From assembly GCF_965641715.1 (NCBI RefSeq), contig NZ_OZ282453.1: a stretch of DNA of 64,000 bases, one strand, 5' to 3'. How positions within the stretch are numbered: the first letter of the stretch is position 1; each line of letters starts with the position of its first letter. The DNA is from Escherichia coli (GTDB lineage Bacteria; Pseudomonadota; Gammaproteobacteria; Enterobacterales; Enterobacteriaceae). Below, piece by piece: positions 1 to 64,000 of this stretch. The position numbers were made by a program, and so were the translations under genes. The notes beneath the pieces were generated by a model. It worked only from the letters and a program-made list of their open reading frames with translations, had not been told where the DNA came from and ran no database searches.

Positions 1-1022
1 GCATTATTCTCGGCGGCGATCATCTGGGGCCAAACTGCTGGCAGCAAGAAAATGCGGATGCGGCGATGGAAAAATCCGTCGAGCTGGTAAAGGCATATGT
101 TCGTGCTGGCTTCAGTAAAATTCATCTTGATGCGTCAATGTCCTGCGCGGGGGATCCCATACCGTTAGCACCAGAAACGGTTGCGGAACGAGCTGCTGTG
201 CTTTGCTTTGCTGCGGAAAGTGTGGCGACAGATTGCCAGCGTGAGCAACTGAGCTATGTCATTGGCACCGAAGTTCCGGTTCCGGGCGGTGAGGCCAGCG
301 CCATTCAGTCAGTACACATCACCCATGTTGAAGATGCCGCCAATACTTTACGTACGCATCAAAAGGCCTTTATTGCCCGTGGGCTGACAGAGGCGTTAAC
401 ACGTGTGATTGCCATCGTGGTGCAGCCGGGTGTGGAATTTGATCACAGCAATATTATCCATTATCAGCCGCAGGAAGCGCAGGCGCTGGCGCAATGGATA
501 GAAAACACCCGAATGGTTTATGAAGCACATTCTACCGATTACCAGACCCGGACGGCTTATTGGGAATTAGTCCGCGATCACTTTGCAATATTGAAAGTCG
601 GTCCCGCATTAACCTTTGCTTTACGCGAGGCGATATTTGCACTGGCACAAATTGAGCAGGAACTTATCGCCCCCGAAAATCGCAGCGGTTGCCTGGCGGT
701 AATTGAAGAAGTGATGCTCGACGAACCGCAATACTGGAAAAAATATTATCGCACGGGTTTTAACGATTCATTACTGGATATTCGTTACAGCCTGTCGGAT
801 CGTATTCGTTATTACTGGCCGCATAGTCGGATTAAAAATAGCGTTGAAACGATGATGGTGAATCTGGAAGGCGTGGACATCCCACTGGGCATGATTAGTC
901 AGTATCTTCCTAAACAATTTGAACGCATTCAGTCCGGGGAATTATCAGCAATACCGCATCAGCTGATTATGGATAAAATTTATGATGTTTTGCGCGCTTA
1001 TCGCTACGGCTGTGCGGAATAA
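1..1022 (+). CDS. gatZ: Tagatose-bisphosphate aldolase non-catalytic subunit GatZ, 5' end truncated by window edge (reading frame open from position 3)
   Basis: ORF translation matches remembered GatZ C-terminal region; followed by gatABCD in canonical order. Confidence 0.9.
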
Positions 1023-1031
1023 GGACGGTAT

Positions 1032-1484
1032 ATGACTAACCTGTTTGTTCGTAGCGGAATTTCTTTTGTCGATCGTAGCGAAGTTTTAACCCATATCGGT
1101 AATGAGATGCTCGCCAAAGGTGTGGTTCATGATACCTGGCCACAGGCATTAATTGCCAGAGAAGCAGAATTCCCTACCGGGATAATGCTTGAGCAGCACG
1201 CCATTGCAATACCGCATTGTGAGGCGATTCATGCTAAGTCGTCAGCCATTTATCTGTTAAGGCCAACAAATAAAGTTCATTTTCAGCAAGCGGATGATGA
1301 TAACGACGTGGCGGTATCGTTGGTTATTGCGTTGATTGTGGAAAATCCGCAGCAGCAATTGAAACTTTTACGCTGTTTATTTGGCAAGTTACAACAGCCC
1401 GATATCGTCGAGACACTAATCACTCTTCCTGAAACTCAGTTAAAGGAATACTTCACAAAGTATGTTTTAGATTCAGACGAATAA
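1032..1484 (+). CDS. gatA: Galactitol PTS enzyme IIA
   Basis: 150-aa ORF, size and position in gat operon. Confidence 0.9.
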   Translation: MTNLFVRSGISFVDRSEVLTHIGNEMLAKGVVHDTWPQALIAREAEFPTGIMLEQHAIAIPHCEAIHAKSSAIYLLRPTNKVHFQQADDDNDVAVSLVIALIVENPQQQLKLLRCLFGKLQQPDIVETLITLPETQLKEYFTKYVLDSDE

Positions 1485-1514
1485 ATCCCTCTGTAACAAT
1501 AAAAAGGACTATTT

Positions 1515-1799
1515 ATGAAACGCAAGATTATTGTCGCTTGCGGAGGCGCGGTTGCGACCTCTACGATGGCGGCGGAAGAAATTAAAGAGTTGTGTCAGAG
1601 TCATAATATTCCTGTTGAATTAATCCAGTGTCGGGTTAATGAAATAGAAACCTATATGGATGGCGTGCATTTGATATGCACCACTGCCAGGGTGGATCGT
1701 AGTTTTGGCGATATTCCGTTAGTTCACGGCATGCCTTTTGTTTCTGGTGTCGGTATCGAAGCATTACAAAATAAAATTCTGGCTATCTTACAGGGGTGA
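1515..1799 (+). CDS. gatB: Galactitol PTS enzyme IIB
   Basis: 94-aa ORF, conserved Cys near N-terminus, operon position. Confidence 0.9.
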
Positions 1800-1802
1800 C
1801 CT

Positions 1803-3158
1803 ATGTTTTCAGAAGTCATGCGTTATATTCTCGATCTCGGCCCTACGGTGATGTTGCCGATTGTCATCATTATTTTTTCTAAAATTTTAGGCATGAAGGC
1901 AGGCGATTGCTTTAAAGCGGGTCTGCATATCGGGATTGGCTTTGTTGGCATTGGCCTTGTGATTGGCTTAATGCTGGATTCCATTGGTCCGGCGGCGAAA
2001 GCGATGGCGGAAAATTTCGACCTGAATCTGCATGTGGTCGATGTCGGCTGGCCGGGCTCTTCACCAATGACCTGGGCGTCGCAAATTGCGCTGGTGGCGA
2101 TTCCGATTGCGATTCTGGTTAACGTGGCGATGTTACTGACCCGTATGACGCGGGTGGTAAATGTTGATATCTGGAATATCTGGCATATGACCTTCACCGG
2201 CGCGTTGCTGCATCTGGCAACCGGTTCATGGATGATAGGGATGGCAGGTGTGGTAATTCACGCGGCGTTTGTTTATAAGCTCGGCGACTGGTTTGCCCGC
2301 GATACCCGAAATTTCTTTGAGCTGGAAGGCATTGCAATCCCGCACGGTACGTCGGCGTATATGGGGCCAATTGCGGTGCTGGTCGATGCTATCATCGAGA
2401 AAATCCCAGGCGTTAACCGAATTAAATTTAGCGCCGACGATATTCAGCGCAAATTTGGTCCGTTTGGCGAGCCTGTCACCGTGGGTTTTGTGATGGGGCT
2501 GATTATCGGCATCCTCGCGGATTACGATGTCAAAGGTGTATTGCAGCTGGCGGTAAAAACGGCGGCAGTTATGCTGCTGATGCCACGGGTGATTAAACCC
2601 ATCATGGATGGTTTAACGCCCATCGCTAAGCAGGCCCGTAGTCGTTTACAGGCGAAGTTCGGCGGTCAGGAGTTCCTGATTGGCCTGGATCCCGCATTAC
2701 TGCTGGGGCATACGGCGGTGGTATCGGCAAGCCTGATTTTTATTCCACTCACCATTTTAATTGCTGTTTGTGTGCCGGGTAATCAGGTGCTGCCGTTTGG
2801 CGATCTTGCCACTATCGGCTTCTTTGTGGCGATGGCGGTCGCGGTGCATCGTGGAAATCTGTTCCGCACCTTAATCTCGGGTGTCATCATTATGAGCATC
2901 ACCCTGTGGATCGCGACGCAAACTATTGGTTTGCACACCCAACTGGCGGCTAATGCTGGGGCGTTAAAAGCCGGAGGTATGGTGGCTTCAATGGATCAGG
3001 GCGGTTCTCCCATTACCTGGTTACTGATTCAGGTTTTCTCCCCGCAAAATATTCCCGGTTTCATTATTATCGGCGCAATTTATCTTACCGGTATTTTCAT
3101 GACCTGGCGTAGAGCGCGTGGTTTTATTAAACAAGAGAAAGCCGTTCTCGCAGAATAA
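1803..3158 (+). CDS. gatC: Galactitol PTS enzyme IIC permease
   Basis: 451-aa highly hydrophobic ORF, operon position. Confidence 0.9.
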   Translation: MFSEVMRYILDLGPTVMLPIVIIIFSKILGMKAGDCFKAGLHIGIGFVGIGLVIGLMLDSIGPAAKAMAENFDLNLHVVDVGWPGSSPMTWASQIALVAIPIAILVNVAMLLTRMTRVVNVDIWNIWHMTFTGALLHLATGSWMIGMAGVVIHAAFVYKLGDWFARDTRNFFELEGIAIPHGTSAYMGPIAVLVDAIIEKIPGVNRIKFSADDIQRKFGPFGEPVTVGFVMGLIIGILADYDVKGVLQLAVKTAAVMLLMPRVIKPIMDGLTPIAKQARSRLQAKFGGQEFLIGLDPALLLGHTAVVSASLIFIPLTILIAVCVPGNQVLPFGDLATIGFFVAMAVAVHRGNLFRTLISGVIIMSITLWIATQTIGLHTQLAANAGALKAGGMVASMDQGGSPITWLLIQVFSPQNIPGFIIIGAIYLTGIFMTWRRARGFIKQEKAVLAE

Positions 3159-3205
3159 TTTTTACCTGAGGGGGAGGTTATCCCCCTTAACAATCAGGAG
3201 TTTTT

Positions 3206-4246
3206 ATGAAATCAGTGGTGAATGATACTGATGGTATCGTGCGCGTTGCAGAAAGCGTCATTCCTGAAATTAAACATCAGGATGAGGTGCGGGTAAAAAT
3301 TGCCAGCTCGGGCTTATGTGGTTCCGATTTACCCAGGATATTTAAAAATGGTGCACATTATTATCCAATAACGTTAGGCCATGAATTTAGCGGCTATATT
3401 GATGCGGTAGGATCCGGTGTTGATGATTTACACCCTGGCGATGCGGTTGCCTGTGTGCCGTTATTACCCTGTTTTACTTGTCCAGAGTGTCTGAAAGGGT
3501 TTTATTCCCAGTGCGCAAAATATGATTTTATTGGCTCACGGCGTGATGGTGGATTTGCCGAATATATTGTCGTTAAGCGAAACAATGTCTTTGCACTACC
3601 TGCGGATATGCCTATTGAGGATGGGGCTTTTATTGAACCGATTACCGTTGGCCTGCATGCTTTTCATTTAGCGCAAGGTTGTGAGAATAAAAACGTTATT
3701 ATTATTGGTGCCGGAACCATTGGCCTGCTGGCCATTCAGTGCGCTGTCGCGCTGGGAGCAAAGAGTGTGACGGCGATCGACATTAGCTCAGAAAAACTGG
3801 CACTGGCAAAATCTTTCGGTGCGATGCAAACATTTAACAGTAGCGAAATGAGCGCGCCGCAAATGCAGGGCGTTTTACGCGAGCTGCGCTTTAATCAGCT
3901 TATCCTCGAGACGGCTGGCGTACCGCAAACTGTGGAACTGGCGGTAGAGATTGCCGGTCCTCATGCCCAACTGGCGCTGGTGGGGACGTTGCATCAGGAT
4001 CTGCATTTAACATCGGCAACGTTTGGCAAAATATTGCGTAAAGAGCTGACGGTTATCGGCAGTTGGATGAACTACTCCAGCCCTTGGCCTGGGCAGGAGT
4101 GGGAAACGGCGAGCCGGTTGCTGACAGAACGTAAGTTAAGCCTGGAGCCATTAATCGCTCACCGTGGAAGCTTTGAATGCTTCGCCCAGGCGGTGCGTGA
4201 CATCGCTCGTAATGCTATGCCGGGCAAAGTGTTGCTCATTCCCTGA
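3206..4246 (+). CDS. gatD: Galactitol-1-phosphate 5-dehydrogenase (Zn-dependent MDR family)
   Basis: 346-aa ORF with zinc-ADH Cys/His pattern and GxGxxG Rossmann motif. Confidence 0.9.
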   Translation: MKSVVNDTDGIVRVAESVIPEIKHQDEVRVKIASSGLCGSDLPRIFKNGAHYYPITLGHEFSGYIDAVGSGVDDLHPGDAVACVPLLPCFTCPECLKGFYSQCAKYDFIGSRRDGGFAEYIVVKRNNVFALPADMPIEDGAFIEPITVGLHAFHLAQGCENKNVIIIGAGTIGLLAIQCAVALGAKSVTAIDISSEKLALAKSFGAMQTFNSSEMSAPQMQGVLRELRFNQLILETAGVPQTVELAVEIAGPHAQLALVGTLHQDLHLTSATFGKILRKELTVIGSWMNYSSPWPGQEWETASRLLTERKLSLEPLIAHRGSFECFAQAVRDIARNAMPGKVLLIP

Positions 4247-4251
4247 AACCG

Positions 4252-4274
4252 CGGGCCAGCGTGATGCTGGCCCG
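4252..4274. terminator. Stable hairpin (9-bp stem cgggccagc/gctggcccg) between gatD and gatR; possible terminator or attenuator
   Basis: Inverted repeat read directly; no strong T-tract follows. Confidence 0.3.
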
Positions 4275-4345
4275 GTATTGTGCAAAACAGATCATTCACC
4301 AATGGTCCCCCTTCGTTTACACTAGCCACAATTGAATATGGGTAA

Positions 4346-5125
4346 ATGACGATGAATTCATTCGAGCGAAGGAATAAGATCATCCAATTAGTGAATGAAC
4401 AGGGAACCGTGCTTGTTCAGGATCTGGCGGGAGTATTTGCTGCCTCGGAAGCGACAATCCGTGCCGATTTGCGCTTTCTCGAACAAAAAGGCGTGGTTAC
4501 GCGCTTTCATGGCGGTGCGGCGAAAATAATGTCCGGTAATAGTGAAACCGAGACCCAGGAAGTCGGGTTTAAAGAGCGATTTCAGCTCGCCAGCGCGCCA
4601 AAAAACAGAATAGCGCAGGCGGCAGTCAAAATGATCCACGAAGGGATGACCGTTATTCTCGACAGCGGAAGTACGACAATGCTTATCGCCGAAGGATTAA
4701 TGACCGCCAAAAATATCACGGTGATTACCAACAGTCTCCCGGCAGCGTTTGCCCTTTCCGAAAATAAAGACATTACTCTGGTCGTCTGCGGTGGCACGGT
4801 CCGCCATAAAACGCGCTCGATGCATGGTTCCATTGCCGAGCGTTCATTGCAGGATATTAATGCCGATTTAATGTTTGTCGGTGCTGATGGTATTGATGCG
4901 GTTAATGGTATTACGACCTTTAATGAAGGTTATTCGATTAGCGGGGCGATGGTCACCGCCGCTAATAAAGTGATTGCCGTTCTCGATTCATCGAAATTTA
5001 ACCGTCGCGGTTTTAATCAGGTACTGCCAATCGAAAAAATCGACATTATTATTACCGACGATGCTGTGTCAGAGGTGGATAAACTGGCATTGCAGAAGAC
5101 ACGGGTGAAATTAATTACGGTGTAG
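4346..5125 (+). CDS. gatR: DeoR-family repressor of the gat operon, intact
   Basis: 259-aa uninterrupted ORF with N-terminal HTH and C-terminal sugar-binding region. Confidence 0.85.
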   Translation: MTMNSFERRNKIIQLVNEQGTVLVQDLAGVFAASEATIRADLRFLEQKGVVTRFHGGAAKIMSGNSETETQEVGFKERFQLASAPKNRIAQAAVKMIHEGMTVILDSGSTTMLIAEGLMTAKNITVITNSLPAAFALSENKDITLVVCGGTVRHKTRSMHGSIAERSLQDINADLMFVGADGIDAVNGITTFNEGYSISGAMVTAANKVIAVLDSSKFNRRGFNQVLPIEKIDIIITDDAVSEVDKLALQKTRVKLITV

Positions 5126-5206
5126 TATTGTTCTGTATGCCGGATAAGGTATTTACACCGCATCCGGCATTACGGATTCTCCCTGGTTCAAGAGAGAATA
5201 GTTTGA

Positions 5207-6106
5207 TTAACGCAATAATGGACAATCTGGTGGTAATCGACAACGCAACGCCGCCGGAAGTATTTCAATATGGAAGTTTTGCCCACTCAACGGTTCGCCA
5301 TCAAGATTAAAAGTGATTTCGTGTGGGGCTTGTATATCAAACCACGACGAAGCGCCTTCGATAATATTCGGGTTATCTTCGTCAGATTTTAAGGTTGATA
5401 CGAGAGCCGGAAGAATTTCATCGCCGGTAAAAATGCGCAGTTGCAGCAAGCCATCGTTAATTAACGCGTTCGGACACAATTGCTGACCGCCACCGGCCTG
5501 ACGCCCGTTACCAATACCAATGACCAGGGCGTCACCTTGCCAGTGAAAGTTTTCACCGCGGATTTCACAACGGTCCGGTTGCAGAGTATCCATGCGCATT
5601 AAGCCATGAATGATGTAAGAGACGCCACCCAGCGCGGCTTTTAATTTTTCCGGCGTTTCTGTGGTAATACGTGTCCCAAACCCGCCTGTCGCCATATTAA
5701 TAAAACAGGTTTGTTTGTTGACCTGCGCCATATCTATCGCAATGGCGTTACCGGCAATTGCCAGTTTCAGCGCCTTATCCAGTGCCTCAGGAATCCCTAC
5801 ACTGGTGGCAAAATCATTGGCGGTTCCTAATGGCAAAATTCCCAGCGCGGGTATGTTATCCCCCTCACACTGAATCAACGCCGTAGAAACTTCATTAATG
5901 GTGCCATCGCCACCACCGGCAATCACCGTTGCGACGCCCAACTTCCGGGCCTCCTCTACATATCGTGCGGCATCGCCTTTCTCCCAGGTGACCCGCACAT
6001 GGATCGTCATTCCTTCCTCACGCAACAGCATAATTGCTTCGCGCAATGGTAAATTGTCAGTACTTTTGCCATTAAGAATCAGTAAGCTGGCGGGAAATTC
6101 TGCCAT
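5207..6106 (-). CDS. yegS: Lipid kinase YegS (diacylglycerol kinase-like fold)
   Basis: 299-aa ORF with GGDGT motif; position next to gatR as in K-12. Confidence 0.85.
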
Positions 6107-6519
6107 GATCGTATGTGCCTTTATGATTGGTCTGTAGATAGTGTAGAGCAGAAAAGAAAAGGTGGAGTCAGAACAGGATGAAAGTCGGAGGATAAAAAGT
6201 CAGTTCAAGTATGGGGGATTCAGTGGTTACCACCAGGAGCTTGCAATGGGAACAGCGAATATTAACGGTAGCCACCGATAAATTTCAAAAAAGAGCATAT
6301 GCCTAATATTCAACCAAACAGTGGCATCTTAAATATACTATTCCAAATATATTAAAGCCCCCATGGAGTTACCCGGAAGGGCCTCCATGTCCGTAATTCC
6401 TACTTATGTAGGAAATGTTGTACAGAACATTTATTATAATCCTATTCAAATATAATAATCAGCCATTATTATATTTAAACACTAGAGAGTGTCGTTGGTA
6501 TTTAATGGGGAAAGGTGAG

Positions 6520-6837
6520 ATGAAAAAGATAGCTGCTATATCATTAATTAGTATTTTTATTATGTCTGGTTGTGCTGTGCATAATGATGAGACAAGTATC
6601 GGTAAATTTGGTCTTGCATATAAAAGTAATATTCAGCGTAAACTCGATAACCAATACTACACCGAAGCCGAAGCTTCTTTAGCCAGGGGCAGAATATCTG
6701 GTGCAGAAAATATAGTAAAAAATGATGCAGCCCATTTCTGTGTTACTCAGGGCAAAAAAATGCAGATAGTTGACCTGAAGACAGAAGGTGCAGGATTACA
6801 TGGCGTCGCTCGTCTGACATTCAAATGTGGAGAGTGA
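6520..6837 (+). CDS. yegR: Small lipoprotein YegR (105 aa)
   Basis: Start chosen at MKKIAAISLISIFIMSGC lipobox signal peptide preceded by aaaggtgag RBS; the longer ORF from 6415 is rejected. Confidence 0.7.
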   Translation: MKKIAAISLISIFIMSGCAVHNDETSIGKFGLAYKSNIQRKLDNQYYTEAEASLARGRISGAENIVKNDAAHFCVTQGKKMQIVDLKTEGAGLHGVARLTFKCGE

Positions 6838-6995
6838 GAATATTTTTTGGTAAGCGTCAAACATGCGCGTTCTGGTTGTGCTTAGCCGGAACCTGTGCGA
6901 GCACGATGCCAATAAGTGAAAGGCATCGTGCTATGAAGGGAGATTCTATCGATGTGGTCAATGGAAGACGGTGACCAGGGATAGGGCTTATGCAT

Positions 6996-7017
6996 AAAAA
7001 ATAAGCCCGTGTAAGGG
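6996..7017. repeat. attL core: 22-bp direct repeat aaaaaataagcccgtgtaaggg shared with attR
   Basis: Exact repeat found at 6996..7017 and 38957..38978; matches the P2 att core as I recall it. Confidence 0.7.
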
Positions 7018-7101
7018 CGTTTATATACCCTTACAACAGGGGCTTTCAGCGGTGCAATGCGGGTTTGCGCGGCACGCAAGACCACTGAAAGCCATAATAA
7101 A

Positions 7102-8115
7102 CTACCCTACTGTGGACACTGTGTGGACACTCTGAGAGCCAACACCACCACGTAGAGGATTAAGCGTTATCGCGTCCTGTAGGTACTCAGGGGCGAAGTG
7201 CGCATATGTCATTGTCTGCTCAATTCTTGAATGCCCAAGTATTCTCTGAAGCGTGATAATGTTGCCTCCGTTTATCATAAAGTGCGTGGCGAAGCTGTGC
7301 CGCAATGCGTGCGTAGCCTGACCCGGTGGTAGGTCGGGTTTCAGCTCCTTCATTAGCCGTCTGAACGCGGGATAGTTAGCATCAGTGAACAGATAGCCAC
7401 GCTTACCCGTTGTGATCATTGTTGCCAGTTCCTCGGATATAGGAACGGTTCGCGGCTTGTTGGTTTTTGTCTTAACGAAAGTGACGCGATTTTGAATGAT
7501 ATTTTCCGCTTTCAGTTTTGCTGCCTCACTCCATCTCGCGCCGGTGCTAAGGCAAAGAATCGCAATTTTTTTATTATCACCGTCCACTTTTGACAGCAGA
7601 AGCGCGATCTCCTCTTGCGTCAGGTAGCCGGTTTCTGGCTTATCCTCTTTGAGTCTTTTAAGACCTCGGAAAGGATGCTCCCCGAAAAATAGCTCCGCAT
7701 CTATCAACGCGGTAAACATCCCGCTAAGACACGTTAAATCACGATTTATACTCGATGGCTTGATGCCTTGAGAACGCCGCACAGTGCTGTATTGGCTTAT
7801 CAATGACTTAGTAATCTGAAAGGCACAAGGGTCACTGGTTATCTTTGTGAACAACTCTAACTTGCCCAGGTAATCTCGGCCGTGAGTTTCATACTTGCCT
7901 TTCAGCTCCCACCAGATTTTTGTTAGCTCTGACAGATGCCGCTTATCTGTCGGTTTCGCCAACCATTTTTTGTTGTGATGGTTGTACTGGGTATGCTTCT
8001 CGAAAGCGATAGCTTCGCTTTTCTTGTCAAATTTCCTGCGGATGCGCTTTCCGTTGCGCCCTGCAGGTCTAATGTCCACTTCATAACGACCATCATCGAG
8101 CTTTTTAACAGACAT
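7102..8115 (-). CDS. int: P2-type tyrosine integrase (337 aa)
   Basis: Near-identical to remembered P2 Int; start set at MSVKKLDDGRYEV; catalytic R..HxxR..Y region present. Confidence 0.9.
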   Translation of the reverse strand: MSVKKLDDGRYEVDIRPAGRNGKRIRRKFDKKSEAIAFEKHTQYNHHNKKWLAKPTDKRHLSELTKIWWELKGKYETHGRDYLGKLELFTKITSDPCAFQITKSLISQYSTVRRSQGIKPSSINRDLTCLSGMFTALIDAELFFGEHPFRGLKRLKEDKPETGYLTQEEIALLLSKVDGDNKKIAILCLSTGARWSEAAKLKAENIIQNRVTFVKTKTNKPRTVPISEELATMITTGKRGYLFTDANYPAFRRLMKELKPDLPPGQATHALRHSFATHFMINGGNIITLQRILGHSRIEQTMTYAHFAPEYLQDAITLNPLRGGVGSQSVHTVSTVG

Positions 8116-8211
8116 AAAGCCTCCCGATGATGTTACTGCGTACTTCAATTTCCTGATTTAAATAACAAAAACTCACCGTGCATTTACTGCACAGATAAGC
8201 ACCGTAAATGG

Positions 8212-8508
8212 TTAGCCAGTTTTCTGGTCTGAGTGGGGTGACGTTGTTGTCTGCTGCCCAAAGTGCGCGAGAGCCGGTGCAATCTGCCCAGCTTCTGGTG
8301 ATATCGTCTCAGTCATGAACCACATGGTATATTTTTTGAACTGTGGATGATTCAAAATCTTCATCACTGCTTGTATGCCCATATCTTTTACTCCCTTCTC
8401 ATAACTAGAAAGAGAGCTATACGGAACTCCAGTTAAGTCACTGAATTCTTTTCTATTCATACGTTCCGACTCACGCATGATGGCCAGCTTCTCGTTGACG
8501 GGTATCAT
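8212..8508 (-). CDS. P2 immunity repressor C (99 aa)
   Basis: Matches P2 C C-terminus (TPQFTKYTMWFMTE..SPHS.QKTG); start set at MIPVNEK. Confidence 0.8.
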   Translation of the reverse strand: MIPVNEKLAIMRESERMNRKEFSDLTGVPYSSLSSYEKGVKDMGIQAVMKILNHPQFKKYTMWFMTETISPEAGQIAPALAHFGQQTTTSPHSDQKTG

Positions 8509-8643
8509 CGTAATTAACACTCCACTATTGATAGAAAAACGATAACGGAGTAATCTTCGCTTCGTTACCGCAGATTTATGGCTCCAATATGGCAATTAAA
8601 AGCCATTAGGAGCAATTAAAACACTAACGAGGAATAGTCACAA
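8509..8643. promoter_or_regulatory. Divergent immunity switch region between C and cox (expected Pe/Pc promoters and operators)
   Basis: Position between divergent C and cox genes; inferred from P2 organisation, individual sites not mapped. Confidence 0.45.
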
Positions 8644-8919
8644 ATGAATAGGGTCATTGAGAGCGCGAGCGACGCGGTTCCGTATCAGGAGTTTGCGCGT
8701 CTTATTGGTAAAACCCCTGCTGCTGTCAAAGGGATGATTGAGAAAGGCAAACTACCGATAGTTGAGATGACTGATCCGCAGTCTACAAGTGGGAGAGCAG
8801 GGGAATACCGGGTATATCTGCCAGCATGGAACAAAGGCATGAAGATGGCCTATGACAGTCGCCCTAAAGAAATTCGTGATGGTTGGTTGATGTGGTTGGG
8901 ATTAGGTGAACCAGCATAA
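8644..8919 (+). CDS. cox: Cox excisionase / transcriptional regulator (91 aa)
   Basis: Strong similarity to remembered P2 Cox (PYQEFA.LIGK...GRAGEY.VYLPAWN...PKEIRDGWLMWLGLGEP). Confidence 0.85.
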   Translation: MNRVIESASDAVPYQEFARLIGKTPAAVKGMIEKGKLPIVEMTDPQSTSGRAGEYRVYLPAWNKGMKMAYDSRPKEIRDGWLMWLGLGEPA

Positions 8920-9100
8920 GGAGCCAGAAATGAAAGAGCCACGTTGTATAGCTCAGTTACTGCGTAACGAAAGTCCACGCCCGATGAAGTTCAACATCAC
9001 TCATGGTAAAGGGCGTAAAGGCATCATCATCCGCACTCGCAAGCCTGGATTTATTGCTATGGCTAAACGCTTTATGAAATCCCGAGGGATATCGTTATGA
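8906..9100 (+). CDS. Hypothetical early-operon protein (64 aa)
   Basis: ORF in early operon between cox and B; basic small protein. Confidence 0.4.
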   Translation: MNQHKEPEMKEPRCIAQLLRNESPRPMKFNITHGKGRKGIIIRTRKPGFIAMAKRFMKSRGISL

Positions 9101-9597
9101 CGGTTATGACTCTTGCATTAGTTCAAAAACAACCTGCAGCTCTACGCGTCGTTATAGGAAAGCATCTTGCGGAACCTCGCTGGCACGATACCTGTGATTT
9201 TTATAATCAGATGATGGAGCGTGACCGCTTGACTGTCTGTTTTCATGCTCGGTTAAAACAGCGTCACGCAGTAATGCGCTTTGAAGAAATGAATGATGTC
9301 GACCGCGAACGTCTGGCTTGTGCTATCGATGAGCTGCGCGCTGCTTTTTCAAAACGTCGTCAGGTTGGCGCAAGTGAATCTGCATATATTAGTTTTCTAA
9401 CGGTGGGTCAGCGCCGCTCTTTATTTCTACACGCGGGATTGAGTGAGGTCGAGTTCAATCAGCCTTACTGGCGCATTGACGAAGATGCTTGTTATTGGCG
9501 AGAGAAACTATTCCGCGCTTTGCGTGAGCTTTTTGGGTTATTTGAACACGCGCCAACGATATTAACCTCGGTAAAGCCTGAGCAGTATTTACATTAA
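9097..9597 (+). CDS. P2 gpB-like replication protein (166 aa)
   Basis: Size and position as P2 B, translationally coupled to neighbours. Confidence 0.7.
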   Translation: MTVMTLALVQKQPAALRVVIGKHLAEPRWHDTCDFYNQMMERDRLTVCFHARLKQRHAVMRFEEMNDVDRERLACAIDELRAAFSKRRQVGASESAYISFLTVGQRRSLFLHAGLSEVEFNQPYWRIDEDACYWREKLFRALRELFGLFEHAPTILTSVKPEQYLH

Positions 9598-9645
9598 TTA
9601 ATCTGGATTCGTTTTATTACACGCCTTACTGCGTGGGGATTCCTT

Positions 9646-9882
9646 TTGTCTGGAGATAGGCAAATGCATAAACAAAATAAAGTGCCGACGTGTGTGCTCT
9701 CGGTACATCTGGCGCAAGCGTTGCGCGATGCGCAGCTCGATACCGCGACCCGTTTATCCTCTCATTTTGATCGCCTAATTGCGCACATCAGTAAGTTAGA
9801 ACTCAACCGCACCGAGATCATCGAGCTATTGGGGCAAGAGTCCGAAAAATTGCACAACTCAATTTTTCATTGTGCTTGCTAA
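9646..9882 (+). CDS. Hypothetical early protein (P2 orf80-position)
   Basis: ORF only; position. Confidence 0.4.
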   Translation: MSGDRQMHKQNKVPTCVLSVHLAQALRDAQLDTATRLSSHFDRLIAHISKLELNRTEIIELLGQESEKLHNSIFHCAC

Positions 9883-9904
9883 TCAATTTTAGAAGGAGAC
9901 AAAA

Positions 9905-10180
9905 ATGAGTATCCGTATCGAGATAAATCATCAGTATGTAGTTACAAGCGATCGCTACCAGTTCATTTTGCAGGAAAAGAAAGTGGCGACTGCTGGAAAA
10001 AATAAAGGTAGCGAATGGCTTGATACTGTCGGGTATTACCCGACGATTCAAAAACTGATTTCTGGTCTGGTACTACATGACCTTTTAAATGGCGGTGCTG
10101 ATAGTTTTGCGGCGTTGGGTGAGCAGGTCGAGCAGTTGGGACTGCAATGTCAGACCGCGTTTTGTGCTGATGGCCGTTGA
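9905..10180 (+). CDS. Hypothetical early protein (P2 orf81/82-position)
   Basis: ORF only; position, RBS aaggagac upstream. Confidence 0.4.
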   Translation: MSIRIEINHQYVVTSDRYQFILQEKKVATAGKNKGSEWLDTVGYYPTIQKLISGLVLHDLLNGGADSFAALGEQVEQLGLQCQTAFCADGR

Positions 10181-12461
10181 GACTCGGGGGCGTATTGCCC
10201 CCTCGCTAGCCCTGCCAATATCTAAGCGCACCGGCGATACTTTCGTTGGTGCTTATCCCTGGAATGCTCCCCGCGCTGCCATTGGCCGTGACAGACCCCT
10301 TACACGTGCCGAATTCCGTCAGGTGCAAGGTGTTTTATACCGGATTGACCGCCTGCCTTTCTTTCTTAAGACGTTGTTTACTTCCCGTTATAACTTCATT
10401 CGTCGCACAAAGAGCCCGCCCGGGGCGCTCTATTTCCTGAAAAACACCTTTGAGCGGAAGCTGTTGCCGCGTCTTGAGCGCGTTAACGAGCTGTGCGGGA
10501 TGAATGAATCTGCGTCGATTGGTTTCTTGTCTGAGCGTGACGAATATGCGCGCTTGCCTGATATGAATGACAAAGAGCTGAAAAAATTTGCGGCCAGAAT
10601 TGCCGCGCAGCTCTGGCGTAAATACGAGGAACTCAGCGACGAATGGGCTGAGGCATTCGGCGGTAAAGAGACCCTTTTCACCGATGAGGCGCAGGTGCAC
10701 ATATATGGTCAGGTGGCTGGTGTTGCACGCGCGTTCAACTTAACCCCGCTCTACTGGAAAAAATACCGTAAGGGTCAGATGACGATCCGCATGGCGTTTT
10801 CCGCTATTTCCCGTCTGATAAAAGATGATTGGTGGGTTAACCAGCTCAAGGCGCAGCGTATGCGCTGGCGCGAGGCGCTGCTTATCGCTGCCGGTGAAGT
10901 CAACAAAGACCGTTCACCTTACGCCAGCAAAATGGCGATCCGCGAGGTTCACTCGCGCCGGCTGGCTAATCTCGAATACCTGAAATCCTGTGAGCTGGAA
11001 AACAAAGTTACCGGCGAACGTATCGACCTCATCAGTAAAGTCATGGGGAGTATTTCAAACCCTGAAATACGCCGTATGGAGCTGATGAACACCATTGCCG
11101 GAATTGAACGCTATGCGGCCAGCGTTGGTGATGTGGGAATGTTTATCACGCTGACCACGCCGTCGAAGTATCACCCGACCCGACAGGTCGGCAAAGGTGA
11201 CAGCAAAACGGTGCAGCTCAATCACGGCTGGAACGAAACCGCATTCACCCCTAAAAACGGCCAGCGCTATCTGTGCCGAATCTGGAGCCTGATGCGTACC
11301 GCTTTCAAAGATAACGATTTGGAAGTGTATGGGATGCGCGTTGTCGAGCCGCACCACGACGGCACGCCACACTGGCATATGATGCTTTTTTGCAAACTCA
11401 GTCAGCGTAAAGCTATCAACGAAATTATGCGTCGTTATGCCCTCAAAGAGGACGGACACGAAAAGGGCGCGGCAAAACAGCGCTTTGAGTCGCGTCACCT
11501 TAATCAGGGGGGCGCGGCGGGTTATATCGCCAAATACATTGCCAAAAATATCGACGGCTACGCGCTTGACGGTCAGCTCGATCACGATACCGGCAAATCT
11601 CTGAAAGATACGGCCGCAGCCGTAACCGCATGGGCGTCTACATGGCGTATCCCTCAGTTTAAACCGATTGGCCTCCCGACAATGGGCGCTTACCGCGAAC
11701 TGCGTAAGCTGCCGCGCGGGGTGAGTATCGCCAGCGAGTTTGACGACCGTGTCGAGGCCGTCCGGGCTGCTGCAGATGAGGGGGAATTTGACCTGTACAT
11801 CAGCGCGCAGGGTGGGGCAAACATGCCGCGTGATGCTCAGGCGGTCAGGGTCGCCCGTAAGGTGACGGATGAGGTAAACGAATACGAGGAGGATATCGAG
11901 AAAGTGGTCGGTATTTATGCCCCTCATCTTGGGGTGAGCCGCGTACATGTAACCCGTACAGCGGAATGGCGCATAGTTCCAAAGGTTTTGGCCGTTGAGC
12001 CTTTGACCTTAAAAAGCGGCTCTGCCGCGCCTCGGAGTCCTGTCAATAACTGTGGAAAGCTTGCCGACGGTGGCGATCCAGTTATGACACCTACACCGTC
12101 TGAGCAAGCCGCAGCGGTGTTAAATCTGATTGAGGCCGGGGTTATCGGCTGGAATGAGCCAGACGTCATGAAGGTTCTTAACGGCGCGTTAAAAGCTGGC
12201 GCACCTCGCAATAATCGCCAGCAAAGAAGCAATGCGCCACTCAAAACGAGCGAGCAAGCTCCATCAGCCAGGATGACAACACCAGAAAGGGATCGCGTGG
12301 CGAAAATTCGTTTCGATTTGGCTCAGGAGGGCATTACCCCAGAACGGTGGGCGCTCGAAGCGCTGGCGCGTGGGGCAACGGTGATTTATGGCGATAAAAA
12401 AATCAAATACGCGGCTGCTGATGAGTGGCCGGGATTCTCAATTCAAGAGGAGCAGAATTAA
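10170..12461 (+). CDS. P2 gpA rolling-circle replication initiation endonuclease (~763 aa)
   Basis: Extensive identity to remembered P2 A; start placed at MAVETRG rather than the upstream extension. Confidence 0.9.
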   Translation: MAVETRGRIAPSLALPISKRTGDTFVGAYPWNAPRAAIGRDRPLTRAEFRQVQGVLYRIDRLPFFLKTLFTSRYNFIRRTKSPPGALYFLKNTFERKLLPRLERVNELCGMNESASIGFLSERDEYARLPDMNDKELKKFAARIAAQLWRKYEELSDEWAEAFGGKETLFTDEAQVHIYGQVAGVARAFNLTPLYWKKYRKGQMTIRMAFSAISRLIKDDWWVNQLKAQRMRWREALLIAAGEVNKDRSPYASKMAIREVHSRRLANLEYLKSCELENKVTGERIDLISKVMGSISNPEIRRMELMNTIAGIERYAASVGDVGMFITLTTPSKYHPTRQVGKGDSKTVQLNHGWNETAFTPKNGQRYLCRIWSLMRTAFKDNDLEVYGMRVVEPHHDGTPHWHMMLFCKLSQRKAINEIMRRYALKEDGHEKGAAKQRFESRHLNQGGAAGYIAKYIAKNIDGYALDGQLDHDTGKSLKDTAAAVTAWASTWRIPQFKPIGLPTMGAYRELRKLPRGVSIASEFDDRVEAVRAAADEGEFDLYISAQGGANMPRDAQAVRVARKVTDEVNEYEEDIEKVVGIYAPHLGVSRVHVTRTAEWRIVPKVLAVEPLTLKSGSAAPRSPVNNCGKLADGGDPVMTPTPSEQAAAVLNLIEAGVIGWNEPDVMKVLNGALKAGAPRNNRQQRSNAPLKTSEQAPSARMTTPERDRVAKIRFDLAQEGITPERWALEALARGATVIYGDKKIKYAAADEWPGFSIQEEQN

Positions 12462-12925
12462 TGAGCAAAATCCATGAGTTAAAAATTGCACCTGAGTATT
12501 TTAACTCTGTGATATCTCAGGAAAAACGTGCTGAATTTCGTCTCAATGACCGCGATTATTCTAGCGGTGATATTCTCGGGTTGCATGAATGGGAACCGGT
12601 AAACAGATATACCGGGAAACGTGTATCAGTGAGGGTGACAAACGTTACGGATTTATCTGAATGGGCGGAAAATTATGTGATGCTGAGTTTTCAGTTAATG
12701 ATGCCAGATGTCCAGTGCGGTATGTCCCTAATGAACTGGAAAGAGTTAAGCGAGAAGGGGCTTGTTTTCAGAGTTAATCACGAAATTCTACACCCGTTAG
12801 GGCTGGCTATTAGATATGAAACACTTAACAGCGTTTCTGGTAGGGCTTACATCGCTGATGATGGTGTCTGGCAATATTCCGACAAGTTGGTCGCAGATGC
12901 TAAAAAAAATGGGTGGTTAAAATGA
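12461..12925 (+). CDS. DUF3850-like (ASCH/PUA-like) protein, 154 aa
   Basis: N-terminal HELKIAPEYF...EFRLNDRDY..GDIL motif; ATG overlaps gpA stop (TAATG). Confidence 0.5.
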   Translation: MSKIHELKIAPEYFNSVISQEKRAEFRLNDRDYSSGDILGLHEWEPVNRYTGKRVSVRVTNVTDLSEWAENYVMLSFQLMMPDVQCGMSLMNWKELSEKGLVFRVNHEILHPLGLAIRYETLNSVSGRAYIADDGVWQYSDKLVADAKKNGWLK

Positions 12926-13161
12926 GTCATATGCGAATGATGCCAGTGCCGCCGATACATTCAACGCAAAACATTAAGCTGATGGCCGTCGTACATCGCC
13001 TGCAACAAATTATGATTAACGAGAATCTGACCCCTGACGAACTGGTCGGGTGTGCCGGTGTCGTCCGGGATAATCACCGCAAATACAGCGATATCAGCAA
13101 TCCGAAAATTGAGGCGTTTCGGCCACCAAATATGGCAAAGCCACCACCGCGTCGACCATAG
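12913..13161 (+). CDS. Hypothetical small protein (82 aa)
   Basis: ORF only, proline-rich basic C-terminus. Confidence 0.3.
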   Translation: MVKMSHMRMMPVPPIHSTQNIKLMAVVHRLQQIMINENLTPDELVGCAGVVRDNHRKYSDISNPKIEAFRPPNMAKPPPRRP

Positions 13162-13443
13162 CAAACGCCGCCGGTGCTGAAACTTGTTTTCAGTGCCAGC
13201 GGTGTTGAGCAACGAGCCCCGCGAGACGTTAGCCTGCACCGTAGAGACCACCCCCAACCGGCACGATTAAAGTCGGTTTTATTATGCAATTTTCCCACAA
13301 TTTCCCGGTTTTTTAGCCGTGCATGCAACAGGTGCATTTTTTTGCATACGTTGGGGATGCCTGTTCTGGCCGCGCGCCGCCAGAGCAGGCGCGGATCCAG
13401 AGTGGTCATGCAACTGCATTAAAAACGACCCATAAAGCGGGCA

Positions 13444-13462
13444 GGCGAGGCGGGGTAAGCGT
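13444..13462. other. cos-like 19-mer ggcgaggcggggtaagcgt (first 12 nt match the P2 cohesive-end sequence as recalled)
   Basis: Partial match to remembered P2 cos GGCGAGGCGGGGAAAGCAC; location between A region and Q is as expected. Confidence 0.3.
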
Positions 13463-13533
13463 TGCGCGCGCCTGTCAAAGATATTAAGATTGTCTCAAAA
13501 TCGATTGATTTTATTGAACTAATGGAGCTAGGA

Positions 13534-15090
13534 ATGATTAAGGGTATAGGTCTTCAAAACTTCAGGAGCTTTGTCAACAAAACGTTTATTGATTTAAAAC
13601 CAATTACAGTATTTGTTGGTAAGAACAGCAGTGGTAAAAGTTCCCTATTGCGCACATTTCCTTTACTTCGTCAATCTGTAGAAGAAAATACTACTGGCCC
13701 AATACTATGGTATGGGAGATATGTGGATTTTGGCGATTTTACAGATGTACTTTCCCGAAACTCTGAAAAAAAAGAAATTACGTTTAGTTTTTCACTCTCA
13801 ATTCCGCCAGAGGTTTCACAAAGATATACATATTATCGTTCTACTGATTTAGCAAAGCAACCAACAGATATTGAAGCAGAGTTAACTGTTTACTCTAAAG
13901 ATAAAAAAACAAAAACGAAAACGATTAAGCTTATATTGGCTGATTTAACAATATTTATTTCAATGGATGAGAGTAGTAATGTTAAATTACTCATTGAATC
14001 AGATGATAAAACAATAGAGCGTGATGGGATAATAGCTAAAAATCTTGGGCAGTTCATACCAAATCTAATTTTGAAGGGTAAGGAAGACAGTCCTCCTCCA
14101 AGCACATCATTCTATTTGAGACATTCTAGGCATGACAGGGCGTTAGAATTGTCATTTATTGATTCAGCGGCGAAATATATAAAGAAATATTTCCATACTA
14201 AATCTGATATAAATCAAGTGACAGAGGCATTCAAAAGAATTGGCTTTATACCCAAAGCGTACGCTAGTAAATTAGTTGCTTTTCTATTTAAGGAACAAAA
14301 AGTTTTTAGTAGAAACTTTGAATTTCAACATGATGAAATAATGAATGAGTTATATCCATTTATAATTGGATGGAATATTAATAATCTTATAGATATAATA
14401 AATACATCCTTGTCAGATTCATTCAGAAATGTAAAGTACATAGCTCCACTGCGTGCTACATCAGAAAGATTTTATCGTTTTCAAGATTTACAGGTTAATG
14501 AGATAGATCATACTGGTTCCAATCTTGCAATGCTTTTGAATTCATTAAGACCGGCTGATAAATCAAAATTTGAAGATTGGACAAAGTTAAATTTTGATTT
14601 CATTATCAAGGTTGAACAAAGTGGCTCTCACTTTGCAATTTTAATAAACACCGGTGAAAATAGTGAGAACTATAATGTTAGTGATATGGGGTTTGGTTAT
14701 TCTCAGGTTTTGCCGATAGTTACAGCCATTTGGCTTGAGACAGAACGTCGTGCTACCACGGTTAGAAAACCTATAACATTTATCATTGAGCAGCCAGAAT
14801 TGCATTTACATCCGTCATATCAGCATAATTTAGCAAGTATTTTTGCAAAAGTAGTAACTAAAGCAAAAGAAAATAATGTAGATTTGAAGATAATTTTTGA
14901 GACACATAGCCAGACCATGATTGAAGCACTTGGTGAATATATTGAGGAAAATGAAAGTCTTTCACAGGATGATATTTCAATACTGGTATTTGAAAAAGAT
15001 GATAAGCAGCAGACTATAGTTAAGAAATCTTATTTTGACGAGAATGGTTTCCTAAAAAATTGGCCGGTTGGCTTTTTCTCGGGTAAGTAG
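13534..15090 (+). CDS. OLD/AAA_21-like ABC ATPase (518 aa), first gene of cargo operon
   Basis: Start MIKGIGLQNFRSF with GGAG RBS; Walker A GKNSSGKSS (13618..13644); Walker B-like FIIEQPELHLHP (14779..14814); FETHS H-loop; AT-rich. Confidence 0.8.
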   Translation: MIKGIGLQNFRSFVNKTFIDLKPITVFVGKNSSGKSSLLRTFPLLRQSVEENTTGPILWYGRYVDFGDFTDVLSRNSEKKEITFSFSLSIPPEVSQRYTYYRSTDLAKQPTDIEAELTVYSKDKKTKTKTIKLILADLTIFISMDESSNVKLLIESDDKTIERDGIIAKNLGQFIPNLILKGKEDSPPPSTSFYLRHSRHDRALELSFIDSAAKYIKKYFHTKSDINQVTEAFKRIGFIPKAYASKLVAFLFKEQKVFSRNFEFQHDEIMNELYPFIIGWNINNLIDIINTSLSDSFRNVKYIAPLRATSERFYRFQDLQVNEIDHTGSNLAMLLNSLRPADKSKFEDWTKLNFDFIIKVEQSGSHFAILINTGENSENYNVSDMGFGYSQVLPIVTAIWLETERRATTVRKPITFIIEQPELHLHPSYQHNLASIFAKVVTKAKENNVDLKIIFETHSQTMIEALGEYIEENESLSQDDISILVFEKDDKQQTIVKKSYFDENGFLKNWPVGFFSGK

Positions 15091-15092
15091 TT

Positions 15093-16205
15093 ATGTTGAT
15101 TAATATCGAAAATGCGACACCTGAGAAGGTGCTAAATAACTCATTTGCCATAGCGGTTGAAAATATACTTCGGGCATTCGCTGAACAAAAACACTTGGTT
15201 ATAGGGGCAAGGGTTTTTTTTAAAACTATTATCAATGATCAAAGCGGGCTTTATAGCCTTTCATCAAAAAGTTACGCGCAAGAGGCTTTGTCGGGTCTAA
15301 CAGAGTACTATGCTATCTTGGATCAGGTCTCATTTTATGTATCTGTCGACTTTAATATTAGTGATAAATCATTTAAATGGGTTCAGATCGGTGAATCTTT
15401 TAAATTTGTTTGTGGTCCATTGTATTTTAATGACTCGGCACAATTGCAAAAAACGAAAATAGTATGTGAAAATCCTTTGGATTCTGATTTTTTTAAGGTT
15501 ATAGCGGCTCATTATGCCGAAGGTATTAACTTATCTCGCTGCGAAATGGGTTTTATCGCTCTAAATGGCGGTGGGGGCAGTACTAAGGATATATTCGAGC
15601 GTGCAATTCAAAATAATGAGATAGTTTTTTGTATTGTGGATAATGACAAAAAACATCCTGGAGCCCCATTCGGAGGTACTTGCTCACATTTTTTGGGCTC
15701 ACAAATTACTCGCTCAGGTTTCGTGGAGATTTTAGATGTACATGAAATAGAATCTCTAGTTCCTTTATCGACAATTGAAGATGTATTAAGAAGTCAAAGT
15801 CAATTGCAACAAAAAGAAAAATCTCTCATTTTCTTTAAGCATCTTTGCTCCGTAGATGAATCAGTAAAATTTTATATTGACCATAAAAAAGGTTTTGATT
15901 TTAAAACAGCCCTTGAACTCGATCGAAAACATGGTGCATATTGGCGTCCGATATTAAAGAAGCTTGATATAAAATATGATTGTGAGTATATCGAATCAAA
16001 ACGTTGTAGCTGCAACGCTGCTTGTGTAAGTTATGATGGTTTTGGAGAGAATTTGCTCAGCAATACATTGAAATATATACAAAAGGGAAGTTTAAAAAAA
16101 TATAATCCTCACCTAACACCAGTGCTTTCTGATAAATGGTATAAGTTAGGTAAGAATTTCTTTAGTTGGAGTTGTGGTCCATATAAAAAAGCAAGGGTTG
16201 GTTAA
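15093..16205 (+). CDS. Partner protein (370 aa) with Toprim-like signature, possible nuclease effector
   Basis: ATG 2 nt after ATPase stop; YAEG (15519..15524), GGGG, IVDNDKKHP (DND at 15639..15647); C-terminal Cys cluster; AT-rich. Confidence 0.65.
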   Translation: MLINIENATPEKVLNNSFAIAVENILRAFAEQKHLVIGARVFFKTIINDQSGLYSLSSKSYAQEALSGLTEYYAILDQVSFYVSVDFNISDKSFKWVQIGESFKFVCGPLYFNDSAQLQKTKIVCENPLDSDFFKVIAAHYAEGINLSRCEMGFIALNGGGGSTKDIFERAIQNNEIVFCIVDNDKKHPGAPFGGTCSHFLGSQITRSGFVEILDVHEIESLVPLSTIEDVLRSQSQLQQKEKSLIFFKHLCSVDESVKFYIDHKKGFDFKTALELDRKHGAYWRPILKKLDIKYDCEYIESKRCSCNAACVSYDGFGENLLSNTLKYIQKGSLKKYNPHLTPVLSDKWYKLGKNFFSWSCGPYKKARVG

Positions 16206-16210
16206 ATTAT

Positions 16211-16235
16211 CACAGCCCCGATAAAGTGGGCTGTG
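16211..16235. terminator. Hairpin (cacagccc/gggctgtg) downstream of cargo operon, possible terminator
   Basis: 8-bp inverted repeat followed by T-rich stretch. Confidence 0.35.
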
Positions 16236-16300
16236 ATGTTATTATCTGTGGTTCTTGAGTTACAGGGCTGAATATAATGTTGAGATGTTTATTTTGAAAA

Positions 16301-17308
16301 TCAAAGTGAATATTTTTTAAATCTTATAACTTCCATTTCTAACCAGTTGTTTAGTTCTTTGAACCGTTCCTGTAAAGGAGTTAACTCATTTCGGACAAAC
16401 ACTTGTGCAGCTTTTACAACATCACCAAAACCGCCAACATTGTCAGGCATAATTCCCATCATTTGTGGTGGTACCCTATGAGCACTCAACAAATCTTCTG
16501 CACTAACCTTTTTGATATTGAAAAAATCATCTTTCGTGGCGACTTCACTCAACGGCACAATCTTGATGCCATCCGGTTTCCCGTTGGGCGCGTAGAAAAA
16601 CAGGTTTTTGAAATTCCCGAGTCCTTTTGAGTCGCGCATCGCGTTACGGAGAGATTCAACATCGGTGCTGCTCTGTGCCGCGTCGGTGACATACATGATG
16701 TACCCCGCATGTGCGCCATTCTGATAATACTTGCGGCGAAACAGGGTAGCGGATTCATTCAGCCAGGCGGAATTAAGCGCGCTCAGGTATTCCGGCATCC
16801 CGTACAGCTCCTGATTGATATCGGGCTCAAGCAGGTGACACACAGAACCGGGGGCGAACGGGTGCGGCTGGGTGTAGCTCGACACGTACCAGTAAACGCC
16901 ATCTTCGACACCCCGGCGGGTGTATTTGGCCGGTGAGGTTTCCAGTTTTAAGAGCTGGCCGGTGACGCTCATGCGCTTCTCAAGATAGCCGTTGGCAAAA
17001 ACCAGATAATCAAGCACAAGGCGACTGAAATCCTGACGTGACAGCAACGGGTGCGGGATATAGGTGCTCGTCAGAATGTTACGTTTCACGTAAATCGGCG
17101 AGCTGTGATGGACGGCGGCGCGCAGGCTTTTTGCCAGTCCCGAGAAATTGACCGGCGGCTCGTACCATTTCCCGTTATTGATACACTCTACGTAGTCGAG
17201 GATGTCGCGGCGATCCAGAACGGGAGAAGGCTCACCAAAGGTGAACGCCTCCATTTTTTGCGGTGCGCTGGCGGTCATTGTGGCGGGTTTCTTCTGTCGT
17301 TTTTTCAT
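16301..17308 (-). CDS. Portal protein (P2 gpQ-like)
   Basis: 335-aa ORF, position opposite terminase P, similarity to P2 Q from memory. Confidence 0.85.
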   Translation of the reverse strand: MKKRQKKPATMTASAPQKMEAFTFGEPSPVLDRRDILDYVECINNGKWYEPPVNFSGLAKSLRAAVHHSSPIYVKRNILTSTYIPHPLLSRQDFSRLVLDYLVFANGYLEKRMSVTGQLLKLETSPAKYTRRGVEDGVYWYVSSYTQPHPFAPGSVCHLLEPDINQELYGMPEYLSALNSAWLNESATLFRRKYYQNGAHAGYIMYVTDAAQSSTDVESLRNAMRDSKGLGNFKNLFFYAPNGKPDGIKIVPLSEVATKDDFFNIKKVSAEDLLSAHRVPPQMMGIMPDNVGGFGDVVKAAQVFVRNELTPLQERFKELNNWLEMEVIRFKKYSL

Positions 17309-17309
17309 C

Positions 17310-19079
17310 TTAGTTAATATCCAGAATTGAGGTTGATTGCATGCCGCTACCGGCGGAAAGCGGCTCGTTTAACAGGGCGTGCATGGTCGCCCACGCAATA
17401 TCCGCGTGACTGGCTTCCTCGCTGCGGCTGGCTTCATAGGTGGCACTGCGCCCGCTGCTGGTCATGGTTTTACGGATCGCCATAAATGACTGCGTGATGT
17501 CGGTTGCTCCGGCGTCATATTCCAGACACCCGCGTCGGATGGTGTCTTTCGCTTTCAGCACCATCGCGGTTTTCATTTCCGGCGTGTAGCGAATGGCGCG
17601 CGCTGCCGGGAAGAAGGAGCGCACGAGCTGGTAAACACCCTGGCCGATGCCGGTCGCATCGATGCCGATATACTCGACGCAATATTTCTCTGTCAGCTCG
17701 CGGATGGCCTCGGCCTGCGTCGCAAAACCCATCCCTTTCCACTGGTGACGCTCAAGGATGCGGAACTTGCCACCGGCAACCAGTGGCGGAGCCAGTACCG
17801 CACAGCCTGCGCTGTCGCCGGTGTGCGACGGGTCATAGCCAATCCAGACCGGACGCCAGTTAAACGGACGGTCAGAGAACGGCGCAAAGTCCTCCCATTC
17901 TTCCATCGCATCGACCATGCAGCGCTGCAGCTCCTCGAACGGGAATACCGACGCTTTATCGTCGACGAATTCGCACATGAAGAGGTTGCGGAAATCGTCG
18001 GCGCTGTTTTCCTGTTTCAGTTGATCCAGATTAAACAGGGTGCAGCCACCGGCGAGGGCATCCTCAATGGTGACGATCTGCCGCCACTGCCCGTCCGGGC
18101 ACAGCACGCCACCGGCGAGCGCCTTATGACTGATGTCAATGTCGACACGCTCACTCGCGCTGCTGCGTCCCCTGTTGAACAGCTCACCTGACCAGAACGG
18201 ATACGCGCCGTGCGCCAGCGTCGAAGGGGTTGAAAAATAGGTGGTGCGCAGGTGGGATTGTGACGCCATCCCCGAGGCCACTTTACGCAGCCGCTGAAAG
18301 TTGGGGATCCAGAAGATTTCATCGACATACAGGTCGCCGTTATGGCTCTGCGCGGTGTTGGAGTTTGTCCCGAGGAAAATCAGCTCTGCACCGTTGTTGC
18401 CGATAACAATCGGGTCGCCTGACAGGTCGACGTCGACCATGCGCGCAAAGGCGATGATGTACTTTCGGAACACGTAAGCCAGCGTCTTACTGGCTGACAA
18501 AAATATCTGGTTTTGCCCGGTTTTGAGGGCGCGCAGTAATGACTCACGGGCAAAGTAGAACGTCGCGCCAATCTGGCGTGATTTGAGGATGTGGCGAATA
18601 CGGTGCGCGATACCGGCCTTGTGCCAGTTGAGCTGATACTCAAAGGACTGGTCGAAGAAAATCTCTTCCAGCTTTTCGATGGCCTCATCGCTGAAAAAAT
18701 TGCGTTTCGGCTTGCGGCGATCGCCCTTGTTACGACTGGCAATGTTGGGGTTTAAATCCACTTCATTACCGGTCTGGCCGTAGCGGTTGATGCGTGCGAA
18801 CCGTTCCATCTGGCGTGACAGAAAGTCAGCGACCTTAAAGTCATGCGGCGTCAGGTCAGGCTTTGCATAAAGCTGAATCAGGCGCGCCTCGAGCGTCGTT
18901 TCCACGCGGTTAAGCGGGGCGGTTTCCTCCCACCCGTCACGCTGTTTCCAGCTCTGCACGGTCGGGCGCTTAACCTGCAGTGTGTCGGCGATTTGTGGCA
19001 CGGAAAATCCCTGCCAGAACAACAGCCGCGCCTGTCGTCGCGGGTCATGCAAAAGGGAGAGGTCAGTCGAAATGGTCAT
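17310..19079 (-). CDS. Terminase large subunit (P2 gpP-like, 589 aa)
   Basis: Start at ATG giving MTISTDLSLLHDPRRQARLL as in P2 P; the TTG at 19109 is rejected. Confidence 0.9.
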   Translation of the reverse strand: MTISTDLSLLHDPRRQARLLFWQGFSVPQIADTLQVKRPTVQSWKQRDGWEETAPLNRVETTLEARLIQLYAKPDLTPHDFKVADFLSRQMERFARINRYGQTGNEVDLNPNIASRNKGDRRKPKRNFFSDEAIEKLEEIFFDQSFEYQLNWHKAGIAHRIRHILKSRQIGATFYFARESLLRALKTGQNQIFLSASKTLAYVFRKYIIAFARMVDVDLSGDPIVIGNNGAELIFLGTNSNTAQSHNGDLYVDEIFWIPNFQRLRKVASGMASQSHLRTTYFSTPSTLAHGAYPFWSGELFNRGRSSASERVDIDISHKALAGGVLCPDGQWRQIVTIEDALAGGCTLFNLDQLKQENSADDFRNLFMCEFVDDKASVFPFEELQRCMVDAMEEWEDFAPFSDRPFNWRPVWIGYDPSHTGDSAGCAVLAPPLVAGGKFRILERHQWKGMGFATQAEAIRELTEKYCVEYIGIDATGIGQGVYQLVRSFFPAARAIRYTPEMKTAMVLKAKDTIRRGCLEYDAGATDITQSFMAIRKTMTSSGRSATYEASRSEEASHADIAWATMHALLNEPLSAGSGMQSTSILDIN

Positions 19080-19109
19080 GGTTGCCTCGTACTGGTGAAT
19101 ACGGGGCAA

Positions 19110-19245
19110 GGCTAAGGAAATAGCCGGGTATTATCGCTAACCCCCTGTTGTGTCAGGGGTTGCACTTCCGCAAGCGGTGGCTGATGTGGGGCGGAGTCGG
19201 GAAACTACCCCCGAACCGAAAACCCAACATCAGGACACCTGAACA
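19110..19245. promoter_or_regulatory. Divergent late promoter region between P and O (Ogr-dependent promoters expected); partial TGT..ACA dyad ctgttgtgtcaggggttgcac
   Basis: Position plus partial dyad; by analogy with P2 PP/PO. Confidence 0.35.
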
Positions 19246-20100
19246 ATGGCAAAGAAAGTTTCTAAATGGTTTCGCATTGGCGTCGAGGGTGACACCTGCG
19301 ATGGCCGTGTCATCAGCGGTGATGACATTCAGGAAATGGCGGATTCCTTCGACCCGCGTGTCTATGGCTGTCGCATTAACCTCGAACACCTGCGCGGCAT
19401 TCTGCCCGACAGTGTGCTCAAACGTTATGGCGACGTGACCGAAGTAAAAGCGGAAATCATCAGCGATGACTCTGCCCTGAATGGCAAAAAGGCGCTGTTT
19501 GGCAAAATCGCACCGCTGGACGAACTGGTCAGCATGGTGCGCAGCGGTCAGAAAGTTTACACCTCGATGGAGATCCGCCCTAACTTCGCCAACAGCGGCA
19601 AATGTTATCTCGTTGGCCTGGCGGTGACCGATGACCCGGCAAGCCTCGGCACCGAATACCTCGAATTCTGCAGCCGTGCGACCCAGAACCCGTTGGCCGG
19701 TAAAAAAGCTCACCCTGACGACCTGTTTTCCGTTGCCACGCTGGCTGAGCTGGAATTCGAGGACGTCCCCGACACTGTCCTCAACAGCCTGACCGACAAG
19801 GTCAAAGCCATTTTCAGCCGCAAGCAGGCGAGCGATGACGCGCGTCTGGCAGATGTGCATGAGGCGGTCACTACTGTCACTGAGCAGGTGCAGACCAGCC
19901 TGAGCAATAGCGAAAAACGTGTAACCGAACTCGAAACCGCGTTTGCGCAGTTTAAGCAGGATGTGACCCGCCAGACCGAAGAAAACGCGCAGGCGTTTAC
20001 CACGCTGAAAAGTTCCCTCGATAACACCGAGAGCCATCGCCAGCCGCGCCGCGAGAAGTCGAAAGGCGGAACGGGCGACGAGCTGCTGACCAACTGCTGA
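19246..20100 (+). CDS. Capsid scaffolding protein (P2 gpO-like)
   Basis: 284 aa, identical length to P2 O, position. Confidence 0.85.
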   Translation: MAKKVSKWFRIGVEGDTCDGRVISGDDIQEMADSFDPRVYGCRINLEHLRGILPDSVLKRYGDVTEVKAEIISDDSALNGKKALFGKIAPLDELVSMVRSGQKVYTSMEIRPNFANSGKCYLVGLAVTDDPASLGTEYLEFCSRATQNPLAGKKAHPDDLFSVATLAELEFEDVPDTVLNSLTDKVKAIFSRKQASDDARLADVHEAVTTVTEQVQTSLSNSEKRVTELETAFAQFKQDVTRQTEENAQAFTTLKSSLDNTESHRQPRREKSKGGTGDELLTNC

Positions 20101-20160
20101 TAACCCGCCGGGTGCGCGTCACCCGGCCTGATGCCCCTTTTTAGAAAAACAGGAATAACA

Positions 20161-21228
20161 ATGCGTAAAGATACCCGCTTTAAATTTAATGCTTACCTGT
20201 CCCGCGTGGCGGAGCTGAACGGCGTCGACACCGACGATGTGGCAAAGAAATTCACCGTCGAGCCGTCCGTGACGCAAACCCTGATGACCACCCTGCAGGC
20301 GTCATCTGCGTTTCTGACCAAAGTGAATATCGTGCCGGTCGACGAGCTGAAAGGCGAAAAAGTCGGGGTGGGCGTCAACGGTACGATTGCCAGCACCACT
20401 GACACCGCCGCTGATGATGAGCGTAAGACCGCTGATTTTACCGCGCTCGAATCCAACAAATACGAATGTGCGCAAATCAACTTCGATTTCCATATTCGTT
20501 ACAAACAGCTCGATCTGTGGGCGCGATTCCAGGACTTTCAGACCCGTATCCGTGACGCGATTATCAAGCGCCAGTCGCTCGATTTCATCATGGCCGGTTT
20601 CAACGGTATTACCCGTGCGGCGACCTCCAACCGTAAGCAGAACCCGCTGCTGCAGGATGTCGCGGTGGGCTGGCTGCAAAAGTACCGCAATGAAGCTGCG
20701 GCACGCGTGATGTCAAAAATCACCGACGAAGACGGCAAGGTGATTTCCGATGTGATCCGCGTGGGTAAAAACGGTGACTATGAAAACCTCGATGCGCTGG
20801 TCATGGATGCGACCACCAACCTGATTGATGAGATTTATCAGGATGACCCGGAGCTCGTCGTTATCACTGGCCGTAAGCTGATGGCGGATAAATATTTCCC
20901 GCTGGTCAACAAGGCGCAGGAAAACAGCGAAACGCTGGCCGCTGACATCATCATCAGCCAGAAGCGGATCGGCAACCTGCCCGCCGTGCGCGTGCCGTAC
21001 TTCCCGGCGAATGCCCTGATGGTGACGCGCCTCGATAACCTGTCGATTTACTTCATGGATGATGCGCACCGCCGCGCCATCATTGAAGAGCCGAAAAAAG
21101 ACCGTATCGAAAACTACGAGTCAATGAATATTGACTATGTGATCGAGGCTTACGCGGCCGGTTGCCTGATTGAGAACATCAATTTAGGTGACTTCACTGC
21201 ACCTGCCGCACCGGAAAGCGGGGAGTAA
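20161..21228 (+). CDS. Major capsid protein (P2 gpN-like)
   Basis: Start at MRKDTRFKFNAYLSRVAELNG matching P2 N N-terminus. Confidence 0.9.
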   Translation: MRKDTRFKFNAYLSRVAELNGVDTDDVAKKFTVEPSVTQTLMTTLQASSAFLTKVNIVPVDELKGEKVGVGVNGTIASTTDTAADDERKTADFTALESNKYECAQINFDFHIRYKQLDLWARFQDFQTRIRDAIIKRQSLDFIMAGFNGITRAATSNRKQNPLLQDVAVGWLQKYRNEAAARVMSKITDEDGKVISDVIRVGKNGDYENLDALVMDATTNLIDEIYQDDPELVVITGRKLMADKYFPLVNKAQENSETLAADIIISQKRIGNLPAVRVPYFPANALMVTRLDNLSIYFMDDAHRRAIIEEPKKDRIENYESMNIDYVIEAYAAGCLIENINLGDFTAPAAPESGE

Positions 21229-21231
21229 GCC

Positions 21232-21987
21232 ATGACGAGTCCCGCAGCGCGTCACATGATGCGGGTCTCGGCCTCTGAAACTGCGCGGCGGGCTGCTGCT
21301 CCGCTGCGCAATGCAACTGCCTATGAGCAGATGCTCGTCAAGCTGGCCGCAGACTGTCGCACGTTAAAACAAATCCGCTCCAACGAGCGCAAGGCAGACA
21401 AAAAACGTGAGCTGTTACCGTTTTATCTGCCGTGGGTGGCTGGAGTCATCGCCAGTGGCAAAGGGGCACAGGATGACATCGTCATGACCGTCATGCTCTG
21501 GCGTCTTGATGCTGATGACATTGCCGGTGCGCTGGAAATCGCCCGCTACGCGATGACGTATGGCCTGACCATGCCGACCGGCGGCCACCGCCGCACAACG
21601 CCGTATTTACTGGCCGAAGAGGTCGCCCTGTCAGCGCAGCGCTTGCTTGATGCAAAACAGCCAGTCGTGCTGTCGCTCCTGCTCGACACCATCGCACTGA
21701 CCGAACGTGCAGACATGCCCGATATCGTGCGCGCGAAGTTGTACAAAATCACCGGCTACGTGCTGCGTGATGCTGGCAACCTGACTGACGCGCTGGCGCA
21801 CCTGCAGCGTGCGATCCAGTTAGAACGGACTATCGGTGTGAAAAAGGATATTGAGCAGCTTGAACGCGCGCTGAGACCCAAACCAGAACCTGCACCCAAA
21901 CAGAATAAACCGCGTACGCGCAAACCTGCCGCTAAACCGGCGGCACAGCGCGGGCGTCCCCCGAAAGCGGCAAAAGCCGCAGGTTAA
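21232..21987 (+). CDS. Terminase small subunit (P2 gpM-like)
   Basis: 251 aa, position, basic PKP-rich C-terminus. Confidence 0.8.
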   Translation: MTSPAARHMMRVSASETARRAAAPLRNATAYEQMLVKLAADCRTLKQIRSNERKADKKRELLPFYLPWVAGVIASGKGAQDDIVMTVMLWRLDADDIAGALEIARYAMTYGLTMPTGGHRRTTPYLLAEEVALSAQRLLDAKQPVVLSLLLDTIALTERADMPDIVRAKLYKITGYVLRDAGNLTDALAHLQRAIQLERTIGVKKDIEQLERALRPKPEPAPKQNKPRTRKPAAKPAAQRGRPPKAAKAAG

Positions 21988-22086
21988 CCGAGCGCTCCCC
22001 GAGCCGGGCGGCACGCCGGTCAATGCGGGTATTGATTGCCCTGACTGCGACCGGCGTCCACCGCCCACCCATTACCCGAGGTTGTC

Positions 22087-22593
22087 ATGACGACAGTGAT
22101 TATTGAGCCAAAAAAAGAGCCGCAGGACGTGCCGGGCGTGGTGATACCGCCACCGGGCGTGAGTGAGCCGGCAATAAAAAACACCTTCTTTTTTCCTGAT
22201 GTTGATCCGAAGCGCGTGCGTGAGCTGATGCGTCTGGAGCAGACCGTTTCCCCGCTGCGCCTGAATGATGCGATTAAAGCCGGTATGGCCGAAACCAATG
22301 CGGAGCTTGCCCTGTGGCGGGTTGACCAGATGGCCGCAGGTCATCAGACGCTGGCAGATGTGCCTGCCGATGATATCGACGGTGAAAGCGTGCGCTGTTT
22401 CCACTATTTCCGCGCCGTCTGCGCCATGACCAGCGCCACCCTGTTTGAACGCTATCGCGGCATCGATGCGACGGCGAAAGGTGACCGCAAGGCGGAAAGC
22501 ACCGAGGCGGTTATCGATGAACTGTGGCGGGATATGCGCTGGTCTGTGGCGCGTATTCAGGATAAGCCGCGCTGCATTGTCGGCCAAATCTGA
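22087..22593 (+). CDS. Capsid completion protein (P2 gpL-like)
   Basis: 168 aa, position. Confidence 0.8.
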   Translation: MTTVIIEPKKEPQDVPGVVIPPPGVSEPAIKNTFFFPDVDPKRVRELMRLEQTVSPLRLNDAIKAGMAETNAELALWRVDQMAAGHQTLADVPADDIDGESVRCFHYFRAVCAMTSATLFERYRGIDATAKGDRKAESTEAVIDELWRDMRWSVARIQDKPRCIVGQI

Positions 22594-22796
22594 TGAAGGT
22601 TTACGCGATGCAGGGTGACACCCTTGATGCGATTTGCGCCCGGTATTACGGGCGCACTGAGGGCGTCGTTGAAACGGTGCTGCAGGCGAATCCGGGGCTG
22701 TCAGAGTTGGGCGTTATTCTACCGCACGGCACGGCCATTGAACTGCCCGAAACCGACAGCGCCCCGAAAACCGAAACGGTGATTCTATGGGACTGA
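22593..22796 (+). CDS. Tail protein X-like (67 aa)
   Basis: Size and position as P2 X. Confidence 0.65.
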   Translation: MKVYAMQGDTLDAICARYYGRTEGVVETVLQANPGLSELGVILPHGTAIELPETDSAPKTETVILWD

Positions 22797-23008
22797 GTGT
22801 GGAAAAAATCACGACCTTTATCGCTTACTGGCTGGCCGTGGGGCTGGCGTATTTCGGGGCGATGTCGCCCGAAAAGCTGGCGCTGTATGTGGGGAGTGCC
22901 TGCGCCATTTTTACCGCGCTGACGAATTACTGGTTTAAGCGCAAAACCTTTCGCTATCTGAAATCGCTCGGACTCGATAAGGGGGCGATACGTGAGCTCA
23001 ATCATTAA
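22787..23008 (+). CDS. Putative holin/pinholin (73 aa, two hydrophobic segments)
   Basis: Small membrane protein immediately upstream of SAR endolysin. Confidence 0.5.
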   Translation: MGLSVEKITTFIAYWLAVGLAYFGAMSPEKLALYVGSACAIFTALTNYWFKRKTFRYLKSLGLDKGAIRELNH

Positions 23009-23501
23009 ACGCTGCAGTGTGGCCGCCGTGCTGGCGCTGGCGGCACTGGTGCCTGACTTTCGTCTGCTTAACACCTCGCCCGAGGGGCTGGCGCTGATTG
23101 CTGACCTTGAAGGATGTCGCCTGACGCCTTACCAGTGCAGCGCGGGCGTGTGGACGTCGGGCATTGGCCACACTGCCGGGGTTGTCCCGAAAGGGGATAT
23201 TACCGAACAGCGCGCGGCGGAAAACCTCGTCGCGGATGTGCTCAACACTGAGCAACGGCTCGCGGTCTGTGTGCCGGTGGATATGCCACCGCGCGTCTAT
23301 GACACGCTGGTCAGTTTTGCCTTTAACGTGGGAACGGGGGCCGCCTGCCGGTCGACGCTGGTCTCGTATATCAAACGTCATCAGTGGTGGCAGGCGTGCG
23401 ACCAGCTCACCCGCTGGGTGTATGTGAAGGGTGTCCGAAACCGGGGGCTGGAAAACCGCCGCGATCGGGAGTGGGCTTACTGCGTTAAGGGGATGCAATG
23501 A
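22992..23501 (+). CDS. SAR endolysin (phage lysozyme family) with N-terminal signal-anchor-release segment
   Basis: N-terminal hydrophobic CSVAAVLALAALV; lysozyme-like core (GLALIADLEGCRLTPY...GIGHT). Confidence 0.8.
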   Translation: MSSIIKRCSVAAVLALAALVPDFRLLNTSPEGLALIADLEGCRLTPYQCSAGVWTSGIGHTAGVVPKGDITEQRAAENLVADVLNTEQRLAVCVPVDMPPRVYDTLVSFAFNVGTGAACRSTLVSYIKRHQWWQACDQLTRWVYVKGVRNRGLENRRDREWAYCVKGMQ

Positions 23502-23923
23502 AAGTGCTGATTATTCTGCTGGCCGGGTTGCTCGCCATGGTGCTGTGGCTGCGCCACGATAACGCGAATTTATCCCGCTCCTTTGAAAAGGCGAACCGGG
23601 TCGCCAATGAGCAAAAGACGACGATTGGCATGCTGAAAAATCAGTTTGCCGTATCGCAGCGCATCGCCAGGACGAATGAAGCCGTGCAGGTCAGGCTCAG
23701 TGACGAGCTGAACGCCGCCGGAGAGCTGGCGGCAAGACGTGAACAAACCATAACGAGGCTGCTGAATGAAAACGAGGATTTGCGCCGCTGGTATAGCGCT
23801 GATTTGCCTGATGCTGTGCGCCGGTTGCACATCCGCACCGGCTGCGCCTCCGCTGCCTATTGTTTACAACGCCTGCCCGAAGGTGAGCTTCTGCCCGATG
23901 CCGGGCAGCGATCCCACGACTAA
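23498..23923 (+). CDS. i-spanin (LysB/Rz-like)
   Basis: N-terminal TM segment, coiled-coil rich, position after endolysin. Confidence 0.6.
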   Translation: MKVLIILLAGLLAMVLWLRHDNANLSRSFEKANRVANEQKTTIGMLKNQFAVSQRIARTNEAVQVRLSDELNAAGELAARREQTITRLLNENEDLRRWYSADLPDAVRRLHIRTGCASAAYCLQRLPEGELLPDAGQRSHD

Positions 23924-24056
23924 CGGCGACCTGAGTGCTGATATTCGCAGGCTTGAGCACGCGCTCACCGCCTGCGCGCTAAAGGTCGAAACCATCAAAG
24001 ACTGTCAGGATAAAATCGATGCAGAAAATGAAAAGCCTGCGCCAGGCGCTTACTGA
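23766..24056 (+). CDS. o-spanin (LysC/Rz1-like lipoprotein) embedded out of frame in i-spanin gene
   Basis: Lipobox LCAGC, proline-rich, overlaps end of i-spanin. Confidence 0.55.
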   Translation: MKTRICAAGIALICLMLCAGCTSAPAAPPLPIVYNACPKVSFCPMPGSDPTTNGDLSADIRRLEHALTACALKVETIKDCQDKIDAENEKPAPGAY

Positions 24057-24486
24057 CGCCGTGCCGCAGTTAAAAAACAATCCCGAAATGATGCGCATCT
24101 TTGCCGATGAGGGAAATATCTATGCGCGTCTCGCGGCCTCGCTGTCTCATGAAAAGAATTACACCCTGAATGTGATCGTCTGCGATTTTGTGGGCGACCC
24201 TGACCTGATTTTCGTGCCGGTGGCGGCATGGCTGCGTGAGAACCAGCCGGATATCTGCACGCTGGATGAGGGGCGCAAAAAGGGCTATCGGTTCCAGATG
24301 GATTTAAACGACGGTGATAATGTGGATATCAGTATCAGCCTGCAGCTCACCGAGCGCACTCTCGTCAGGGATGAAAATGGTGCGCTGCACGTCAGCTATG
24401 CGCCTGAACCACCTTTACCCGAGCCGGTGACGCGGCCAACTGAGCTGTATATCAATGGCGAACTGGTGAGCAAATGGGATGAATGA
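24019..24486 (+). CDS. Tail completion protein R-like
   Basis: 155 aa as P2 R, position. Confidence 0.7.
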   Translation: MQKMKSLRQALTDAVPQLKNNPEMMRIFADEGNIYARLAASLSHEKNYTLNVIVCDFVGDPDLIFVPVAAWLRENQPDICTLDEGRKKGYRFQMDLNDGDNVDISISLQLTERTLVRDENGALHVSYAPEPPLPEPVTRPTELYINGELVSKWDE

Positions 24487-24946
24487 ATTTAAACCTTTTG
24501 ATGACAAGCTTGCGGGGTTGATTGCGGCAATATCACCGGCGGGTAGGCGTAAGCTGGCCGCTGAAATAGCAAAGCAACTGCGCAGATCGCAACAGCAACG
24601 CATCAAACAGCAAATTGCGCCTGATGGCACGCCGTATCAGGCTCGTAAGCGCCAGCCGCTCAGGGCAAAATCGGGGCGAATCAAAAGGTCGATGTTCCAG
24701 AAATTGCGAACCAGTCGCTACATGAAAGCCAGTGGCCGCAATGATGCCGCCGTGGTGGAGTTTACCGGCAAAGTGCAACGCATCGCCCAGATTCATCAGC
24801 TCGGACTCAAAGACCGGCCAAACCCTCATGCTCAGGACGTGCAATACCCGGAACGCCAGTTACTCGGATTTAGCATGACTGATAAGGAGTTGATTGAACT
24901 GTTAATTAACATGCATTTCAGAAAAAATACTGTGGCTGAATGCTGA
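24479..24946 (+). CDS. Tail completion protein S-like
   Basis: 155 aa, position. Confidence 0.7.
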   Translation: MNEFKPFDDKLAGLIAAISPAGRRKLAAEIAKQLRRSQQQRIKQQIAPDGTPYQARKRQPLRAKSGRIKRSMFQKLRTSRYMKASGRNDAAVVEFTGKVQRIAQIHQLGLKDRPNPHAQDVQYPERQLLGFSMTDKELIELLINMHFRKNTVAEC

Positions 24947-25038
24947 GAGTCCTAAGAAAATAGAGAAAGCAGATATTATACAAAAAAGATAATATCTGCT
25001 GCTGGGTCGATATTTGAATGTATTTATTTAATCTATTG

Positions 25039-25791
25039 CTAACGTTCGAATATTATTATCACCCCAAGAGTGAGATGTATATGATCTTCTATTTGTTCAT
25101 ATTCTTCTTGGGTGTAAGAAAGTTTAGCTAATTCTTCTGTTGCTGAAAAGACATCAATGGATACTTGGACGCCTGATGGGATTTCATTTTTTATTTCATT
25201 AATGTATTTGTTGTATTTTCTTGTGATTAGTATTATTGCGCGATCTCTGTCGACGGTGGTTGAGCAATATCGATTGGATTTGCTGTTGTTATTGTGGAAT
25301 GATTCGAATGCGCAATTGAGGGCAAGTCTTAGATTTGATGATCCTGTATTTCCAGTGTGATTGAAGTATTCTATGTTTCTTCTTAAGTCTTCAAATAGTT
25401 TTGCCTTATTTGGATTGTCCCCTTTAACTTCAATAGCACATTTTGGATAATCAAACCCATTATTATTGCCTAGTATGGCAATGTCTATCCTACCTTTTCT
25501 GGTTGTGTTTGCTTTGATTCTTAGTATTTGCCTTGAAAATATTTTCCCCGGCGTTAGTCTTTTTGAAAATGGCACCGTTGAAGTTATAAAATCCCCTGTA
25601 TCATATTCAAAAATTATTTTCTCATCATCTATGTGAAAATTTTTACTATCAAGTAGGGCTTTGCCTATTGATACAGTAGCGACGTATTCGGTATTGATTT
25701 TACCACCAGAACTGAAATTCATTAAACGTGTGATTTTAGCTGCATTGGACATGCCATCCTTTACTGCTGTGATTATTTCGTAATTGTCCAT
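25039..25791 (-). CDS. AT-rich cargo protein (250 aa) with PD-(D/E)xK-like nuclease motif
   Basis: Opposite strand to flanking tail genes; motif GRIDIAIL..(17 aa)..AIEVKGDN (D103, E121, K123; 25423..25485); strongly AT-rich. Confidence 0.6.
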   Translation of the reverse strand: MDNYEIITAVKDGMSNAAKITRLMNFSSGGKINTEYVATVSIGKALLDSKNFHIDDEKIIFEYDTGDFITSTVPFSKRLTPGKIFSRQILRIKANTTRKGRIDIAILGNNNGFDYPKCAIEVKGDNPNKAKLFEDLRRNIEYFNHTGNTGSSNLRLALNCAFESFHNNNSKSNRYCSTTVDRDRAIILITRKYNKYINEIKNEIPSGVQVSIDVFSATEELAKLSYTQEEYEQIEDHIHLTLGVIIIFER

Positions 25792-26109
25792 ATTATTTAC
25801 TCAGGTAACTGTTTTATTTTGATTGTTCTTACTGGATGTTTTATAAGTATAATAATTTGGATTATGCTAATCAACTAGTCTTCTTTCGGCTTTTACTAAT
25901 GACTCATTTATGAATGATAATGTTATGATTCCAGCAACCGAAGTGGGTATTTTTTTGCACCCAAGTGATCGTTTTGTGGAACTAATATGAGTCTATAAGT
26001 ATCCCTATTTCACTAGTAGGTTGAGACGTCACACTTGCTGGCTGTTGTTTCATGCCCCACAAAACTCAGCTCAATTGTCGCTGGCCTCACTAGGCGGCAT
26101 CCTTTCCCC

Positions 26110-26751
26110 ATGAATACTTTAAATTCCATTCAGGATATCGCCCGAGCGATCCGAAACCTTATCCGCACCGGCATTGTGACTGCAGTCAATCCCGATGAGG
26201 GGCTTTGTCGTGTCCAGACCGGCGGCATGCAAACCACCTGGCTAAACTGGCTGACCTGCCGCGCCGGTCGCTCGCGTGTCTGGTGGGCTCCCTCGGTTGG
26301 CGAGCAGGTGCTTATTCTTGCCATTGGTGGCGAGCTTGACACCGCCTTTGTGCTGCCTGGTATTTTCTCTGATGACCATCCCGCGCCGTCGACCTCGCCC
26401 GATGCGTTTCACGTCACTTTTCCTGACGGGGCGGTTATCGAGTACGAGCCCGAAAACGGGGCGCTCACCGTGTCCGGTATCAAAACTGCCGACGTTACCG
26501 CATCGGAGTCCATCACCGCCACCGTGCCGGTGGTGCTGGTTAAGGCATCGACCTGCATCACCCTCGATACACCCGAGGTGGTGTGTACCAACAAGCTGAC
26601 AACCGGCACGCTCGAAGTGAAAAAAGGCGGGACGATGTCGGGGAACATCGAGCACACCGGCGGGAAATTTACCTCGAACGGCGTGCAGGTCGATGACCAC
26701 GACCACGGCGGCGTGAAGCGGGGCGATGACAGAACGGTGGGGACACAATGA
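26110..26751 (+). CDS. Baseplate spike protein V-like
   Basis: Start at MNTLNSIQDIARAIRNLIRTG; position. Confidence 0.85.
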   Translation: MNTLNSIQDIARAIRNLIRTGIVTAVNPDEGLCRVQTGGMQTTWLNWLTCRAGRSRVWWAPSVGEQVLILAIGGELDTAFVLPGIFSDDHPAPSTSPDAFHVTFPDGAVIEYEPENGALTVSGIKTADVTASESITATVPVVLVKASTCITLDTPEVVCTNKLTTGTLEVKKGGTMSGNIEHTGGKFTSNGVQVDDHDHGGVKRGDDRTVGTQ

Positions 26752-27098
26752 TGGTGCGTTATCTGGGAATGAACAGCCACACCGGTCTCAGTATTTCTGA
26801 GGTGGAACACATCAGGCAAAGCGTGCGCGACATTCTGGTCACGCCGGTGGGCTCGCGGGTCATGCGTCGGGAATATGGCTCGCTACTGTCTGCACTGATT
26901 GACCAGCCGCAGACCCCGGCGCTGCGCCTGCAGATTATGGCCGCGTGCTACTCGGCTATCCAGAAGTGGGAACCGCGCGTCAGTTTGTCGACCATCGCCT
27001 TTGAACGCGGAGAGGATGACGGAGCGATGTACGTCGATATGACCGGCACGCGTTCGGCATCAGGCCAGCCTTTTTCTATCACCCTTCCACTGAGTTAA
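26748..27098 (+). CDS. Baseplate protein W-like
   Basis: 116 aa, position. Confidence 0.8.
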   Translation: MMVRYLGMNSHTGLSISEVEHIRQSVRDILVTPVGSRVMRREYGSLLSALIDQPQTPALRLQIMAACYSAIQKWEPRVSLSTIAFERGEDDGAMYVDMTGTRSASGQPFSITLPLS

Positions 27099-27103
27099 AC
27101 GTT

Positions 27104-28012
27104 ATGGCTATTGTTGACCTGAGCCAGCTCGCCGCACCTGATGTTGTGGAAGAGCTGGACTATGAAACCATCCTGACAGAGCGAAAGGCGACGCTCGTCT
27201 CGCTGTATCCCGAAGAGCAACAAGACGCGGTCGCGCGCACGCTGACGTTTGAATCAGAGCCGATCGTGAAACTGCTGCAGGAAAATGCTTATCGGGAGGT
27301 TATCTGGCGTCAGCGTGTCAATGAGTCGGCACGGGCGGTGATGCTGGCTTACGCTGCCGGTCATGACCTCGATAACCTTGGCGCAAATTACAACGTTGAA
27401 CGTCTCGTTATTACGCCTGCTGATGAAACCACGCTGCCGCCGACACCTGCTGTGATGGAGTCGGACACCGATTATCGCCTGCGTATTCAACAGGCTTTTG
27501 AGGGAATGAGTGTTGCCGGGTCGACCGGTGCGTATCAGTTTCATGGCCGCAGCGCTGACGGGCGGGTCGCCGATATTTCTGTTATCAGCCCGGAGCCTGC
27601 CTGCGTGACCGTGTCGGTGCTGTCCCGGGAGAATAACGGCGCGGCATCCGGGGAACTGCTCGCCGTGGTGCGTAATGCGCTGAACGATGAGGATGTGAGG
27701 CCGGTTGCTGACCGTGTGACCGTGCAGTCGGCGGTCATTGTCGACTACACCATTGATGCCGCGCTTTATCTTTATCCCGGCCCCGAAAGCGAGCCGGTGC
27801 TCAGTGCGGCAAAAGCGAAGCTGCAGACCTATATCAACGCGCAGCACCGGCTCGGGCGTGACATCCGCAAGTCTGCCATCTATGCAGCACTCCACGTTGA
27901 GGGCGTGCAGCGTGTCGAACTTGTCGCGCCGGTGGCTGACATCGTACTCAATGAGACGCAGGCGTCATATTGCACTGCGTACAGTGTAAATATCGGGGGC
28001 AACGATGAGTGA
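27104..28012 (+). CDS. Baseplate protein J-like
   Basis: 302 aa as P2 J. Confidence 0.85.
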   Translation: MAIVDLSQLAAPDVVEELDYETILTERKATLVSLYPEEQQDAVARTLTFESEPIVKLLQENAYREVIWRQRVNESARAVMLAYAAGHDLDNLGANYNVERLVITPADETTLPPTPAVMESDTDYRLRIQQAFEGMSVAGSTGAYQFHGRSADGRVADISVISPEPACVTVSVLSRENNGAASGELLAVVRNALNDEDVRPVADRVTVQSAVIVDYTIDAALYLYPGPESEPVLSAAKAKLQTYINAQHRLGRDIRKSAIYAALHVEGVQRVELVAPVADIVLNETQASYCTAYSVNIGGNDE

Positions 28013-28535
28013 TACCCGTCTGCTGCCGGTGGGCTCGTCGCCGCTTGAGGTGGCGGCGGCGCGCGCCTGCGCGGATATCGAAAATACCCCTGTCCCGCTG
28101 CGTCGCCTCTGGAACCCTGACAACTGCCCCGCAAACCTGCTGCCGTGGCTGGCCTGGGCGTTTTCGGTTGATCGCTGGGATGAGAGCTGGCCGGAAGAAA
28201 CCAAACGCGAGGTTATCCGCAGCGCGTGGTTTATCCATGCGCACAAAGGGACGATAGGTGCGGTGCGTCGTGTGGTCGAGCCGCTCGGGTATCTGATTAA
28301 CGTGACGGAGTGGTGGGAGACGAACGACCCGCCGGGCACGTTTCGCCTTGATATCGGCGTGCTGGAGACCGGCATCACCGAGGAAATGTATTACGAAATG
28401 GAGAGGCTTATTGCTGATGCAAAGCCAGCCAGCCGCCATCTTATTGGCCTGAATATTATCCAGGACATACCGGGTTATCTCTTCACCGGAGCCCTGACCT
28501 ATGACGGCGACATCATCACGGTTTACCCCGGATAA
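28005..28535 (+). CDS. Baseplate protein I-like
   Basis: 176 aa as P2 I. Confidence 0.8.
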
Positions 28536-28546
28536 GTGAGAACACA

Positions 28547-30229
28547 ATGACAGTGAAATATAAAACCGTTATCACCCGAGCCGGTGCGGAAAAACTGGCG
28601 GCGGCGACGCTCCCGAACGGGAAAAAAGTCAATTTTGCGGTGATGGCCGTCGGGGACGGTGGCGGTAAGCTTCCCGAGCCGGACGCCAGTCAGACAAAAC
28701 TCGTCAATGAGGTCTGGCGTCATGCGCTGAACAAAATCTGCCTGGACAAAAAACATAAAAATTATGTCGTGGCGGAGCTGGTGATCCCCCCGGAGACCGG
28801 CGGTTTCTGGCTGCGTGAAATGGGGCTTTACGATGACACCGGCACGCTGATTGCGGTCGGCAATATGGCCGAAAGTTATAAGCCCGAACTGGCGGAAGGG
28901 TCAGGCCGCGCACAGACGCTGCGCATGGTGATCATGGTGAGCGATATCGACACCGTCGAGCTGTCCATCGATACAACACTGGTGATGGCGACGCAGGATT
29001 ATGTCGACGATAAACTCGCAGAGCATGAGCAGTCCCGTCGCCATCCTGACGCCACGCTGAAAGAAAAAGGGTTCACGCAGTTAAGCAGTGCGACCGACAG
29101 CACGTCTGAGGCGCTCGCCGCGACGCCGAAAGCGGTCAAAGTGGCGTATGACCTTGCGAAAGGTAAATACACGGCTCAGGACGCGACCACGGCGCAGAAA
29201 GGGATTGTCCAGCTCAGTAGCGCCACCGACAGCGTGTCTGAGACCCTCGCCGCGACGCCGAAAGCGGTTAAGGCGGCGAATGATAATGCTAATGGCCGCG
29301 TTCCTTCCTCGCGCAAAATTAACGGACATTCCCTGAATGCTGACATCAGTGTCACCTCGCAGGATATTTTCGACGGTCAGGCTATTGGGCTGGTAATGGA
29401 GGATTTAGATACCCTGAAAACGCCGGGTATTTACTTTCAGCCAGCGAACGCCAATACCTCAGCCGCCAGACATTACCCTGAAAATAACGCCGGGACGCTG
29501 GTCATTTATAAAAATGCCGGAGTGACTCAGGTATACCGGGTTTATAACAGCTCCCGGAGCTACTCGCGCAGCCAGTATTCAACAGGTGCATGGACACCGT
29601 GGACGCCTGATGATGTTTTTCCGGTAGGCGCGCCCGTTGCGTGGCCGTCTGACAGTGTTCCTGCTGGTTATGCCGTCATGCAGGGACAAACTTTTGATAA
29701 AGCCGCTTATCCGCTTCTTGCGGCTGTGTACCCATCGGGTGTTATTCCTGATATGCGGGGCTGGACAATCAAAGGTAAACCGGCCAGCGGTCGTGCAGTG
29801 CTTTCACAGGAACTGGATGGCATCAAGTCACATACTCACAGCGCAAGTGCATCAAATACAGACTTAGGTACTAAATCAAGCAGTGCATTTGATTACGGTA
29901 CTAAAACGGCCAGCACATTTGACTATGGTACTAAAACCACTAACAGCACCGGAGCGCATGCGCACGGTATTTCTGTTGGTAACACAGGCGCAGGTAATGG
30001 TATTTCAGCAGGTTACAACTCAGGGCTGGGCAATGGAACGACGGGGAGTGCAGGTGCGCACGCCCATACGGTCGGTATTGGCGCTCACAACCACACCGTT
30101 GGAATTGGTGCTCACAGTCATACTGTGGCAATAGGGGCTCACGGACATAACATCACTGTTAACGCAGCCGGTAACGCTGAAAACACCGTCAAAAACATCG
30201 CATTCAACTATATCGTGAGGCTTGCCTGA
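28547..30229 (+). CDS. Tail fibre protein H-like (560 aa) with internal repeats and HxH-repeat C-terminal tip
   Basis: Conserved N-terminus ([28 protein letters not shown]), duplicated [17 protein letters not shown] repeats, C-terminal GAH.HT repeats. Confidence 0.85.
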
Positions 30230-30807
30230 TGACTTTCAAAATGACCGGGAAAAGCCGGACAATCACTGTTTATAACTATCGCGCAGATACCTGTGAATTT
30301 ATTGGAAAAGGTGACGCCCTGATCCCACCATTTACCGGACTCCCTGCCTGTTGTACCAGTGAAAAACCGCCAGAAACCAGCGCGGGATGTATTCCCGTTT
30401 ACGACACTGAAAGCGGACGATGGAACATCACTGAAGACCACAGGGGTGAGGTTGTCTATGACACTGAAACAGGTCATCAGATGGAGATAACCGAACCGGG
30501 TAAATATCCGACAGGGACAACAACCGCTGCACCTGAAAACCCGTGGCAAAAATGGAATGGTAAAGCATGGATTGATGATGCTGATGCAGAACGGAATGCA
30601 TTGACTGAGTCTGCGAAAAACAACAAAAGCATGCTTCTTAAGCAGGCCAATACTGCGGTTGCGACATTACAGGACGCTGTTGATCTGGAGATGGCAACCG
30701 AAGATGAAAAAGCACAGCTCGCGGCATGGAGGAAATACCGTGTTTTACTGAGCCGCATCCAGCCAGAGAATGCCCCGGATATTGAATGGCCGCCGCTGCC
30801 AGTCTGA
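30229..30807 (+). CDS. Tail fibre assembly chaperone (G-like)
   Basis: 192 aa, translationally coupled to H. Confidence 0.75.
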   Translation: MTFKMTGKSRTITVYNYRADTCEFIGKGDALIPPFTGLPACCTSEKPPETSAGCIPVYDTESGRWNITEDHRGEVVYDTETGHQMEITEPGKYPTGTTTAAPENPWQKWNGKAWIDDADAERNALTESAKNNKSMLLKQANTAVATLQDAVDLEMATEDEKAQLAAWRKYRVLLSRIQPENAPDIEWPPLPV

Positions 30808-30941
30808 TCCGACATCCGGCGGGCAGTTGCCCGCCTTTTCCTTTCCCGTCGTTGTGCCAGACCTTAGCCAACCCTGACAAATAGCCCCTCATCACCACAC
30901 AACAGAAAATACACTCACCCCTTAACCACGGAGTTAAACGG

Positions 30942-32135
30942 ATGAGTGACTATCATCACGGCGTCGAGGTCATCGAGATTAACGATGGCGTGCGCACCAT
31001 TTCCACCGTTTCAACCGCCATTATCGGCATGGTCTGTACGGCCAGCGATGCTGACGAGAAAACATTTCCCCTCAATGAGCCGGTACTCATTACGAACGTG
31101 CAGAGTGCTATCGGTAAGGCTGGCAAAAAGGGCACGCTGTCGACGTCCCTGCAGGCTATCGCTGACCAGTGCAAACCTGTCATCGTGGCCGTGCGTGTGG
31201 CCGAAGGTATTGAAGATCCGGAGAACCCCGAAGCGGCGCACAAACAGACCATTTCCAATATCATCGGCACCACCGATGAAAACGGCAAATATACCGGGCT
31301 GAAAGCCCTGCTGACGGCGAAAACCGTCACCGGCGTTAAGCCACGGATTCTCGGCGTGCCGGGGCTGGATTCGCAGGAAGTGGCGACCGCGCTCGCGTCC
31401 ACCTGTCAGAGCCTGCGCGCCTTTGGCTATATCAGCGCGTGGGGCTGTAAAACCATTTCCGATGCCATCGACTACCGCGAGAATTTCAGCCAGCGTGAGC
31501 TGATGGTCATCTTCCCTGATTTTCTGGCATGGGACACCACGGCGAACGCGACCGCGACAACCTGGGCGACGGCGCGCGCACTCGGCCTGCGTGCCAAAAT
31601 CGACCAGACGGTCGGCTGGCATAAAACCCTGTCTAACGTTGGCGTTAACGGTGTGACCGGCGTCAGTGCCTCAGTATCGTGGGATTTGCAGGAACCGGCG
31701 ACCGACGCCAACCTGCTGAATCAGGCTGGTGTCACTACGCTTATCCGCAATGATGGTTTCAAATTTTGGGGAAACCGTACCTGCTCAGATGATCCGCTTT
31801 TCCTGTTTGAAAACTACACCCGCACCGCGCAGGTGCTGGCCGACACGATGGCGGAGGCGCACGCGTGGGCGATGGATAAACCCATTACCCCGACCCTCAT
31901 TCGCGATATCGTTTCCGGTATCAATGCCAAATTCCGCGAGCTGAAAACCAACGGTTATATCGTTGACGGCTTCTGCTGGTACGACCCGGAGTCGAACGAC
32001 ACCGCGACCCTGAAAGTGGGGAAACTGTATATCGATTACGACTACACCCCCGTCCCGCCGCTGGAAAATCTGACCCTGCGCCAGCGCATCACCGATACCT
32101 ATCTGGCGAACCTGTCAGACTCGGTCAACAGCTAA
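30942..32135 (+). CDS. Tail sheath protein FI-like
   Basis: 397 aa as P2 FI. Confidence 0.9.
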   Translation: MSDYHHGVEVIEINDGVRTISTVSTAIIGMVCTASDADEKTFPLNEPVLITNVQSAIGKAGKKGTLSTSLQAIADQCKPVIVAVRVAEGIEDPENPEAAHKQTISNIIGTTDENGKYTGLKALLTAKTVTGVKPRILGVPGLDSQEVATALASTCQSLRAFGYISAWGCKTISDAIDYRENFSQRELMVIFPDFLAWDTTANATATTWATARALGLRAKIDQTVGWHKTLSNVGVNGVTGVSASVSWDLQEPATDANLLNQAGVTTLIRNDGFKFWGNRTCSDDPLFLFENYTRTAQVLADTMAEAHAWAMDKPITPTLIRDIVSGINAKFRELKTNGYIVDGFCWYDPESNDTATLKVGKLYIDYDYTPVPPLENLTLRQRITDTYLANLSDSVNS

Positions 32136-32147
32136 GGAGCTCTGAGC

Positions 32148-32666
32148 ATGGCGTTACCCCGCAAACTGAAATACCTGAACATGTTCAACGATGGCCTCAG
32201 CTATATGGGCGTTGTTGAATCCGTCACCCTGCCAAAACTGACCCGCAAGCTGGAGAAATATCGCGGCGGCGGAATGCCGGGGGCGGTGTCGGTTGACCTC
32301 GGCCTCGATGATGATGCGCTGTCGCTTGAGTGGACGCTCGGTGGTCTGCCTGACATTGAATTGTGGGTGCAGTACGCCTCGCCGGGTGCTGACAGTGTGC
32401 CGCTGCGCTTTACCAGCTCTTATCAGCGTGACGACACCGGCGCGATTTCTGCCGTCGAGGTAGTGATGCGTGGCCGTCATAAAGAATACGACGGCGGTGA
32501 AAACAAGCAGGGCGAAAGCGGCACGACCAAAATGGCGACCGAGTGCGCCTATTACCAGCTCACGATTGATGGCAAAGAAGTCATCGAAATTGACGTGATC
32601 AACATGGTGCTGAAAGTCGACGGTGTCGACCGTATGGCAGAGCATCGCAAGGCGATTGGCCTGTAA
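32148..32666 (+). CDS. Tail tube protein FII-like
   Basis: 172 aa as P2 FII. Confidence 0.9.
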   Translation: MALPRKLKYLNMFNDGLSYMGVVESVTLPKLTRKLEKYRGGGMPGAVSVDLGLDDDALSLEWTLGGLPDIELWVQYASPGADSVPLRFTSSYQRDDTGAISAVEVVMRGRHKEYDGGENKQGESGTTKMATECAYYQLTIDGKEVIEIDVINMVLKVDGVDRMAEHRKAIGL

Positions 32667-32720
32667 TCCCTCAACCGGTCAGCGGGGCTGGCCGGTCACT
32701 TACCCTGATGAGAAATTCGC

Positions 32721-33035
32721 ATGAAAAATATCAATGAAACTGCTGTTGCTGGCACTGAAAACGTCAATCCGAATGTCGTTATTTTTGACACGCCGCTGAT
32801 GCGTGGTGAGCAGAAAATTGAACAGGTCACCTTAACCAAACCAAACGCGGGAACCCTGCGCGGGGTGTCGCTGGCCTCGCTGGCAAGTTCCGACGTTGAC
32901 GCGCTGATTAAGGTGCTGCCGCGCATGACGTATCCGGCACTGACCGAGCACGAGCTCGCGCGTCTGGATGCGTCAGACCTGATTTCGCTGGCCGGTAAGG
33001 TGGTCGGTTTTTTGTCACCGGCTTCGGGTCGCTGA
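32721..33035 (+). CDS. Tail assembly chaperone E-like
   Basis: 104 aa, position before tape measure. Confidence 0.75.
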   Translation: MKNINETAVAGTENVNPNVVIFDTPLMRGEQKIEQVTLTKPNAGTLRGVSLASLASSDVDALIKVLPRMTYPALTEHELARLDASDLISLAGKVVGFLSPASGR

Positions 33036-33190
33036 CCTTCCCGGAAAAACTGTCGGTCGATGACCTGATGGCGGATATCGCGGTGATCTTCCACTGGCCG
33101 CCATCAGAGCTAAATTCCCTGAGCGTGACCGAGCTCCTGACATGGCGCGATAAGGCGCTGCAACGAAGCGGAAGCCATCATGAGCAATAA
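32721..33190 (+). CDS. E+E' product by programmed -1 frameshift at slippery T-TTT-TTG (33008..33014)
   Basis: Slippery heptamer near end of E; -1 frame stays open to the TAA at 33188..33190, overlapping the T start. Confidence 0.55.
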
Positions 33191-35621
33191 CGTCAGAATC
33201 GAGGTGCTGCTGAACGCAGTCGACCGGGCAAGCCGCCCGCTTAAAGCGATTCAGAACGCCAGCAAATCCCTGTCCGGTGATATCCGCAATTCACAAAAAA
33301 GCCTGCGCGAACTTAATGCGCAGGCGTCCCGTATTGACGGATTCCGCAAAGCCAGCGCACAGCTTGCCGTGACCGGTCACTCGCTTGAGAAAGCGAAACA
33401 GGAAGCGCAAGCCCTTGTCACGCAATTTAAAAACACCGAGCGCCCGACACGTGCGCAGGCGCAGGTGCTTGAATCGGCAAAGCGTGCCGCCGACGGGCTG
33501 CAGACGAAATACAACAGCCTAACTGAGTCTGTGAAACGCCAGCAACGCGAGCTCGGTGCTGTCGGGATTAATACCCGTAATCTGGCAAATGATGAGCGGG
33601 GGCTCAAATCGCGCATCAGTGAGACGACTGCGCAGCTCAATCGGCAGCGTGAGGCACTGGCGAAAGTCAGCGCACAGCAGGCAAAGTTAAGCCGGGTGAA
33701 AGCGCGGTATCAGGCCGGTAAATCGCTTGCCGGTAGCATGGCGGCGGCTGGCGCGGCCGGTGTCGGTATTGCGACAACAGGAACCATGGCCGGGGTCAAG
33801 CTGCTGACGCCGGGTTATGAATTTGCACAGAAAAACTCAAAGCTGCAGGCAGTGCTCGGTGTCGACAAACAGTCGCCTGAAATGCAGGCGCTGCGTAAAC
33901 AAGCGCGCCAGCTCGGTGACAATACCGCTGCCTCTGCCGATGATGCGGCGGGTGCGCAGATTATCATCGCGAAAAGCGGCGGTGATGCGGCGGCCATTCA
34001 GGCGGCGACGCCGGTCACACTGAATATGGCGCTGTCCAACAAGCGCACGATGGAAGAGAACGCCGCGCTGCTGACGGGCATGAAATCCGCTTTCCAGCTC
34101 TCTAACGATAAAGTCGCGCATATTGGCGATGTTCTCTCGATGACGATGAACAAAACCGCCGCTGACTTTGACGGGATGAGCGATGCGCTGACCTATACCG
34201 CGCCGGTGGCGAAAAATGCCGGGGTGAGTATCGAAGAAACCGCCGCGATGGTGGGGGCGCTGCACGATTCTAAAATCACCGGCTCGATGGCGGGTACAGG
34301 GAGCCGTGCCGTTCTGAGTCGCCTGCAGGCGCCGACCGGTAAAGCCTACGACGCCATCAAAGAGCTCGGCATTAAAACGAGCGACAGCAAAGGCAATACG
34401 CGCCCGATATTTTCCATCCTGAAGGAAATGCAGCGCAGTTTTGAGAAAAACAATCTCGGAACGGGTCAGAAAGCCGAATACATGAAAACCATTTTCGGTG
34501 AAGAAGCCAGCTCAGCGGCCGCTGTGCTGATGGCCGCCGCATCAAACGGCAAGCTCGACCAGCTCACCGCCGCGTTTAAAGCCTCGGACGGCAAGACTGA
34601 GGAGCTGGTTAAGGTTATGCAGGATAACCTCGGCGGCGACTTTAAAGAGTTTCAGTCAGCCTATGAGGCGGTTGGCACTGACCTGTTTGATCAGCAGGAG
34701 GGCTCACTGCGTAAGCTGACGCAGACGGCCACGCAATATGTGCTCAGGCTCGACGGCTGGATCCAGAAAAATAAAGGGCTGGCGACCACCATCGGCGTGG
34801 TGGTCGGGGGTGCGCTGGCGCTGATTGGTGTAATGGGCGGGATTGGCCTTGTCGCATGGCCGGTGGTAATGGGGATTAATGCCATCATTGCGGCGGCTGG
34901 CGTGCTCGGTGTGGTTTTCAGTACGGTTGGAGGCGCGATTGTCACGGCCATTGGCGCAATCAGCCTGCCGGTGCTGGCGGTTGCCGGTGCCGTGGTGGCC
35001 GGTGCGTTGCTGATCCGTAAATACTGGGAGCCGCTCGGTGCATTTTTCTCGGGCGTGGTGGAGGGACTGAAAGCCGCCTTTGCACCGGTGGGGGACATGT
35101 TTACCCCGCTCGCGCCGGTGTTTGACGCCATCGCTGAAAAGCTGGGTGTCGTCTGCCAGTGGTTTAAAGACCTGCTTGCGCCGGTGAAAGCCACGCAGGA
35201 CACGCTCTCCAGTTGCAAAAATGTCGGCGTTACTTTTGGTCAGGCGCTGGCTGATGCGCTGATGATGCCGCTCAAGATGTTTAACAGCCTGAGCGGCAAG
35301 GTCGGCTGGCTGCTGGAGAAACTCGGCGTTATCAAAAAAGAATCCAGCGACCTCGACCAGACCGCAGCGAAAGCGAATAAGGCGTCCCCGAATGGCGGGT
35401 ATATCCCTGCGACCGCAGGTTATGGCGGGTATCAGGCGTATCAGCCGGTCACAGCGCCCGCAGGCCTGTCTTATATCGACCAGAGCAAAAGCGAATACAA
35501 CATCAACCTGCAGGGCGGAGTCGCACCGGGCAGTGACCTTGACCGCCAGCTCCGTGACGCGGTCGACAAACTTGACCGCGAGAAACGTGCGCGTCAGCGA
35601 TCCAGTATGAGACTCGACTGA
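33180..35621 (+). CDS. Tail tape measure protein T-like
   Basis: 813 aa, coiled-coil N-terminus, glycine/alanine-rich TM-like core. Confidence 0.85.
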   Translation: MSNNVRIEVLLNAVDRASRPLKAIQNASKSLSGDIRNSQKSLRELNAQASRIDGFRKASAQLAVTGHSLEKAKQEAQALVTQFKNTERPTRAQAQVLESAKRAADGLQTKYNSLTESVKRQQRELGAVGINTRNLANDERGLKSRISETTAQLNRQREALAKVSAQQAKLSRVKARYQAGKSLAGSMAAAGAAGVGIATTGTMAGVKLLTPGYEFAQKNSKLQAVLGVDKQSPEMQALRKQARQLGDNTAASADDAAGAQIIIAKSGGDAAAIQAATPVTLNMALSNKRTMEENAALLTGMKSAFQLSNDKVAHIGDVLSMTMNKTAADFDGMSDALTYTAPVAKNAGVSIEETAAMVGALHDSKITGSMAGTGSRAVLSRLQAPTGKAYDAIKELGIKTSDSKGNTRPIFSILKEMQRSFEKNNLGTGQKAEYMKTIFGEEASSAAAVLMAAASNGKLDQLTAAFKASDGKTEELVKVMQDNLGGDFKEFQSAYEAVGTDLFDQQEGSLRKLTQTATQYVLRLDGWIQKNKGLATTIGVVVGGALALIGVMGGIGLVAWPVVMGINAIIAAAGVLGVVFSTVGGAIVTAIGAISLPVLAVAGAVVAGALLIRKYWEPLGAFFSGVVEGLKAAFAPVGDMFTPLAPVFDAIAEKLGVVCQWFKDLLAPVKATQDTLSSCKNVGVTFGQALADALMMPLKMFNSLSGKVGWLLEKLGVIKKESSDLDQTAAKANKASPNGGYIPATAGYGGYQAYQPVTAPAGLSYIDQSKSEYNINLQGGVAPGSDLDRQLRDAVDKLDREKRARQRSSMRLD

Positions 35622-35634
35622 GGGAGGGATAAAA

Positions 35635-36099
35635 ATGTTAATGGGGCTGGGCTTTTTCGTGTTTGAACGGCGCACCCTGCCGCATCAGTCAATGCAGTAT
35701 TCGAAGGACTACCGCTGGGTGTCAAATGACCGTATCGGAAAACCCCCGGCTTATCAGTATCTCGGGGAGGGGGAAACCTCGCGTACCCTGTCGGGCACGC
35801 TTTACCCTGAAATCACCGGCGGGCGTCTGTCACTGATGGCCATCGAACTGATGGCCGATGAGGGGCGCGCATGGCCGCTGATTGACGGAACCGGCATGAT
35901 CCACGGGATGTATGTCATCGATAAAGTGACTCACAACCACACCGAGTTATTCAGCGACGGCGCGGCTAAAAAAATCGAGTTTAGCCTGTCGCTTAAGCGG
36001 GTGGATGAATCCCTCGCGGCCATCTACGGCGACCTGAAAACGCAGGCTGATAATCTGGTCACGTCTGCCGGTAACTGGCTCGGGGGGCTGGCGGGATGA
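35635..36099 (+). CDS. Tail protein U-like
   Basis: 154 aa, position. Confidence 0.8.
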   Translation: MLMGLGFFVFERRTLPHQSMQYSKDYRWVSNDRIGKPPAYQYLGEGETSRTLSGTLYPEITGGRLSLMAIELMADEGRAWPLIDGTGMIHGMYVIDKVTHNHTELFSDGAAKKIEFSLSLKRVDESLAAIYGDLKTQADNLVTSAGNWLGGLAG

Positions 36100-37259
36100 T
36101 AACGGGAATGACTATTCAGGCCGGGGCGCGCATTGCTCCTGATTTTATGCTCACGCTCGGTGGCGCAGATATCACACAGAATTTCAGCGACCGGCTTATC
36201 GGGCTGACCATGACCGACAATCGCGGATTCGAGGCTGACCAGCTTGATATCGAGCTCGATGATACCGATGGACTGGTCGAGCTGCCGCCGCGCGGGGCAT
36301 CGCTGACCCTGTGGCTGGGCTGGCAGGGCTCGGCGCTGATTAACAAAGGGAGTTTTACGGTTGACGAAATCGAGCACCGGGGCGCGCCTGACAGGCTGAC
36401 TATCCGGGGACGCAGTGCGGATTTTCGCGGGACGCTGAACTCGCGCCGCGAGCAGTCATGGCACGACACCACGCTCGGGGTGATTGTCGAGACTATCGCG
36501 CAGCGTAACAAACTGACGGCCAGCGTGGCTGATACCCTGAAAGCTGTTGCTGTGCCGCATATTGACCAGTCTCAGGAATCCGACGCGGCGTTTTTGTCCC
36601 GACTGGCGGATCGCAACGGGGCAACGGTTTCGGTCAAGGCCGGGAAATTGTTATTCCTGAAAGCCGGTAGCGCGATGACGGCCAGTGGTAAGGCCATCCC
36701 GCAAATGACCGTCGAACGCGGCGACGGCGACCGGCATCAGTTTGCCATAGCCGACCGCGAGGCATACTCCGGCGTAACCGCTAAATGGCTGCACACCAGA
36801 GACCCGAAACCGCAAAAGCAAAAGGTGAAGCTCAAGCGCAAACCCAAAGAGCAGCACCTGCGTGCGCTGCAGCACCCGAAGGTTGCTAAAACATCGGCAA
36901 AGGCTAAAAAGAAGAAGGTGCAGGAAGCGCGGGAAGGTGAGTATATGGCCGGTGAGTCCGACAATGTTCTGGAACTCACGACCATCTACGCGACAAAGGC
37001 GCAGGCCATGCGCGCAGCTCAGGCAAAGTGGGACAGGATACAGCGTGGGGTGGCGGAGTTTTCGATCACGCTCGCCACTGGCCGCGCTGATTTATTTCCT
37101 GAAACGCCGGTGGCAGTGAAAGGCTTTAAGCGCGTTATAGACGAGCAGGCGTGGATAATCAGTCGTGTGGTACACAGCCTCAACGGGAGCGGCTTCACGA
37201 CGGGCTTAGAGCTTGAGGTTAAGGTTTCTGATGTGGAGTATGAAAGCGAGGAAGTTTAA
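36096..37259 (+). CDS. Tail/late control protein D-like
   Basis: 387 aa as P2 D. Confidence 0.85.
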   Translation: MITGMTIQAGARIAPDFMLTLGGADITQNFSDRLIGLTMTDNRGFEADQLDIELDDTDGLVELPPRGASLTLWLGWQGSALINKGSFTVDEIEHRGAPDRLTIRGRSADFRGTLNSRREQSWHDTTLGVIVETIAQRNKLTASVADTLKAVAVPHIDQSQESDAAFLSRLADRNGATVSVKAGKLLFLKAGSAMTASGKAIPQMTVERGDGDRHQFAIADREAYSGVTAKWLHTRDPKPQKQKVKLKRKPKEQHLRALQHPKVAKTSAKAKKKKVQEAREGEYMAGESDNVLELTTIYATKAQAMRAAQAKWDRIQRGVAEFSITLATGRADLFPETPVAVKGFKRVIDEQAWIISRVVHSLNGSGFTTGLELEVKVSDVEYESEEV

Positions 37260-37339
37260 CGGTGTGTGTTGTTTATGTGTTTGTTTTATAAATAAAAATT
37301 AGTAAAATTAACACATTGAATACGCCGGAGACCCTCATC

Positions 37340-37561
37340 ATGTTTCATTGTCCGAAATGCCATCATGCCGCCCACGCCCGCACGAGTCGCTATTTTACTG
37401 ATACCACAAAAGAGCGGTATCACCAGTGCACAAACATTAACTGCAGCTGCACGTTTGTGACCACTGAAACAGTCGAGCGTTTTATCGTGTCGCCGGGGGA
37501 AGTAGTACCCGCGCCGCCGCATCCGACATCATCAGGTCAGCAACAAATTCACTGGATGTGA
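37340..37561 (+). CDS. ogr: Ogr zinc-finger late transcription activator
   Basis: MFHCPKCHHAAHARTSRYFTDTTKERYHQC matches remembered P2 Ogr; Cys4 zinc finger. Confidence 0.85.
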   Translation: MFHCPKCHHAAHARTSRYFTDTTKERYHQCTNINCSCTFVTTETVERFIVSPGEVVPAPPHPTSSGQQQIHWM

Positions 37562-37572
37562 CAAACGAGAAA

Positions 37573-37595
37573 GCCCCGCGAATGCGGGGCTTTTT
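37573..37595 (+). terminator. Rho-independent terminator after ogr (gccccgc-gaat-gcggggc + TTTTT)
   Basis: Perfect 7-bp GC stem followed by T5. Confidence 0.65.
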
Positions 37596-37866
37596 GCAAC
37601 TTTTAGATCAGTTATGTTAAGTACATTTCCGTCGGCAAAGTGCCAGGAGCGGGTTCTAGAGAGTGACTAACGTTAGTTATATGTGTAAAATTCCTTAAAA
37701 ATAAGAAGGATATATATCCATGACAGCAATTGCATATTGGATTAACTGAGAATCAATTGAGAAATTTTTGGGGGGCAAAAAATAAACTAGCTAATTAAAT
37801 TTTTATAAATAACGAATATAAGACTGCAAGCCATTTAACAAAAGTTTATAAATAAAGGAGTCAGTT

Positions 37867-38718
37867 TTGAACAATATCCCCATATCTACTCAATGGACTT
37901 TAGACGCTACGGGTGAAGTTGGACGCTCATCAGTAAATTCTGTTTATATGATTATATGTCCTGCGACAGGCTCGAAAGGATCTGGTTTTTTAATAGATAA
38001 TGGGTTAATAGTAACGAACGAGCATGTTATCACTGGATGCTCTACAAATCAGATTTTCGCAATTTCAGCTTATGGACAGAAGATTCCAATTTCTCAAAAA
38101 TGGATAGATTCTGATCGCGATTTAGCTGTGCTGAGACCTGCCATTACCCAGACTGGTGGGCTAAGTATTGTTAAGGATAATGATCTTAAAGTTGGTGAAT
38201 CAGTAACAACTTGGGGATACCCATTAGGATACAACGGTCCTGCACCGTTACTATCCGTTGGTTATCTAGCAGGATTTAACTCATACCAAACCGCCAAGGG
38301 ACAAAAAAAACATCTAGTGGTAAATGGGGCATTTAACTCAGGAAATTCTGGTGGAGCTCTTTTAAAAGCTTCAGATAATAAAGTAATAGGTATTGTAGTG
38401 AGTAAGCATGCTCCTATCAGTCAATACCATCAATCAGCTATTGAAGCTTTGTCTGAAAATATGAGTGGCGTCACCTATACCGCTACTAATGACGCTGGAG
38501 AAACTAAAAGTTTTGTAGAATCTCAAATTGTAGCAGAATTATTGATTCATATGAGAAGTCTAACTCAAGTTATGATTGGAGAAGCAATTGCAGCAGAGGA
38601 ATTACTTTCGATGCTTAGCGAAATTGACTTGAGTCCACCACAATCTATGTCAAGAAATGCCTTATGTCATTGCGGGAGTGGAAAACGCTTCAAAGAATGT
38701 CATGGAAAGATATCCTAG
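37867..38718 (+). CDS. AT-rich cargo: trypsin-like (S1/chymotrypsin fold) serine protease with C-terminal SEC-C zinc-binding motif
   Basis: TTG start with strong aaaggag RBS 7 nt upstream; catalytic-triad-like TNEHV / DLAVL / GNSGGAL; C-terminal CHCGSGKRFKECHG (38662..38703). Confidence 0.65.
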   Translation: MNNIPISTQWTLDATGEVGRSSVNSVYMIICPATGSKGSGFLIDNGLIVTNEHVITGCSTNQIFAISAYGQKIPISQKWIDSDRDLAVLRPAITQTGGLSIVKDNDLKVGESVTTWGYPLGYNGPAPLLSVGYLAGFNSYQTAKGQKKHLVVNGAFNSGNSGGALLKASDNKVIGIVVSKHAPISQYHQSAIEALSENMSGVTYTATNDAGETKSFVESQIVAELLIHMRSLTQVMIGEAIAAEELLSMLSEIDLSPPQSMSRNALCHCGSGKRFKECHGKIS

Positions 38719-38888
38719 TAAGTACTTATATCAGTCTGATAATGGCTCTTCAAATACAAAAGACTTCACTTACTCTGCCGTCATCTCTGCTCCTCGCTTA
38801 TTGCAGACGGTCAAAAGCTTACAAGCTGTTGACTAGATGTGTTCTTACATTGTCAGTTAAAACAAAAGCCCCGCAAATGCGGGGCTTT

Positions 38889-38911
38889 TTGTATCGATGT
38901 GGTCAATGTGT
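38889..38911 (+). terminator. Rho-independent terminator after protease cargo (gccccgc-aaat-gcggggc + TTTTT), near-duplicate of the ogr terminator
   Basis: Same stem sequence as 37573..37595. Confidence 0.65.
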
Positions 38912-38956
38912 GGACATTGATAGAAATAAATCCATTTATTTCAGTAAGTTACATGC

Positions 38957-38983
38957 AAAAAATAAGCCCGTGTAAGGGAGATT
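38957..38983. repeat. attR core aaaaaataagcccgtgtaagggagatt (matches the 27-bp P2 att core as recalled), overlapping cyaR 3' end
   Basis: Direct repeat with attL; identity to remembered P2 attP core. Confidence 0.75.
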
Positions 38984-39043
38984 ACACAGGCTAAGGAGGT
39001 GGTTCCTGGTACAGCTAGCATTTTATGGGTTATGTTTTTCAGC
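38957..39043 (-). ncRNA. cyaR: CyaR (RyeE) Hfq-dependent sRNA
   Basis: Reverse complement reads GCTGAAAAACATAACCCATAAAATGCTAGCTGTACCAGGAACCACCTCCTTAGCCTGTGTAATCTCCCTTACACGGGCTTATTTTTT, matching remembered CyaR. Confidence 0.75.
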
Positions 39044-39077
39044 GAAGCGGATGATAACCTTAATAAATGCAGCTGTA

Positions 39078-39093
39078 TGTGATCGGTTTCTAA
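39078..39093 (-). promoter_or_regulatory. Putative CRP site (TCACA half-site perfect) centred about 42 bp upstream of cyaR 5' end (class II)
   Basis: tgtgatcggtttctaa on + strand; spacing to inferred TSS; CyaR is known to be CRP-activated. Confidence 0.5.
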
Positions 39094-39127
39094 GAATTTT
39101 CCATCCGGGAAAAATAATCGAAATTAA

Positions 39128-40489
39128 TCACTTACCGTGGGGGTTACGCGTGGTTTCCCCGGAGAAATTACGCATCAGCAGCGCGTAATTTAGCTCAAGA
39201 TCCTGCGGCACCGGGAGCCACACAGTATAACCATCGCCTGGTGCTATCGGCATAGCTTCGCCTTTGGCGTTTTCCATGTGCTCAAGGGTAAAGTTAATGT
39301 TGCCTTGCGGCGTCATCAGCTCAAGGCTGTCGCCAACGGAGAATTTATTTTTCACCGCTACCGCCGCGAGGTCCCCCTTGCGCTCACCGGTAAACTCACC
39401 AACAAACTGCTGGCGGTCAGAAACCGAATAACCGTATTCGTAGTTCTGATAATCGTCGTGAGTATGACGACGCAGGAAACCTTCGGTATAGCCACGATGC
39501 GCCAGACCTTCCAGAGTTTCTAGCAGGCTGGTATCGAACGGTTTGCCCGCAGCGGCATCATCGATAGCTTTGCGGTAAACCTGTGCGGTGCGTGCGCAAT
39601 AGTAGAAAGATTTAGTACGGCCTTCGATTTTCAGCGAATGCACGCCCATTTTGGTCAGGCGTTCTACATGGGCGATGGCGCGCAGATCTTTCGAGTTCAT
39701 GATGTAAGTGCCGTGCTCATCTTCAAACGCGGTCATATACTCGCCCGGACGCTGGGCTTCTTCGATCATAAACACTTTGTCGGTTGGCGCGCCGATACCC
39801 AGCGTCGGCTCAACATTTTGCACCGGAATCGGCTCGTACTTGTGTACGATGTTGCCAACATCATCTTCTTTCCCTTCCTGGACGTTGTACTCCCAGCGGC
39901 AGGCGTTGGTGCAGGTACCCTGGTTCGGATCGCGCTTGTTGATATAGCCAGAGAGCAGGCAGCGACCGGAGTAGGCCATGCACAGTGCGCCGTGAACGAA
40001 GATCTCGATCTCCATATCCGGCACCTGATTGCGGATCTCTTCAATCTCTTCCAGCGACAGCTCGCGAGAGAGGATCACGCGGGTCAGGCCCATTTGCTGC
40101 CAGAATTTCACCGTTGCCCAGTTTACGGCGTTAGCCTGCACCGAGAGGTGGATCGGCATTTCAGGGAAGTGCTCACGCACCAGCATAATCAGCCCTGGAT
40201 CGGACATAATCAGCGCATCCGGCCCCATTTCCACCACCGGTTTCAGGTCACGGATAAAGGTTTTCAGCTTGGCGTTGTGCGGTGCAATGTTGACCACGAC
40301 ATAAAACTTTTTCCCCAGCGCGTGGGCTTCATTGATGCCGAGCTGAAGATTTTCGTGGTTGAATTCGTTGTTGCGCACACGCAGGGAGTAACGCGGCTGG
40401 CCCGCATAAACAGCATCTGCGCCATAAGCGAAAGCGTAACGCATATTTTTCAGCGTTCCCGCCGGGGAAAGGAGTTCCGGTTTAAACAT
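39128..40489 (-). CDS. yegQ: Peptidase U32-family protein YegQ (TrhP)
   Basis: 453-aa ORF matching remembered YegQ; synteny. Confidence 0.85.
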   Translation of the reverse strand: MFKPELLSPAGTLKNMRYAFAYGADAVYAGQPRYSLRVRNNEFNHENLQLGINEAHALGKKFYVVVNIAPHNAKLKTFIRDLKPVVEMGPDALIMSDPGLIMLVREHFPEMPIHLSVQANAVNWATVKFWQQMGLTRVILSRELSLEEIEEIRNQVPDMEIEIFVHGALCMAYSGRCLLSGYINKRDPNQGTCTNACRWEYNVQEGKEDDVGNIVHKYEPIPVQNVEPTLGIGAPTDKVFMIEEAQRPGEYMTAFEDEHGTYIMNSKDLRAIAHVERLTKMGVHSLKIEGRTKSFYYCARTAQVYRKAIDDAAAGKPFDTSLLETLEGLAHRGYTEGFLRRHTHDDYQNYEYGYSVSDRQQFVGEFTGERKGDLAAVAVKNKFSVGDSLELMTPQGNINFTLEHMENAKGEAMPIAPGDGYTVWLPVPQDLELNYALLMRNFSGETTRNPHGK

Positions 40490-40591
40490 AATTCTCTCGT
40501 TCTGATGACAGGTCAGATCCGCTTCACCTGATGAAGCGGTTAGGGGAGTGCCCCCACTTTAAGGGCGGGCATTGTAGCGCAATCGGCGGGT

Positions 40592-40888
40592 TTAGCTCCA
40601 GTGTAAATGTCTGGTGGCGTCCTGGTTTTGGTTAAGGATACGAATGACGATAATTTCCCCTGGTGATTGCAGGAAATAAATTACGTGGCGTTCAAAAGGA
40701 AGAACAAAAATACCTTCGCCTAATTCAGGTCTGGGCGTACCTATATTATTGTTACTCAGAATCTGGAGAACGTCTGAAAGATGTTCCACATATCTGTCGG
40801 CTTGTGGTTCGCCGAAATGGTGATAACTGTAATACCAGATGCCTTCTAAATCTTCATTGGCTTTTGGCATGAGTTTAATAATACGCAC
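40592..40888 (-). CDS. ParE/RelE-superfamily toxin (98 aa)
   Basis: ParE-like pattern (EDLEGIWYY..., GTPRPELGEGIFVLPFERHVIYF..IIVIRILNQNQD); immediately downstream of antitoxin. Confidence 0.7.
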   Translation of the reverse strand: MRIIKLMPKANEDLEGIWYYSYHHFGEPQADRYVEHLSDVLQILSNNNIGTPRPELGEGIFVLPFERHVIYFLQSPGEIIVIRILNQNQDATRHLHWS

Positions 40889-40889
40889 A

Positions 40890-41141
40890 TTATTTCCTTA
40901 TCCCTGCTTTCACCTTCCGTAAAAACGCGTCCTTTTCCCACGGCTGAGCTTCACCACTACTCAACCCTTCTGCAAGCATGTCACGTAACGCTTGCAGGCG
41001 AGACTCTGCTTGCTTTTCTCGAAGTAAGCGCAGTGACTCACGGATCACTTCGCTTTGGGTGCGATAGTCGCCGGATTCAATTAAGGACTCGATAAATTCA
41101 CGCAACTCATCGCCGAGATCAACCGTCATCGTTCTGGCCAT
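40890..41141 (-). CDS. ParD-like (RHH/CopG-type) antitoxin (83 aa)
   Basis: N-terminal ribbon-helix-helix-like MARTMTVDLGDELREFIESLIESGDYRTQSEVIRESLRLLRE; upstream of toxin with 1-nt gap. Confidence 0.7.
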   Translation of the reverse strand: MARTMTVDLGDELREFIESLIESGDYRTQSEVIRESLRLLREKQAESRLQALRDMLAEGLSSGEAQPWEKDAFLRKVKAGIRK

Positions 41142-41384
41142 GTTTATGCTCTCCTGTAAGTAAAAATCTTACATCAGTGTATGTCATAAACCGGATAGCG
41201 TCACGAAAAGTATTAGAAGATATTTTGGCAGATGAACATGTTCAGGAGGATAAGCATGGAGATGTTAAACAAAGAAAGCACAATGAGTATTCATCAGTGT
41301 CCACTATTTTAATGGCGCAGGTAAATAAATAAGCGTTATTTGGAAATAAAGCCGGACGCCAACAATCCACGCCCGGCATCGTAA

Positions 41385-41717
41385 TTACGTATTGTCTTTC
41401 ACCGTCTGGCTTGTGCCATTGGCTTTAACGGAGGCAATTCCGGTTTCACGAGATTGCGCGGTGGCATACATCTGGCTGGAGCCGATAATTTGATGATTGG
41501 CGGCTTTCAGATTGAAATAGAATTTGCCGTTGCTTGCCGTTTTTTTCTCATAGCGTTCTTCTTGCGGGCTGTTGCTACGCACCGACGCGATGCCCTTTTC
41601 CGCAGAGGCTTTTGAAGTATACAGCTCGCTGGTGAGGATAGTCTCACCATTGCCCGCTTTTAGCACAAACCGGAACTGATTATCACTGCTCTTAGTGAGT
41701 TCAAACCAACCAGCCAT
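41385..41717 (-). CDS. yegP: YegP (UPF0339/DUF1508 tandem-repeat protein, 110 aa)
   Basis: Start at MAGWFELTKSS; two DUF1508-like repeats; synteny. Confidence 0.75.
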   Translation of the reverse strand: MAGWFELTKSSDNQFRFVLKAGNGETILTSELYTSKASAEKGIASVRSNSPQEERYEKKTASNGKFYFNLKAANHQIIGSSQMYATAQSRETGIASVKANGTSQTVKDNT

Positions 41718-41907
41718 AATGACTCCTTGATTGAAATTGCGTATCGAAAACAGCATCTAAAGGTGCTGTTTACCGATTAAAGTATGAGCGATTTTCTGGT
41801 GCCTGCTAGGGCGGAGAGATAATGTCAGTTTGCTGACCATGCGTGGGATAATGTTGCCGGATCGGGTCTGAACGCCATCTCCGGCTAACAAAGTCATGTC
41901 GCTAAAA

Positions 41908-42630
41908 CTAAACGATGCGGCAGGCGTCGGCTTCCCAGCGGTAACCAACGCCGTAAACGGCGCGGATAAATGACTGTTCGGCGTCGAGAGATTCCAGCTT
42001 GCGGCGCAGGTTTTTAATGTGGCTGTCGATGGTGCGGTCGGTTACTACGCGGTAGTCGTCATAAAGATGATTGAGCAATTGCTCGCGGGAGAACACTTTT
42101 CCTGGTTCATGAGAGAGCGTTTTCAGCAGACGAAATTCCGCAGGCGTCAGGTCAAGCATTTTACCGCGCCATGAAGCCTGAAAACGACCTTCGTCGATAA
42201 TCAACGGGCTTTCAGCATCCTGTTGCTGCAACTCACGCTGCGGTTTGCAACGGCGCAAAATGGTTTTGACACGCGCTACCACTTCCCGTGGGCTGTACGG
42301 CTTGCAGATGTAGTCATCTGCGCCAATCTCCAGCCCCAGCAGGCGGTCGATCTCTTCGATTTTTGCTGTCACCATCACGATAGGAATGTCAGAAAAACGA
42401 CGAATTTCCCGGCACAGCGTCAAGCCATCGGTGCCAGGGAGCATCAGATCCAACAGGATCAGATCCGGTGGTGTCTGGCGCACATACGGCAGTACCTGAT
42501 CGCCGTGGCTGATAAGCGTCGGCGCATAGCTCGCAGCACGCAGATAATCAATGAGCAACTGCCCCAGCTTCGGTTCATCTTCCACGATCAAAATACGCGG
42601 TGTGTTTTCGTCGATTGGTAACTCGGTCAT
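41908..42630 (-). CDS. baeR: Envelope-stress response regulator BaeR (OmpR family)
   Basis: 240-aa receiver + winged-helix protein, coupled to baeS. Confidence 0.9.
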
Positions 42631-44030
42631 ACTTCTCTCTGTAAATCCCGTTCCAGCGGTAACTCTACTGTAATGCTTACCCCGCCAAAAGGCGAATGGG
42701 CAGCAATAATGCGGCCATTATGTGCTTCAACAATGTTCAGGCAAATCGCCAACCCCAGCCCGGAACCGCCGCTGGCACGGTTGCGGGAACCTTCGGTGCG
42801 ATAAAAACGTTCAAACAATTTTTGTAGCTGATCGTCACTGACACCTGGCGCACTGTCGGCAAAGGTCAGGCGCACCGTTTTGTCGTGCTGCTCGGCAGAG
42901 ATTTTCAGGCTGCCGCCGCTGTCAGTGTAGCGCAGGCTGTTTTCCAGTAAATTATTGAACAACTGCATTAAACGGTCGCGATCGCCAAATACGGTAATAC
43001 TGTCTGGCAGGGAAAATTGCAGTTTCAGGCCACGGCTGGCGAATCGTTCGCGAAATGCGCCGCCCGCCACTTCCAGCAGTGGGATCAAATCTACCGGTGC
43101 TTTTTGATAGGCGAGAGCGCCTTCATCAGACATCGACAACTGATGAAGATCGTCAACCAGTTTGGTCAGTGTACCGACCTCCGCCTGTAAAGACGCCACC
43201 GTCTCCGGCGTGAATTTGCGCACGCCATCCTGAATGGCTTCCAGTTCACCGCGCAGCACCGCTAATGGCGTACGCAGTTCGTGAGAAATATCGGCCATAA
43301 AATCGCGCCGCATTTGCTGGTTTTTCTCCAGCGTGCTGGCGAGCTGGTTGAAGTCTTGCGCCAGTTTGCCCAGTTCATCTTCACTGGTGGGCGTTACGCG
43401 GGTAGTGAAATCGCCCGCCGCCAGTTTGTGCGTGCCGTCCACCAGCCGTTTGACCGGGGCCAAAAGACCACGCGCCAGCAGAAAGGTGGCGAGCGCCGCG
43501 AGTAACGTTGCCAGGGCGACAATCAGCCAGCTGGTTTGCCGCTGTTGTTTATCGAAATTGATATCAGTATTGCGCGTTAACCGCTCAACGGGGGAGGCGA
43601 TCACCGCGCCAACTTCCGCACCGTTGACCAGAATGGGTCGCCGTGTACCGTCAGGTGGAATCGGCGCTCGCGGACCAACCAGCACTTTGTTGTTTTGATC
43701 AACCACCCAGAACTGGGTACGCCAGCCGTGCGGTGGCATACCCGGGCCGGGTTTATCTTCCGAATTATCGTGTTCAAATGAACGCAGGATCTGAAAGACA
43801 AAGCGATCATTGTTGCGCAGGAAGCGCCAGTTACCATGCTGCGCATACTGCTCGCCAAGCGCATCACTTAACAGTTGTAATCGCTGTTCATTACCATGCT
43901 TGATGTAATCAATAAAGCCACGCTCAAAACTGATACGCACCGCCCAGTGCATACTGATCAGCAAGACAATGCAGGTGGCGAAAATCGCCAGAAACAGTTT
44001 GCCGGTAATACCGGGTCGCCAGAACTTCAT
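42627..44030 (-). CDS. baeS: Sensor histidine kinase BaeS
   Basis: 467 aa with TM segments, HAMP, H-box (SHELRTP) and ATPase domain. Confidence 0.9.
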
Positions 44031-45442
44031 TGCGCGCTCCTTTTTCGCCGCGAAATAGCTACATTTTGATGCGTATCGTTCGGCACTCTGGCAAAGATGA
44101 ACGCCGGAAGGGCGATGATAAACGCCATGCTAAGCCAGGTGTACATAAAGACGGTTTGTGTGGTGCCGCTGTCGACGCTGACATGCTGCGAACCAAAAAG
44201 TCCCAGCAACAGCCCGGCGATGGTGACGCCGATACTCATCGACAATTGCATAATCATCGACAGCAGACTGTTGCCGCTGCTCGCCAGATTGTCCGGGAGA
44301 TCTTTCAGCGTCAGGGTGTTCATGGAGGAGAAACGGGTCGAGTTGACCATCCCTTGTAAAAACAGGACGAACGGCAAAACGTAGTACCAGCCCAACAGAG
44401 CGGTAGTCATAAACAACAGGGTGACCAGCGACAGACCCAGCGTGGTCGCTACCAGTACCCGACGATAACCAAAGCGATTCACCACCTGTACAACAATCCG
44501 CTTCATCCCCATGCTGCCAAGCACCATCGGGATCATCATCAGTCCGGCATGAAACGGTGAGAAGCCAAGGCCAATTTGCAGGAAAACCGGCGTCATAAAG
44601 GGCAACATGCCGCTACCGATACGTCCGGCAAAGCTCCCCGCCAGGCCCAGCGAAAAGGTACGAGTGCGGAACAGTTTCAGACTGAAAAGAGCGCGGTTGT
44701 TATTTCTGGCGTGCAGCAGATAAAGCACCAGTGCCACCACACCAACTGCGACCAGGCCAGTAATCGCCAGCGGCGATAAACCTGTACCTTTACTGCCGTC
44801 CAGCGCCAGGGTTAATACCGCCATGCCAACCGCCAGCAATAAAAAGCCGGAAAGATCAAAGCGCCGCGTCTGCATGGTGTAGTTCGGCATTAACATCAAT
44901 GTGGCGATCGCACCGATAATCCCCACCGGAATGTTGATCAAAAAGATCCAGTGCCACGACGCGTACTCCACCAGCAGACCGCCGAGCGCCGGACCGAGCA
45001 GCGGACCGACCTGACCGGGTAACGTGACAAAGGTCATCGCCGCCATATATTGCTCGCGCGGTACGATTTTCATCACCGTCAATCTGCCGACCGGCACCAT
45101 CATCGCGCCGCCAACGCCCTGTAACGCGCGTGCCAGCAACAGTTCGTTCAGCGTGCCGGAAAGCGCGCAAAACAATGAACCGAGAGTAAACAGCACGATG
45201 GCGGTAAAGAAAATATTGCGCACGCCGACTTTGTCCGCCAGCCAGCCGCTGGCGGGCAGCATCACCGCCACGGTCAGTACATAAGAGACAATGACCATGT
45301 GCATATGCAACGGACTTTCCCCGAGGCTTTGCGCCATTGAGGGAAGGGCGGTGTTTACGATGGTGGTGTCCAGCGACTGCATAAAGAAGCCGAAAGCCAC
45401 AATCCACAATTGCCAGCGGGTGCTGTCGGGAAGATCTGTCAT
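44027..45442 (-). CDS. mdtD: MFS transporter MdtD
   Basis: 471-aa polytopic membrane protein; operon position. Confidence 0.9.
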
Positions 45443-48400
45443 TTACTCGGTTACCGTTTGTTTAGGTTTACGCGAAAAACGCAGCCGCAGACGGTCGAAA
45501 AAGAGATATACCACCGGCGTGGTATACAGCGTCAGGAGCTGACTCATCACCAGACCGCCGACAATGGTGATCCCCAAGGGTTGCCGCAGCTCCGAGCCGT
45601 CACCGCCCGACAACACCAGCGGCAGCGCGCCAAACAGCGCCGCCAGGGTAGTCATCATAATCGGGCGAAAACGCAGCAGACAGGCCTGGAAAATAGCTTC
45701 CTGCGGCGTCAGGTTACCGTGCCGTTGGGCTTCAAGCGCAAAATCGACCATCATAATGGCGTTTTTCTTCACAATGCCGATTAATAGCATGATCCCTATC
45801 ATGGCGATTAGGCTGAACGGGGCATTGAACAGCTCCAGCGCCAGCAGCGCTCCAACGCCCGCCGAGGGCAGGGTGGAGAGAATCGTCAGCGGATGTACGT
45901 AACTCTCGTAAAGGATACCCAGCACGATATACACCGTGGCGATGGCGGCGATAATCAGGATCACCTGTGAGTTCATCGTCTCCTGGAACACCTGCGCCGT
46001 GCCGGCAAAACTGCCGCGCACCGTCGAAGGCACACCAAGCTGGGTCATTGCGCGGTCGATTGCCGCACTGGCGTCCGAGAGCGATTTTCCGGTCGGCAGG
46101 TTGAACGAGATGGTCGAGGCTGCCGATAATCCCTGATGATTCACCGATAGTGGGGCATTCGCCGGTTGCCATTTAGCGAAATACGACAGCGGGATCGCTT
46201 TTCCTTCGTTATTGATTACGAACATTTTTTCCAGCGCACTGATGTCCTGGGTATAGCGCGGATCCACTTCCATCACCACTTTGTACTGGTTCATCGGCTG
46301 GTAAATGGTCGAGATTTGCCGCTGACCGAAGGCGTTATTTAACAGGCTGTTGGCGGCCTGTACGTCGATTCCCAGCCGTGCCATGGTGTCGCGATCGTAA
46401 ACCAGATTCATCTCCGCGCCGTTATCCTGCTGATCGGAGTTCACGTCCGCCAGTTCCGGTAACGTTGCCAGTTTTTTGCGGATTTTCGGCTCCCATTCGC
46501 GCAGTGCCGCCAGGTCGTCGGATAACAACGTGTACTGGTAACTGGCGTTCGACTGACGTCCGCCAACGCGAATATCCTGTACCGCCATCAGGAACAGATT
46601 CGCCCCCGGTTCTTTCGCCAGTTTCACCCGCAGACGGTCGATAATTTGCTGCGCCGTTTCGCTGCGTTCGCCGCGTGGCTTGAGGGTGATAAACATCATC
46701 CCGCTGTTCACCCGCGAACCGCCGGTAAAGCCGGTGACATTATCCACTGCCGGATCGTCACGGATAATTTTCATGAAATCCTGCAATTTTCCGCGCATCG
46801 CCTGAAACGAAATACTCTGATCCGCCTGTATCCCGCCCATCAACACGCCGGTGTCCTGCTCCGGGAAGAAGGTTTTCGGGATCGAGATATAGAGCCAGAT
46901 ATTCAAAGCAATGGTGCCAAGCAGCACCACGCCCACCAGACGGGTATGATTGAGCACCCATTTCAGTGACTTACCATAGCCTTGTTGCAGGGCTACCAAC
47001 ATGCGACCAAAACCACGCAGTCGCTTTTGCTCGCGCGGCTTGCTGGCTTTCAGCATCCAGCCACACATCATTGGCGTTAATGTCAGAGAAACCAGCAACG
47101 AAATACCAATGGCGACAGAAAGCGTCACGGCAAACTCGCGTAACAGTCGGCCCGGCAATCCGCCCATCAACAGCAGCGGCAGGAACACCGCCACCAGTGA
47201 CAGACTCATCGACAGCACCGTAAAGCCGACTTCGCGAGTACCTTGTAGCGCGGCCTGTAGTGGTTTCATCCCCGCTTCCAGATGACGGGCAATGTTTTCC
47301 AGCACCACGATGGCGTCATCCACCACGAAACCAGTAGCGATGGTGAGCGCCATTAACGACAGGTTATTGAGACTGAATCCGCACAGGTACATCGCCGCAA
47401 ACGTACCAATCAGCGAAACCGGCACCGCAACGGCGGGAATAATAGTGGCGCGACCCGAGCGCAGGAATAAAAAGACCACCAGAATCACCAGCGCCACCGA
47501 GATAATCAGCGTTTGCTCGACTTCTTCCAGCGAGGCGCGAATGGTGGGGGAGCGATCCTGAGCAATTTGCAGATCAATCGCCGCCGGAATGGTCTCCTGC
47601 AACTCCGGTAATTTTGCCCGGATGCTGTCTACCGTCTGGATAATATTGGCTTCCGGCAGTTTGCGGATCATCAGCAAAATAGCCGGTTTGGCGTTGGTCA
47701 TCCCGGCGTTGCGCACATCCTGCACTGAGTCGGTTACCGTTGCCACATCGCCCAGACGAACCGCACCACCATTGTTGTAGTGAATAATCAGCGGCTGATA
47801 TTCAGCGGCGGTTTTCAGTTCATCGTTGGTCTGGATCTGCCAGCGGTGAGTGCCATCTTCCAGCGCCCCCTGCGGTTTACGCACGTTGGCATTGCTGATG
47901 GCAGTGCGTACGTCGTCCAGCGACACGCCCTGATTAAACAGCGCCTGCGGGTTCAGCCCGACGCGCACGGCGGGCAGCGAGCTGCCGCCGACATCGACAT
48001 CACCGACGCCGTCGATTTGCGAAATCGTCGGAGCCAGCTGCGTCGAGGCGAAATCGTACAATTCACCCTGCGAATAAGTATCGGAGGTTAGCGTCAGGAT
48101 CATAATTGGCGCATCCGACGGGTTCGCTTTGCGATAAGTCGGGCGGCTGGGCATCCCACTGGGCAGCAGACTTTGTGCGGCGTTGATCGCCGCCTGCACA
48201 TCACGCGCCGCACCGTTGATATCCCGGTCAAAATCAAACTGCAAAATAATACGCGTGCTGCCGAGCGAACTGCTGGAGGTCATTTCACTGACCCCGGCAA
48301 TGCGCCCAAGTGAACGCTCCAGCGGCGTGGCAACGGAAGACGCCATTGTCTCCGGCGACGCACCGGGCAGCGAGGCGCTGACCATAATCACCGGAAAATC

Positions 48401-48520
48401 GACCTGCGGCAGCGGGGCGACCGGCAGCATACGGAAACCCAGTATGCCGCACAGGGTAATGGCGACCGACAGTAAAATCGTCGCCACCGGGCGGTAAATG
48501 AAGAGGGCAAAAAACTTCAC
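45443..48520 (-). CDS. mdtC: RND multidrug efflux transporter MdtC
   Basis: 1025 aa RND permease, position. Confidence 0.9.
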
Positions 48521-51500
48521 TTACGCCTCCTCTTCATGGCGAGCAAAGCGACTTTTGGTCCACAATGCCAGGCGGTCGAATAGCAGATAAATCACCGGCG
48601 TGGTAAACAGAGTCAGCACCTGGCTGACAACCAGACCACCGACCATACCAATGCCTAACGGACGACGCAGTTCTGCGCCGACCCCGGTACTTAACATCAG
48701 CGGTAGCGCGCCGAGCAGTGCCGCCAGAGTGGTCATCAGGATCGGACGAAAACGCAGCAGACAAGCCTGATAGATGGCATCGCGCGGCGACATGCCTTGC
48801 TCGCGTTCGGCAGCCAGCGCGAAGTCGATCATCATGATGGCGTTCTTCTTCACAATACCGATCAACAAAATAATGCCGATAATCGCGATCACATCCAGTT
48901 CGCTACCGGCAATCAGTAACGCCAGTAGTGCGCCGACCCCTGCCGTGGGCAACGTCGAGAGAATGGTGATCGGATGAATAAAGCTTTCGTACAGAATACC
49001 CAGCACGATATACATCGCCACTACTGCCGCGACAATCAGCCAGACAGTACTGCCCAGCGCCGACTGGAAGGCGAGGGTGCTGCCCTGGAATTGTGTGGTG
49101 ATATCCACTGGCAGATTCAGCGTTTTTTCGGTATCCATAATCGCCTGCACCGCATCGCCCAGCGAATAGTTATCCGGCACGTTAAAGGAGATGGTCGTTA
49201 CCGGGAACTGATCCAGATGGTTGATGGAAAGCGGCGCAAAACGCTGCTCAACTTTGGCAATTGAGCTTAACGGCACCACGCCGCCATCGCTGCTGGTAAG
49301 GCGAATGGTATCCAGCGCCGCAAGCCCTGGGGTATTTTCGGTGTTGTGCTCCAGCACCACGCGATACTGGTTGGCCTGAGTATAAATGGTGGAAATCAGC
49401 CGCTGACCAAACGCGTTGTACAGGGCGTTATCGACGTCCGCCATGCTGATCCCCAGACGGCTGGCGCTGTCGCGATCAACATTGACATACGCCACCAGCC
49501 CTTTGTCCTGCCAGTCGCTGGAGACATCAGATAGCTGTGGCAGCTGCTGGAGTTTTTCCATCAACTGTGGCACCCAGGTACTGAGCGCATCCAGTGACGT
49601 GGCCTGCAAGGTAAACTGGTACTGGGTGCGGCTGACCTGAGTATCGATGGTCAGGTCCTGCGTTGGTTGCAGGAAGAGATCGACGCCCGGCACTTTATCC
49701 ACCGCCGTTTGCAGACGGGCGATGACTTTTTGCACCCGATCATCACGTTCATCCAGCGGTTTGAGGTTGATCTGTAAACGCGCACTGTTCAGCGACGGGT
49801 TAGTGCCATCAACGCCAACAAATGAGGTCAGACTTTGCACTGCCGGATCCTGCAAAATCACGTCCGCGACCTGGCGTTGCCGCTGGGCCATATTGGTAAA
49901 GGAGCTGGATTGCGGTGCCTGCAAAGTGCCCTGAATAATGCCGTTGTCCTGTACCGGGAAGAAACCTTTCGGAATGAACACCCACAATAGAACGCTAAGC
50001 AGCAGCGTGCTGAGCGCCACGCTTAAGGTCAGCCACGGATGATTCAGCACTTTCGCCAGTCCACGTCCATAGGCGGCGATTATCCTGTCGAACATTTTCT
50101 CCGAGGCACGGGAGAAGCGGTTCTGTTTACGCAGCGACTCCTGGCTGAGCATCCGCGCGCACATCATCGGTGTCAGGGTCAGCGACACCACCGCTGAGAT
50201 CAAAATCGCTACCGCCAGGGTAATAGCAAATTCGCGGAACAGTCGCCCGACGATATCGCCCATAAACAGCAGTGGGATCAACACCGCAATCAGTGAGAAG
50301 GTCAGCGAGATAATGGTAAAGCCGATTTCACCTGCGCCCTTGAGCGCCGCCGCCAACGGTTTTTCGCCTTTTTCGATATAGCGGGAAATATTTTCGATCA
50401 CCACGATGGCGTCATCGACCACGAACCCGGTGGCGATAGTTAACGCCATCAGCGTCAGGTTATTGATTGAAAAATCGAGAAACACCATAACCGCAAAAGT
50501 GCCGATTAACGACAGCGGCACGGCAACACCGGGAATGATGGTCGCCGGAATATTGCGCAAAAACAGGTAGATAATCATGACTACCAGCGCGATAGCCATC
50601 ATCAGCTCAAACTGGGTATCGTCGACGGATGCGCGGATATTGGTGGTACGGTCAGAAAGTACCGTCACCTTCACCGATTTCGGCAGACTCTCGGTGAGCT
50701 GCGGCAGCATCTGCCGGATGCTGTCGGCGGTGGAGATAATGTTAGCACCGGGCTGGCGCTGAACATTCATCACAATGGCCTGTTCTTTATTCGCCCATGC
50801 GCCGAGCCAGCTGTTTTCTGCACCTTGCTCTACGGTTGCGACATCGCCCAGACGAATCGGCGCGCCGTTCTGGTAGGCGATAATCAACTGGCGATATTCT
50901 TCCGCAGATTGCATTTGGTCATTCGCGGAAAGCGTAACCGCGCGGGAAGGGCCGTCGAGGCTACCTTTTGCAGAGTTAACGTTAGCGCCGGTAATGGCGG
51001 TGCGCACGGTTTCGCTGGTCAGGCCGAGGGCGGCAATCGCCTGAGCGTTAAGTTTGACGCGAACAGCCGGACGCTGCCCGCCGGAAAGCGTCACCAGGCC
51101 GACGCCGGAAATCTGCGAGATTTTCTGCGCGACGCGGGTTTCCACCATATCTTCCACTTGCGTCATCGGCATGGCTGTTGAGGTGACGGCGAGCGTCATG
51201 ATCGGCGGATCTGCCGGGTTCACTTTGCTGTAAACCGGCGGGTTAGGCAGATCGCTCGGCAACAAGTTGGTCGCAGCGTTAATCGCGGCCTGCACTTCCT
51301 GCTCGGCGACATCGAGCGGTAATGTTAGCTGGAACTGCAAAGTGATAACTGACGCACCGCCGGAACTTTGCGACGACATCTGTTTCAGGCCAGACATCTG
51401 CCCGAACTGGCGTTCGAGCGGCGCGGTAACGGCAGAGGTTATGACATCCGGGCTCGCACCTGGGTAGAGCGTGACCACCTGAATGGTCGGATAGTCCACT

Positions 51501-51643
51501 TCCGGCAGCGCCGAAACGGGCAGGGCGCGATAACCGATAATCCCGGCGAGTAAGATCGCCACCATCAACAGCGTGGTGGCGACAGGACGCATAATAAACA
51601 GGCGCGACGGGCCGCCTGTGCTGCTCGGGGGTAACACCTGCAT
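48521..51643 (-). CDS. mdtB: RND multidrug efflux transporter MdtB
   Basis: 1040 aa RND permease, position. Confidence 0.9.
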
Positions 51644-52890
51644 CAGGAGCGAGCTCCTTTTTTCGCGTATTCGCGGCTGGTGGCTTTCTCTTCCGGAGTG
51701 GTGGCGCTCTGGGCTTCCACCACTTCCACTTTCGCCCCTTCGGTCAGGCGATCAATGCCGTCTGTCACCACGCGATCGCCCGCAGAAATACCTGCGCGGA
51801 TCACCACTTTCTGACTGTCCTGAATGCCCGGCGTCACCAGATGTTTGCTGACCTTGTTTTCGCTATTCAGCACCCAGACAAAATGGCCTTCATTGCCCAT
51901 TTGCAGGGCGGCGGTGGGGATCACTACGGCGTTTTGTTCGGTGTCGACTAACATGCGCGCGTTAACAAACTGATTGGGAAACAGCGCATCATCCTGATTA
52001 TTAAAGCGTGCTTTCACTTTAATCGTACCGGTAGTGGCATCGATTTGGTTATCGAGACTTAACAGCGTGCCTTCACTTAATTTCTTCGAGTTGGTGCGAT
52101 CCCAGGCTTCTACCACCAGCGGTTTTCCGGCTTTTTGCGCCTGCACAACGGTAGCGATATCGCTTTCCGGCAGGGTAAAGAGCAAATCGATAGGATGCGT
52201 CTGGGTGATCACCACAATTCCGGTGGTATCACCACTGGAGATTTGGTTACCAACATCAACCTGCTTGAGACCAACGCGACCATCGACTGGTGCGGTGATG
52301 CGGCTCCAGTCGAGTTGCAGCTGTGCGCTGGCGACGCTTGCTTCATCAGCCTTAATGGTGCCTTCGGTTTCACTGACCAGCGCTTGTTGGGCATCCAGTT
52401 CCTGACGAGATACGAGATTGGTTTTTACCAGTTGTTGATAACGCGCCAGGTCACGGCGGGCGTTGGCAAGCGTGGCTTTATCTTTTGCCAGTTGGCCCTG
52501 GGCTTGTGCTAATGCAACTTTGAACTGGCTGGGGTCAATTTCTGCCAGTAAATCGCCTGCTTTGACCTGCTGGCCTTCCTGGAAATGTAACGCCATCAAC
52601 TGACCATCTACGCGGCTGCGCACCGTAACGGTGTTAGCAGCGGTAATGGTGCCAAGCCCGGTGAGGTAACGCGGAACTGCCTGTTCTACGGCGGTCGCCG
52701 CCTGAACCGGGGCTAATGGGCCGGAACGCATACCACGGCGACCACCCGCTGGCGATTGCTGCGCTTGTTTCGTCGCCCCTGGGGCTGCACTCTGGGAGTC
52801 ATTGCGGCCTTGCCAGAACCAGAATGCGGCGATGGCGGCGATAACCACCACGATTACGATTACCCAACGGGATTTATAACTACCTTTCAT
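51643..52890 (-). CDS. mdtA: Membrane fusion protein MdtA (415 aa)
   Basis: Start at MKGSYKSRW with TM anchor; upstream extension of the listed ORF rejected. Confidence 0.85.
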
Positions 52891-53120
52891 CGTTAAGAGT
52901 TTCTCTTCCTGAAACGTTTCGCGGAATGATACTAGTGTAGCCAGCCAATAAGGGAGAAAAATGGAGGAATTATGAAACACTATCGGGAATCGTCTGAATG
53001 GCGGGCACATTTGCGAGCACGCATCCAGTAATAACACAGGAAACTATTTTATCTACGCGTTAGCGATAGACTGCTTGCATGGCGAAAGGAGGTAAGCCGA
53101 CGATTTCAGCGGGACGCTGA

Positions 53121-53265
53121 AACGGGAAAGCCCCTCCCGAGGAAGGGGCCATAAATAAGGAAAGGGTCATGATGAAGATACTCATCATCGTGGTGCTCTT
53201 AGTGATTAGCTACCCAGCATACTAAGACTACCAGGGCGGGGGAACCCCCGCTCTACCCTCACTCC
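53121..53265 (-). ncRNA. Sib-family antisense sRNA antitoxin (copy 1), approximate ends
   Basis: Antisense to ibs copy 1; minus-strand hairpin ggcccctt..gaggggc + U-tract to the left of ibs start; ends estimated. Confidence 0.4.
53169..53225 (+). CDS. Ibs-family type I toxin peptide, variant MMKILIIVVLLVISYPAY
   Basis: 18-codon hydrophobic ORF with Ibs pattern. Confidence 0.6.
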   Translation: MMKILIIVVLLVISYPAY

Positions 53266-53448
53266 TGAAAGTATGCCTTCACGTTCAGAATGTCAATCCG
53301 CAGGCTTTGCAGTCTGCGATCCTGCCAGCAAATATTCTTTGCGAGACGTTACGCAATAATCACACTTGAAACTATTTTATCCGCAAGTCAGCGATAGACT
53401 GCATACAGGGCGAAAGGAGGTAAGCCGAAGATTTCAGCGGGACGCTGA

Positions 53449-53593
53449 AACGGGAAAGCCCCTCCCGAGGAAGGGGCCTTAAATAAGGAAAGGGTCATGA
53501 TGAAGTGGATCATCATCGTGGTGCTCTTAGTTATTAGCTTGCCGGCTTACTAAGTCATCAAAGCGGGGGAAACCCCGCTCTACCCTCACTCCT
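53449..53593 (-). ncRNA. Sib-family antisense sRNA antitoxin (copy 2), approximate ends
   Basis: As copy 1, by repeat register. Confidence 0.4.
53497..53553 (+). CDS. Ibs-family type I toxin peptide, variant MMKWIIIVVLLVISLPAY
   Basis: 18-codon hydrophobic ORF with Ibs pattern. Confidence 0.6.
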   Translation: MMKWIIIVVLLVISLPAY

Positions 53594-53775
53594 GAAAGTA
53601 TGCCTTCACGGTCAGATTGTCAATCCGCAGGCTTTGCAGTCTGCGATCCTGCCAGCAAATATTCTTTGCGAGGCGTTACGCAATAATCACACTTGAAACT
53701 ATTTTATCCGCAAGTCAGCGATAGACTGCATACAGGGCGAAAGGAGGTAAGCCGAAGATTTCAGCGGGACGCTGA

Positions 53776-53920
53776 AACGGGAAAGCCCCTCCCGAGGAAG
53801 GGGCCTTAAATAAGGAAAGGGTCATGATGAAGCTACTCATCATCGTGGTGCTCTTAGTCATAAGCTTCCCCGCTTACTAAGACTACCAGGGCGGGGGAAC
53901 CCCCGCTCTACCCTCATTCC
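53776..53920 (-). ncRNA. sibB: SibB-like antisense sRNA, approximate ends
   Basis: Antisense to ibsB; by repeat register. Confidence 0.4.
53824..53880 (+). CDS. ibsB: IbsB toxin peptide MMKLLIIVVLLVISFPAY
   Basis: Matches remembered IbsB. Confidence 0.7.
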   Translation: MMKLLIIVVLLVISFPAY

Positions 53921-54103
53921 TGAAAGTATGCCTTCACGGTCAGATTGTCAATCTGCAGGCTTTGCAGTCTGCGATCCTGCCAGCAAATATTCTTTGCGAG
54001 ACGTTACGCAATAATCACACTGGAAACTATTTTATCCGCAAGTCAGCGATAGACTGCATGCATGGCGAAAGGAGGTAAGCCGACGATTTCAGCGGGATGC
54101 TGA

Positions 54104-54251
54104 AACGGGAAAGCCCCTCCCGAGGAAGGGGCCTTAAATAAGGAAAGGGTTATGATGAAGCACGTCATCATACTGGTGATACTCTTAGTGATTAGCTTCC
54201 AGGCTTACTAAGAACACCAGGGGGAGGGGGAAACCTCTCCTAACCCTCACT
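54104..54251 (-). ncRNA. sibA: SibA-like antisense sRNA, approximate ends
   Basis: Antisense to ibsA; by repeat register. Confidence 0.4.
54152..54211 (+). CDS. ibsA: IbsA toxin peptide MMKHVIILVILLVISFQAY
   Basis: Matches remembered IbsA. Confidence 0.7.
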   Translation: MMKHVIILVILLVISFQAY

Positions 54252-54430
54252 TCTGAAATTATGTCACTCCGCCCTTAGTGTCAATCGACGGCTCTCCGTT
54301 CTTGCGAGGCGAATAGCAAAATTTTCTGCGCCGCCGGGCCTAATTCTGAAAGTTTCTTCGTTTGCTCTTATTTCATTATTGCAATCGGTATGATACCGGA
54401 CCTCAATAATTCTCTAAGAAAGGATTTCTT

Positions 54431-55090
54431 ATGAGCGAACAAATCACGTTTGCCACCAGCGATTTTGCCAGTAACCCGGAACCACGTTGCCCCTGCATTC
54501 TGCTGCTGGATGTATCTGGCTCGATGAGCGGCAGACCTATTAATGAACTTAACGCCGGATTGGTTACCTTTCGTGATGAACTGCTTGCTGATCCGCTGGC
54601 TTTAAAAAGAGTGGAACTCGGCATTGTGACGTTCGGCCCGGTGCATGTGGAACAACCCTTTACCAGCGCCGCTAACTTTTTCCCGCCCATCCTGTTTGCC
54701 CAGGGGGATACGCCTATGGGGGCCGCCATTACCAAAGCCCTGGATATGGTTGAAGAGAGGAAACGTGAGTACCGCGCAAATGGTATTTCGTATTATCGCC
54801 CGTGGATTTTCCTGATCACCGATGGCGCTCCAACCGATGAGTGGCAGGCTGCCGCCAACAAAGTGTTTCAGGGGGAAGAAGATAAGAAGTTTGCCTTCTT
54901 TTCCATCGGTGTTCAGGGGGCGGATATGAAGACTCTGGCACAAATCAGCGTTCGTCAGCCTTTGCCACTGCAGGGATTACAATTCCGTGAACTGTTTAGC
55001 TGGTTATCCAGTTCGCTGCGTTCGGTTTCCCGCTCCACGCCGGGAACGGAAGTTGTGCTGGAAGCGCCAAAAGGCTGGACGTCAGTGTGA
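54431..55090 (+). CDS. yegL: vWA-domain protein YegL
   Basis: 219 aa with MIDAS-like DVSGSMSG motif. Confidence 0.85.
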
Positions 55091-55848
55091 GCTGGCGTCT
55101 GGTTTATGCATCCGCTGTTGGAACGTTGCACATTAGCGCTGATTTACCTTGTCAGGATGCCTGCCAGATGCAGGTTGCTTGGCTAAATGACCAGCAGCCA
55201 TTACTGGTGATGTTCCTTGCTGATGGCGCAGGTAGCGTTTCGCAGGGAGGAGAAGGCGCGAAGCTCGCCGTCAATGAAGCGATGGCGTTTATGGTGCAAA
55301 AAGTACAGGACGGTGAATTGGGGCTTAATGATGTTCTCGCCACAAATATGGTACTGACCATTCGTCAACGACTTTTTGCCGAGGCAGAAGCCAAAGCATT
55401 AGCAGTTCGCGATTTTGCCTGCACGTTTCTGGGATTGATTTCATCGGATAACGGCACATTGATTATGCAAATTGGCGACGGCGGTGTAGTGGTGGATTTG
55501 GGTCGTGGTCTGGAACTGCCGCTCACGCCGATGGTGGGTGAATATGCCAATATGACGCATTTCATTAGCGATGAAGATGCTGTTTCCAGACTGGAAACTT
55601 TCACCAGCACTGAGCGTGCGCATAAAGTTGCAGCATTTACGGATGGTATTCAGCGACTGGCGTTAAATATGCTGGATAATTCTCCTCATGTGCCTTTCTT
55701 TACCCCGTTTTTCAATGGACTGGCGTCAGCAACGCAGGAACAACTCGATTTATTACCTGAATTGTTAAAGCAGTTTTTGTCCAGCCCGGCGGTAAACGAG
55801 CGTACCGATGATGATAAAACGTTGGCACTGGCGCTGTGGTTACCATGA
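55087..55848 (+). CDS. yegK: PP2C-like Ser/Thr phosphatase YegK
   Basis: 253 aa, acidic metal-binding motifs ([12 protein letters not shown]), coupled to yegL and yegI. Confidence 0.8.
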
Positions 55849-57785
55849 AACCCACTTTATATACTGCTACTGGTGAGTGCGTTACGCCAGGCCGTGAACT
55901 GGGCAAAGGCGGTGAAGGTGCGGTTTATGATATCGAGGAGTTTGCCGATAGCGTCGCCAAGATTTATCACACGCCGCCACCCGCCTTAAAACAGGACAAA
56001 CTTGCCTTTATGGCTGCGACAGCTGACGCGCAGTTGTTGAATTATGTCGCCTGGCCGCAGGCAACGCTTCACGGTGGACGAGGCGGAAAAGTTATCGGTT
56101 TTATGATGCCAAAAGTTTCTGGTAAAGAACCGATTCATATGATCTATAGCCCGGCACATCGTCGCCAGAGTTACCCTCATTGTGCGTGGGATTTTCTACT
56201 CTATGTTGCGCGCAATATTGCTTCATCTTTTGCTACGGTTCACGAGCACGGGCACGTCGTGGGTGACGTAAACCAGAACAGCTTTATGGTAGGTCGCGAC
56301 AGCAAAGTGGTGTTGATCGATAGTGACTCCTTTCAGATTAACGCCAATGGCACACTGCATTTATGCGAAGTCGGCGTGTCGCATTTTACGCCGCCAGAGC
56401 TACAAACCTTGCCATCATTTGTCGGTTTTGAACGTACCGCGAATCACGATAATTTTGGCCTTGCGTTGCTGATTTTTCACGTCTTGTTTGGTGGGCGGCA
56501 TCCTTATTCTGGTGTGCCGCTTATCTCTGATGCGGGTAATGCGCTGGAGACGGATATTGCCCATTTCCGTTATGCCTACGCGTCAGATAATCAGCGACGT
56601 GGTTTAAAACCGCCGCCACGATCTATTCCGCTGTCGATGTTACCGGGAGATGTTGAAGCCATGTTTCAGCAGGCATTCACGGAAAGTGGCGTGGCAACGG
56701 GGCGTCCGACGGCAAAAGCGTGGGTAGCGGCACTTGATTTACTACGCCAACAGTTAAAGAAATGTACCGTTTCGGCAATGCATGTTTACCCCGGTCATTT
56801 GACTGACTGCCCGTGGTGTGCGCTGGATAATCAAGGCGTTATCTATTTTATTGATCTCGGCGAAGAGGTCATTACCACCAGCGGTGATTTTGTGCTGACG
56901 AAAGTCTGGGCGATGGTGATGGCGTCAGTAGCACCGCCAGCATTGCAATTGCCATTACCCGATCATTTCCAACCGACTGGCAGGCCGCTTCCTTTAGGCC
57001 TGTTACGGCGCGAATACATCATTCTGATTGAGATCGCACTGTCAGCGTTATCGCTGTTGCTTTGCGGCCTTCAGGCAGAACCGCGTTATATTATTTTGGT
57101 TCCTGTGCTGGCGGCTATCTGGATTATTGGCAGTCTGACAAGCAAAGCTTATAAAGCAGAAATCCAGCAACGCCGTGAGGCATTTAATCGCGCGAAAATG
57201 GACTATGACCATTTAGTCAGCCAGATCCAACAGTTGGGCGGGCTGGAAGGTTTTATCGCCAAACGGACGATGCTCGAAAAAATGAAGGAAGAAATTCTCG
57301 GGTTACCGGAAGAAGAAAAACGTGCTCTGGCAGCACTTCACGACACTGCAAGGGAACGGCAGAAGCAGAAGTTTCTGGAGGGATTTTTTATTGATGCTGC
57401 CTCTATTCCCGGCGTTGGTCCTGCGCGTAAAGCGGCGTTACGGTCTTTTGGTATTGAAACAGCAGCGGATGTTACCCGTCGTGGCGTTAAGCAAGTTAAA
57501 GGGTTTGGCGACCATCTGACCCAGGCGGTTATCGACTGGAAAGCGAGCTGTGAACGCCGTTTTGTGTTCAGGCCGAACGAAGCGGTAACGCCAGCAGACA
57601 GACAGGCGGTAATGGCGAAAATGGCCGCCAAACGACATCGGCTGGAATCGGCGTTGACTGTCGGCGCGACAGAGTTGCAGCGATTCCGCCTTCATGCTCC
57701 AGCACGGACCATGCCGTTGATGGAACCGTTACGTCAGGCGGCAGAAAAACTGGCTCAGGCGCAGGCAGATTTAAGCCGCTGCTGA
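55845..57785 (+). CDS. yegI: Eukaryote-like Ser/Thr protein kinase YegI with C-terminal TM and coiled-coil/HhH-like region
   Basis: Kinase motifs GKGGEGAVY, HVVGDVNQNS, DSDSF; ATG overlaps yegK stop (ATGA). Confidence 0.85.
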   Translation: MKPTLYTATGECVTPGRELGKGGEGAVYDIEEFADSVAKIYHTPPPALKQDKLAFMAATADAQLLNYVAWPQATLHGGRGGKVIGFMMPKVSGKEPIHMIYSPAHRRQSYPHCAWDFLLYVARNIASSFATVHEHGHVVGDVNQNSFMVGRDSKVVLIDSDSFQINANGTLHLCEVGVSHFTPPELQTLPSFVGFERTANHDNFGLALLIFHVLFGGRHPYSGVPLISDAGNALETDIAHFRYAYASDNQRRGLKPPPRSIPLSMLPGDVEAMFQQAFTESGVATGRPTAKAWVAALDLLRQQLKKCTVSAMHVYPGHLTDCPWCALDNQGVIYFIDLGEEVITTSGDFVLTKVWAMVMASVAPPALQLPLPDHFQPTGRPLPLGLLRREYIILIEIALSALSLLLCGLQAEPRYIILVPVLAAIWIIGSLTSKAYKAEIQQRREAFNRAKMDYDHLVSQIQQLGGLEGFIAKRTMLEKMKEEILGLPEEEKRALAALHDTARERQKQKFLEGFFIDAASIPGVGPARKAALRSFGIETAADVTRRGVKQVKGFGDHLTQAVIDWKASCERRFVFRPNEAVTPADRQAVMAKMAAKRHRLESALTVGATELQRFRLHAPARTMPLMEPLRQAAEKLAQAQADLSRC

Positions 57786-57796
57786 GCCATTTTCTT

Positions 57797-59149
57797 TTAA
57801 CGAAATACCACTTCCGCCCAGCGTGCCAGCCCGGCGGTGACGGAGCCAAAGTCATCGCCGCCTGCAATCGGAATGCCCGGCAACTGTTCTGCCAGCGCTT
57901 TTTTAATCAGCGGCGAACGGGCGCTACCGCCGGTCAGGTATATAACGTCCGGTTTTTCCTGGGCGTTATCCAGCGCCAGTTGCACCTGTTCCAGAATCCG
58001 CGCCAGTGGCTGGCTGAGGGCGCTTTCCAGCCCTTGCTGGCTAATCAGCGTAGCCAGTTCATCGCTGATAAACGGCAGTGAGGCGCGGGTTTCCGCTACG
58101 CTTGAAAGAGCGATTTTGCTCTCTTCTGCGCTGCGTACCAGGCGATAGCTTAAACGCTGACGCCAGACTTTCTGTAGCAGGGCCACTTTTTCCGGTTCGC
58201 GGGCATCGCGTACCAGATCGTTAAGCAGACGACCGTTGGCACTACTGTAGAAATCACTCTGCGCAGGTACGTCGTTGATGGCAACCGCATTCCACCACGG
58301 CAGAATCGGCAGGGCGATGCCTTTTTCGGTTTCGCCACCCATGCCCAGTAACGGCATCAGGTTTTTAAACGCCAGCGCGATATCCAGATCGTTACCGCCA
58401 ATACGGCAACCACTGTGACCCAGCAGGCTGGCTTCACGATCGAGACGCGAACGCCACTGCGGCCCCATCAGCAGCAATGAACAGTCAGTCGTACCACCGC
58501 CGATATCCACCACCAGCACCCGTTTTTCTTCCTGCAAGGTGGCTTCGTAATCCAGCCCAGCCGCGACCGGCTCGTACTGGAATACCACGTCCCTGAATCC
58601 GGCACGCTTCGCCGCGCGTTCCAGAATCCCTTGCGCCTGGGCGTTTGCTTCATCGCCGCCCAGCCCCTGGAAGTTGATCGGGCGACCAATCACCGCCTGA
58701 GTAATCGTTTCTGGCAGCTGTGCCTGCGCCTGCTGGCGAATGTGCAACATCATTGCGCAGACCAGATCCTCAAACAGCGCTACCTGCTGCGGTTTTAAGC
58801 CGCTGGCACCGAGGAACGATTTTGGTGATTTCACAAACCACACTTCTTCCGGATCATCAATGTACTGTGCCAGTGAGGAAAGACCGAACTGCACGCTTTT
58901 CGCCGTAACATCGATATCTTCTTCGCGGTTATAACGAATCGCCCGACGCAACAGCGCCTGCGTTTCATCGTCGTCTGCCGGAACATCATGATGGCGGTAC
59001 AGCCATTCGCTTACCGCTTCACGCGTTGGCGCGCAAAGCATTGAAGGCAGCAGCGTGCTGTCGTTTTCCATTTTTAGCAAGTGCGGTTTACCGTCACGCA
59101 TGACCGCCACTGAACAGTTTGCTGTACCGTAATCAAAACCAATAAACAC
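57797..59149 (-). CDS. yegD: Hsp70/actin-fold ATPase YegD (450 aa, GTG start)
   Basis: Start set to GTG giving (M)FIGFDYGTANCSVAV; Hsp70-like phosphate-binding motifs. Confidence 0.8.
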   Translation of the reverse strand: MFIGFDYGTANCSVAVMRDGKPHLLKMENDSTLLPSMLCAPTREAVSEWLYRHHDVPADDDETQALLRRAIRYNREEDIDVTAKSVQFGLSSLAQYIDDPEEVWFVKSPKSFLGASGLKPQQVALFEDLVCAMMLHIRQQAQAQLPETITQAVIGRPINFQGLGGDEANAQAQGILERAAKRAGFRDVVFQYEPVAAGLDYEATLQEEKRVLVVDIGGGTTDCSLLLMGPQWRSRLDREASLLGHSGCRIGGNDLDIALAFKNLMPLLGMGGETEKGIALPILPWWNAVAINDVPAQSDFYSSANGRLLNDLVRDAREPEKVALLQKVWRQRLSYRLVRSAEESKIALSSVAETRASLPFISDELATLISQQGLESALSQPLARILEQVQLALDNAQEKPDVIYLTGGSARSPLIKKALAEQLPGIPIAGGDDFGSVTAGLARWAEVVFR

Positions 59150-59282
59150 GAAATAATCCCCATGCCGGTGAAGAAGGGGCGTGACTTTAGCGAAATGTTG
59201 CCGTCGCGACAACCGGAATATGAAAGCAAAGCGCAGCGTCTGAATAACGTTTATGCTGAAAGCGGATGAATAAGGAGATGCG

Positions 59283-60131
59283 ATGTATACCCTGAACTGG
59301 CAGCCGCCGTATGACTGGTCGTGGATGTTGGGATTTCTCGCCGCCCGTGCAGTGAGCGGTGTGGAAACGGTCGCGGACAGTTATTATGCCCGTAGTCTGG
59401 CGGTGGGCGAATATCGCGGCGTGGTGACTGCTATTCCGGATATAGCCCGCCATACTCTGCACATAAATTTAAGTGCAGGTTTAGAACCTGTTGCCGCAGA
59501 GTGTCTGGCGAAAATGAGCCGCCTGTTTGATCTGCAATGTAACCCGCAGATTGTTAACGGTGCGTTGGGCAGGTTAGGCGCGGCGCGGCCCGGATTGCGT
59601 TTACCCGGCTGTGTTGATGCTTTTGAGCAGGGCGTGCGGGCGATTTTAGGCCAACTGGTGAGCGTGGCGATGGCGGCAAAATTGACTGCCAAAGTGGTAC
59701 AACTTTATGGCGAACGGCTGGATGATTTTCCGGAGTATATCTGCTTCCCCACGCCTCAGCGGCTGGCAGCAGCCGACCCGCAGGCATTAAAAGCGTTAGG
59801 CATGCCGTTGAAACGGGCAGAGGCGCTGATTCATCTGGCAAATGCGGCGCTGGAGGGCACCTTACCAATGACAATACCGGGCGACGTAGAACAAGCGATG
59901 AAAACGCTGCAAACTTTTCCGGGTATCGGGCGCTGGACGGCGAATTATTTCGCTTTACGTGGCTGGCAGGCGAAAGATGTTTTCCTGCCGGATGATTATC
60001 TGATTAAACAGCGATTTCCGGGAATGACACCGGCGCAAATCCGCCGTTATGCCGAGCGCTGGAAGCCCTGGCGTTCTTATGCGCTGTTGCATATCTGGTA
60101 TACGGAAGGCTGGCAGCCAGACGAAGCATGA
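59283..60131 (+). CDS. alkA: 3-methyladenine DNA glycosylase II
   Basis: 282-aa ORF with HhH-GPD region (FPGIGRWTANYFALRG); synteny. Confidence 0.9.
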   Translation: MYTLNWQPPYDWSWMLGFLAARAVSGVETVADSYYARSLAVGEYRGVVTAIPDIARHTLHINLSAGLEPVAAECLAKMSRLFDLQCNPQIVNGALGRLGAARPGLRLPGCVDAFEQGVRAILGQLVSVAMAAKLTAKVVQLYGERLDDFPEYICFPTPQRLAAADPQALKALGMPLKRAEALIHLANAALEGTLPMTIPGDVEQAMKTLQTFPGIGRWTANYFALRGWQAKDVFLPDDYLIKQRFPGMTPAQIRRYAERWKPWRSYALLHIWYTEGWQPDEA

Positions 60132-60231
60132 CGTTGGTCGCCGGAAGCGGTGCGAGCGCCTTGCGGAATGAGCGATTTGTAGGCCTGATAAGACGCGTTA
60201 GCGTCGCATCAGGCAATGGGCAAACGCTCCC

Positions 60232-63200
60232 TCAGTTAATCGCGAAATAACTACTATTCACCAGCAAATCCAGCGGTTGGGCATCGGCAATCACATTACC
60301 ATAAATCAGATCGACGCCGATGCCAGAAAGCGTATCCATCACTAAGGGTAAAACGACTGGCCCGGCGATGGTTTTCATCCCGAGTCGCTGAGCGTGCCCC
60401 TGAATAATCGTAATCAGCATCTCATCCATCAAATTACCCTGCACGTTGGCGCATAACTCATCATCGAGTAGCAGGTAATCTGCCATATTCGCTTTCAGCG
60501 AGTTGAAGATTTGCAGATCGCGGCCCACCTGACTGAATATGATCCGACATCCCCCCAGCCGCAGTTTTTGCACGCTTTCTGCGTGATCTAAAATCGCTTC
60601 AGCCGGAATAATCAGATGTAATAACCGTGGTGGTAGAGGGCTATTTTCCAGCTGCTCAAGCAGGTCATTCACCAGCATGGCGCTACTCAAACCGGCAACG
60701 GAAAGGGGGAGGGCGATGCTTATGCCTTTACTGGCAACCGCTTTTGCGGCCTGCTGGAAAAATTCGTGGAATACCCGGCGGTCAAGAGCATGGCTAAGCG
60801 CCGGATCGCTGAAGCTACGACGAAATGTTTGTTCATCAATAATCTCGCCTTCGCAACTCCAGAGCTTAAGTGAAATCAGCCACAAATTACGCGCTTCCGG
60901 GATCCGTGGCGAAGCGACACCGTGGGCGAGCATCATCAACTGATTCTCTTTAATCATACGCCACTGTTCATCAAGCGACATCGCCGCCCGTTCGCTATGT
61001 GCGGCAGCTTGCTGCGGTTCGTAAACCGTCACCCGGCCCCGGCCACCATTTTTGGAGGCATAACAGGCGATATCAGCCTGCGACATCACTTCTGCCGCCT
61101 GATGATTGTTGTCATCGATCAAGGTAATCCCGGCGCTGGCACCTACCCGATGTACCCGGCCTTCCCATATAAAGTGATAGTCATTCACAGCACTGATAAT
61201 ACGTGTAGCGATAAAACGAGCGCTTTCAACATTGCAGTCTGGCAGCAGCAGACCAAATTCATCACCGCCGAGCCGCGCCAGCACGTCACTGGAGCGCAGC
61301 ATACTCAGCATCAACGACGCCAGTTCGCGCAGCAAAGCGTCGCCCGCCGCATGCCCGGCGCTGTCATTCACCGCTTTAAAGCGATCAAGATCGATAAACA
61401 CCAGTGCATGTCGCTGATGCGTACTGTTTACCGTTTGCAGCAGGATACGCAGTTGTTTCTCAAAACTGGCGCGGTTGGCGAGATGCGTCAGTGCATCATG
61501 GGAGGCGCTGTAGCTCAGCTGGCGCAGCATTTTGCGTGATTCGGTGACGTCCTGAATCACCAGAACCGAGCCTATATTGCTGCCGTCCAGAGTACTTAAC
61601 GGCGTAATACTGTAATGCACGTCGTAGCTGCCGCCGCTCCGGCAGTGCAATACCACATCTTGTTCAATCGCGGAACGTGAGGTGTCGGCACTGTAAATGT
61701 TCTCCATTAATGGTCCGTTGTCGCCAAAAGTAATATGCAACACCGTCAGGAGCGGAACACCTAATGCTTCTTCCTGCGTCCAGCCGCTCATCTTCTCCGC
61801 CACTGGATTCATAAAGGTAATTTTCATCGCCATATCAATACAGACCACGGCTTCACCGATGGAATCAAGCGTAATGTGCAGGCGCTCTTTTTCCTGAAAC
61901 AATGCCTCGTTAAGCTGTTTAACCTCGGTCATATCCATATTAATGCCGAGCAGACGTTCGACTTCGCCTTCTTTATTCAGTACCCGGTTGGCGAGGGCGC
62001 GGATATGGCGGATGCCATCTTTCACGGCAATGCGAAATTCCAGCTTAAAGGGCGAGCGCGATTGCAATGAATCGCGAATCACTTTTTCGGCGTGTTGCCG
62101 ATCTTCCGGCAGCACGCACTCGTACCACACCTGCCAGTTCGGTTTGATATGCGGAGGAATTTCATACAGCTCGAACATCCGCTTATCCCAGCTAAAAATA
62201 TTCGGCTTCAGCTCCCACTCCCAGATGCCAATCCCGCCCGCTTCGTTAGCCAGCGTGATGCGCTCCATCAGTTGCTGATTGACCTGTTCGGTGCGTTTTA
62301 GCTCGTTAATGTCTTCAATCTGAGCGATAAAATAGAGCGGCGTGCCATCCGTGTGGCGCACCAGAGAGACGGCAAGCAACGCCCAGACAACATCGCCATT
62401 GCGGTTGTAGTAACGTTTTTCCATTGAATAGGTGTTTATTTCACCGCTTATCAGCTTTTCAACCTGTTGGAGATCTTTATTGAGATCCTCCGGCCAGGTC
62501 AGTTGCTGAAAGGTGAGTCCGCGCAGCTCTTCCTGACTGTAACCGAGAAACTGGCAGAGTGCTTTGTTGGATTGCAGCCATTGTCCCTCGGTGCCCACTA
62601 ACGCCATACCGATAGCGGAATATTCCATCGCGTTTCGAAAGCGGGTTTCGCTTTCGGAAATGTGTTTGCGTTCCGCACGAAAGGCATACATCACCATGGT
62701 CATGATGTTGGCGGGCAGCAGGATCAGCAAAAACGGTAGCCACGGCATATGGCTCATCAGGTATGTACGCGGCGTAGCAAGCAGGGAGGGATCCGCGGCC
62801 ATCATCAGCGACACCATCATCACCGTGGTAAGGAAGATCAAAAAGGCTTCCATTCGTGGCAGGCGCACGGCGCTCCACATCAACAGCACAATAATGAAAG
62901 TAAAAGGCCACGGCAGATACAGCATCGAAAGCCAGCTTAACGTCAGTGTGATGGCTAACGTGAGCAGCGACTCAAAAAGCAACCTTGGGTTGCGATGGCG
63001 CAGCAGATAGTGTGGTTTAAATAACAATCCCAGCGGCACCAATGCCAGGGCGCCGATGGATTCTGACAGTACCCATATCAAAAATGCCTTGAGAGGATCG
63101 TCTCCGGGCGTCAGCAGGACAACCAGAACACCCCCTAACAGAGGTGGAACAATGGCGCTGCCGAATGCCAGACGCAGCCAGTCAGCCAGATTTTGCAAGG

Positions 63201-63549
63201 GGTTATACCACGGCAGCAATTTACGTAGCAGCACTGCCCCGACCACGGCTTCAACAATATTGATGGTCGTCCAGGTCATGTTCAGCGAGCTGGTGGAAAA
63301 AAGCAGGATGGATGCGGCGATATTTCCCAGCGAACAGCTCAGCGCAATTCCCGGCCACATGCGCCCGGCATGGCGATAAAACGCCACCATCATGATGGAC
63401 GTCGGGAACCACAGTGGGGCGAGTTGGGTGCCAAACTGCGAAAGCTCAAGCGAGAAAAGGGTAAAGATAAACGAGACTAAACCTAAACTGACCAGGTGAA
63501 GCAGCGGGTGGGGCAGGGCAATTAATACATGCTGTGATTGTTTGCTCAT
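60232..63549 (-). CDS. dgcE: Diguanylate cyclase DgcE (YegE): MASE1 membrane domain, PAS domains, GGDEF, degenerate EAL
   Basis: 1105 aa; GGDEFG motif present; synteny udk-yegE-alkA. Confidence 0.9.
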   Translation of the reverse strand: MSKQSQHVLIALPHPLLHLVSLGLVSFIFTLFSLELSQFGTQLAPLWFPTSIMMVAFYRHAGRMWPGIALSCSLGNIAASILLFSTSSLNMTWTTINIVEAVVGAVLLRKLLPWYNPLQNLADWLRLAFGSAIVPPLLGGVLVVLLTPGDDPLKAFLIWVLSESIGALALVPLGLLFKPHYLLRHRNPRLLFESLLTLAITLTLSWLSMLYLPWPFTFIIVLLMWSAVRLPRMEAFLIFLTTVMMVSLMMAADPSLLATPRTYLMSHMPWLPFLLILLPANIMTMVMYAFRAERKHISESETRFRNAMEYSAIGMALVGTEGQWLQSNKALCQFLGYSQEELRGLTFQQLTWPEDLNKDLQQVEKLISGEINTYSMEKRYYNRNGDVVWALLAVSLVRHTDGTPLYFIAQIEDINELKRTEQVNQQLMERITLANEAGGIGIWEWELKPNIFSWDKRMFELYEIPPHIKPNWQVWYECVLPEDRQHAEKVIRDSLQSRSPFKLEFRIAVKDGIRHIRALANRVLNKEGEVERLLGINMDMTEVKQLNEALFQEKERLHITLDSIGEAVVCIDMAMKITFMNPVAEKMSGWTQEEALGVPLLTVLHITFGDNGPLMENIYSADTSRSAIEQDVVLHCRSGGSYDVHYSITPLSTLDGSNIGSVLVIQDVTESRKMLRQLSYSASHDALTHLANRASFEKQLRILLQTVNSTHQRHALVFIDLDRFKAVNDSAGHAAGDALLRELASLMLSMLRSSDVLARLGGDEFGLLLPDCNVESARFIATRIISAVNDYHFIWEGRVHRVGASAGITLIDDNNHQAAEVMSQADIACYASKNGGRGRVTVYEPQQAAAHSERAAMSLDEQWRMIKENQLMMLAHGVASPRIPEARNLWLISLKLWSCEGEIIDEQTFRRSFSDPALSHALDRRVFHEFFQQAAKAVASKGISIALPLSVAGLSSAMLVNDLLEQLENSPLPPRLLHLIIPAEAILDHAESVQKLRLGGCRIIFSQVGRDLQIFNSLKANMADYLLLDDELCANVQGNLMDEMLITIIQGHAQRLGMKTIAGPVVLPLVMDTLSGIGVDLIYGNVIADAQPLDLLVNSSYFAIN

Positions 63550-63866
63550 TACCGCTTTATCCGCAAGGCCAGGTCGCCAGTATTCGTTTCTGTGTTTATG
63601 CTAGTACAAAAGTTTTACATTTTATATGCGAATTGCTCATAAAGTGACGTAAAGGCGGATAATTTGCGCAACTGCGTATAACATTTTTTACCTTACATAA
63701 AACTAATCAACGTAATTTGCCACCGGGAATTCTTTGTCAACAATTAACTCTGAGCGCGCGGCAACGCTATTCGACTGGTATCAGGCGGATGAAATCCCTA
63801 TAATTGCCGCGTTTGGCGCTTCGTCGCCCCCTTCCTAACATCCAGGTTAATCAGGTCGCTAAATAT

Positions 63867-64000
63867 ATGACTGATCAGTCTCATCAGTGCGTCATTATCG
63901 GTATCGCTGGCGCATCGGCTTCCGGCAAGAGTCTTATTGCCAGTACCCTTTATCGTGAATTACGTGAGCAAGTCGGTGATGAACACATCGGCGTAATTCC
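63867..64000 (+). CDS. udk: Uridine kinase, 5' part only (truncated by window end)
   Basis: [44 protein letters not shown] with P-loop GASASGKS. Confidence 0.8.

Follow-up and report, generated by a model that had tools for sequence, protein, structure and literature searches.

The window, by which we mean the whole 64 000-nucleotide stretch of Escherichia coli DNA that was analysed (GCF_965641715.1 NZ_OZ282453.1), carries between yegP and yegQ (trhP) a pair of genes that is probably a functional chromosomal type II toxin–antitoxin (TA) operon of the ParD(PF03693)/ParE subfamily. The pair is a routine type II TA module, an uncharacterised member of the well-known ParDE family. It had been predicted from the sequence alone at positions 40592–41141; this location, the yegQ and yegP flanks and both open reading frames were correct to the base. 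The genes and their ribosome-binding sites (RBS), the latter read from the sequence, are listed below.

40890–41141, minus strand: parD antitoxin gene, 83 amino acids, ATG at 41141, TAA stop at 40892–40890.
40592–40888, minus strand: parE toxin gene, 98 amino acids, GTG start at 40888.
41151–41154, minus strand: GGAG, RBS of parD, 9 nt before the ATG at 41141.
40894–40899, minus strand: AAGGAA, RBS of parE, within the 3′ end of parD, 5 nt before the GTG.

The parD gene comes first, and a single base (40889) separates its TAA from the GTG of parE. An RBS inside the end of the preceding gene is the usual coupling arrangement, and translation of parE would thus be coupled to that of parD. On the minus strand, BaeS and BaeR are encoded further upstream, YegP (110 amino acids, 41385–41717; DUF1508 profile match, 2.5e-45) upstream of the pair and YegQ/TrhP (NF011996 profile match, 875 bits) downstream. 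The cyaR locus and a P2-like prophage are found about 1.5 kb from the pair, beyond yegQ on its other side. The predicted prophage hotspot is therefore indeed nearby, but the pair itself is outside the prophage and is not part of it, because yegQ lies between them. A survey of open reading frames found no recombinase gene in the yegP–yegQ interval, there was no rep gene or iterons near the chromosomal pair, and neither the cassette nor the yegQ 5′ UTR matched an Rfam family.

The original prediction of a type II pair, with a probably RHH-type ParD placed first and a ParE-fold toxin after a 1-nt gap, was supported by profile searches, PDB matches and a fold search. ParD was matched by PF03693 (ParD_antitoxin; 69.2 bits, 4.3e-19; cut-off 21 bits) and by TIGR02606 (88.4 bits, 2.3e-25; cut-off 46.2 bits), a model named after the Caulobacter CC2985 antidote. 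The generic RHH_1 profile gave 18.6 bits, just under its cut-off of 20.5. ParD is 61% identical over 77 amino acids (E 1.9e-27) to PrpA of Pseudoalteromonas rubra (PDB 7YCS_D) and also matches the PDB sequences of VcParD2, CcParD1 and MtParD1. Its residues 1–53 align at 8e-18 with 7YCV, a crystal structure of the PrpA RHH fragment, and also with VcParD2. According to these homologue matches, an RHH DNA-binding part is probably present at the N-terminus and the toxin-binding part at the C-terminus.

Strain GF3-3 has an interval 100% identical to that of the window, and RefSeq calls its parD a ‘frameshifted’ pseudogene. The RefSeq reference ParD (WP_001307279.1) has 98 amino acids, with a start 15 codons upstream (MTYTDVRFLLTGGRK-MARTMTV...), and the window allele has one extra base within this 15-codon extension. 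In alignments with the solved homologues, the start at 41141 falls on their Met1. Since these homologues begin at the internal Met, and since this Met has its own RBS, the alignments identify the 83-amino-acid ParD as a real, intact product and the RefSeq frameshift as an annotation artefact. An annotation error is thereby exposed: the reference start appears to be 15 codons too early, and intact alleles therefore look frameshifted. The exact 83-amino-acid protein is on record on at least 1000 contigs, under the name ‘antitoxin ParD1’.

ParE is identical to RefSeq WP_001220181.1, whose product name is ‘RelE/ParE family toxin’. It was matched by PF05016 (ParE_toxin; 51.3 bits, 1.8e-13; gathering cut-off 23 bits), with 88 of the 89 profile positions covered, and by no NCBIfam model. 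All significant PDB sequence matches of both proteins were ParE/ParD pairs, and no RelE, YoeB or HigB chain was present among the PDB sequence matches of ParE at E < 1. The following chains were matched by ParE.

7YCS, PrpT of P. rubra: 2.3e-12.
8C24, ParE1 of Mycobacterium tuberculosis: 5.8e-8.
3KXE, ParE1 of Caulobacter: 2.3e-7.
7R5A, ParE2 of Vibrio cholerae: 6.8e-7.

An AlphaFold2 model of ParE (mean pLDDT 86) has the layout β1-α1-α2-β2-β3-β4 (strands 3–6, 60–65, 68–75 and 78–86; helices 8–25 and 27–46), with the long α1–α2 hairpin typical of ParE. When this model was compared with the PDB using Foldseek, ranks 1–23 were all ParE toxins (TM 0.64–0.90), including PrpT (TM 0.87–0.90, rmsd 1.1 Å) and MtParE1, VcParE2 and CcParE1 (TM 0.83–0.88). 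RelE, YoeB and YafQ were found from rank 24 down (query-normalised TM 0.50–0.67, E 7e-4 to 1e-2). Because the top 23 are all ParE and the RelE-type toxins rank below them with lower TM, the model places the toxin in the ParE branch and not in the RelE branch. An aromatic residue, Phe25, is located in the α1–α2 loop, at the position of Trp25 of VcParE2; PrpT also has Phe there. In a 2025 preprint, Trp25 of VcParE2 is described as the key gyrase-contact residue whose replacement by Phe lowers toxicity. The C-terminus of ParE reads HLHWS*, and homologues in unrelated contexts (Pluralibacter, plasmids) end in RHL-x-W-x-stop.

The non-coding elements of the cassette and of its boundaries are given below.

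41351–41377, minus strand: yegP terminator hairpin, upstream boundary of the cassette, flagged as terminator-like with the tail TTTATTTCCA.
41205–41350, minus strand: upstream spacer of the cassette, non-coding, beginning with the T-tract of the yegP terminator; absent from K-12.
41176–41204, minus strand: putative parDE promoter, −35 GTGACG (41204–41199), 17-nt spacer, −10 TACACT (41181–41176).
41155–41173, minus strand: palindrome TGTAAG-N7-CTTACA (19 nt), putative ParD operator, between the −10 and the parD RBS.
40571–40599, minus strand: disrupted yegQ/trhP core promoter, −10 TACAAT (40576–40571) kept, GGAGCT at the −35 position (40599–40594).

The hexamers of the putative parDE promoter are the same in Escherichia and Pseudocitrobacter, and the spacer between them differs. 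The promoter scan did not flag this promoter because it scores only 8 of 12 consensus matches. The core of the palindrome arms (GTAAG/CTTAC) is invariant in E. coli, Escherichia whittamii, Pseudocitrobacter and Pluralibacter, with a variable spacer; the left arm in E. whittamii has C as its outermost base. The palindrome also stands upstream of plasmid-borne (L015/L016) and prophage-borne (L017) relatives. It is conserved in six independent contexts and in every relative examined. It is likely to be the ParD operator, its footprint being that expected for an RHH antitoxin operator. The upstream spacer contains no credible open reading frame and shows no similarity to Pseudocitrobacter; it differs among E. 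coli alleles, including by a 13-nt indel. The yegP terminator hairpin is common to K-12, where its tail is GCTTTACC, and the window. At the other end of the cassette, the GGAGCT found at the yegQ −35 position corresponds to the codons Trp-Ser-stop of parE. From the parE stop to the yegQ start (102 nt), the scan detected no promoter-like or terminator-like site on the minus strand.

These elements suggest the following mode of action. A weak sigma-70 promoter (GTGACG-17-TACACT) would drive a bicistronic parD–parE mRNA, with parE coupled over the 1-nt gap. A ParD dimer would bind the palindrome just downstream of the −10 through its RHH N-terminus and repress the operon, and the ParD C-terminus would wrap and neutralise ParE, as in the PrpA2:PrpT2 heterotetramer. 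Upon degradation of the labile ParD, free ParE would poison DNA gyrase, as do V. cholerae ParE2 and M. tuberculosis ParE1; replication would then be halted and the SOS response induced. Gyrase inhibition is established for these two toxins and for ParE of RK2, and by analogy with them ParE is expected to be a gyrase poison. The word ‘gyrase’ is absent from the PrpT/PrpA papers PMC7848731 and PMC9731233, and the target of PrpT is not given there. Little or no toxicity in E. coli has been described for some chromosomal ParE toxins (PMC6813445); the ParE of the window is presumed to be toxic. Transcripts started at the parDE promoter probably extend into trhP, as parE is not followed by a terminator. 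In occupied strains, this promoter would be a plausible source of yegQ/trhP transcription, because there is neither a terminator-like nor a promoter-like site between parE and yegQ and the −35 is gone.

In a K-12 derivative, the yegQ–yegP interval measures 146 bp and contains no annotated gene, which agrees with the earlier expectation that K-12 would have a short, gene-free interval lacking the pair. Compared with K-12, the window has 770 bp (40581–41350) in place of 21 bp. Among the complete E. coli genomes, the interval was found in three states.

parDE present: 1843 of 5426 genomes (34%), one chromosomal copy each, 96.7–100% identical.
K-12-type empty site: 3182 of 5426 genomes (59% without the cassette).
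Four-gene island (PcfJ, DUF1266 and DUF4034 proteins and a hypothetical protein): 298 of 5426 genomes, e.g. the B2 strains NU14 and ATCC 11775.

All 1843 copies are chromosomal and located between yegP and yegQ. RefSeq already annotates and names both genes. The coding 550 nt were ungapped in 39 of 40 occupied genomes sampled across the ranking, and one E. coli copy has an IS1 insertion in parE. The pair had been taken for a strain-specific insertion. It is an insertion with respect to the conserved enterobacterial baeR–yegQ arrangement, but with 1843 of 5426 complete genomes carrying it, it is common rather than strain-specific. In the island allele, both cassette ends persist: the initial part of the upstream spacer, following the yegP terminator, and the final 19 nt of parE. 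The island thus replaced an occupied allele.

Relatives outside E. coli were sought in a single scan of species-representative genomes, which gave three loci (E. whittamii, Escherichia sp. E1V33 and Pluralibacter gergoviae). E. whittamii has the same pair at the same site, with a toxin 95–96% identical. Escherichia sp. E1V33 has at this site a remnant consisting of the spacer and parE codons 56–98; the first part of the upstream spacer persists both in this allele and in that of NU14. The P. gergoviae homologue (69%) is located between alr and tyrB and is pseudogenised, the parD start codon being lost and parE frameshifted. In Pseudocitrobacter, assigned as such because the flanking YegQ/TrhP and BaeR are sequence-identical to Pseudocitrobacter proteins, the toxin is 80% and the antitoxin 92% identical, and the pair stands between baeR and yegQ, with no yegP. 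Relatives that are 60–69% identical occur on large plasmids of Klebsiella, Salmonella and Citrobacter, on contigs with plasmid-type genes, beside a Rep3-type rep gene and a recombinase, and in a Yersinia mollaretii prophage, beside lysis genes. These more distant relatives are mobile. A plasmid or phage origin of the chromosomal pair was considered and rejected, as no plasmid copy was more than 66% identical and the single phage match was partial. Two 99% ‘plasmid’ matches were records of 1.4 and 4.8 Mb and were taken as misfiled chromosomes.

The 21 nt that K-12 has in place of the cassette (GCTTTACCAGAGCCCCCCACA) make up the −35 element and spacer of a yegQ promoter, TTTACC-17-TACAAT. The TA-less species Enterobacter hormaechei, Kluyvera ascorbata and Atlantibacter hermannii have TTTAC[CT]-17-TACAAT before yegQ, and the promoter scan flags the yegQ promoter in K-12 and in Kluyvera. 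The −10 hexamer TACAAT and the 5′ UTR are kept in the window, E. whittamii, Pseudocitrobacter, E1V33 and NU14, all of which have GGAGC[TC] at the −35 position; where the copy is intact, these bases encode the Trp-Ser-stop end of parE. The junction GATTGCGCTACAAT is common to the occupied and occupied-derived alleles and absent from the empty ones. On the simplest reading of these comparisons, one old insertion landed on the yegQ promoter and replaced its −35 element, the empty allele of K-12 would be the ancestral state, the alleles of NU14 and E1V33 would be later losses from an occupied allele, and E. coli would be polymorphic, by presence or absence, for both old alleles. What marks the empty allele as ancestral is its promoter, which other genera have conserved as well, and the insertion can be regarded as old because the ‘empty’ sequence of K-12 is the yegQ promoter conserved in TA-less genera.

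Another origin considered for the 21 nt of K-12, a deletion scar of the parE 3′ end, was rejected, since the TA-less genera share the TTTAC[CT]-17-TACAAT promoter. In local alignments of these 21 nt, the match to the window was not significant, 1032 of 2000 shuffles scoring as well, and that to E1V33 was marginal (79 of 2000). Read-through into flanking DNA was likewise rejected as the source of the parE C-terminus: the RHL-x-W-x-stop ending is native to the toxin lineage elsewhere, and its presence in unrelated contexts indicates that this end was not captured from the flanks. Flanking repeats marking the insertion, which had been proposed as a check, were also looked for; short chance matches were the only ones observed, with no meaningful direct or inverted repeat or target-site duplication.

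Between the window and another E. coli allele, no non-synonymous and six synonymous differences were counted. The dN/dS values relative to E. whittamii are 0.03 (parD) and 0.09 (parE). In the comparison with Pseudocitrobacter, pN/pS is 0.05/0.74 for parD and 0.12/0.80 for parE, with synonymous sites saturated; the flanking genes baeS, baeR and yegQ have pS of 0.46–0.67, so that parD and parE are at least as diverged. These sequence comparisons show purifying selection on both genes and so speak against decay. The saturation of synonymous sites against Pseudocitrobacter indicates that the link of the pair to the yegQ junction is old. The idea of a recent insertion was accordingly abandoned, as E. 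whittamii and Pseudocitrobacter share the junction and synonymous divergence from the latter is saturated. Against E. whittamii, synonymous divergence of the cassette is below that of the flanks (0.15 vs 0.36 per site, p = 1e-5), and a tract of raised identity of about 1 kb covers parDE and the start of yegQ. The lower divergence of the cassette and this tract suggest that the allele may have moved between lineages by homologous recombination.

Four other explanations of the pair were weighed against a functional TA operon, and none is favoured. The pair could have been domesticated or attenuated, with a ParE that is no longer appreciably toxic and a cassette kept for ParD as a transcription factor or for the parDE promoter feeding trhP. 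The replacement of the yegQ −35 in every TA-bearing allele together with the missing terminator after parE, the occupation of one chromosomal site across genera, the low toxicity of several chromosomal ParE toxins (PMC6813445) and the regulation by PrpA, 61% identical to ParD, of DNA sites outside its own operon (PMC7848731) all fit this explanation. However, parE is itself under purifying selection (dN/dS 0.09; no non-synonymous difference in E. coli), which is unexpected if only ParD or the promoter mattered, and 59% of E. coli do without the cassette. We consider this explanation unlikely. In the case of decay, the pair would be the remnant of a lost mobile element and would have no present function. 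Pseudogenes do occur among the relatives, in Pluralibacter, and there are remnant alleles in NU14 and E1V33, an IS1 in parE of one E. coli and a ‘frameshifted’ call for parD in the identical GF3-3 allele. That call concerns the 15-codon reference extension, whereas the 83-amino-acid frame starts as the solved homologues do and has its own GGAG; moreover, dN/dS is low and length is conserved across 1843 genomes, which makes decay highly improbable.

It is nearly as improbable that the toxin is a ribosome-dependent mRNA interferase of the RelE type instead of a gyrase poison. Neither PF05016 nor the RefSeq name ‘RelE/ParE family’ separates the two activities, and the fold search did retrieve structures of RelE, YoeB and YafQ (E 7e-4 to 1e-2). 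Yet the top 23 structural matches are all ParE (TM 0.64–0.90, against 0.50–0.67 for RelE-type toxins), RelE, YoeB and HigB are missing from the PDB sequence matches at E < 1, the model has the long ParE-type α1–α2 hairpin, and the partner antitoxin is ParD, not RelB. A role as an abortive-infection, anti-phage module near the P2 integration site would agree with the distance of about 1.5 kb to cyaR and the P2-like prophage and with the general statement that phage defence is among the possible roles of type II TA systems (PMC7167474). It is as poorly credible as decay: PADLOC has no model that either protein matches, the prophage lies beyond yegQ, and genomes that lack this prophage, such as GF3-3, carry the pair as well.

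Among characterised systems, the closest solved relative of the presumed TA operon is PrpA/PrpT of the P. rubra plasmid pMBL6842 (7YCS/7YCU; PMC7848731, PMC9731233), whose antitoxin is 61% and toxin 33% identical. Both pairs combine a ParE toxin with a PF03693 antitoxin, have the antitoxin gene first and have Phe in the α1–α2 loop. PrpTA is carried by a conjugative plasmid, and PrpA also binds the origin iterons and thereby limits plasmid copy number (PMC7848731), whereas the present pair is chromosomal. It does not qualify as a copy-number controller of the PrpTA type, although its plasmid cousins (60–69% identical) do adjoin Rep3-type rep genes. V. cholerae ParDE2 (7R5A), M. tuberculosis ParDE1 (8C24) and C. 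crescentus ParDE1 (3KXE) have the same fold (TM 0.83–0.88) and a ParD of the same family, with an RHH N-terminus and a C-terminus that wraps the toxin, as in the present pair. Their toxins are only 26–31% identical and have Trp at the loop position where the present toxin has Phe; gyrase inhibition has been demonstrated for VcParE2 and MtParE1, and is supposed for the present ParE.

The archetype, ParDE of RK2, is also a type II, antitoxin-first system with an RHH antitoxin and a gyrase-inhibiting ParE, but its ParD belongs to another antitoxin family, PF09386 (PMC7848731), and it is a plasmid stability module. PaaR2-PaaA2-ParE2 of E. coli O157:H7 prophages (5CW7/5CZF) includes a ParE-fold toxin found in E. 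coli (TM 0.75). Unlike the present pair, it has three components and an unrelated antitoxin and is prophage-borne, with a toxin only 16–18% identical. ParDE-I (YacAB) of IncI/IncF resistance plasmids (PMC6614396) is another TA system of the ParDE superfamily in Enterobacteriaceae. Its authors put its identity to CcParE1 at about 15% (PMC6614396); this lineage is distant and is not the plasmid lineage related to the present pair.

No study of this yegP–yegQ parDE locus was found in a literature search. In their review, Fraikin et al. (2020) list what TAfinder predicts in four E. coli strains and emphasise the plasticity of TA insertion sites. This chromosomal ParDE is common in E. coli; as K-12 does not have it and no paper was found, it is missing from K-12-based coverage. 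It does not change how ParDE systems are thought to work, and about 1800 complete E. coli genomes already have it labelled in RefSeq. The features of wider interest are only the promoter replacement and the three-allele history. The site is a neat natural case of a long-standing TA insertion that segregates as three alleles (empty, occupied and replaced), and the removal of the trhP −35 by the insertion leads to the testable hypothesis that a TA promoter drives a tRNA-modification gene. We put forward, tentatively and with rather low expectation, that the cassette may have captured its neighbour, expression of trhP, which encodes the anaerobic tRNA U34 hydroxylase, having become dependent on the autoregulated, stress-responsive parDE promoter. 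If so, tRNA wobble modification would be tied to the state of the TA system, and clean loss of the cassette would be penalised, which would be a means of TA fixation on the chromosome other than post-segregational killing. Such a dependence might also explain why the two alleles that lost the cassette secondarily, the island of NU14 and the deletion of E1V33, have both kept the 3′ tail of parE.

Window positions 40281-41181 were compared with the corresponding locus of E. whittamii (L006). In a tract some 1 kb long, which takes in parDE and the opening 200 nt of yegQ, the two were 95-97.5% identical, versus roughly 85-93% in most parts of its flanks. Synonymous divergence was 0.15 per site in the TA genes and 0.36 in the flanks (p = 1e-5). 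The raised identity of the tract, together with the low synonymous divergence of the TA genes, hints that the occupied allele was exchanged between lineages.

A different allele was found at the yegP-yegQ site in 298 E. coli genomes:

L009 17768-23094 (E. coli NU14): four-gene island of 5.3 kb, standing in place of the parDE cassette core in a B2 lineage

The island encodes a hypothetical protein and DUF4034, DUF1266 and PcfJ-domain proteins. Of the cassette, this allele keeps the initial part of the upstream spacer and the final 19 nt of parE. In one E. coli assembly (L013, 4001-4355), parE carries an IS1 insertion in its 3' end; the resulting toxin is 102 aa long and its C-terminus is changed.

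The annotation of parD was examined with the GF3-3 allele (L004), whose sequence is 100% identical to that of the window over the following segment:

40890-41186: parD and 45 nt upstream (counterpart, L004 12401-12698)

This parD is labelled 'frameshifted' by RefSeq because WP_001307279.1, the 98-aa reference protein, has its start 15 codons upstream of the one in all solved homologues. The 83-aa parD ORF is intact.

On the other side of the cassette, two elements precede yegQ/trhP:

40571-40599: yegQ/trhP core promoter region (L001, K-12 derivative, 2582-2610; also upstream of yegQ in L018, L020 and L023, from TA-less genera)
40490-40570, minus strand: yegQ 5' UTR, strongly conserved across genera

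The core promoter, TTTAC[CT]-17-TACAAT, is conserved and was found in E. coli K-12 and in Enterobacter, Kluyvera and Atlantibacter, all of them TA-less. Every allele that bears parDE or derives from one that did has the end of parE at the -35 position of this promoter. Three hairpins were predicted in the 5' UTR (MFE -27.4 kcal/mol, z = -2.2) and no Rfam family was matched there. The 5' UTR may be a regulatory leader.

The baeR-yegQ interval was also compared in other genera (L011/L012, L018-L023). In Pseudocitrobacter, Enterobacter and Kluyvera it has no yegP. In Atlantibacter, this interval spans about 900 bp; an unrelated 147-aa ORF was called there in L022 and no gene in L023. Judged from these sequences, the baeR-yegQ interval is a site of variation, and yegP itself looks like an accessory insertion. 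Kluyvera ascorbata carries a further pair:

L020 5436-6103: two genes between yegQ and yegS

One encodes an HTH_3/dnstrm_HI1420 protein of 113 aa, the other a 109-aa protein without a match in the domain search. The resemblance of this pair to a HigBA-type TA module suggests repeated arrival of TA modules in the yegQ neighbourhood.

Two features lie on the P2-like prophage side of yegQ:

38960-39045, minus strand: CyaR sRNA (Rfam RF00112, 100.7 bits)
37867-38718, plus strand: trypsin-like peptidase, 283 aa, last P2-like prophage gene before cyaR

CyaR is placed between yegQ and the prophage; K-12 has an ogrK/P2 remnant there. The peptidase, which may be prophage-borne defence cargo, bears a SEC-C-type Cys/His motif at its C-terminus and gave partial PADLOC matches to protease domains (RT-Protease_XI, 7e-21; PDC-M35A, 6e-13).

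Follow-up and report, generated by a model that had tools for sequence, protein, structure and literature searches.

An Escherichia coli mdtA-yegL region with four tandem ibs/sib type I toxin-antitoxin units, a common copy-number variant

Introduction

The Ibs/Sib systems of E. coli K-12 are type I toxin-antitoxin systems in which Ibs is toxic on overexpression and is repressed by Sib (PMC2943612, PMC4147584). Sib pairs with the ibs mRNA, which blocks translation initiation and is followed by RNase III cleavage (PMC4147584 review; PMC2943612). SibC possesses two independent domains for recognising the target, TRD1 and TRD2, and each of them alone is enough for repression (Han et al. 2010, PMC2943612). 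TRD1 of SibC spans +46 to +68 in the loop of P5 and targets codons about 11-17, and TRD2 spans +99 to +115 in J1/7 and targets the translation initiation region, with the P6 loop also being needed (PMC2943612). The K-12 Sib RNAs were found to repress their cognate ibs alone, ibsA excepted (PMC2943612). Strict cognate specificity is established solely for the five copies of K-12.

The number of Ibs genes differs among strains. Six were reported in O157:H7 EDL933 compared with five in K-12, and seven in O157:H7 Sakai, S. boydii CDC 3083-94, S. sonnei Ss046 and E. fergusonii (Fozo et al. 2010, PMC2887945), and the same study discussed lineage-specific ibs duplications (Fozo et al. 2010, PMC2887945). 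At the locus considered here, between yegL and mdtA, K-12 MG1655 carries exactly two units, sibA/ibsA and sibB/ibsB, as an earlier note on the present DNA had correctly stated; in the annotation of NC_000913, IbsB is only a 'putative toxic peptide'. The earlier note had read four units in the E. coli stretch of 64,000 nucleotides analysed here (hereafter the window) and had taken them as an expansion in which the antisense RNAs diverged alongside each toxin.

Results

In the window, the mdtA-yegL intergenic region holds four ibs/sib units of ~328 bp arranged in tandem (53029-54284). Tandem Repeats Finder returned them as one tandem array at 53029-54263 with a period of 328, 3.8 copies, 91% matches and a score of 2015. 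The approximate unit boundaries are 53029-53356 (unit 1), 53357-53683 (unit 2), 53684-54011 (unit 3) and 54012-54284 (unit 4), and unit 4, the last one, is truncated at its own Sib -35 box. Units 1 and 2 are 90% identical, units 1 and 3 93%, and units 2 and 3 94.5%; unit 4 is a divergent A-type unit that is ~82% identical across the shared part. The array is flanked as in K-12 by mdtA on the left (51643..52890, minus strand), identified from the ORF translation and the annotation under database matches, and by yegL, which encodes a vWA domain protein, on the right (54431..55090, plus strand). Its orientation and intergenic region are those of the K-12 ibsA-sibA/ibsB-sibB locus.

The ibs ORFs were located by reading the sequence and by a scan for short ORFs initiated with ATGATG. 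All four are on the plus strand: MMKILIIVVLLVISYPAY in unit 1 (53169..53225), which is of the I4/Y15 type, MMKWIIIVVLLVISLPAY in unit 2 (53497..53553), which is W4/L15, MMKLLIIVVLLVISFPAY in unit 3 (53824..53880) and MMKHVIILVILLVISFQAY in unit 4 (54152..54211). The ORFs have 18-19 codons, are highly hydrophobic and intact, and possess both an SD sequence and a start codon; upstream of each stands AAGGAAAGGG-N2-ATGATG, and every one of them is nested, in antisense orientation, inside a match to SIB_RNA. The ORF of unit 1 equals that of the first Ibs of O157:H7 PV15-279, WP_012767742.1 (0/57 ORF differences), and the peptide of unit 2 is one residue (F15L) away from WP_012767741.1. Codon for codon, unit 3 carries K-12 ibsB (0/57 differences) and unit 4 carries K-12 ibsA (0/60 differences). 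The ORFs are thus exact or near matches to RefSeq entries named 'type I toxin-antitoxin system Ibs family toxin'. The earlier note had read all four peptides correctly letter for letter; its identification of copies 3 and 4 as IbsB and IbsA holds for both protein and codons, and copies 1 and 2 are distinct variants, as it had said, with I4/Y15 and W4/L15 peptides. Alignment to the mapped ibsC and ibsD start sites, worked out from the primers listed by Han et al. (PMC2943612), gave no confident position for the ibs promoter, as A/B-type units carry an 18-nt insertion that breaks the alignment. The conserved TAGACT is no more than a candidate -10 of this promoter.

On the minus strand, Rfam gave four full-length matches to RF00113 SIB_RNA (model positions 1-147) with scores of 127.2-142 bits and E-values of 1e-27 to 1e-30, the gathering score of the model being 56 bits. 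A scan of the whole 64-kb window revealed no further SIB copies outside the array. Four ibs ORFs and four full-length SIB_RNA matches confirm the four repeat units that the earlier note had counted, and the window carries four complete ibs/sib type I toxin-antitoxin units.

To set the ends of the Sib RNAs, the annotated SibA-E of K-12 were aligned with the minus strand of each unit. The predicted Sib of unit 1 is 136 nt long (53125..53260; Rfam match 53154-53296, 137.7 bits; -35 TTGACA at 53291-53296) and that of unit 2 is 135 nt long (53453..53587; Rfam match 53482-53623, 127.2 bits; -35 TTGACA at 53618-53623), both on the minus strand. On the same strand, unit 3 has a predicted SibB-like RNA of 136 nt (53780..53915; Rfam match 53809-53951, 137.8 bits; -35 TTGACA at 53946-53951) and unit 4 a predicted SibA-like RNA of 143 nt (54106..54248; Rfam match 54137-54284, 142 bits; -35 TTGACA at 54279-54284). 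The unit 3 Sib has 3 differences from K-12 SibB. The unit 4 Sib is identical to K-12 SibA in its core and has 11 differences, all in the 3' part; its 3' end, which comprises the distal part of TRD2 and the terminator, is B-like. Over the 5'UTR/Sib-3' segment, unit 4 shows 8/81 differences to K-12 versus 1/80 to O157 and A30. Unit 2 has the lowest Rfam score of the four and the weakest P5 stem, in which two pairs are non-canonical.

All four predicted Sib promoters, of the sigma-70 type, have a perfect TTGACA -35, a 17-nt spacer and a G start 7 nt downstream of the -10. The -10 reads TACTTT except in unit 4, where it is TAATTT. Compared with the promoter of K-12 SibB, the differences are confined to the spacer. 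By homology, the start position and promoter elements of the four Sibs align with the annotated 5' ends of K-12 SibA and SibB, and the terminator hairpin GGCCCCUUCCUCGGGAGGGGCU, also assigned by homology, is conserved in all four units as in K-12. A generic consensus scan for promoters and terminators flagged no Sib promoter or terminator, because the Sib -10 boxes fit the consensus at just 3/6 positions and the tails of the terminators contain few U residues. We rejected this negative scan as a sign that Sib promoters are absent; the verified Sib genes of K-12 have equally weak -10 boxes and equally U-poor tails. The earlier note had named a lack of promoters in the extra copies as a finding that would overturn its reading, and we found the -35, -10, start and terminator kept in 4/4 units. 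One predicted fold is common to all four Sibs, with a closing stem P1, P2, a long P5 hairpin, a P6 hairpin and the terminator. The P6 hairpin is formed by AUGAUGA/UCAUCAU, and the UCCUUAUUUA segment is single-stranded in this fold. Literature searches returned nothing relevant on named extra copies (sibF/ibsF, sibG/ibsG), nor any study of how Sib is expressed in O157 or in strains that have 3-4 units.

To count units at this locus in other genomes, queries consisting of the two flanks joined alone were used, in which matched pieces merge if the gap is no more than half the query length plus 500 bases. The sample was the complete E. coli genomes having the locus (n = about 5416-5422). The flanks merged over ≤760 bp (≤2 units) in 2309 genomes, over ≤1100 bp (≤3 units) in 4480 and over ≤1420 bp (≤4 units) in 5106, and the classes were confirmed by the match spans in listed rows, such as 1123, 2131 and 3098 bp. 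In this census, which describes a clinically biased database and not the species, about 43% of genomes have two units or fewer, about 40% (about 2171) have three, about 11.5% (about 626) have four, and about 6% have longer or IS-disrupted arrays. A one-unit example is ET776, with ibsA alone. The idea that arrays of more than four units are common was rejected, as both examples examined with flanks >1,420 bp apart turned out to be IS insertions (ISEc13, IS150) and not five units. In RefSeq, three or four Ibs family toxin genes are already annotated at this locus in many strains. The four-unit array is a common, annotated and published copy-number variant, real but ordinary. The term 'expansion' used in the earlier note is not supported, as it takes K-12 for the baseline: 1-4 units occur across E. 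coli, with about 12% of genomes carrying four.

The cores of the first two units, I-type (ATA CTC) and W-type (TGG ATC), are also present in O157:H7, A30, E. whittamii, Escherichia sp. MOD1-EC7003, Escherichia sp. E1V33 and E. coli E69, cryptic-clade genomes included. Since these cores occur in other Escherichia, the alleles are old and did not arise as recent local copies of B. Among other four-unit arrays are the allele orders IY-WF-LW-A, LY-WF-IY-A and LY-LY-B-A, the last of these with a partial internal duplication.

Upstream of the ATG, the B unit of K-12 is the same as window unit 1 (0/140 differences), and its ORF is that of window unit 3 (0/57 differences). One unequal crossover in the conserved 5'UTR/RBS segment would turn an I-W-B-A array into exactly the B-A array of K-12. 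Because the K-12 B unit combines the upstream part of unit 1 with the ORF of unit 3, and I/W cores are present in relatives, K-12 looks contracted, and on these comparisons a contracted array is more likely for K-12 than the ancestral state. The mosaic argument is weakened by the fact that whichever unit stands first has to include the mdtA-proximal boundary. The outgroup Escherichia species that were found, few in number, have 1-2 units only, and it is on these few outgroups that the choice between loss in K-12 and gain here rests.

Units 2 and 3 of the window show no difference upstream of the ATG (0/140 nt) and 16/98 in the ORF and 3' UTR taken together (Fisher p = 1.4e-7). Homogenised flanks around distinct and old cores are the pattern that a tandem family with unequal crossing-over and gene conversion would leave.

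Compared with 5,426 complete E. coli genomes, the core of unit 2 reached 94.5% at best over its full length, and two scans of metagenome contigs found neither its exact 40-mer nor its exact 31-mer pattern. The common W-type allele has F15 and another 3' UTR; window unit 2 has L15 and synonymous changes at codons 12-13. Relative to the W units of O157 and A30, it shows 3/57 differences in the ORF and 6-7/41 in the 3' UTR. Outside the immediate flanks, the complete E. coli genome closest to the window has just 98.0-98.7% identity to it, so the source lineage is absent from that set. Unit 2 is simply a new allele within a known family.

The recognition domains were then compared between the units of the window and between the K-12 Sibs. 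In TRD1 (23 nt), window units have 3-5 differences versus 4-9 between K-12 Sib pairs, and in the P6 hairpin segment (22 nt, stem and loop) they have 1-6 versus 0-7. In TRD2, the window units have 0-2 differences versus 3-10 between K-12 Sib pairs. The Sibs of units 2 and 3 share a 54-nt perfect run to the 3' end that includes TRD2, and all other unit pairs differ in TRD2 by 1-2 nt. Divergence among the window Sibs is confined to TRD1 and the P6 loop. The variation in TRD1 is largely synonymous, falling in codons 12 (GTG/GTT/GTC), 13, 16 (CCA/CCG/CCC) and 17, a distribution that fits possible selection, or at least persistence, at the RNA level.

The earlier note had the antisense RNAs diverging alongside each toxin. 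This implies no co-evolution, because Sib is the reverse complement of ibs, lying on the opposite strand over the whole ORF, and divergence of the antitoxin is automatic. Cognate specificity is not to be assumed either: TRD1 alone differs (3-5/23 nt), and TRD2 differs by just 0-2 nt. With TRD2 near-identical across units, the array departs from what cognate-specific pairs would look like in the model of Han et al. 2010. Since TRD2 is near-identical in all four units, cross-repression is plausible, and partial cross-repression among units would be expected, first for units 1 and 3 and for units 2 and 3. The longest perfect run as a predictor of cross-reactivity was tried and rejected, since a 36-nt run is common to K-12 SibD and SibE, which are nevertheless reported to be specific.

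Discussion

The locus in the window is very probably an allele, with four units, of the tandem ibs/sib type I toxin-antitoxin array found on the chromosome between mdtA and yegL in E. coli and its relatives. The plus strand of each unit encodes a hydrophobic Ibs membrane peptide of 18-19 residues, and the minus strand a predicted Sib RNA of ~135-143 nt extending across the entire ORF and the ribosome-binding site. By homology with K-12, Sib would be made constitutively from the TTGACA-17-TA(C/A)TTT promoter. Pairing of Sib with the ibs mRNA would begin through loop contacts, with TRD1 in the P5 hairpin and TRD2 in the single-stranded J1/7 over the RBS, and would then block translation and trigger RNase III cleavage, leaving the toxin silent. 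Unit number (1-4) is a common polymorphism, for which unequal homologous recombination between units that are ~90-95% identical is the simplest explanation; the flanks of the units are homogenised, and the Sib/ibs core keeps the old distinct I, W, B and A alleles. The data show the anatomy of the window array, its place in the family by sequence and structure, the intact signals, the unit counts across genomes and the mosaic pattern; that it is expressed and toxic, how repression works and which way copy number changed are what we infer.

The ibs/sib family, its tandem layout and its variable number have already been documented, and hundreds of RefSeq genomes carry an annotated array of four units, so the array has little weight as a discovery. 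A by-product of the census is that the two-unit state of K-12 is a minority-to-plurality variant, not the norm.

A more specific proposal, which we regard as tentative and rather doubtful, is that concerted evolution keeps TRD2, the RBS and the terminator near-uniform and leaves TRD1 and the P6 loop hypervariable. The Sibs of the array would then form a partly cross-protective pool in which units are dispensable, and unit 2 would be an uncatalogued specificity allele. If either TRD suffices, as it does for SibC, no single unit may be needed, and the quick turnover of unit number between one and four across E. coli would be accounted for. TRD2 homogenised in long arrays offers a concrete and cheap test of Sib specificity in natural multi-copy arrays.

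The array could instead have arisen by lineage-specific expansion from a two-unit ancestor followed by co-divergence, which would have yielded four insulated, strictly cognate Sib/Ibs pairs. The two units of K-12 and the 1-2 units of the outgroup Escherichia species agree with such an origin, as do the differences between units at 3-5/23 TRD1 positions and at 1-6 positions of the 22-nt P6 segment; many of the TRD1 differences are synonymous, as selection for discrimination at the RNA level would give, and K-12 Sibs repress only their cognate ibs, ibsA excepted (PMC2943612). However, I/W cores are common to O157:H7, A30, E. whittamii and cryptic-clade genomes, which argues for old alleles, and three- and four-unit arrays together are commoner than the K-12 state. 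Insulation of the pairs is also hard to reconcile with a TRD2 that is identical in units 2 and 3 and differs by 1-2 nt in other pairs, compared with 3-10 nt in K-12, when either TRD alone is enough for repression (Han et al., PMC2943612). Expansion with co-divergence is therefore improbable. That the extra units are decaying non-functional duplicates (pseudogenes) or a repeat assembly artefact is far less probable still: unit 2 scores lowest against Rfam and two of its P5 pairs are non-canonical, neither the 5,426 complete E. coli genomes nor the metagenome contigs yielded its allele, and other strains have IS insertions and partial duplications in the same array, but 4/4 ORFs are intact with SD and ATGATG starts, 4/4 Sib genes keep promoter hexamers, start position, fold and terminator, the 5-10% divergence between units allows unambiguous assembly, and about 626 finished genomes have the same four-unit length.

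As a four-unit allele of the known array, the locus is closest to the K-12 ibsA-sibA/ibsB-sibB locus (formerly QUAD repeats; RF00113), with which the window units share the Sib promoter, start and fold. The K-12 locus has two units and the window has four, and K-12 SibA and SibB differ at 4 TRD2 positions, whereas TRD2 is almost uniform across the window array. Strain A30 has the same unit order as the window, I-W-B-A, and is 98.7% identical over 2.2 kb. O157:H7 PV15-279 possesses three units (I, W, A), and its unit 1, which has the same ORF as window unit 1, shows 1 difference from it in the whole 328-bp unit, located in the 3' UTR. Sib overlaps the entire ORF of its toxin gene, whereas Rdl and Orz pair with the 5' UTR. 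The ldr/rdl (LDR) and zor/orz systems likewise combine a small hydrophobic toxin with an antisense RNA, in tandem in one intergenic region, and their copy number is also variable among strains (PMC2887945), but their sequences are unrelated to ibs/sib.

Genomic context and similarity of the window

The first 25,000 nt of the window (1-25000) carry genes of a P2-like prophage, including those for a replication endonuclease and a terminase ATPase subunit, together with a gene for a DUF3696 protein and the gat (galactitol PTS) genes. Among 5,426 complete genomes of E. coli, only 40 cover at least 80% of this segment, with a best identity of 98.0%. For the mdtBCD-baeSR stretch (42000-52000), the most similar complete E. 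coli genome reaches 98.4% identity; therefore, the lineage of the window is without a close representative in the complete E. coli collection. This lineage may belong to Shigella or to a sparsely sampled branch of Escherichia. The minus strand at 38960-39045 gives a full-length match to the sRNA CyaR/RyeE (RF00112), scoring 100.7 bits where the gathering threshold is 47.

Boundaries and integrity of the ibs/sib array

The sequence directly to the left of unit 1 (TTTGCGAGCACGCATCCAG, 53008-53028) is similar to the ends of the internal units (TTTGCGAGACGTTACGCAA), therefore the repeat reaches approximately 20 nt beyond the Tandem Repeats Finder boundary toward mdtA. This leftward extension is perhaps a remnant of another unit.

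The array is interrupted by the IS elements ISEc13, IS150 and IS421 in some E. coli strains, as in E. coli FDAARGOS_144 (locus L013), strain 571 (L014) and strain E400634 (match H38). E. coli HH45 carries two identical MMKLLIIVVLLVISYPAY ORFs with a spacing of only 153 nt (positions 1061-1270 of its locus, L019), and this pair is a partial internal duplication rather than one of a whole 328-bp unit.

Repeated elements within the units

Two sets of short ORFs recur in the array. ORFs of 42-48 aa lie on the minus strand at 53060-53188, 53388-53516, 53715-53861 and 54043-54171, starting inside the P6 hairpin of the Sib RNA (an ATGATG palindrome) and continuing through the terminator, and 28-aa ORFs lie on the plus strand in the spacers at 53273-53359, 53600-53686 and 53928-54014. 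No SD sequence was seen, and the simplest explanation for the conservation of these ORFs is that it follows from the repetition of the DNA itself.

A conserved inverted repeat, TTTCAGCGGGACGCTGAAA, is located directly past the Sib terminator and within the ibs 5' region, at 53098-53116 and at the equivalent position in each unit. It may represent a structure of the ibs 5'-UTR, and it is common to the ibs/sib units of K-12 and those of the window.

Follow-up and report, generated by a model that had tools for sequence, protein, structure and literature searches.

The yegL-pphC-yegI core operon of Escherichia coli, a probable three-gene Ser/Thr phospho-switch with the architecture of a TerY-P triad

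What is the role of a gene module that is kept in 99.8% of E. coli strains, under purifying selection, though the literature gives neither an inducer nor a phenotype for it? The window analyzed here, a 64,000-nucleotide stretch of E. coli contig NZ_OZ282453.1, carries such a module in which yegL, yegK (also named pphC) and yegI, all on the + strand, together span exactly positions 54431-57785 of the open reading frame map. Most likely this region corresponds to the E. coli core operon yegL-pphC(yegK)-yegI known from earlier work, in its uninterrupted 'B-type' allele, a self-contained three-gene Ser/Thr phospho-switch with TerY-P-triad architecture. PphC is the sole PP2C phosphatase of E. coli, and YegI is one of few Hanks-type kinases there. 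The gene annotation, the enzyme biochemistry and the distinction between B-type and K-type architectures have all been published, and as a genome-scan finding the triad is ordinary. Its genes and the translation signal read from the sequence are arranged as follows.

54420..54424, + strand: Shine-Dalgarno-like AAGGA, 6 nt 5' of the yegL ATG
54431..55090, + strand: yegL, stand-alone vWA protein (219 aa), MIDAS motif complete
55087..55848, + strand: yegK = pphC, PP2C-family Ser/Thr phosphatase of 253 aa, GTG start
55845..57785, + strand: yegI, membrane-anchored Ser/Thr kinase of 646 aa from its ATG

At both junctions the stop and start codons overlap by 4 nt, GTGA at 55087-55090 between yegL and pphC and ATGA at 55845-55848 between pphC and yegI. 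The yegI reading frame measures 649 aa from its first GTG (55836); counted from the ATG at 55845, where RefSeq places the start in the best-matching genome, it has 646 aa. In that genome the genes are named yegL/pphC/yegI, with the orthologue of the third described as 'protein kinase YegI', and the open reading frame map and RefSeq annotation together give the order mdtA-ibs-yegL-pphC-yegI-yegD-alkA-dgcE; the window locus likewise lies between mdtA/ibs-sib repeats and yegD-alkA-dgcE. In E. coli mdtA adjoins the triad upstream, and yegD is convergent, 12 nt downstream. The promoter scan found no consensus sigma-70 promoter 5' of yegL, and promoter and terminator scans at the locus gave results no better than shuffled expectation. 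Identity to the K-12 proteins is 99% for YegL, 92% for PphC and 96% for YegI. A preliminary description had read the three genes as encoding a vWA/MIDAS protein, a PP2C-like phosphatase and a eukaryote-like kinase, which the reading frames, domains and K-12 identities bear out, and had called them translationally coupled, which agrees with the type of overlap at both junctions. Its view that the function is poorly understood is shared by the published work (10.1101/303594, 10.1101/819920), and its view of a core-genome module rather than a novelty is upheld by the distribution of the locus.

A survey of 5426 complete E. coli genomes located the triad in 5416 of them, with at least 80% coverage in 5402, and all three open reading frames are intact in 99.6% of complete genomes. 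A deep allelic split divides the locus within the species, and the best nucleotide identity of the window allele to any of the 5426 genomes is 98.8%. Insertion of yegJ between pphC and yegI, published for K-12-type strains (10.1101/303594, 10.1101/819920), occurs in 1934 of the 5426, while the window locus has the uninterrupted form without yegJ. Relative to K-12, dN/dS is 0.03 for yegL, 0.17 for pphC and 0.16 for yegI at dS of 0.12-0.29, values consistent with purifying selection on all three genes.

Outside E. coli, a vWA gene is followed by a PP2C gene and a kinase gene in the same order and on the same strand at 74 of 80 other-species loci, the remaining six being truncated contigs. Taxa carrying the triad include Firmicutes, Actinobacteria, Cyanobacteria and Methanoregula, with a phyletic spread that is patchy across phyla, and members of the family are also found on conjugative plasmids and megaplasmids; phage-borne copies were looked for and none were found. 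Wherever enough upstream DNA is present, the three genes form an obligate cassette across bacteria and methanogenic archaea. No fourth gene was common to more than 11 of 72 loci. We rejected yegD as a further component, as it does not stand beside the triad outside E. coli: among 964 neighboring open reading frames of the 72 loci, YegD occurs only at the E. coli locus, and there are two distant Hsp70-like matches (24-27% identical) at one other locus (L085). A conserved 69-aa basic protein encoded upstream, in some cases together with an SNase gene, was also set aside: only a subset of betaproteobacterial type has it, and E. coli does not. Judged by cross-phylum median identity (62%, versus 37-38% for the two enzymes), YegL is the most conserved member of the triad.

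YegL matches the Pfam VWA model (E=6.4e-10) and carries the MIDAS residues D27-x-S29-x-S31, T94 and D131, which are at least 95% conserved in 76 homologues; a search of its profile against PDB sequences returned generic vWA domains only. A further conserved feature lies near its C terminus.

55001..55045, + strand: C-terminal Ser-rich tail of YegL (aa 191-205), with conserved S193, S195, S200 and S202

Conservation of these four serines is at least 95% among 76 homologues, and a cross-phylum alignment of 32 sequences shows no variation at any of them; the tail is a candidate phospho-acceptor region. In the screen of Xia et al. (10.1101/354589), overproduced YegL and, separately, overproduced YegI raised DNA damage; both results are hits of that screen without a mechanism.

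PphC has a strong match to Pfam PP2C_2 (E=4.6e-47, 160.7 bits against a cut-off of 24) and conserves all of the metal-binding aspartates D46, D131, D186, D242 and D243, the fold and metal coordination of a PPM/PP2C phosphatase. Its match to the NCBIfam Stp1 model (E=8.5e-4 only) is far under the cut-off, and a PDB sequence search gave no match. Phosphatase activity of PphC has been demonstrated in vitro, where the enzyme removes phosphate from YegI (10.1101/303594).

YegI is the most elaborate of the three proteins, with the following parts.

55845..56729, + strand: kinase domain (aa 1-~295), with conserved kinase motifs, and Pkinase in homologues
56763..56819, + strand: CHCC motif C307...H313...C322-P-W-C325, just 3' of the kinase domain
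57000..57152, + strand: two-pass TM hairpin (aa ~386-436), its periplasmic loop very short
57387..57560, + strand: (HhH)2-like module (aa ~515-572), with Gly hairpins GVGP 523-526 and GFG 553-555
57612..57782, + strand: amphipathic-helix or coiled-coil-like segment (aa 590-646) with 3.5-residue periodicity

The kinase domain contains a G-loop (G20-G25), K39, catalytic D141/N143, a D159-S160-D161-S162 loop, TPPE at 182-185 and R287, residues that are invariant or at least 90% conserved across 62-78 family members, with VGD in place of HRD and DSD in place of DFG. The window YegI itself gave no match to Pfam Pkinase; two of its homologues (P0260 and P0167) score above the gathering threshold of that model. 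With its G-loop, VAIK lysine, catalytic Asp, Mg-binding Asp, APE-like motif (P184-E185) and subdomain XI Arg, YegI belongs to the Hanks-type Ser/Thr kinases. In vitro it is an active Mn/Mg-dependent kinase that autophosphorylates, with second-order kinetics, on S153/S160/S162 of its unusual D-S-D activation segment (10.1101/819920); the window protein retains all three serines and the DSD loop, which are conserved across the family. A PDB sequence search with YegI returned only a marginal match to the NleH1 kinase.

Downstream of the kinase domain, C307, H313, C322 and C325 are invariant in 62 diverse homologues and probably form a zinc-binding knuckle or ribbon. Two hydrophobic segments follow at about aa 389-411 and 413-435 (Kyte-Doolittle, peak window starts at aa 389-394 and 413-417), and all but one of 78 family members (77) have at least one such segment, similarly placed in those that were inspected. 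The preliminary description was right that YegI has a membrane segment; in place of the single one that it envisaged, there is a two-pass inner-membrane hairpin whose two termini are cytoplasmic, as are the kinase domain and C-terminal half (N-in/C-in, determined experimentally; 10.1101/819920). It had also assigned a coiled coil to the C-terminal region. That is compatible with the last ~57 residues, whose hydrophobic periodicity of 3.5 residues stands at z=4.3 against shuffles, but not for aa 437-512, where the same kind of test revealed no heptad periodicity and left a coiled coil unsupported. Between these stretches lies the best-conserved part of YegI outside the kinase, a region resembling HhH modules. 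The whole protein matches Pfam HHH_5 at E=3e-3 and its C-terminal half at 6e-4, with scores of 18.4-20.6 bits that fall under the gathering cut-off of 27, and 16 of 33 homologues match the same model at E<0.01, the best at 3.7e-5; a profile of the C-terminal family retrieved from the PDB the HhH of L32e at E=0.02 and Pol IV at 0.2, besides marginal matches to coiled-coil chains. We suggest that aa ~515-572 are probably an (HhH)2 DNA-binding module. It is this module, together with the conserved CHCC motif as a probable zinc site, that is newly described for YegI here.

How might these parts work together? The overlapping junctions would allow one transcript to yield three proteins in fixed proportion, and PphC may hold the YegI kinase inactive. 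In the cytoplasm, the C-terminal half of YegI, whose helical segments and probable (HhH)2 module follow the CHCC motif, could gather kinase molecules in response to a cue at the membrane, either a nucleic acid or a protein, and this gathering would lead to trans-autophosphorylation. YegL would then act as a phospho-regulated output or adaptor, with its conserved Ser-rich tail as the likely acceptor; the targets of YegI known from the literature are YegI itself and PphC, with no further substrate reported. The link to nucleic acids comes, on the sequence side, from the HhH profile matches of YegI, which lie below the gathering score, and other TerY-P kinases have at the corresponding position a zinc ribbon or an OB fold (PMC11090510); on the experimental side it comes from the DNA damage that overproduced YegL or YegI caused in the screen of Xia et al. 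As for the downstream biology, a response to foreign DNA or phage, or DNA-damage signaling, is a matter of speculation. In its boldest form the hypothesis casts yegL-pphC-yegI as a membrane-anchored, DNA-sensing TerY-P-type switch, in which the (HhH)2 arm would recognize DNA at the inner membrane, whether damaged or entering with a phage or plasmid, kinase clustering would overcome PphC, and phosphorylation of the YegL tail would lead to a protective or growth-arrest response. We consider this full sequence of events improbable; if true, a near-universal E. coli operon would be a chromosomally fixed immune or DNA-surveillance module missed by current defense finders.

A rival reading is that the triad is a cryptic system against phage or foreign DNA, a TerY-P variant that became fixed in the core genome of E. 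coli. Its membrane-tethered HhH module would sense incoming DNA and thereby activate the kinase, and phosphorylation of YegL and/or host targets would stop the infection. TerY-P systems do protect against T7-like phages (PMC7699616, PMC11090510), and a TerY-P variant missed by both PADLOC and DefenseFinder is active in P. aeruginosa (10.1101/2022.08.12.503731 / PMC10889362). In other genomes, certain homologous cassettes are surrounded by defense genes: SLFN-type helicase, ScoMcrA, BrxR and JetB at one locus (L003), AbiH and a KAP NTPase at another (L004), GmrSD and type I RM at a third (L005), and type I RM and Mrr at a fourth (L009). The TerY-P architecture, the patchy spread with carriage on conjugative plasmids and megaplasmids, the deep allelic split and the kinship of the YegI kinase core to the PD-T4-6 defense kinase, its nearest PADLOC relative, all favor the same reading. 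However, YegL reaches only E=0.013 (13.1 bits) against PADLOC TerY, which one of 32 homologues matches (E=0.005), and STK_OB is not matched by the window YegI and is matched by just one of 62 homologues (E=7.6e-4), so that membership of the validated TerY-P defense system is rejected at the level of these models. Defense genes make up a handful of the 149 nearest neighbors in 44 independent contexts, a sample without a matched control, and a general association with defense islands is unsupported; the association is occasional. The likeness to defense-linked modules proposed in the preliminary description survives for the architecture, and not for the PADLOC models or for adjacency elsewhere. 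A near-universal operon at a fixed core position beside efflux and repair genes is, moreover, atypical of defense systems, and the literature reports no phage phenotype for yegLKI. Nor do the best matches of a Pseudomonas family member, among which no P. aeruginosa homologue appears, link the P. aeruginosa variant to this family. A cryptic defense system is possible but unlikely in our estimation, and any defense or DNA-sensing role of the triad is speculative.

The neighborhood in E. coli invites another explanation, signaling of envelope or efflux stress together with the adjacent mdtABCD-baeSR or Hsp70-like YegD, in keeping with the flanking mdtA and yegD, the inner-membrane location of YegI (10.1101/819920) and the induction of yegD by yegJ overexpression (PMC13232886). 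Outside Escherichia, however, the triad is accompanied by neither mdt genes nor a YegD orthologue, YegI lacks an extracytoplasmic sensor domain because its hairpin loop is only a few residues long, and its conserved accessory modules are cytoplasmic and putatively of nucleic-acid-binding type; we regard such a role as very improbable. At the other extreme, the operon might be a silenced evolutionary relic without current function in E. coli. Its expression is undetectable or very low under standard laboratory conditions (10.1101/303594, 10.1101/819920, PMC13232886), the yegJ insertion is tolerated in K-12-type strains, and recurrent yegI mutations in experimental evolution are cited in the Dworkin paper. 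Yet the near-universal integrity of the reading frames, dN/dS of 0.03-0.17 despite substantial dS, the retention of all catalytic and MIDAS residues and the activity of purified PphC and YegI (10.1101/303594, 10.1101/819920) count against a relic, which we also regard as very improbable. The preferred reading, a published core phospho-switch of TerY-P-type architecture, narrows by this class placement the experiments needed to assign a function, and offers three handles for such work: the probable HhH module and the CHCC motif of YegI, and the conserved Ser-rich tail of YegL.

The closest known counterparts are the orthologues at the same chromosomal position in E. coli REL606 and MG1655 (Rajagopalan & Dworkin; 10.1101/303594, 10.1101/819920; later J Bacteriol 2018, FEBS Lett 2020). 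The 'B-type' locus of REL606 has the same 4-nt pphC/yegI overlap and the same 646-aa YegI as the window. The window carries a different allele from these counterparts and is without the yegJ insertion of K-12-type strains. More broadly, the window triad appears to be of TerY-P type by its architecture, an intact-MIDAS vWA with adjoining PP2C and kinase in one unit conserved across taxa. As reviewed in PMC11090510 and PMC4978471, the TerY-P triad (Anantharaman, Iyer & Aravind 2012) also combines a stand-alone TerY-like vWA, a PP2C and a Ser/Thr kinase, the kinase there carrying a small C-terminal module, and is mobile, patchy and at times located inside restriction or DNA-processing islands. 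The window type is not linked to ter genes, McrBC/CoCoNuT or WXG100/FtsK genes, and differs further in a kinase with a two-pass hairpin, a probable (HhH)2 module and helical segments beyond the CHCC motif. The TerY-P anti-phage system (Gao et al. 2020; PADLOC TerY, STK_OB) comprises the same three enzymatic and domain classes, with an OB fold where YegI has a TM and HhH-like C terminus. Likeness to the single-gene kinase PD-T4-6, whose PADLOC model is matched by 57 of 62 YegI family members (best E=4.7e-11; window YegI E=2.1e-4 over aa 114-238), does not reach beyond the catalytic core; PD-T4-6 has neither vWA or PP2C partners nor a TM/HhH region. Finally, PknB/PstP, PrkC/PrpC and Stk1/Stp1 share with the window triad a membrane-anchored kinase co-encoded with a PP2C that acts on the kinase activation segment, whereas YegI differs from those kinases in having no extracellular PASTA-type sensor and in its VGD and DSD motifs, and the triad adds an obligate vWA partner and a probable cytoplasmic HhH module.

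The triad is an already known and annotated module. Its three open reading frames are co-directional and lie exactly where the preliminary description had placed them:

54431-55090, + strand: yegL, open reading frame of 219 aa
55087-55848, + strand: pphC (yegK), open reading frame of 253 aa with a GTG start
55836/55845-57785, + strand: yegI, open reading frame of 649 aa from the first GTG or 646 aa from the ATG

The gene names are those of RefSeq in the best-matching E. coli records, and the 646-aa ATG is the yegI start chosen by RefSeq in the best-matching genome. A Shine-Dalgarno-like AAGGA stands 6 nt ahead of the yegL ATG, and the sequence reads GTGA at the yegL/pphC junction and ATGA at the pphC/yegI junction, each a 4-nt overlap of the upstream stop with the downstream start. 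The neighbours are mdtB/mdtA on the upstream side and yegD, alkA and dgcE on the downstream side. Because the triad is present in 5416 of 5426 complete E. coli genomes (5402 at ≥80% coverage), the earlier statement that it belongs to the core genome is correct; that it is a known module of poorly understood physiological role was likewise borne out, the genes being annotated and the biochemistry of YegI and PphC published. The original observation is confirmed and its interpretation supported.

Compared with a K-12 derivative, protein identity is 99% for YegL, 92% for PphC and 96% for YegI; Rajagopalan and Dworkin (10.1101/303594) had also reported the 92% figure for PphC and a difference between B and K strains. 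Synonymous divergence from K-12 is 0.20 for yegL, 0.29 for pphC and 0.12 for yegI, 2-5 times that of the adjacent yegD (0.057; 57797-59149), and the 90-95% identity band holds 1058 genomes (~20%) for the triad vs 279 (5%) for mdtB and 4 (0.1%) for dgcE. With dN/dS against K-12 at 0.03 (yegL), 0.17 (pphC) and 0.16 (yegI), the genes are functional and under purifying selection, yet with a deep allelic split. K-12-type genomes further carry an extra gene of opposite orientation, yegJ (153 aa), inserted precisely at the pphC/yegI junction (window 55845-55848 against 3343-4067 of the K-12-derivative locus L002). This segment is found in 1934 of the 5426 genomes and is absent from the window, where the pphC/yegI arrangement is uninterrupted; the insertion is the derived state, since pphC and yegI are contiguous in every non-Escherichia locus.

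Against the 5426 genomes, mdtB reaches at best 97.6% nucleotide identity, the triad 98.8% and dgcE 99.3% (48521-63549), and YegI has no match above 98% in a database of 5.8 billion proteins; the window's E. coli lineage is poorly represented among these complete genomes. Between mdtA and yegL lie four tandem Ibs/Sib type I toxin-antitoxin units (53029-54263; 328-bp unit, 91% match), with four SIB_RNA matches on the - strand (127-142 bits). The same site holds two copies in the K-12 derivative and four in strain TB06052.

Starts at 53170, 53498, 53825 and 54152, + strand: Ibs open reading frames of 18-19 codons, each opposite a SIB_RNA match

Outside E. coli the triad is widespread. Searched with the non-kinase half of YegI (representative clusters at 50% identity, E≤1e-3), the database returned 2231 clusters, mostly of ~645 aa and alike in layout, and when each species was scanned through a single genome, at least 497 genomes had a relative, among them Beta- and Gammaproteobacteria, Desulfobacterota, Planctomycetes, Acidobacteria, Actinobacteria, Firmicutes and Cyanobacteria and the archaeal Methanoregula and Methanomicrobiales. 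Relatives are also carried by plasmids, both conjugative ones and megaplasmids (pQBR103 is an example); no phage-borne relatives were found. The triad is a self-contained, horizontally mobile cassette: the vWA, PP2C and kinase genes follow one another in this order, on one strand, in all 74 loci with enough upstream DNA (80 retrieved), no additional gene family is common to more than 11 of 72 loci, and a YegD orthologue stands beside the triad in E. coli only.

Large Pseudomonas plasmids (records H44-H47; pQBR103, NC_009444.1, 176087-178012) encode full-length YegI-family kinases of 41-42% identity, and others reside on replicons of Rhizobium, Sinorhizobium, Deinococcus and Cupriavidus. Of 52 matching plasmids, 22 are predicted to be conjugative. 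Several betaproteobacterial-type loci have a very basic, highly conserved protein (83-87% identity from locus to locus) just upstream of the triad, separated from the vWA gene in L003 and L010 by a gene with an SNase domain. The E. coli window lacks such a protein.

L003 5719-5928; L009 6075-6284; L010/L011 5700-5912, upstream of the triad: basic protein of 69-70 aa

YegI is an active Mn/Mg-dependent kinase in which VGD replaces HRD and DSD replaces DFG; it autophosphorylates at S153, S160 and S162 with second-order kinetics, and spans the inner membrane twice, leaving both termini in the cytoplasm (10.1101/819920). PphC, an atypical PP2C phosphatase, is active and dephosphorylates YegI (10.1101/303594). 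Pfam recognizes YegL (VWA, E=6.4e-10) and PphC (PP2C_2, E=4.6e-47), and in YegI HHH_5 alone, sub-threshold; homologues within the YegI family do exceed the Pkinase gathering score, and the kinase signature (G-loop G20-G25, K39, D141, D159-S-D161-S162, TPPE, R287) is invariant in 62-78 diverse homologues. Four residues that directly follow the kinase domain (C307, H313, C322, C325) do not vary among 62 homologues of 32-63% identity, which suggests a small zinc-binding element. Two adjacent hydrophobic segments (aa ~389-411 and ~413-435) with a very short loop between them agree with the topology already published, and there is no room for an extracytoplasmic sensor.

The best-conserved part beyond the kinase, aa ~515-572, contains two Gly hairpins (GVGP and GFG) and is probably an (HhH)2 module. 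HHH_5 is matched by 16 of 33 homologous C-terminal halves (best E=3.7e-5), a family profile run against the PDB reaches HhH regions in two proteins, ribosomal protein L32e (E=0.02) and DNA polymerase IV (E=0.2), and several databases label homologues 'helix-hairpin-helix domain-containing protein'; since every score falls below curated cut-offs, the module is held as probable, not proven. The C-terminal coiled coil of the preliminary description is borne out only in part: 3.5-residue hydrophobic periodicity is significant in the last ~57 residues (z=4.3) and is not seen by the same test in aa 437-512. A few relatives among the 2231 clusters add C-terminal TPR or SH3 extensions; with TPR arrays or SH3 domains of bacterial type, the homologues P0160, P0170, P0179, P0181, P0183, P0167 and P0260 reach 780-1006 aa. 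This suggests that the C-terminus varies and serves in interaction or sensing.

Of the three proteins YegL is much the best conserved (median identity 62% vs 37-38% for the two enzymes), which speaks for a place at the functional core of the triad and not as an accessory. Its MIDAS motif is complete, and ≥95% of 76 homologues keep the tail serines S193, S195, S200 and S202. Overproduced separately in a screen, YegL and YegI were each among the proteins increasing endogenous DNA damage (10.1101/354589).

We propose that the three proteins would be made from a single transcript by coupled translation, with PphC keeping YegI in an off state, and that YegI may be switched on when its C-terminal half clusters or dimerises in the cytoplasm, perhaps on nucleic acid via the predicted HhH module. 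YegL would then be the phospho-regulated output, via its Ser-rich tail and/or MIDAS site. Two other explanations score lower. Envelope signalling with Mdt/Bae or YegD would accord with the neighbouring genes and the membrane location of YegI; set against it are the restriction of the YegD neighbour to E. coli and the tight hairpin. A silenced relic would accord with yegI/pphC expression that is undetected or very weak under laboratory conditions (10.1101/303594, 10.1101/819920, PMC13232886), and is opposed by the low dN/dS.

TerY-P is a class described as a mobile phosphorylation switch tied to DNA-processing and restriction systems (PMC11090510, PMC4978471); its versions with a kinase-OB fusion are a stand-alone defence against T7-like phages (PMC7699616). 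The preliminary description had likened the triad to defence-linked modules, and at the level of architecture this stands, since the triad is of the TerY-P kind: its vWA protein is TerY-like, its phosphatase is a PP2C, and its Ser/Thr kinase bears a small module at the C terminus. In sequence the resemblance to the PADLOC models is slight. Against TerY, a model reached by 1 of 32 YegL homologues, YegL itself reaches only E=0.013, STK_OB is reached by 1 of 62 kinases, and the kinase core is nearer to the PD-T4-6 kinases; membership of the validated defence family was rejected on the TerY and STK_OB matches. Of the first six contexts outside Escherichia, four or five contain clear defence genes, but in a wider sample from 44 independent contexts such genes are few: the 149 nearest neighbours include a single Wadjet JetA/JetB, a single cytosine methylase, two integrases and three DUF4236 proteins. 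DUF4236 proteins recur by triads, in 3 of these 149 and at L010, and a ~685-aa P-loop ATPase with a putative resemblance to OLD-family nucleases lies directly upstream of the vWA gene in Pseudomonas alcaligenes (L029 6128-8185) and in two Burkholderiaceae, Paraburkholderia (L062) and Caballeronia (L063). A defence role is thus unlikely, and the speculative upside left is modest; a TerY-P variant missed by PADLOC and DefenseFinder did prove active in P. aeruginosa (10.1101/2022.08.12.503731, PMC10889362). Because model matches are weak and genomic context is mixed, we describe the triad as one that, by its architecture, probably works like a TerY-P triad, and not as a member of the validated family.
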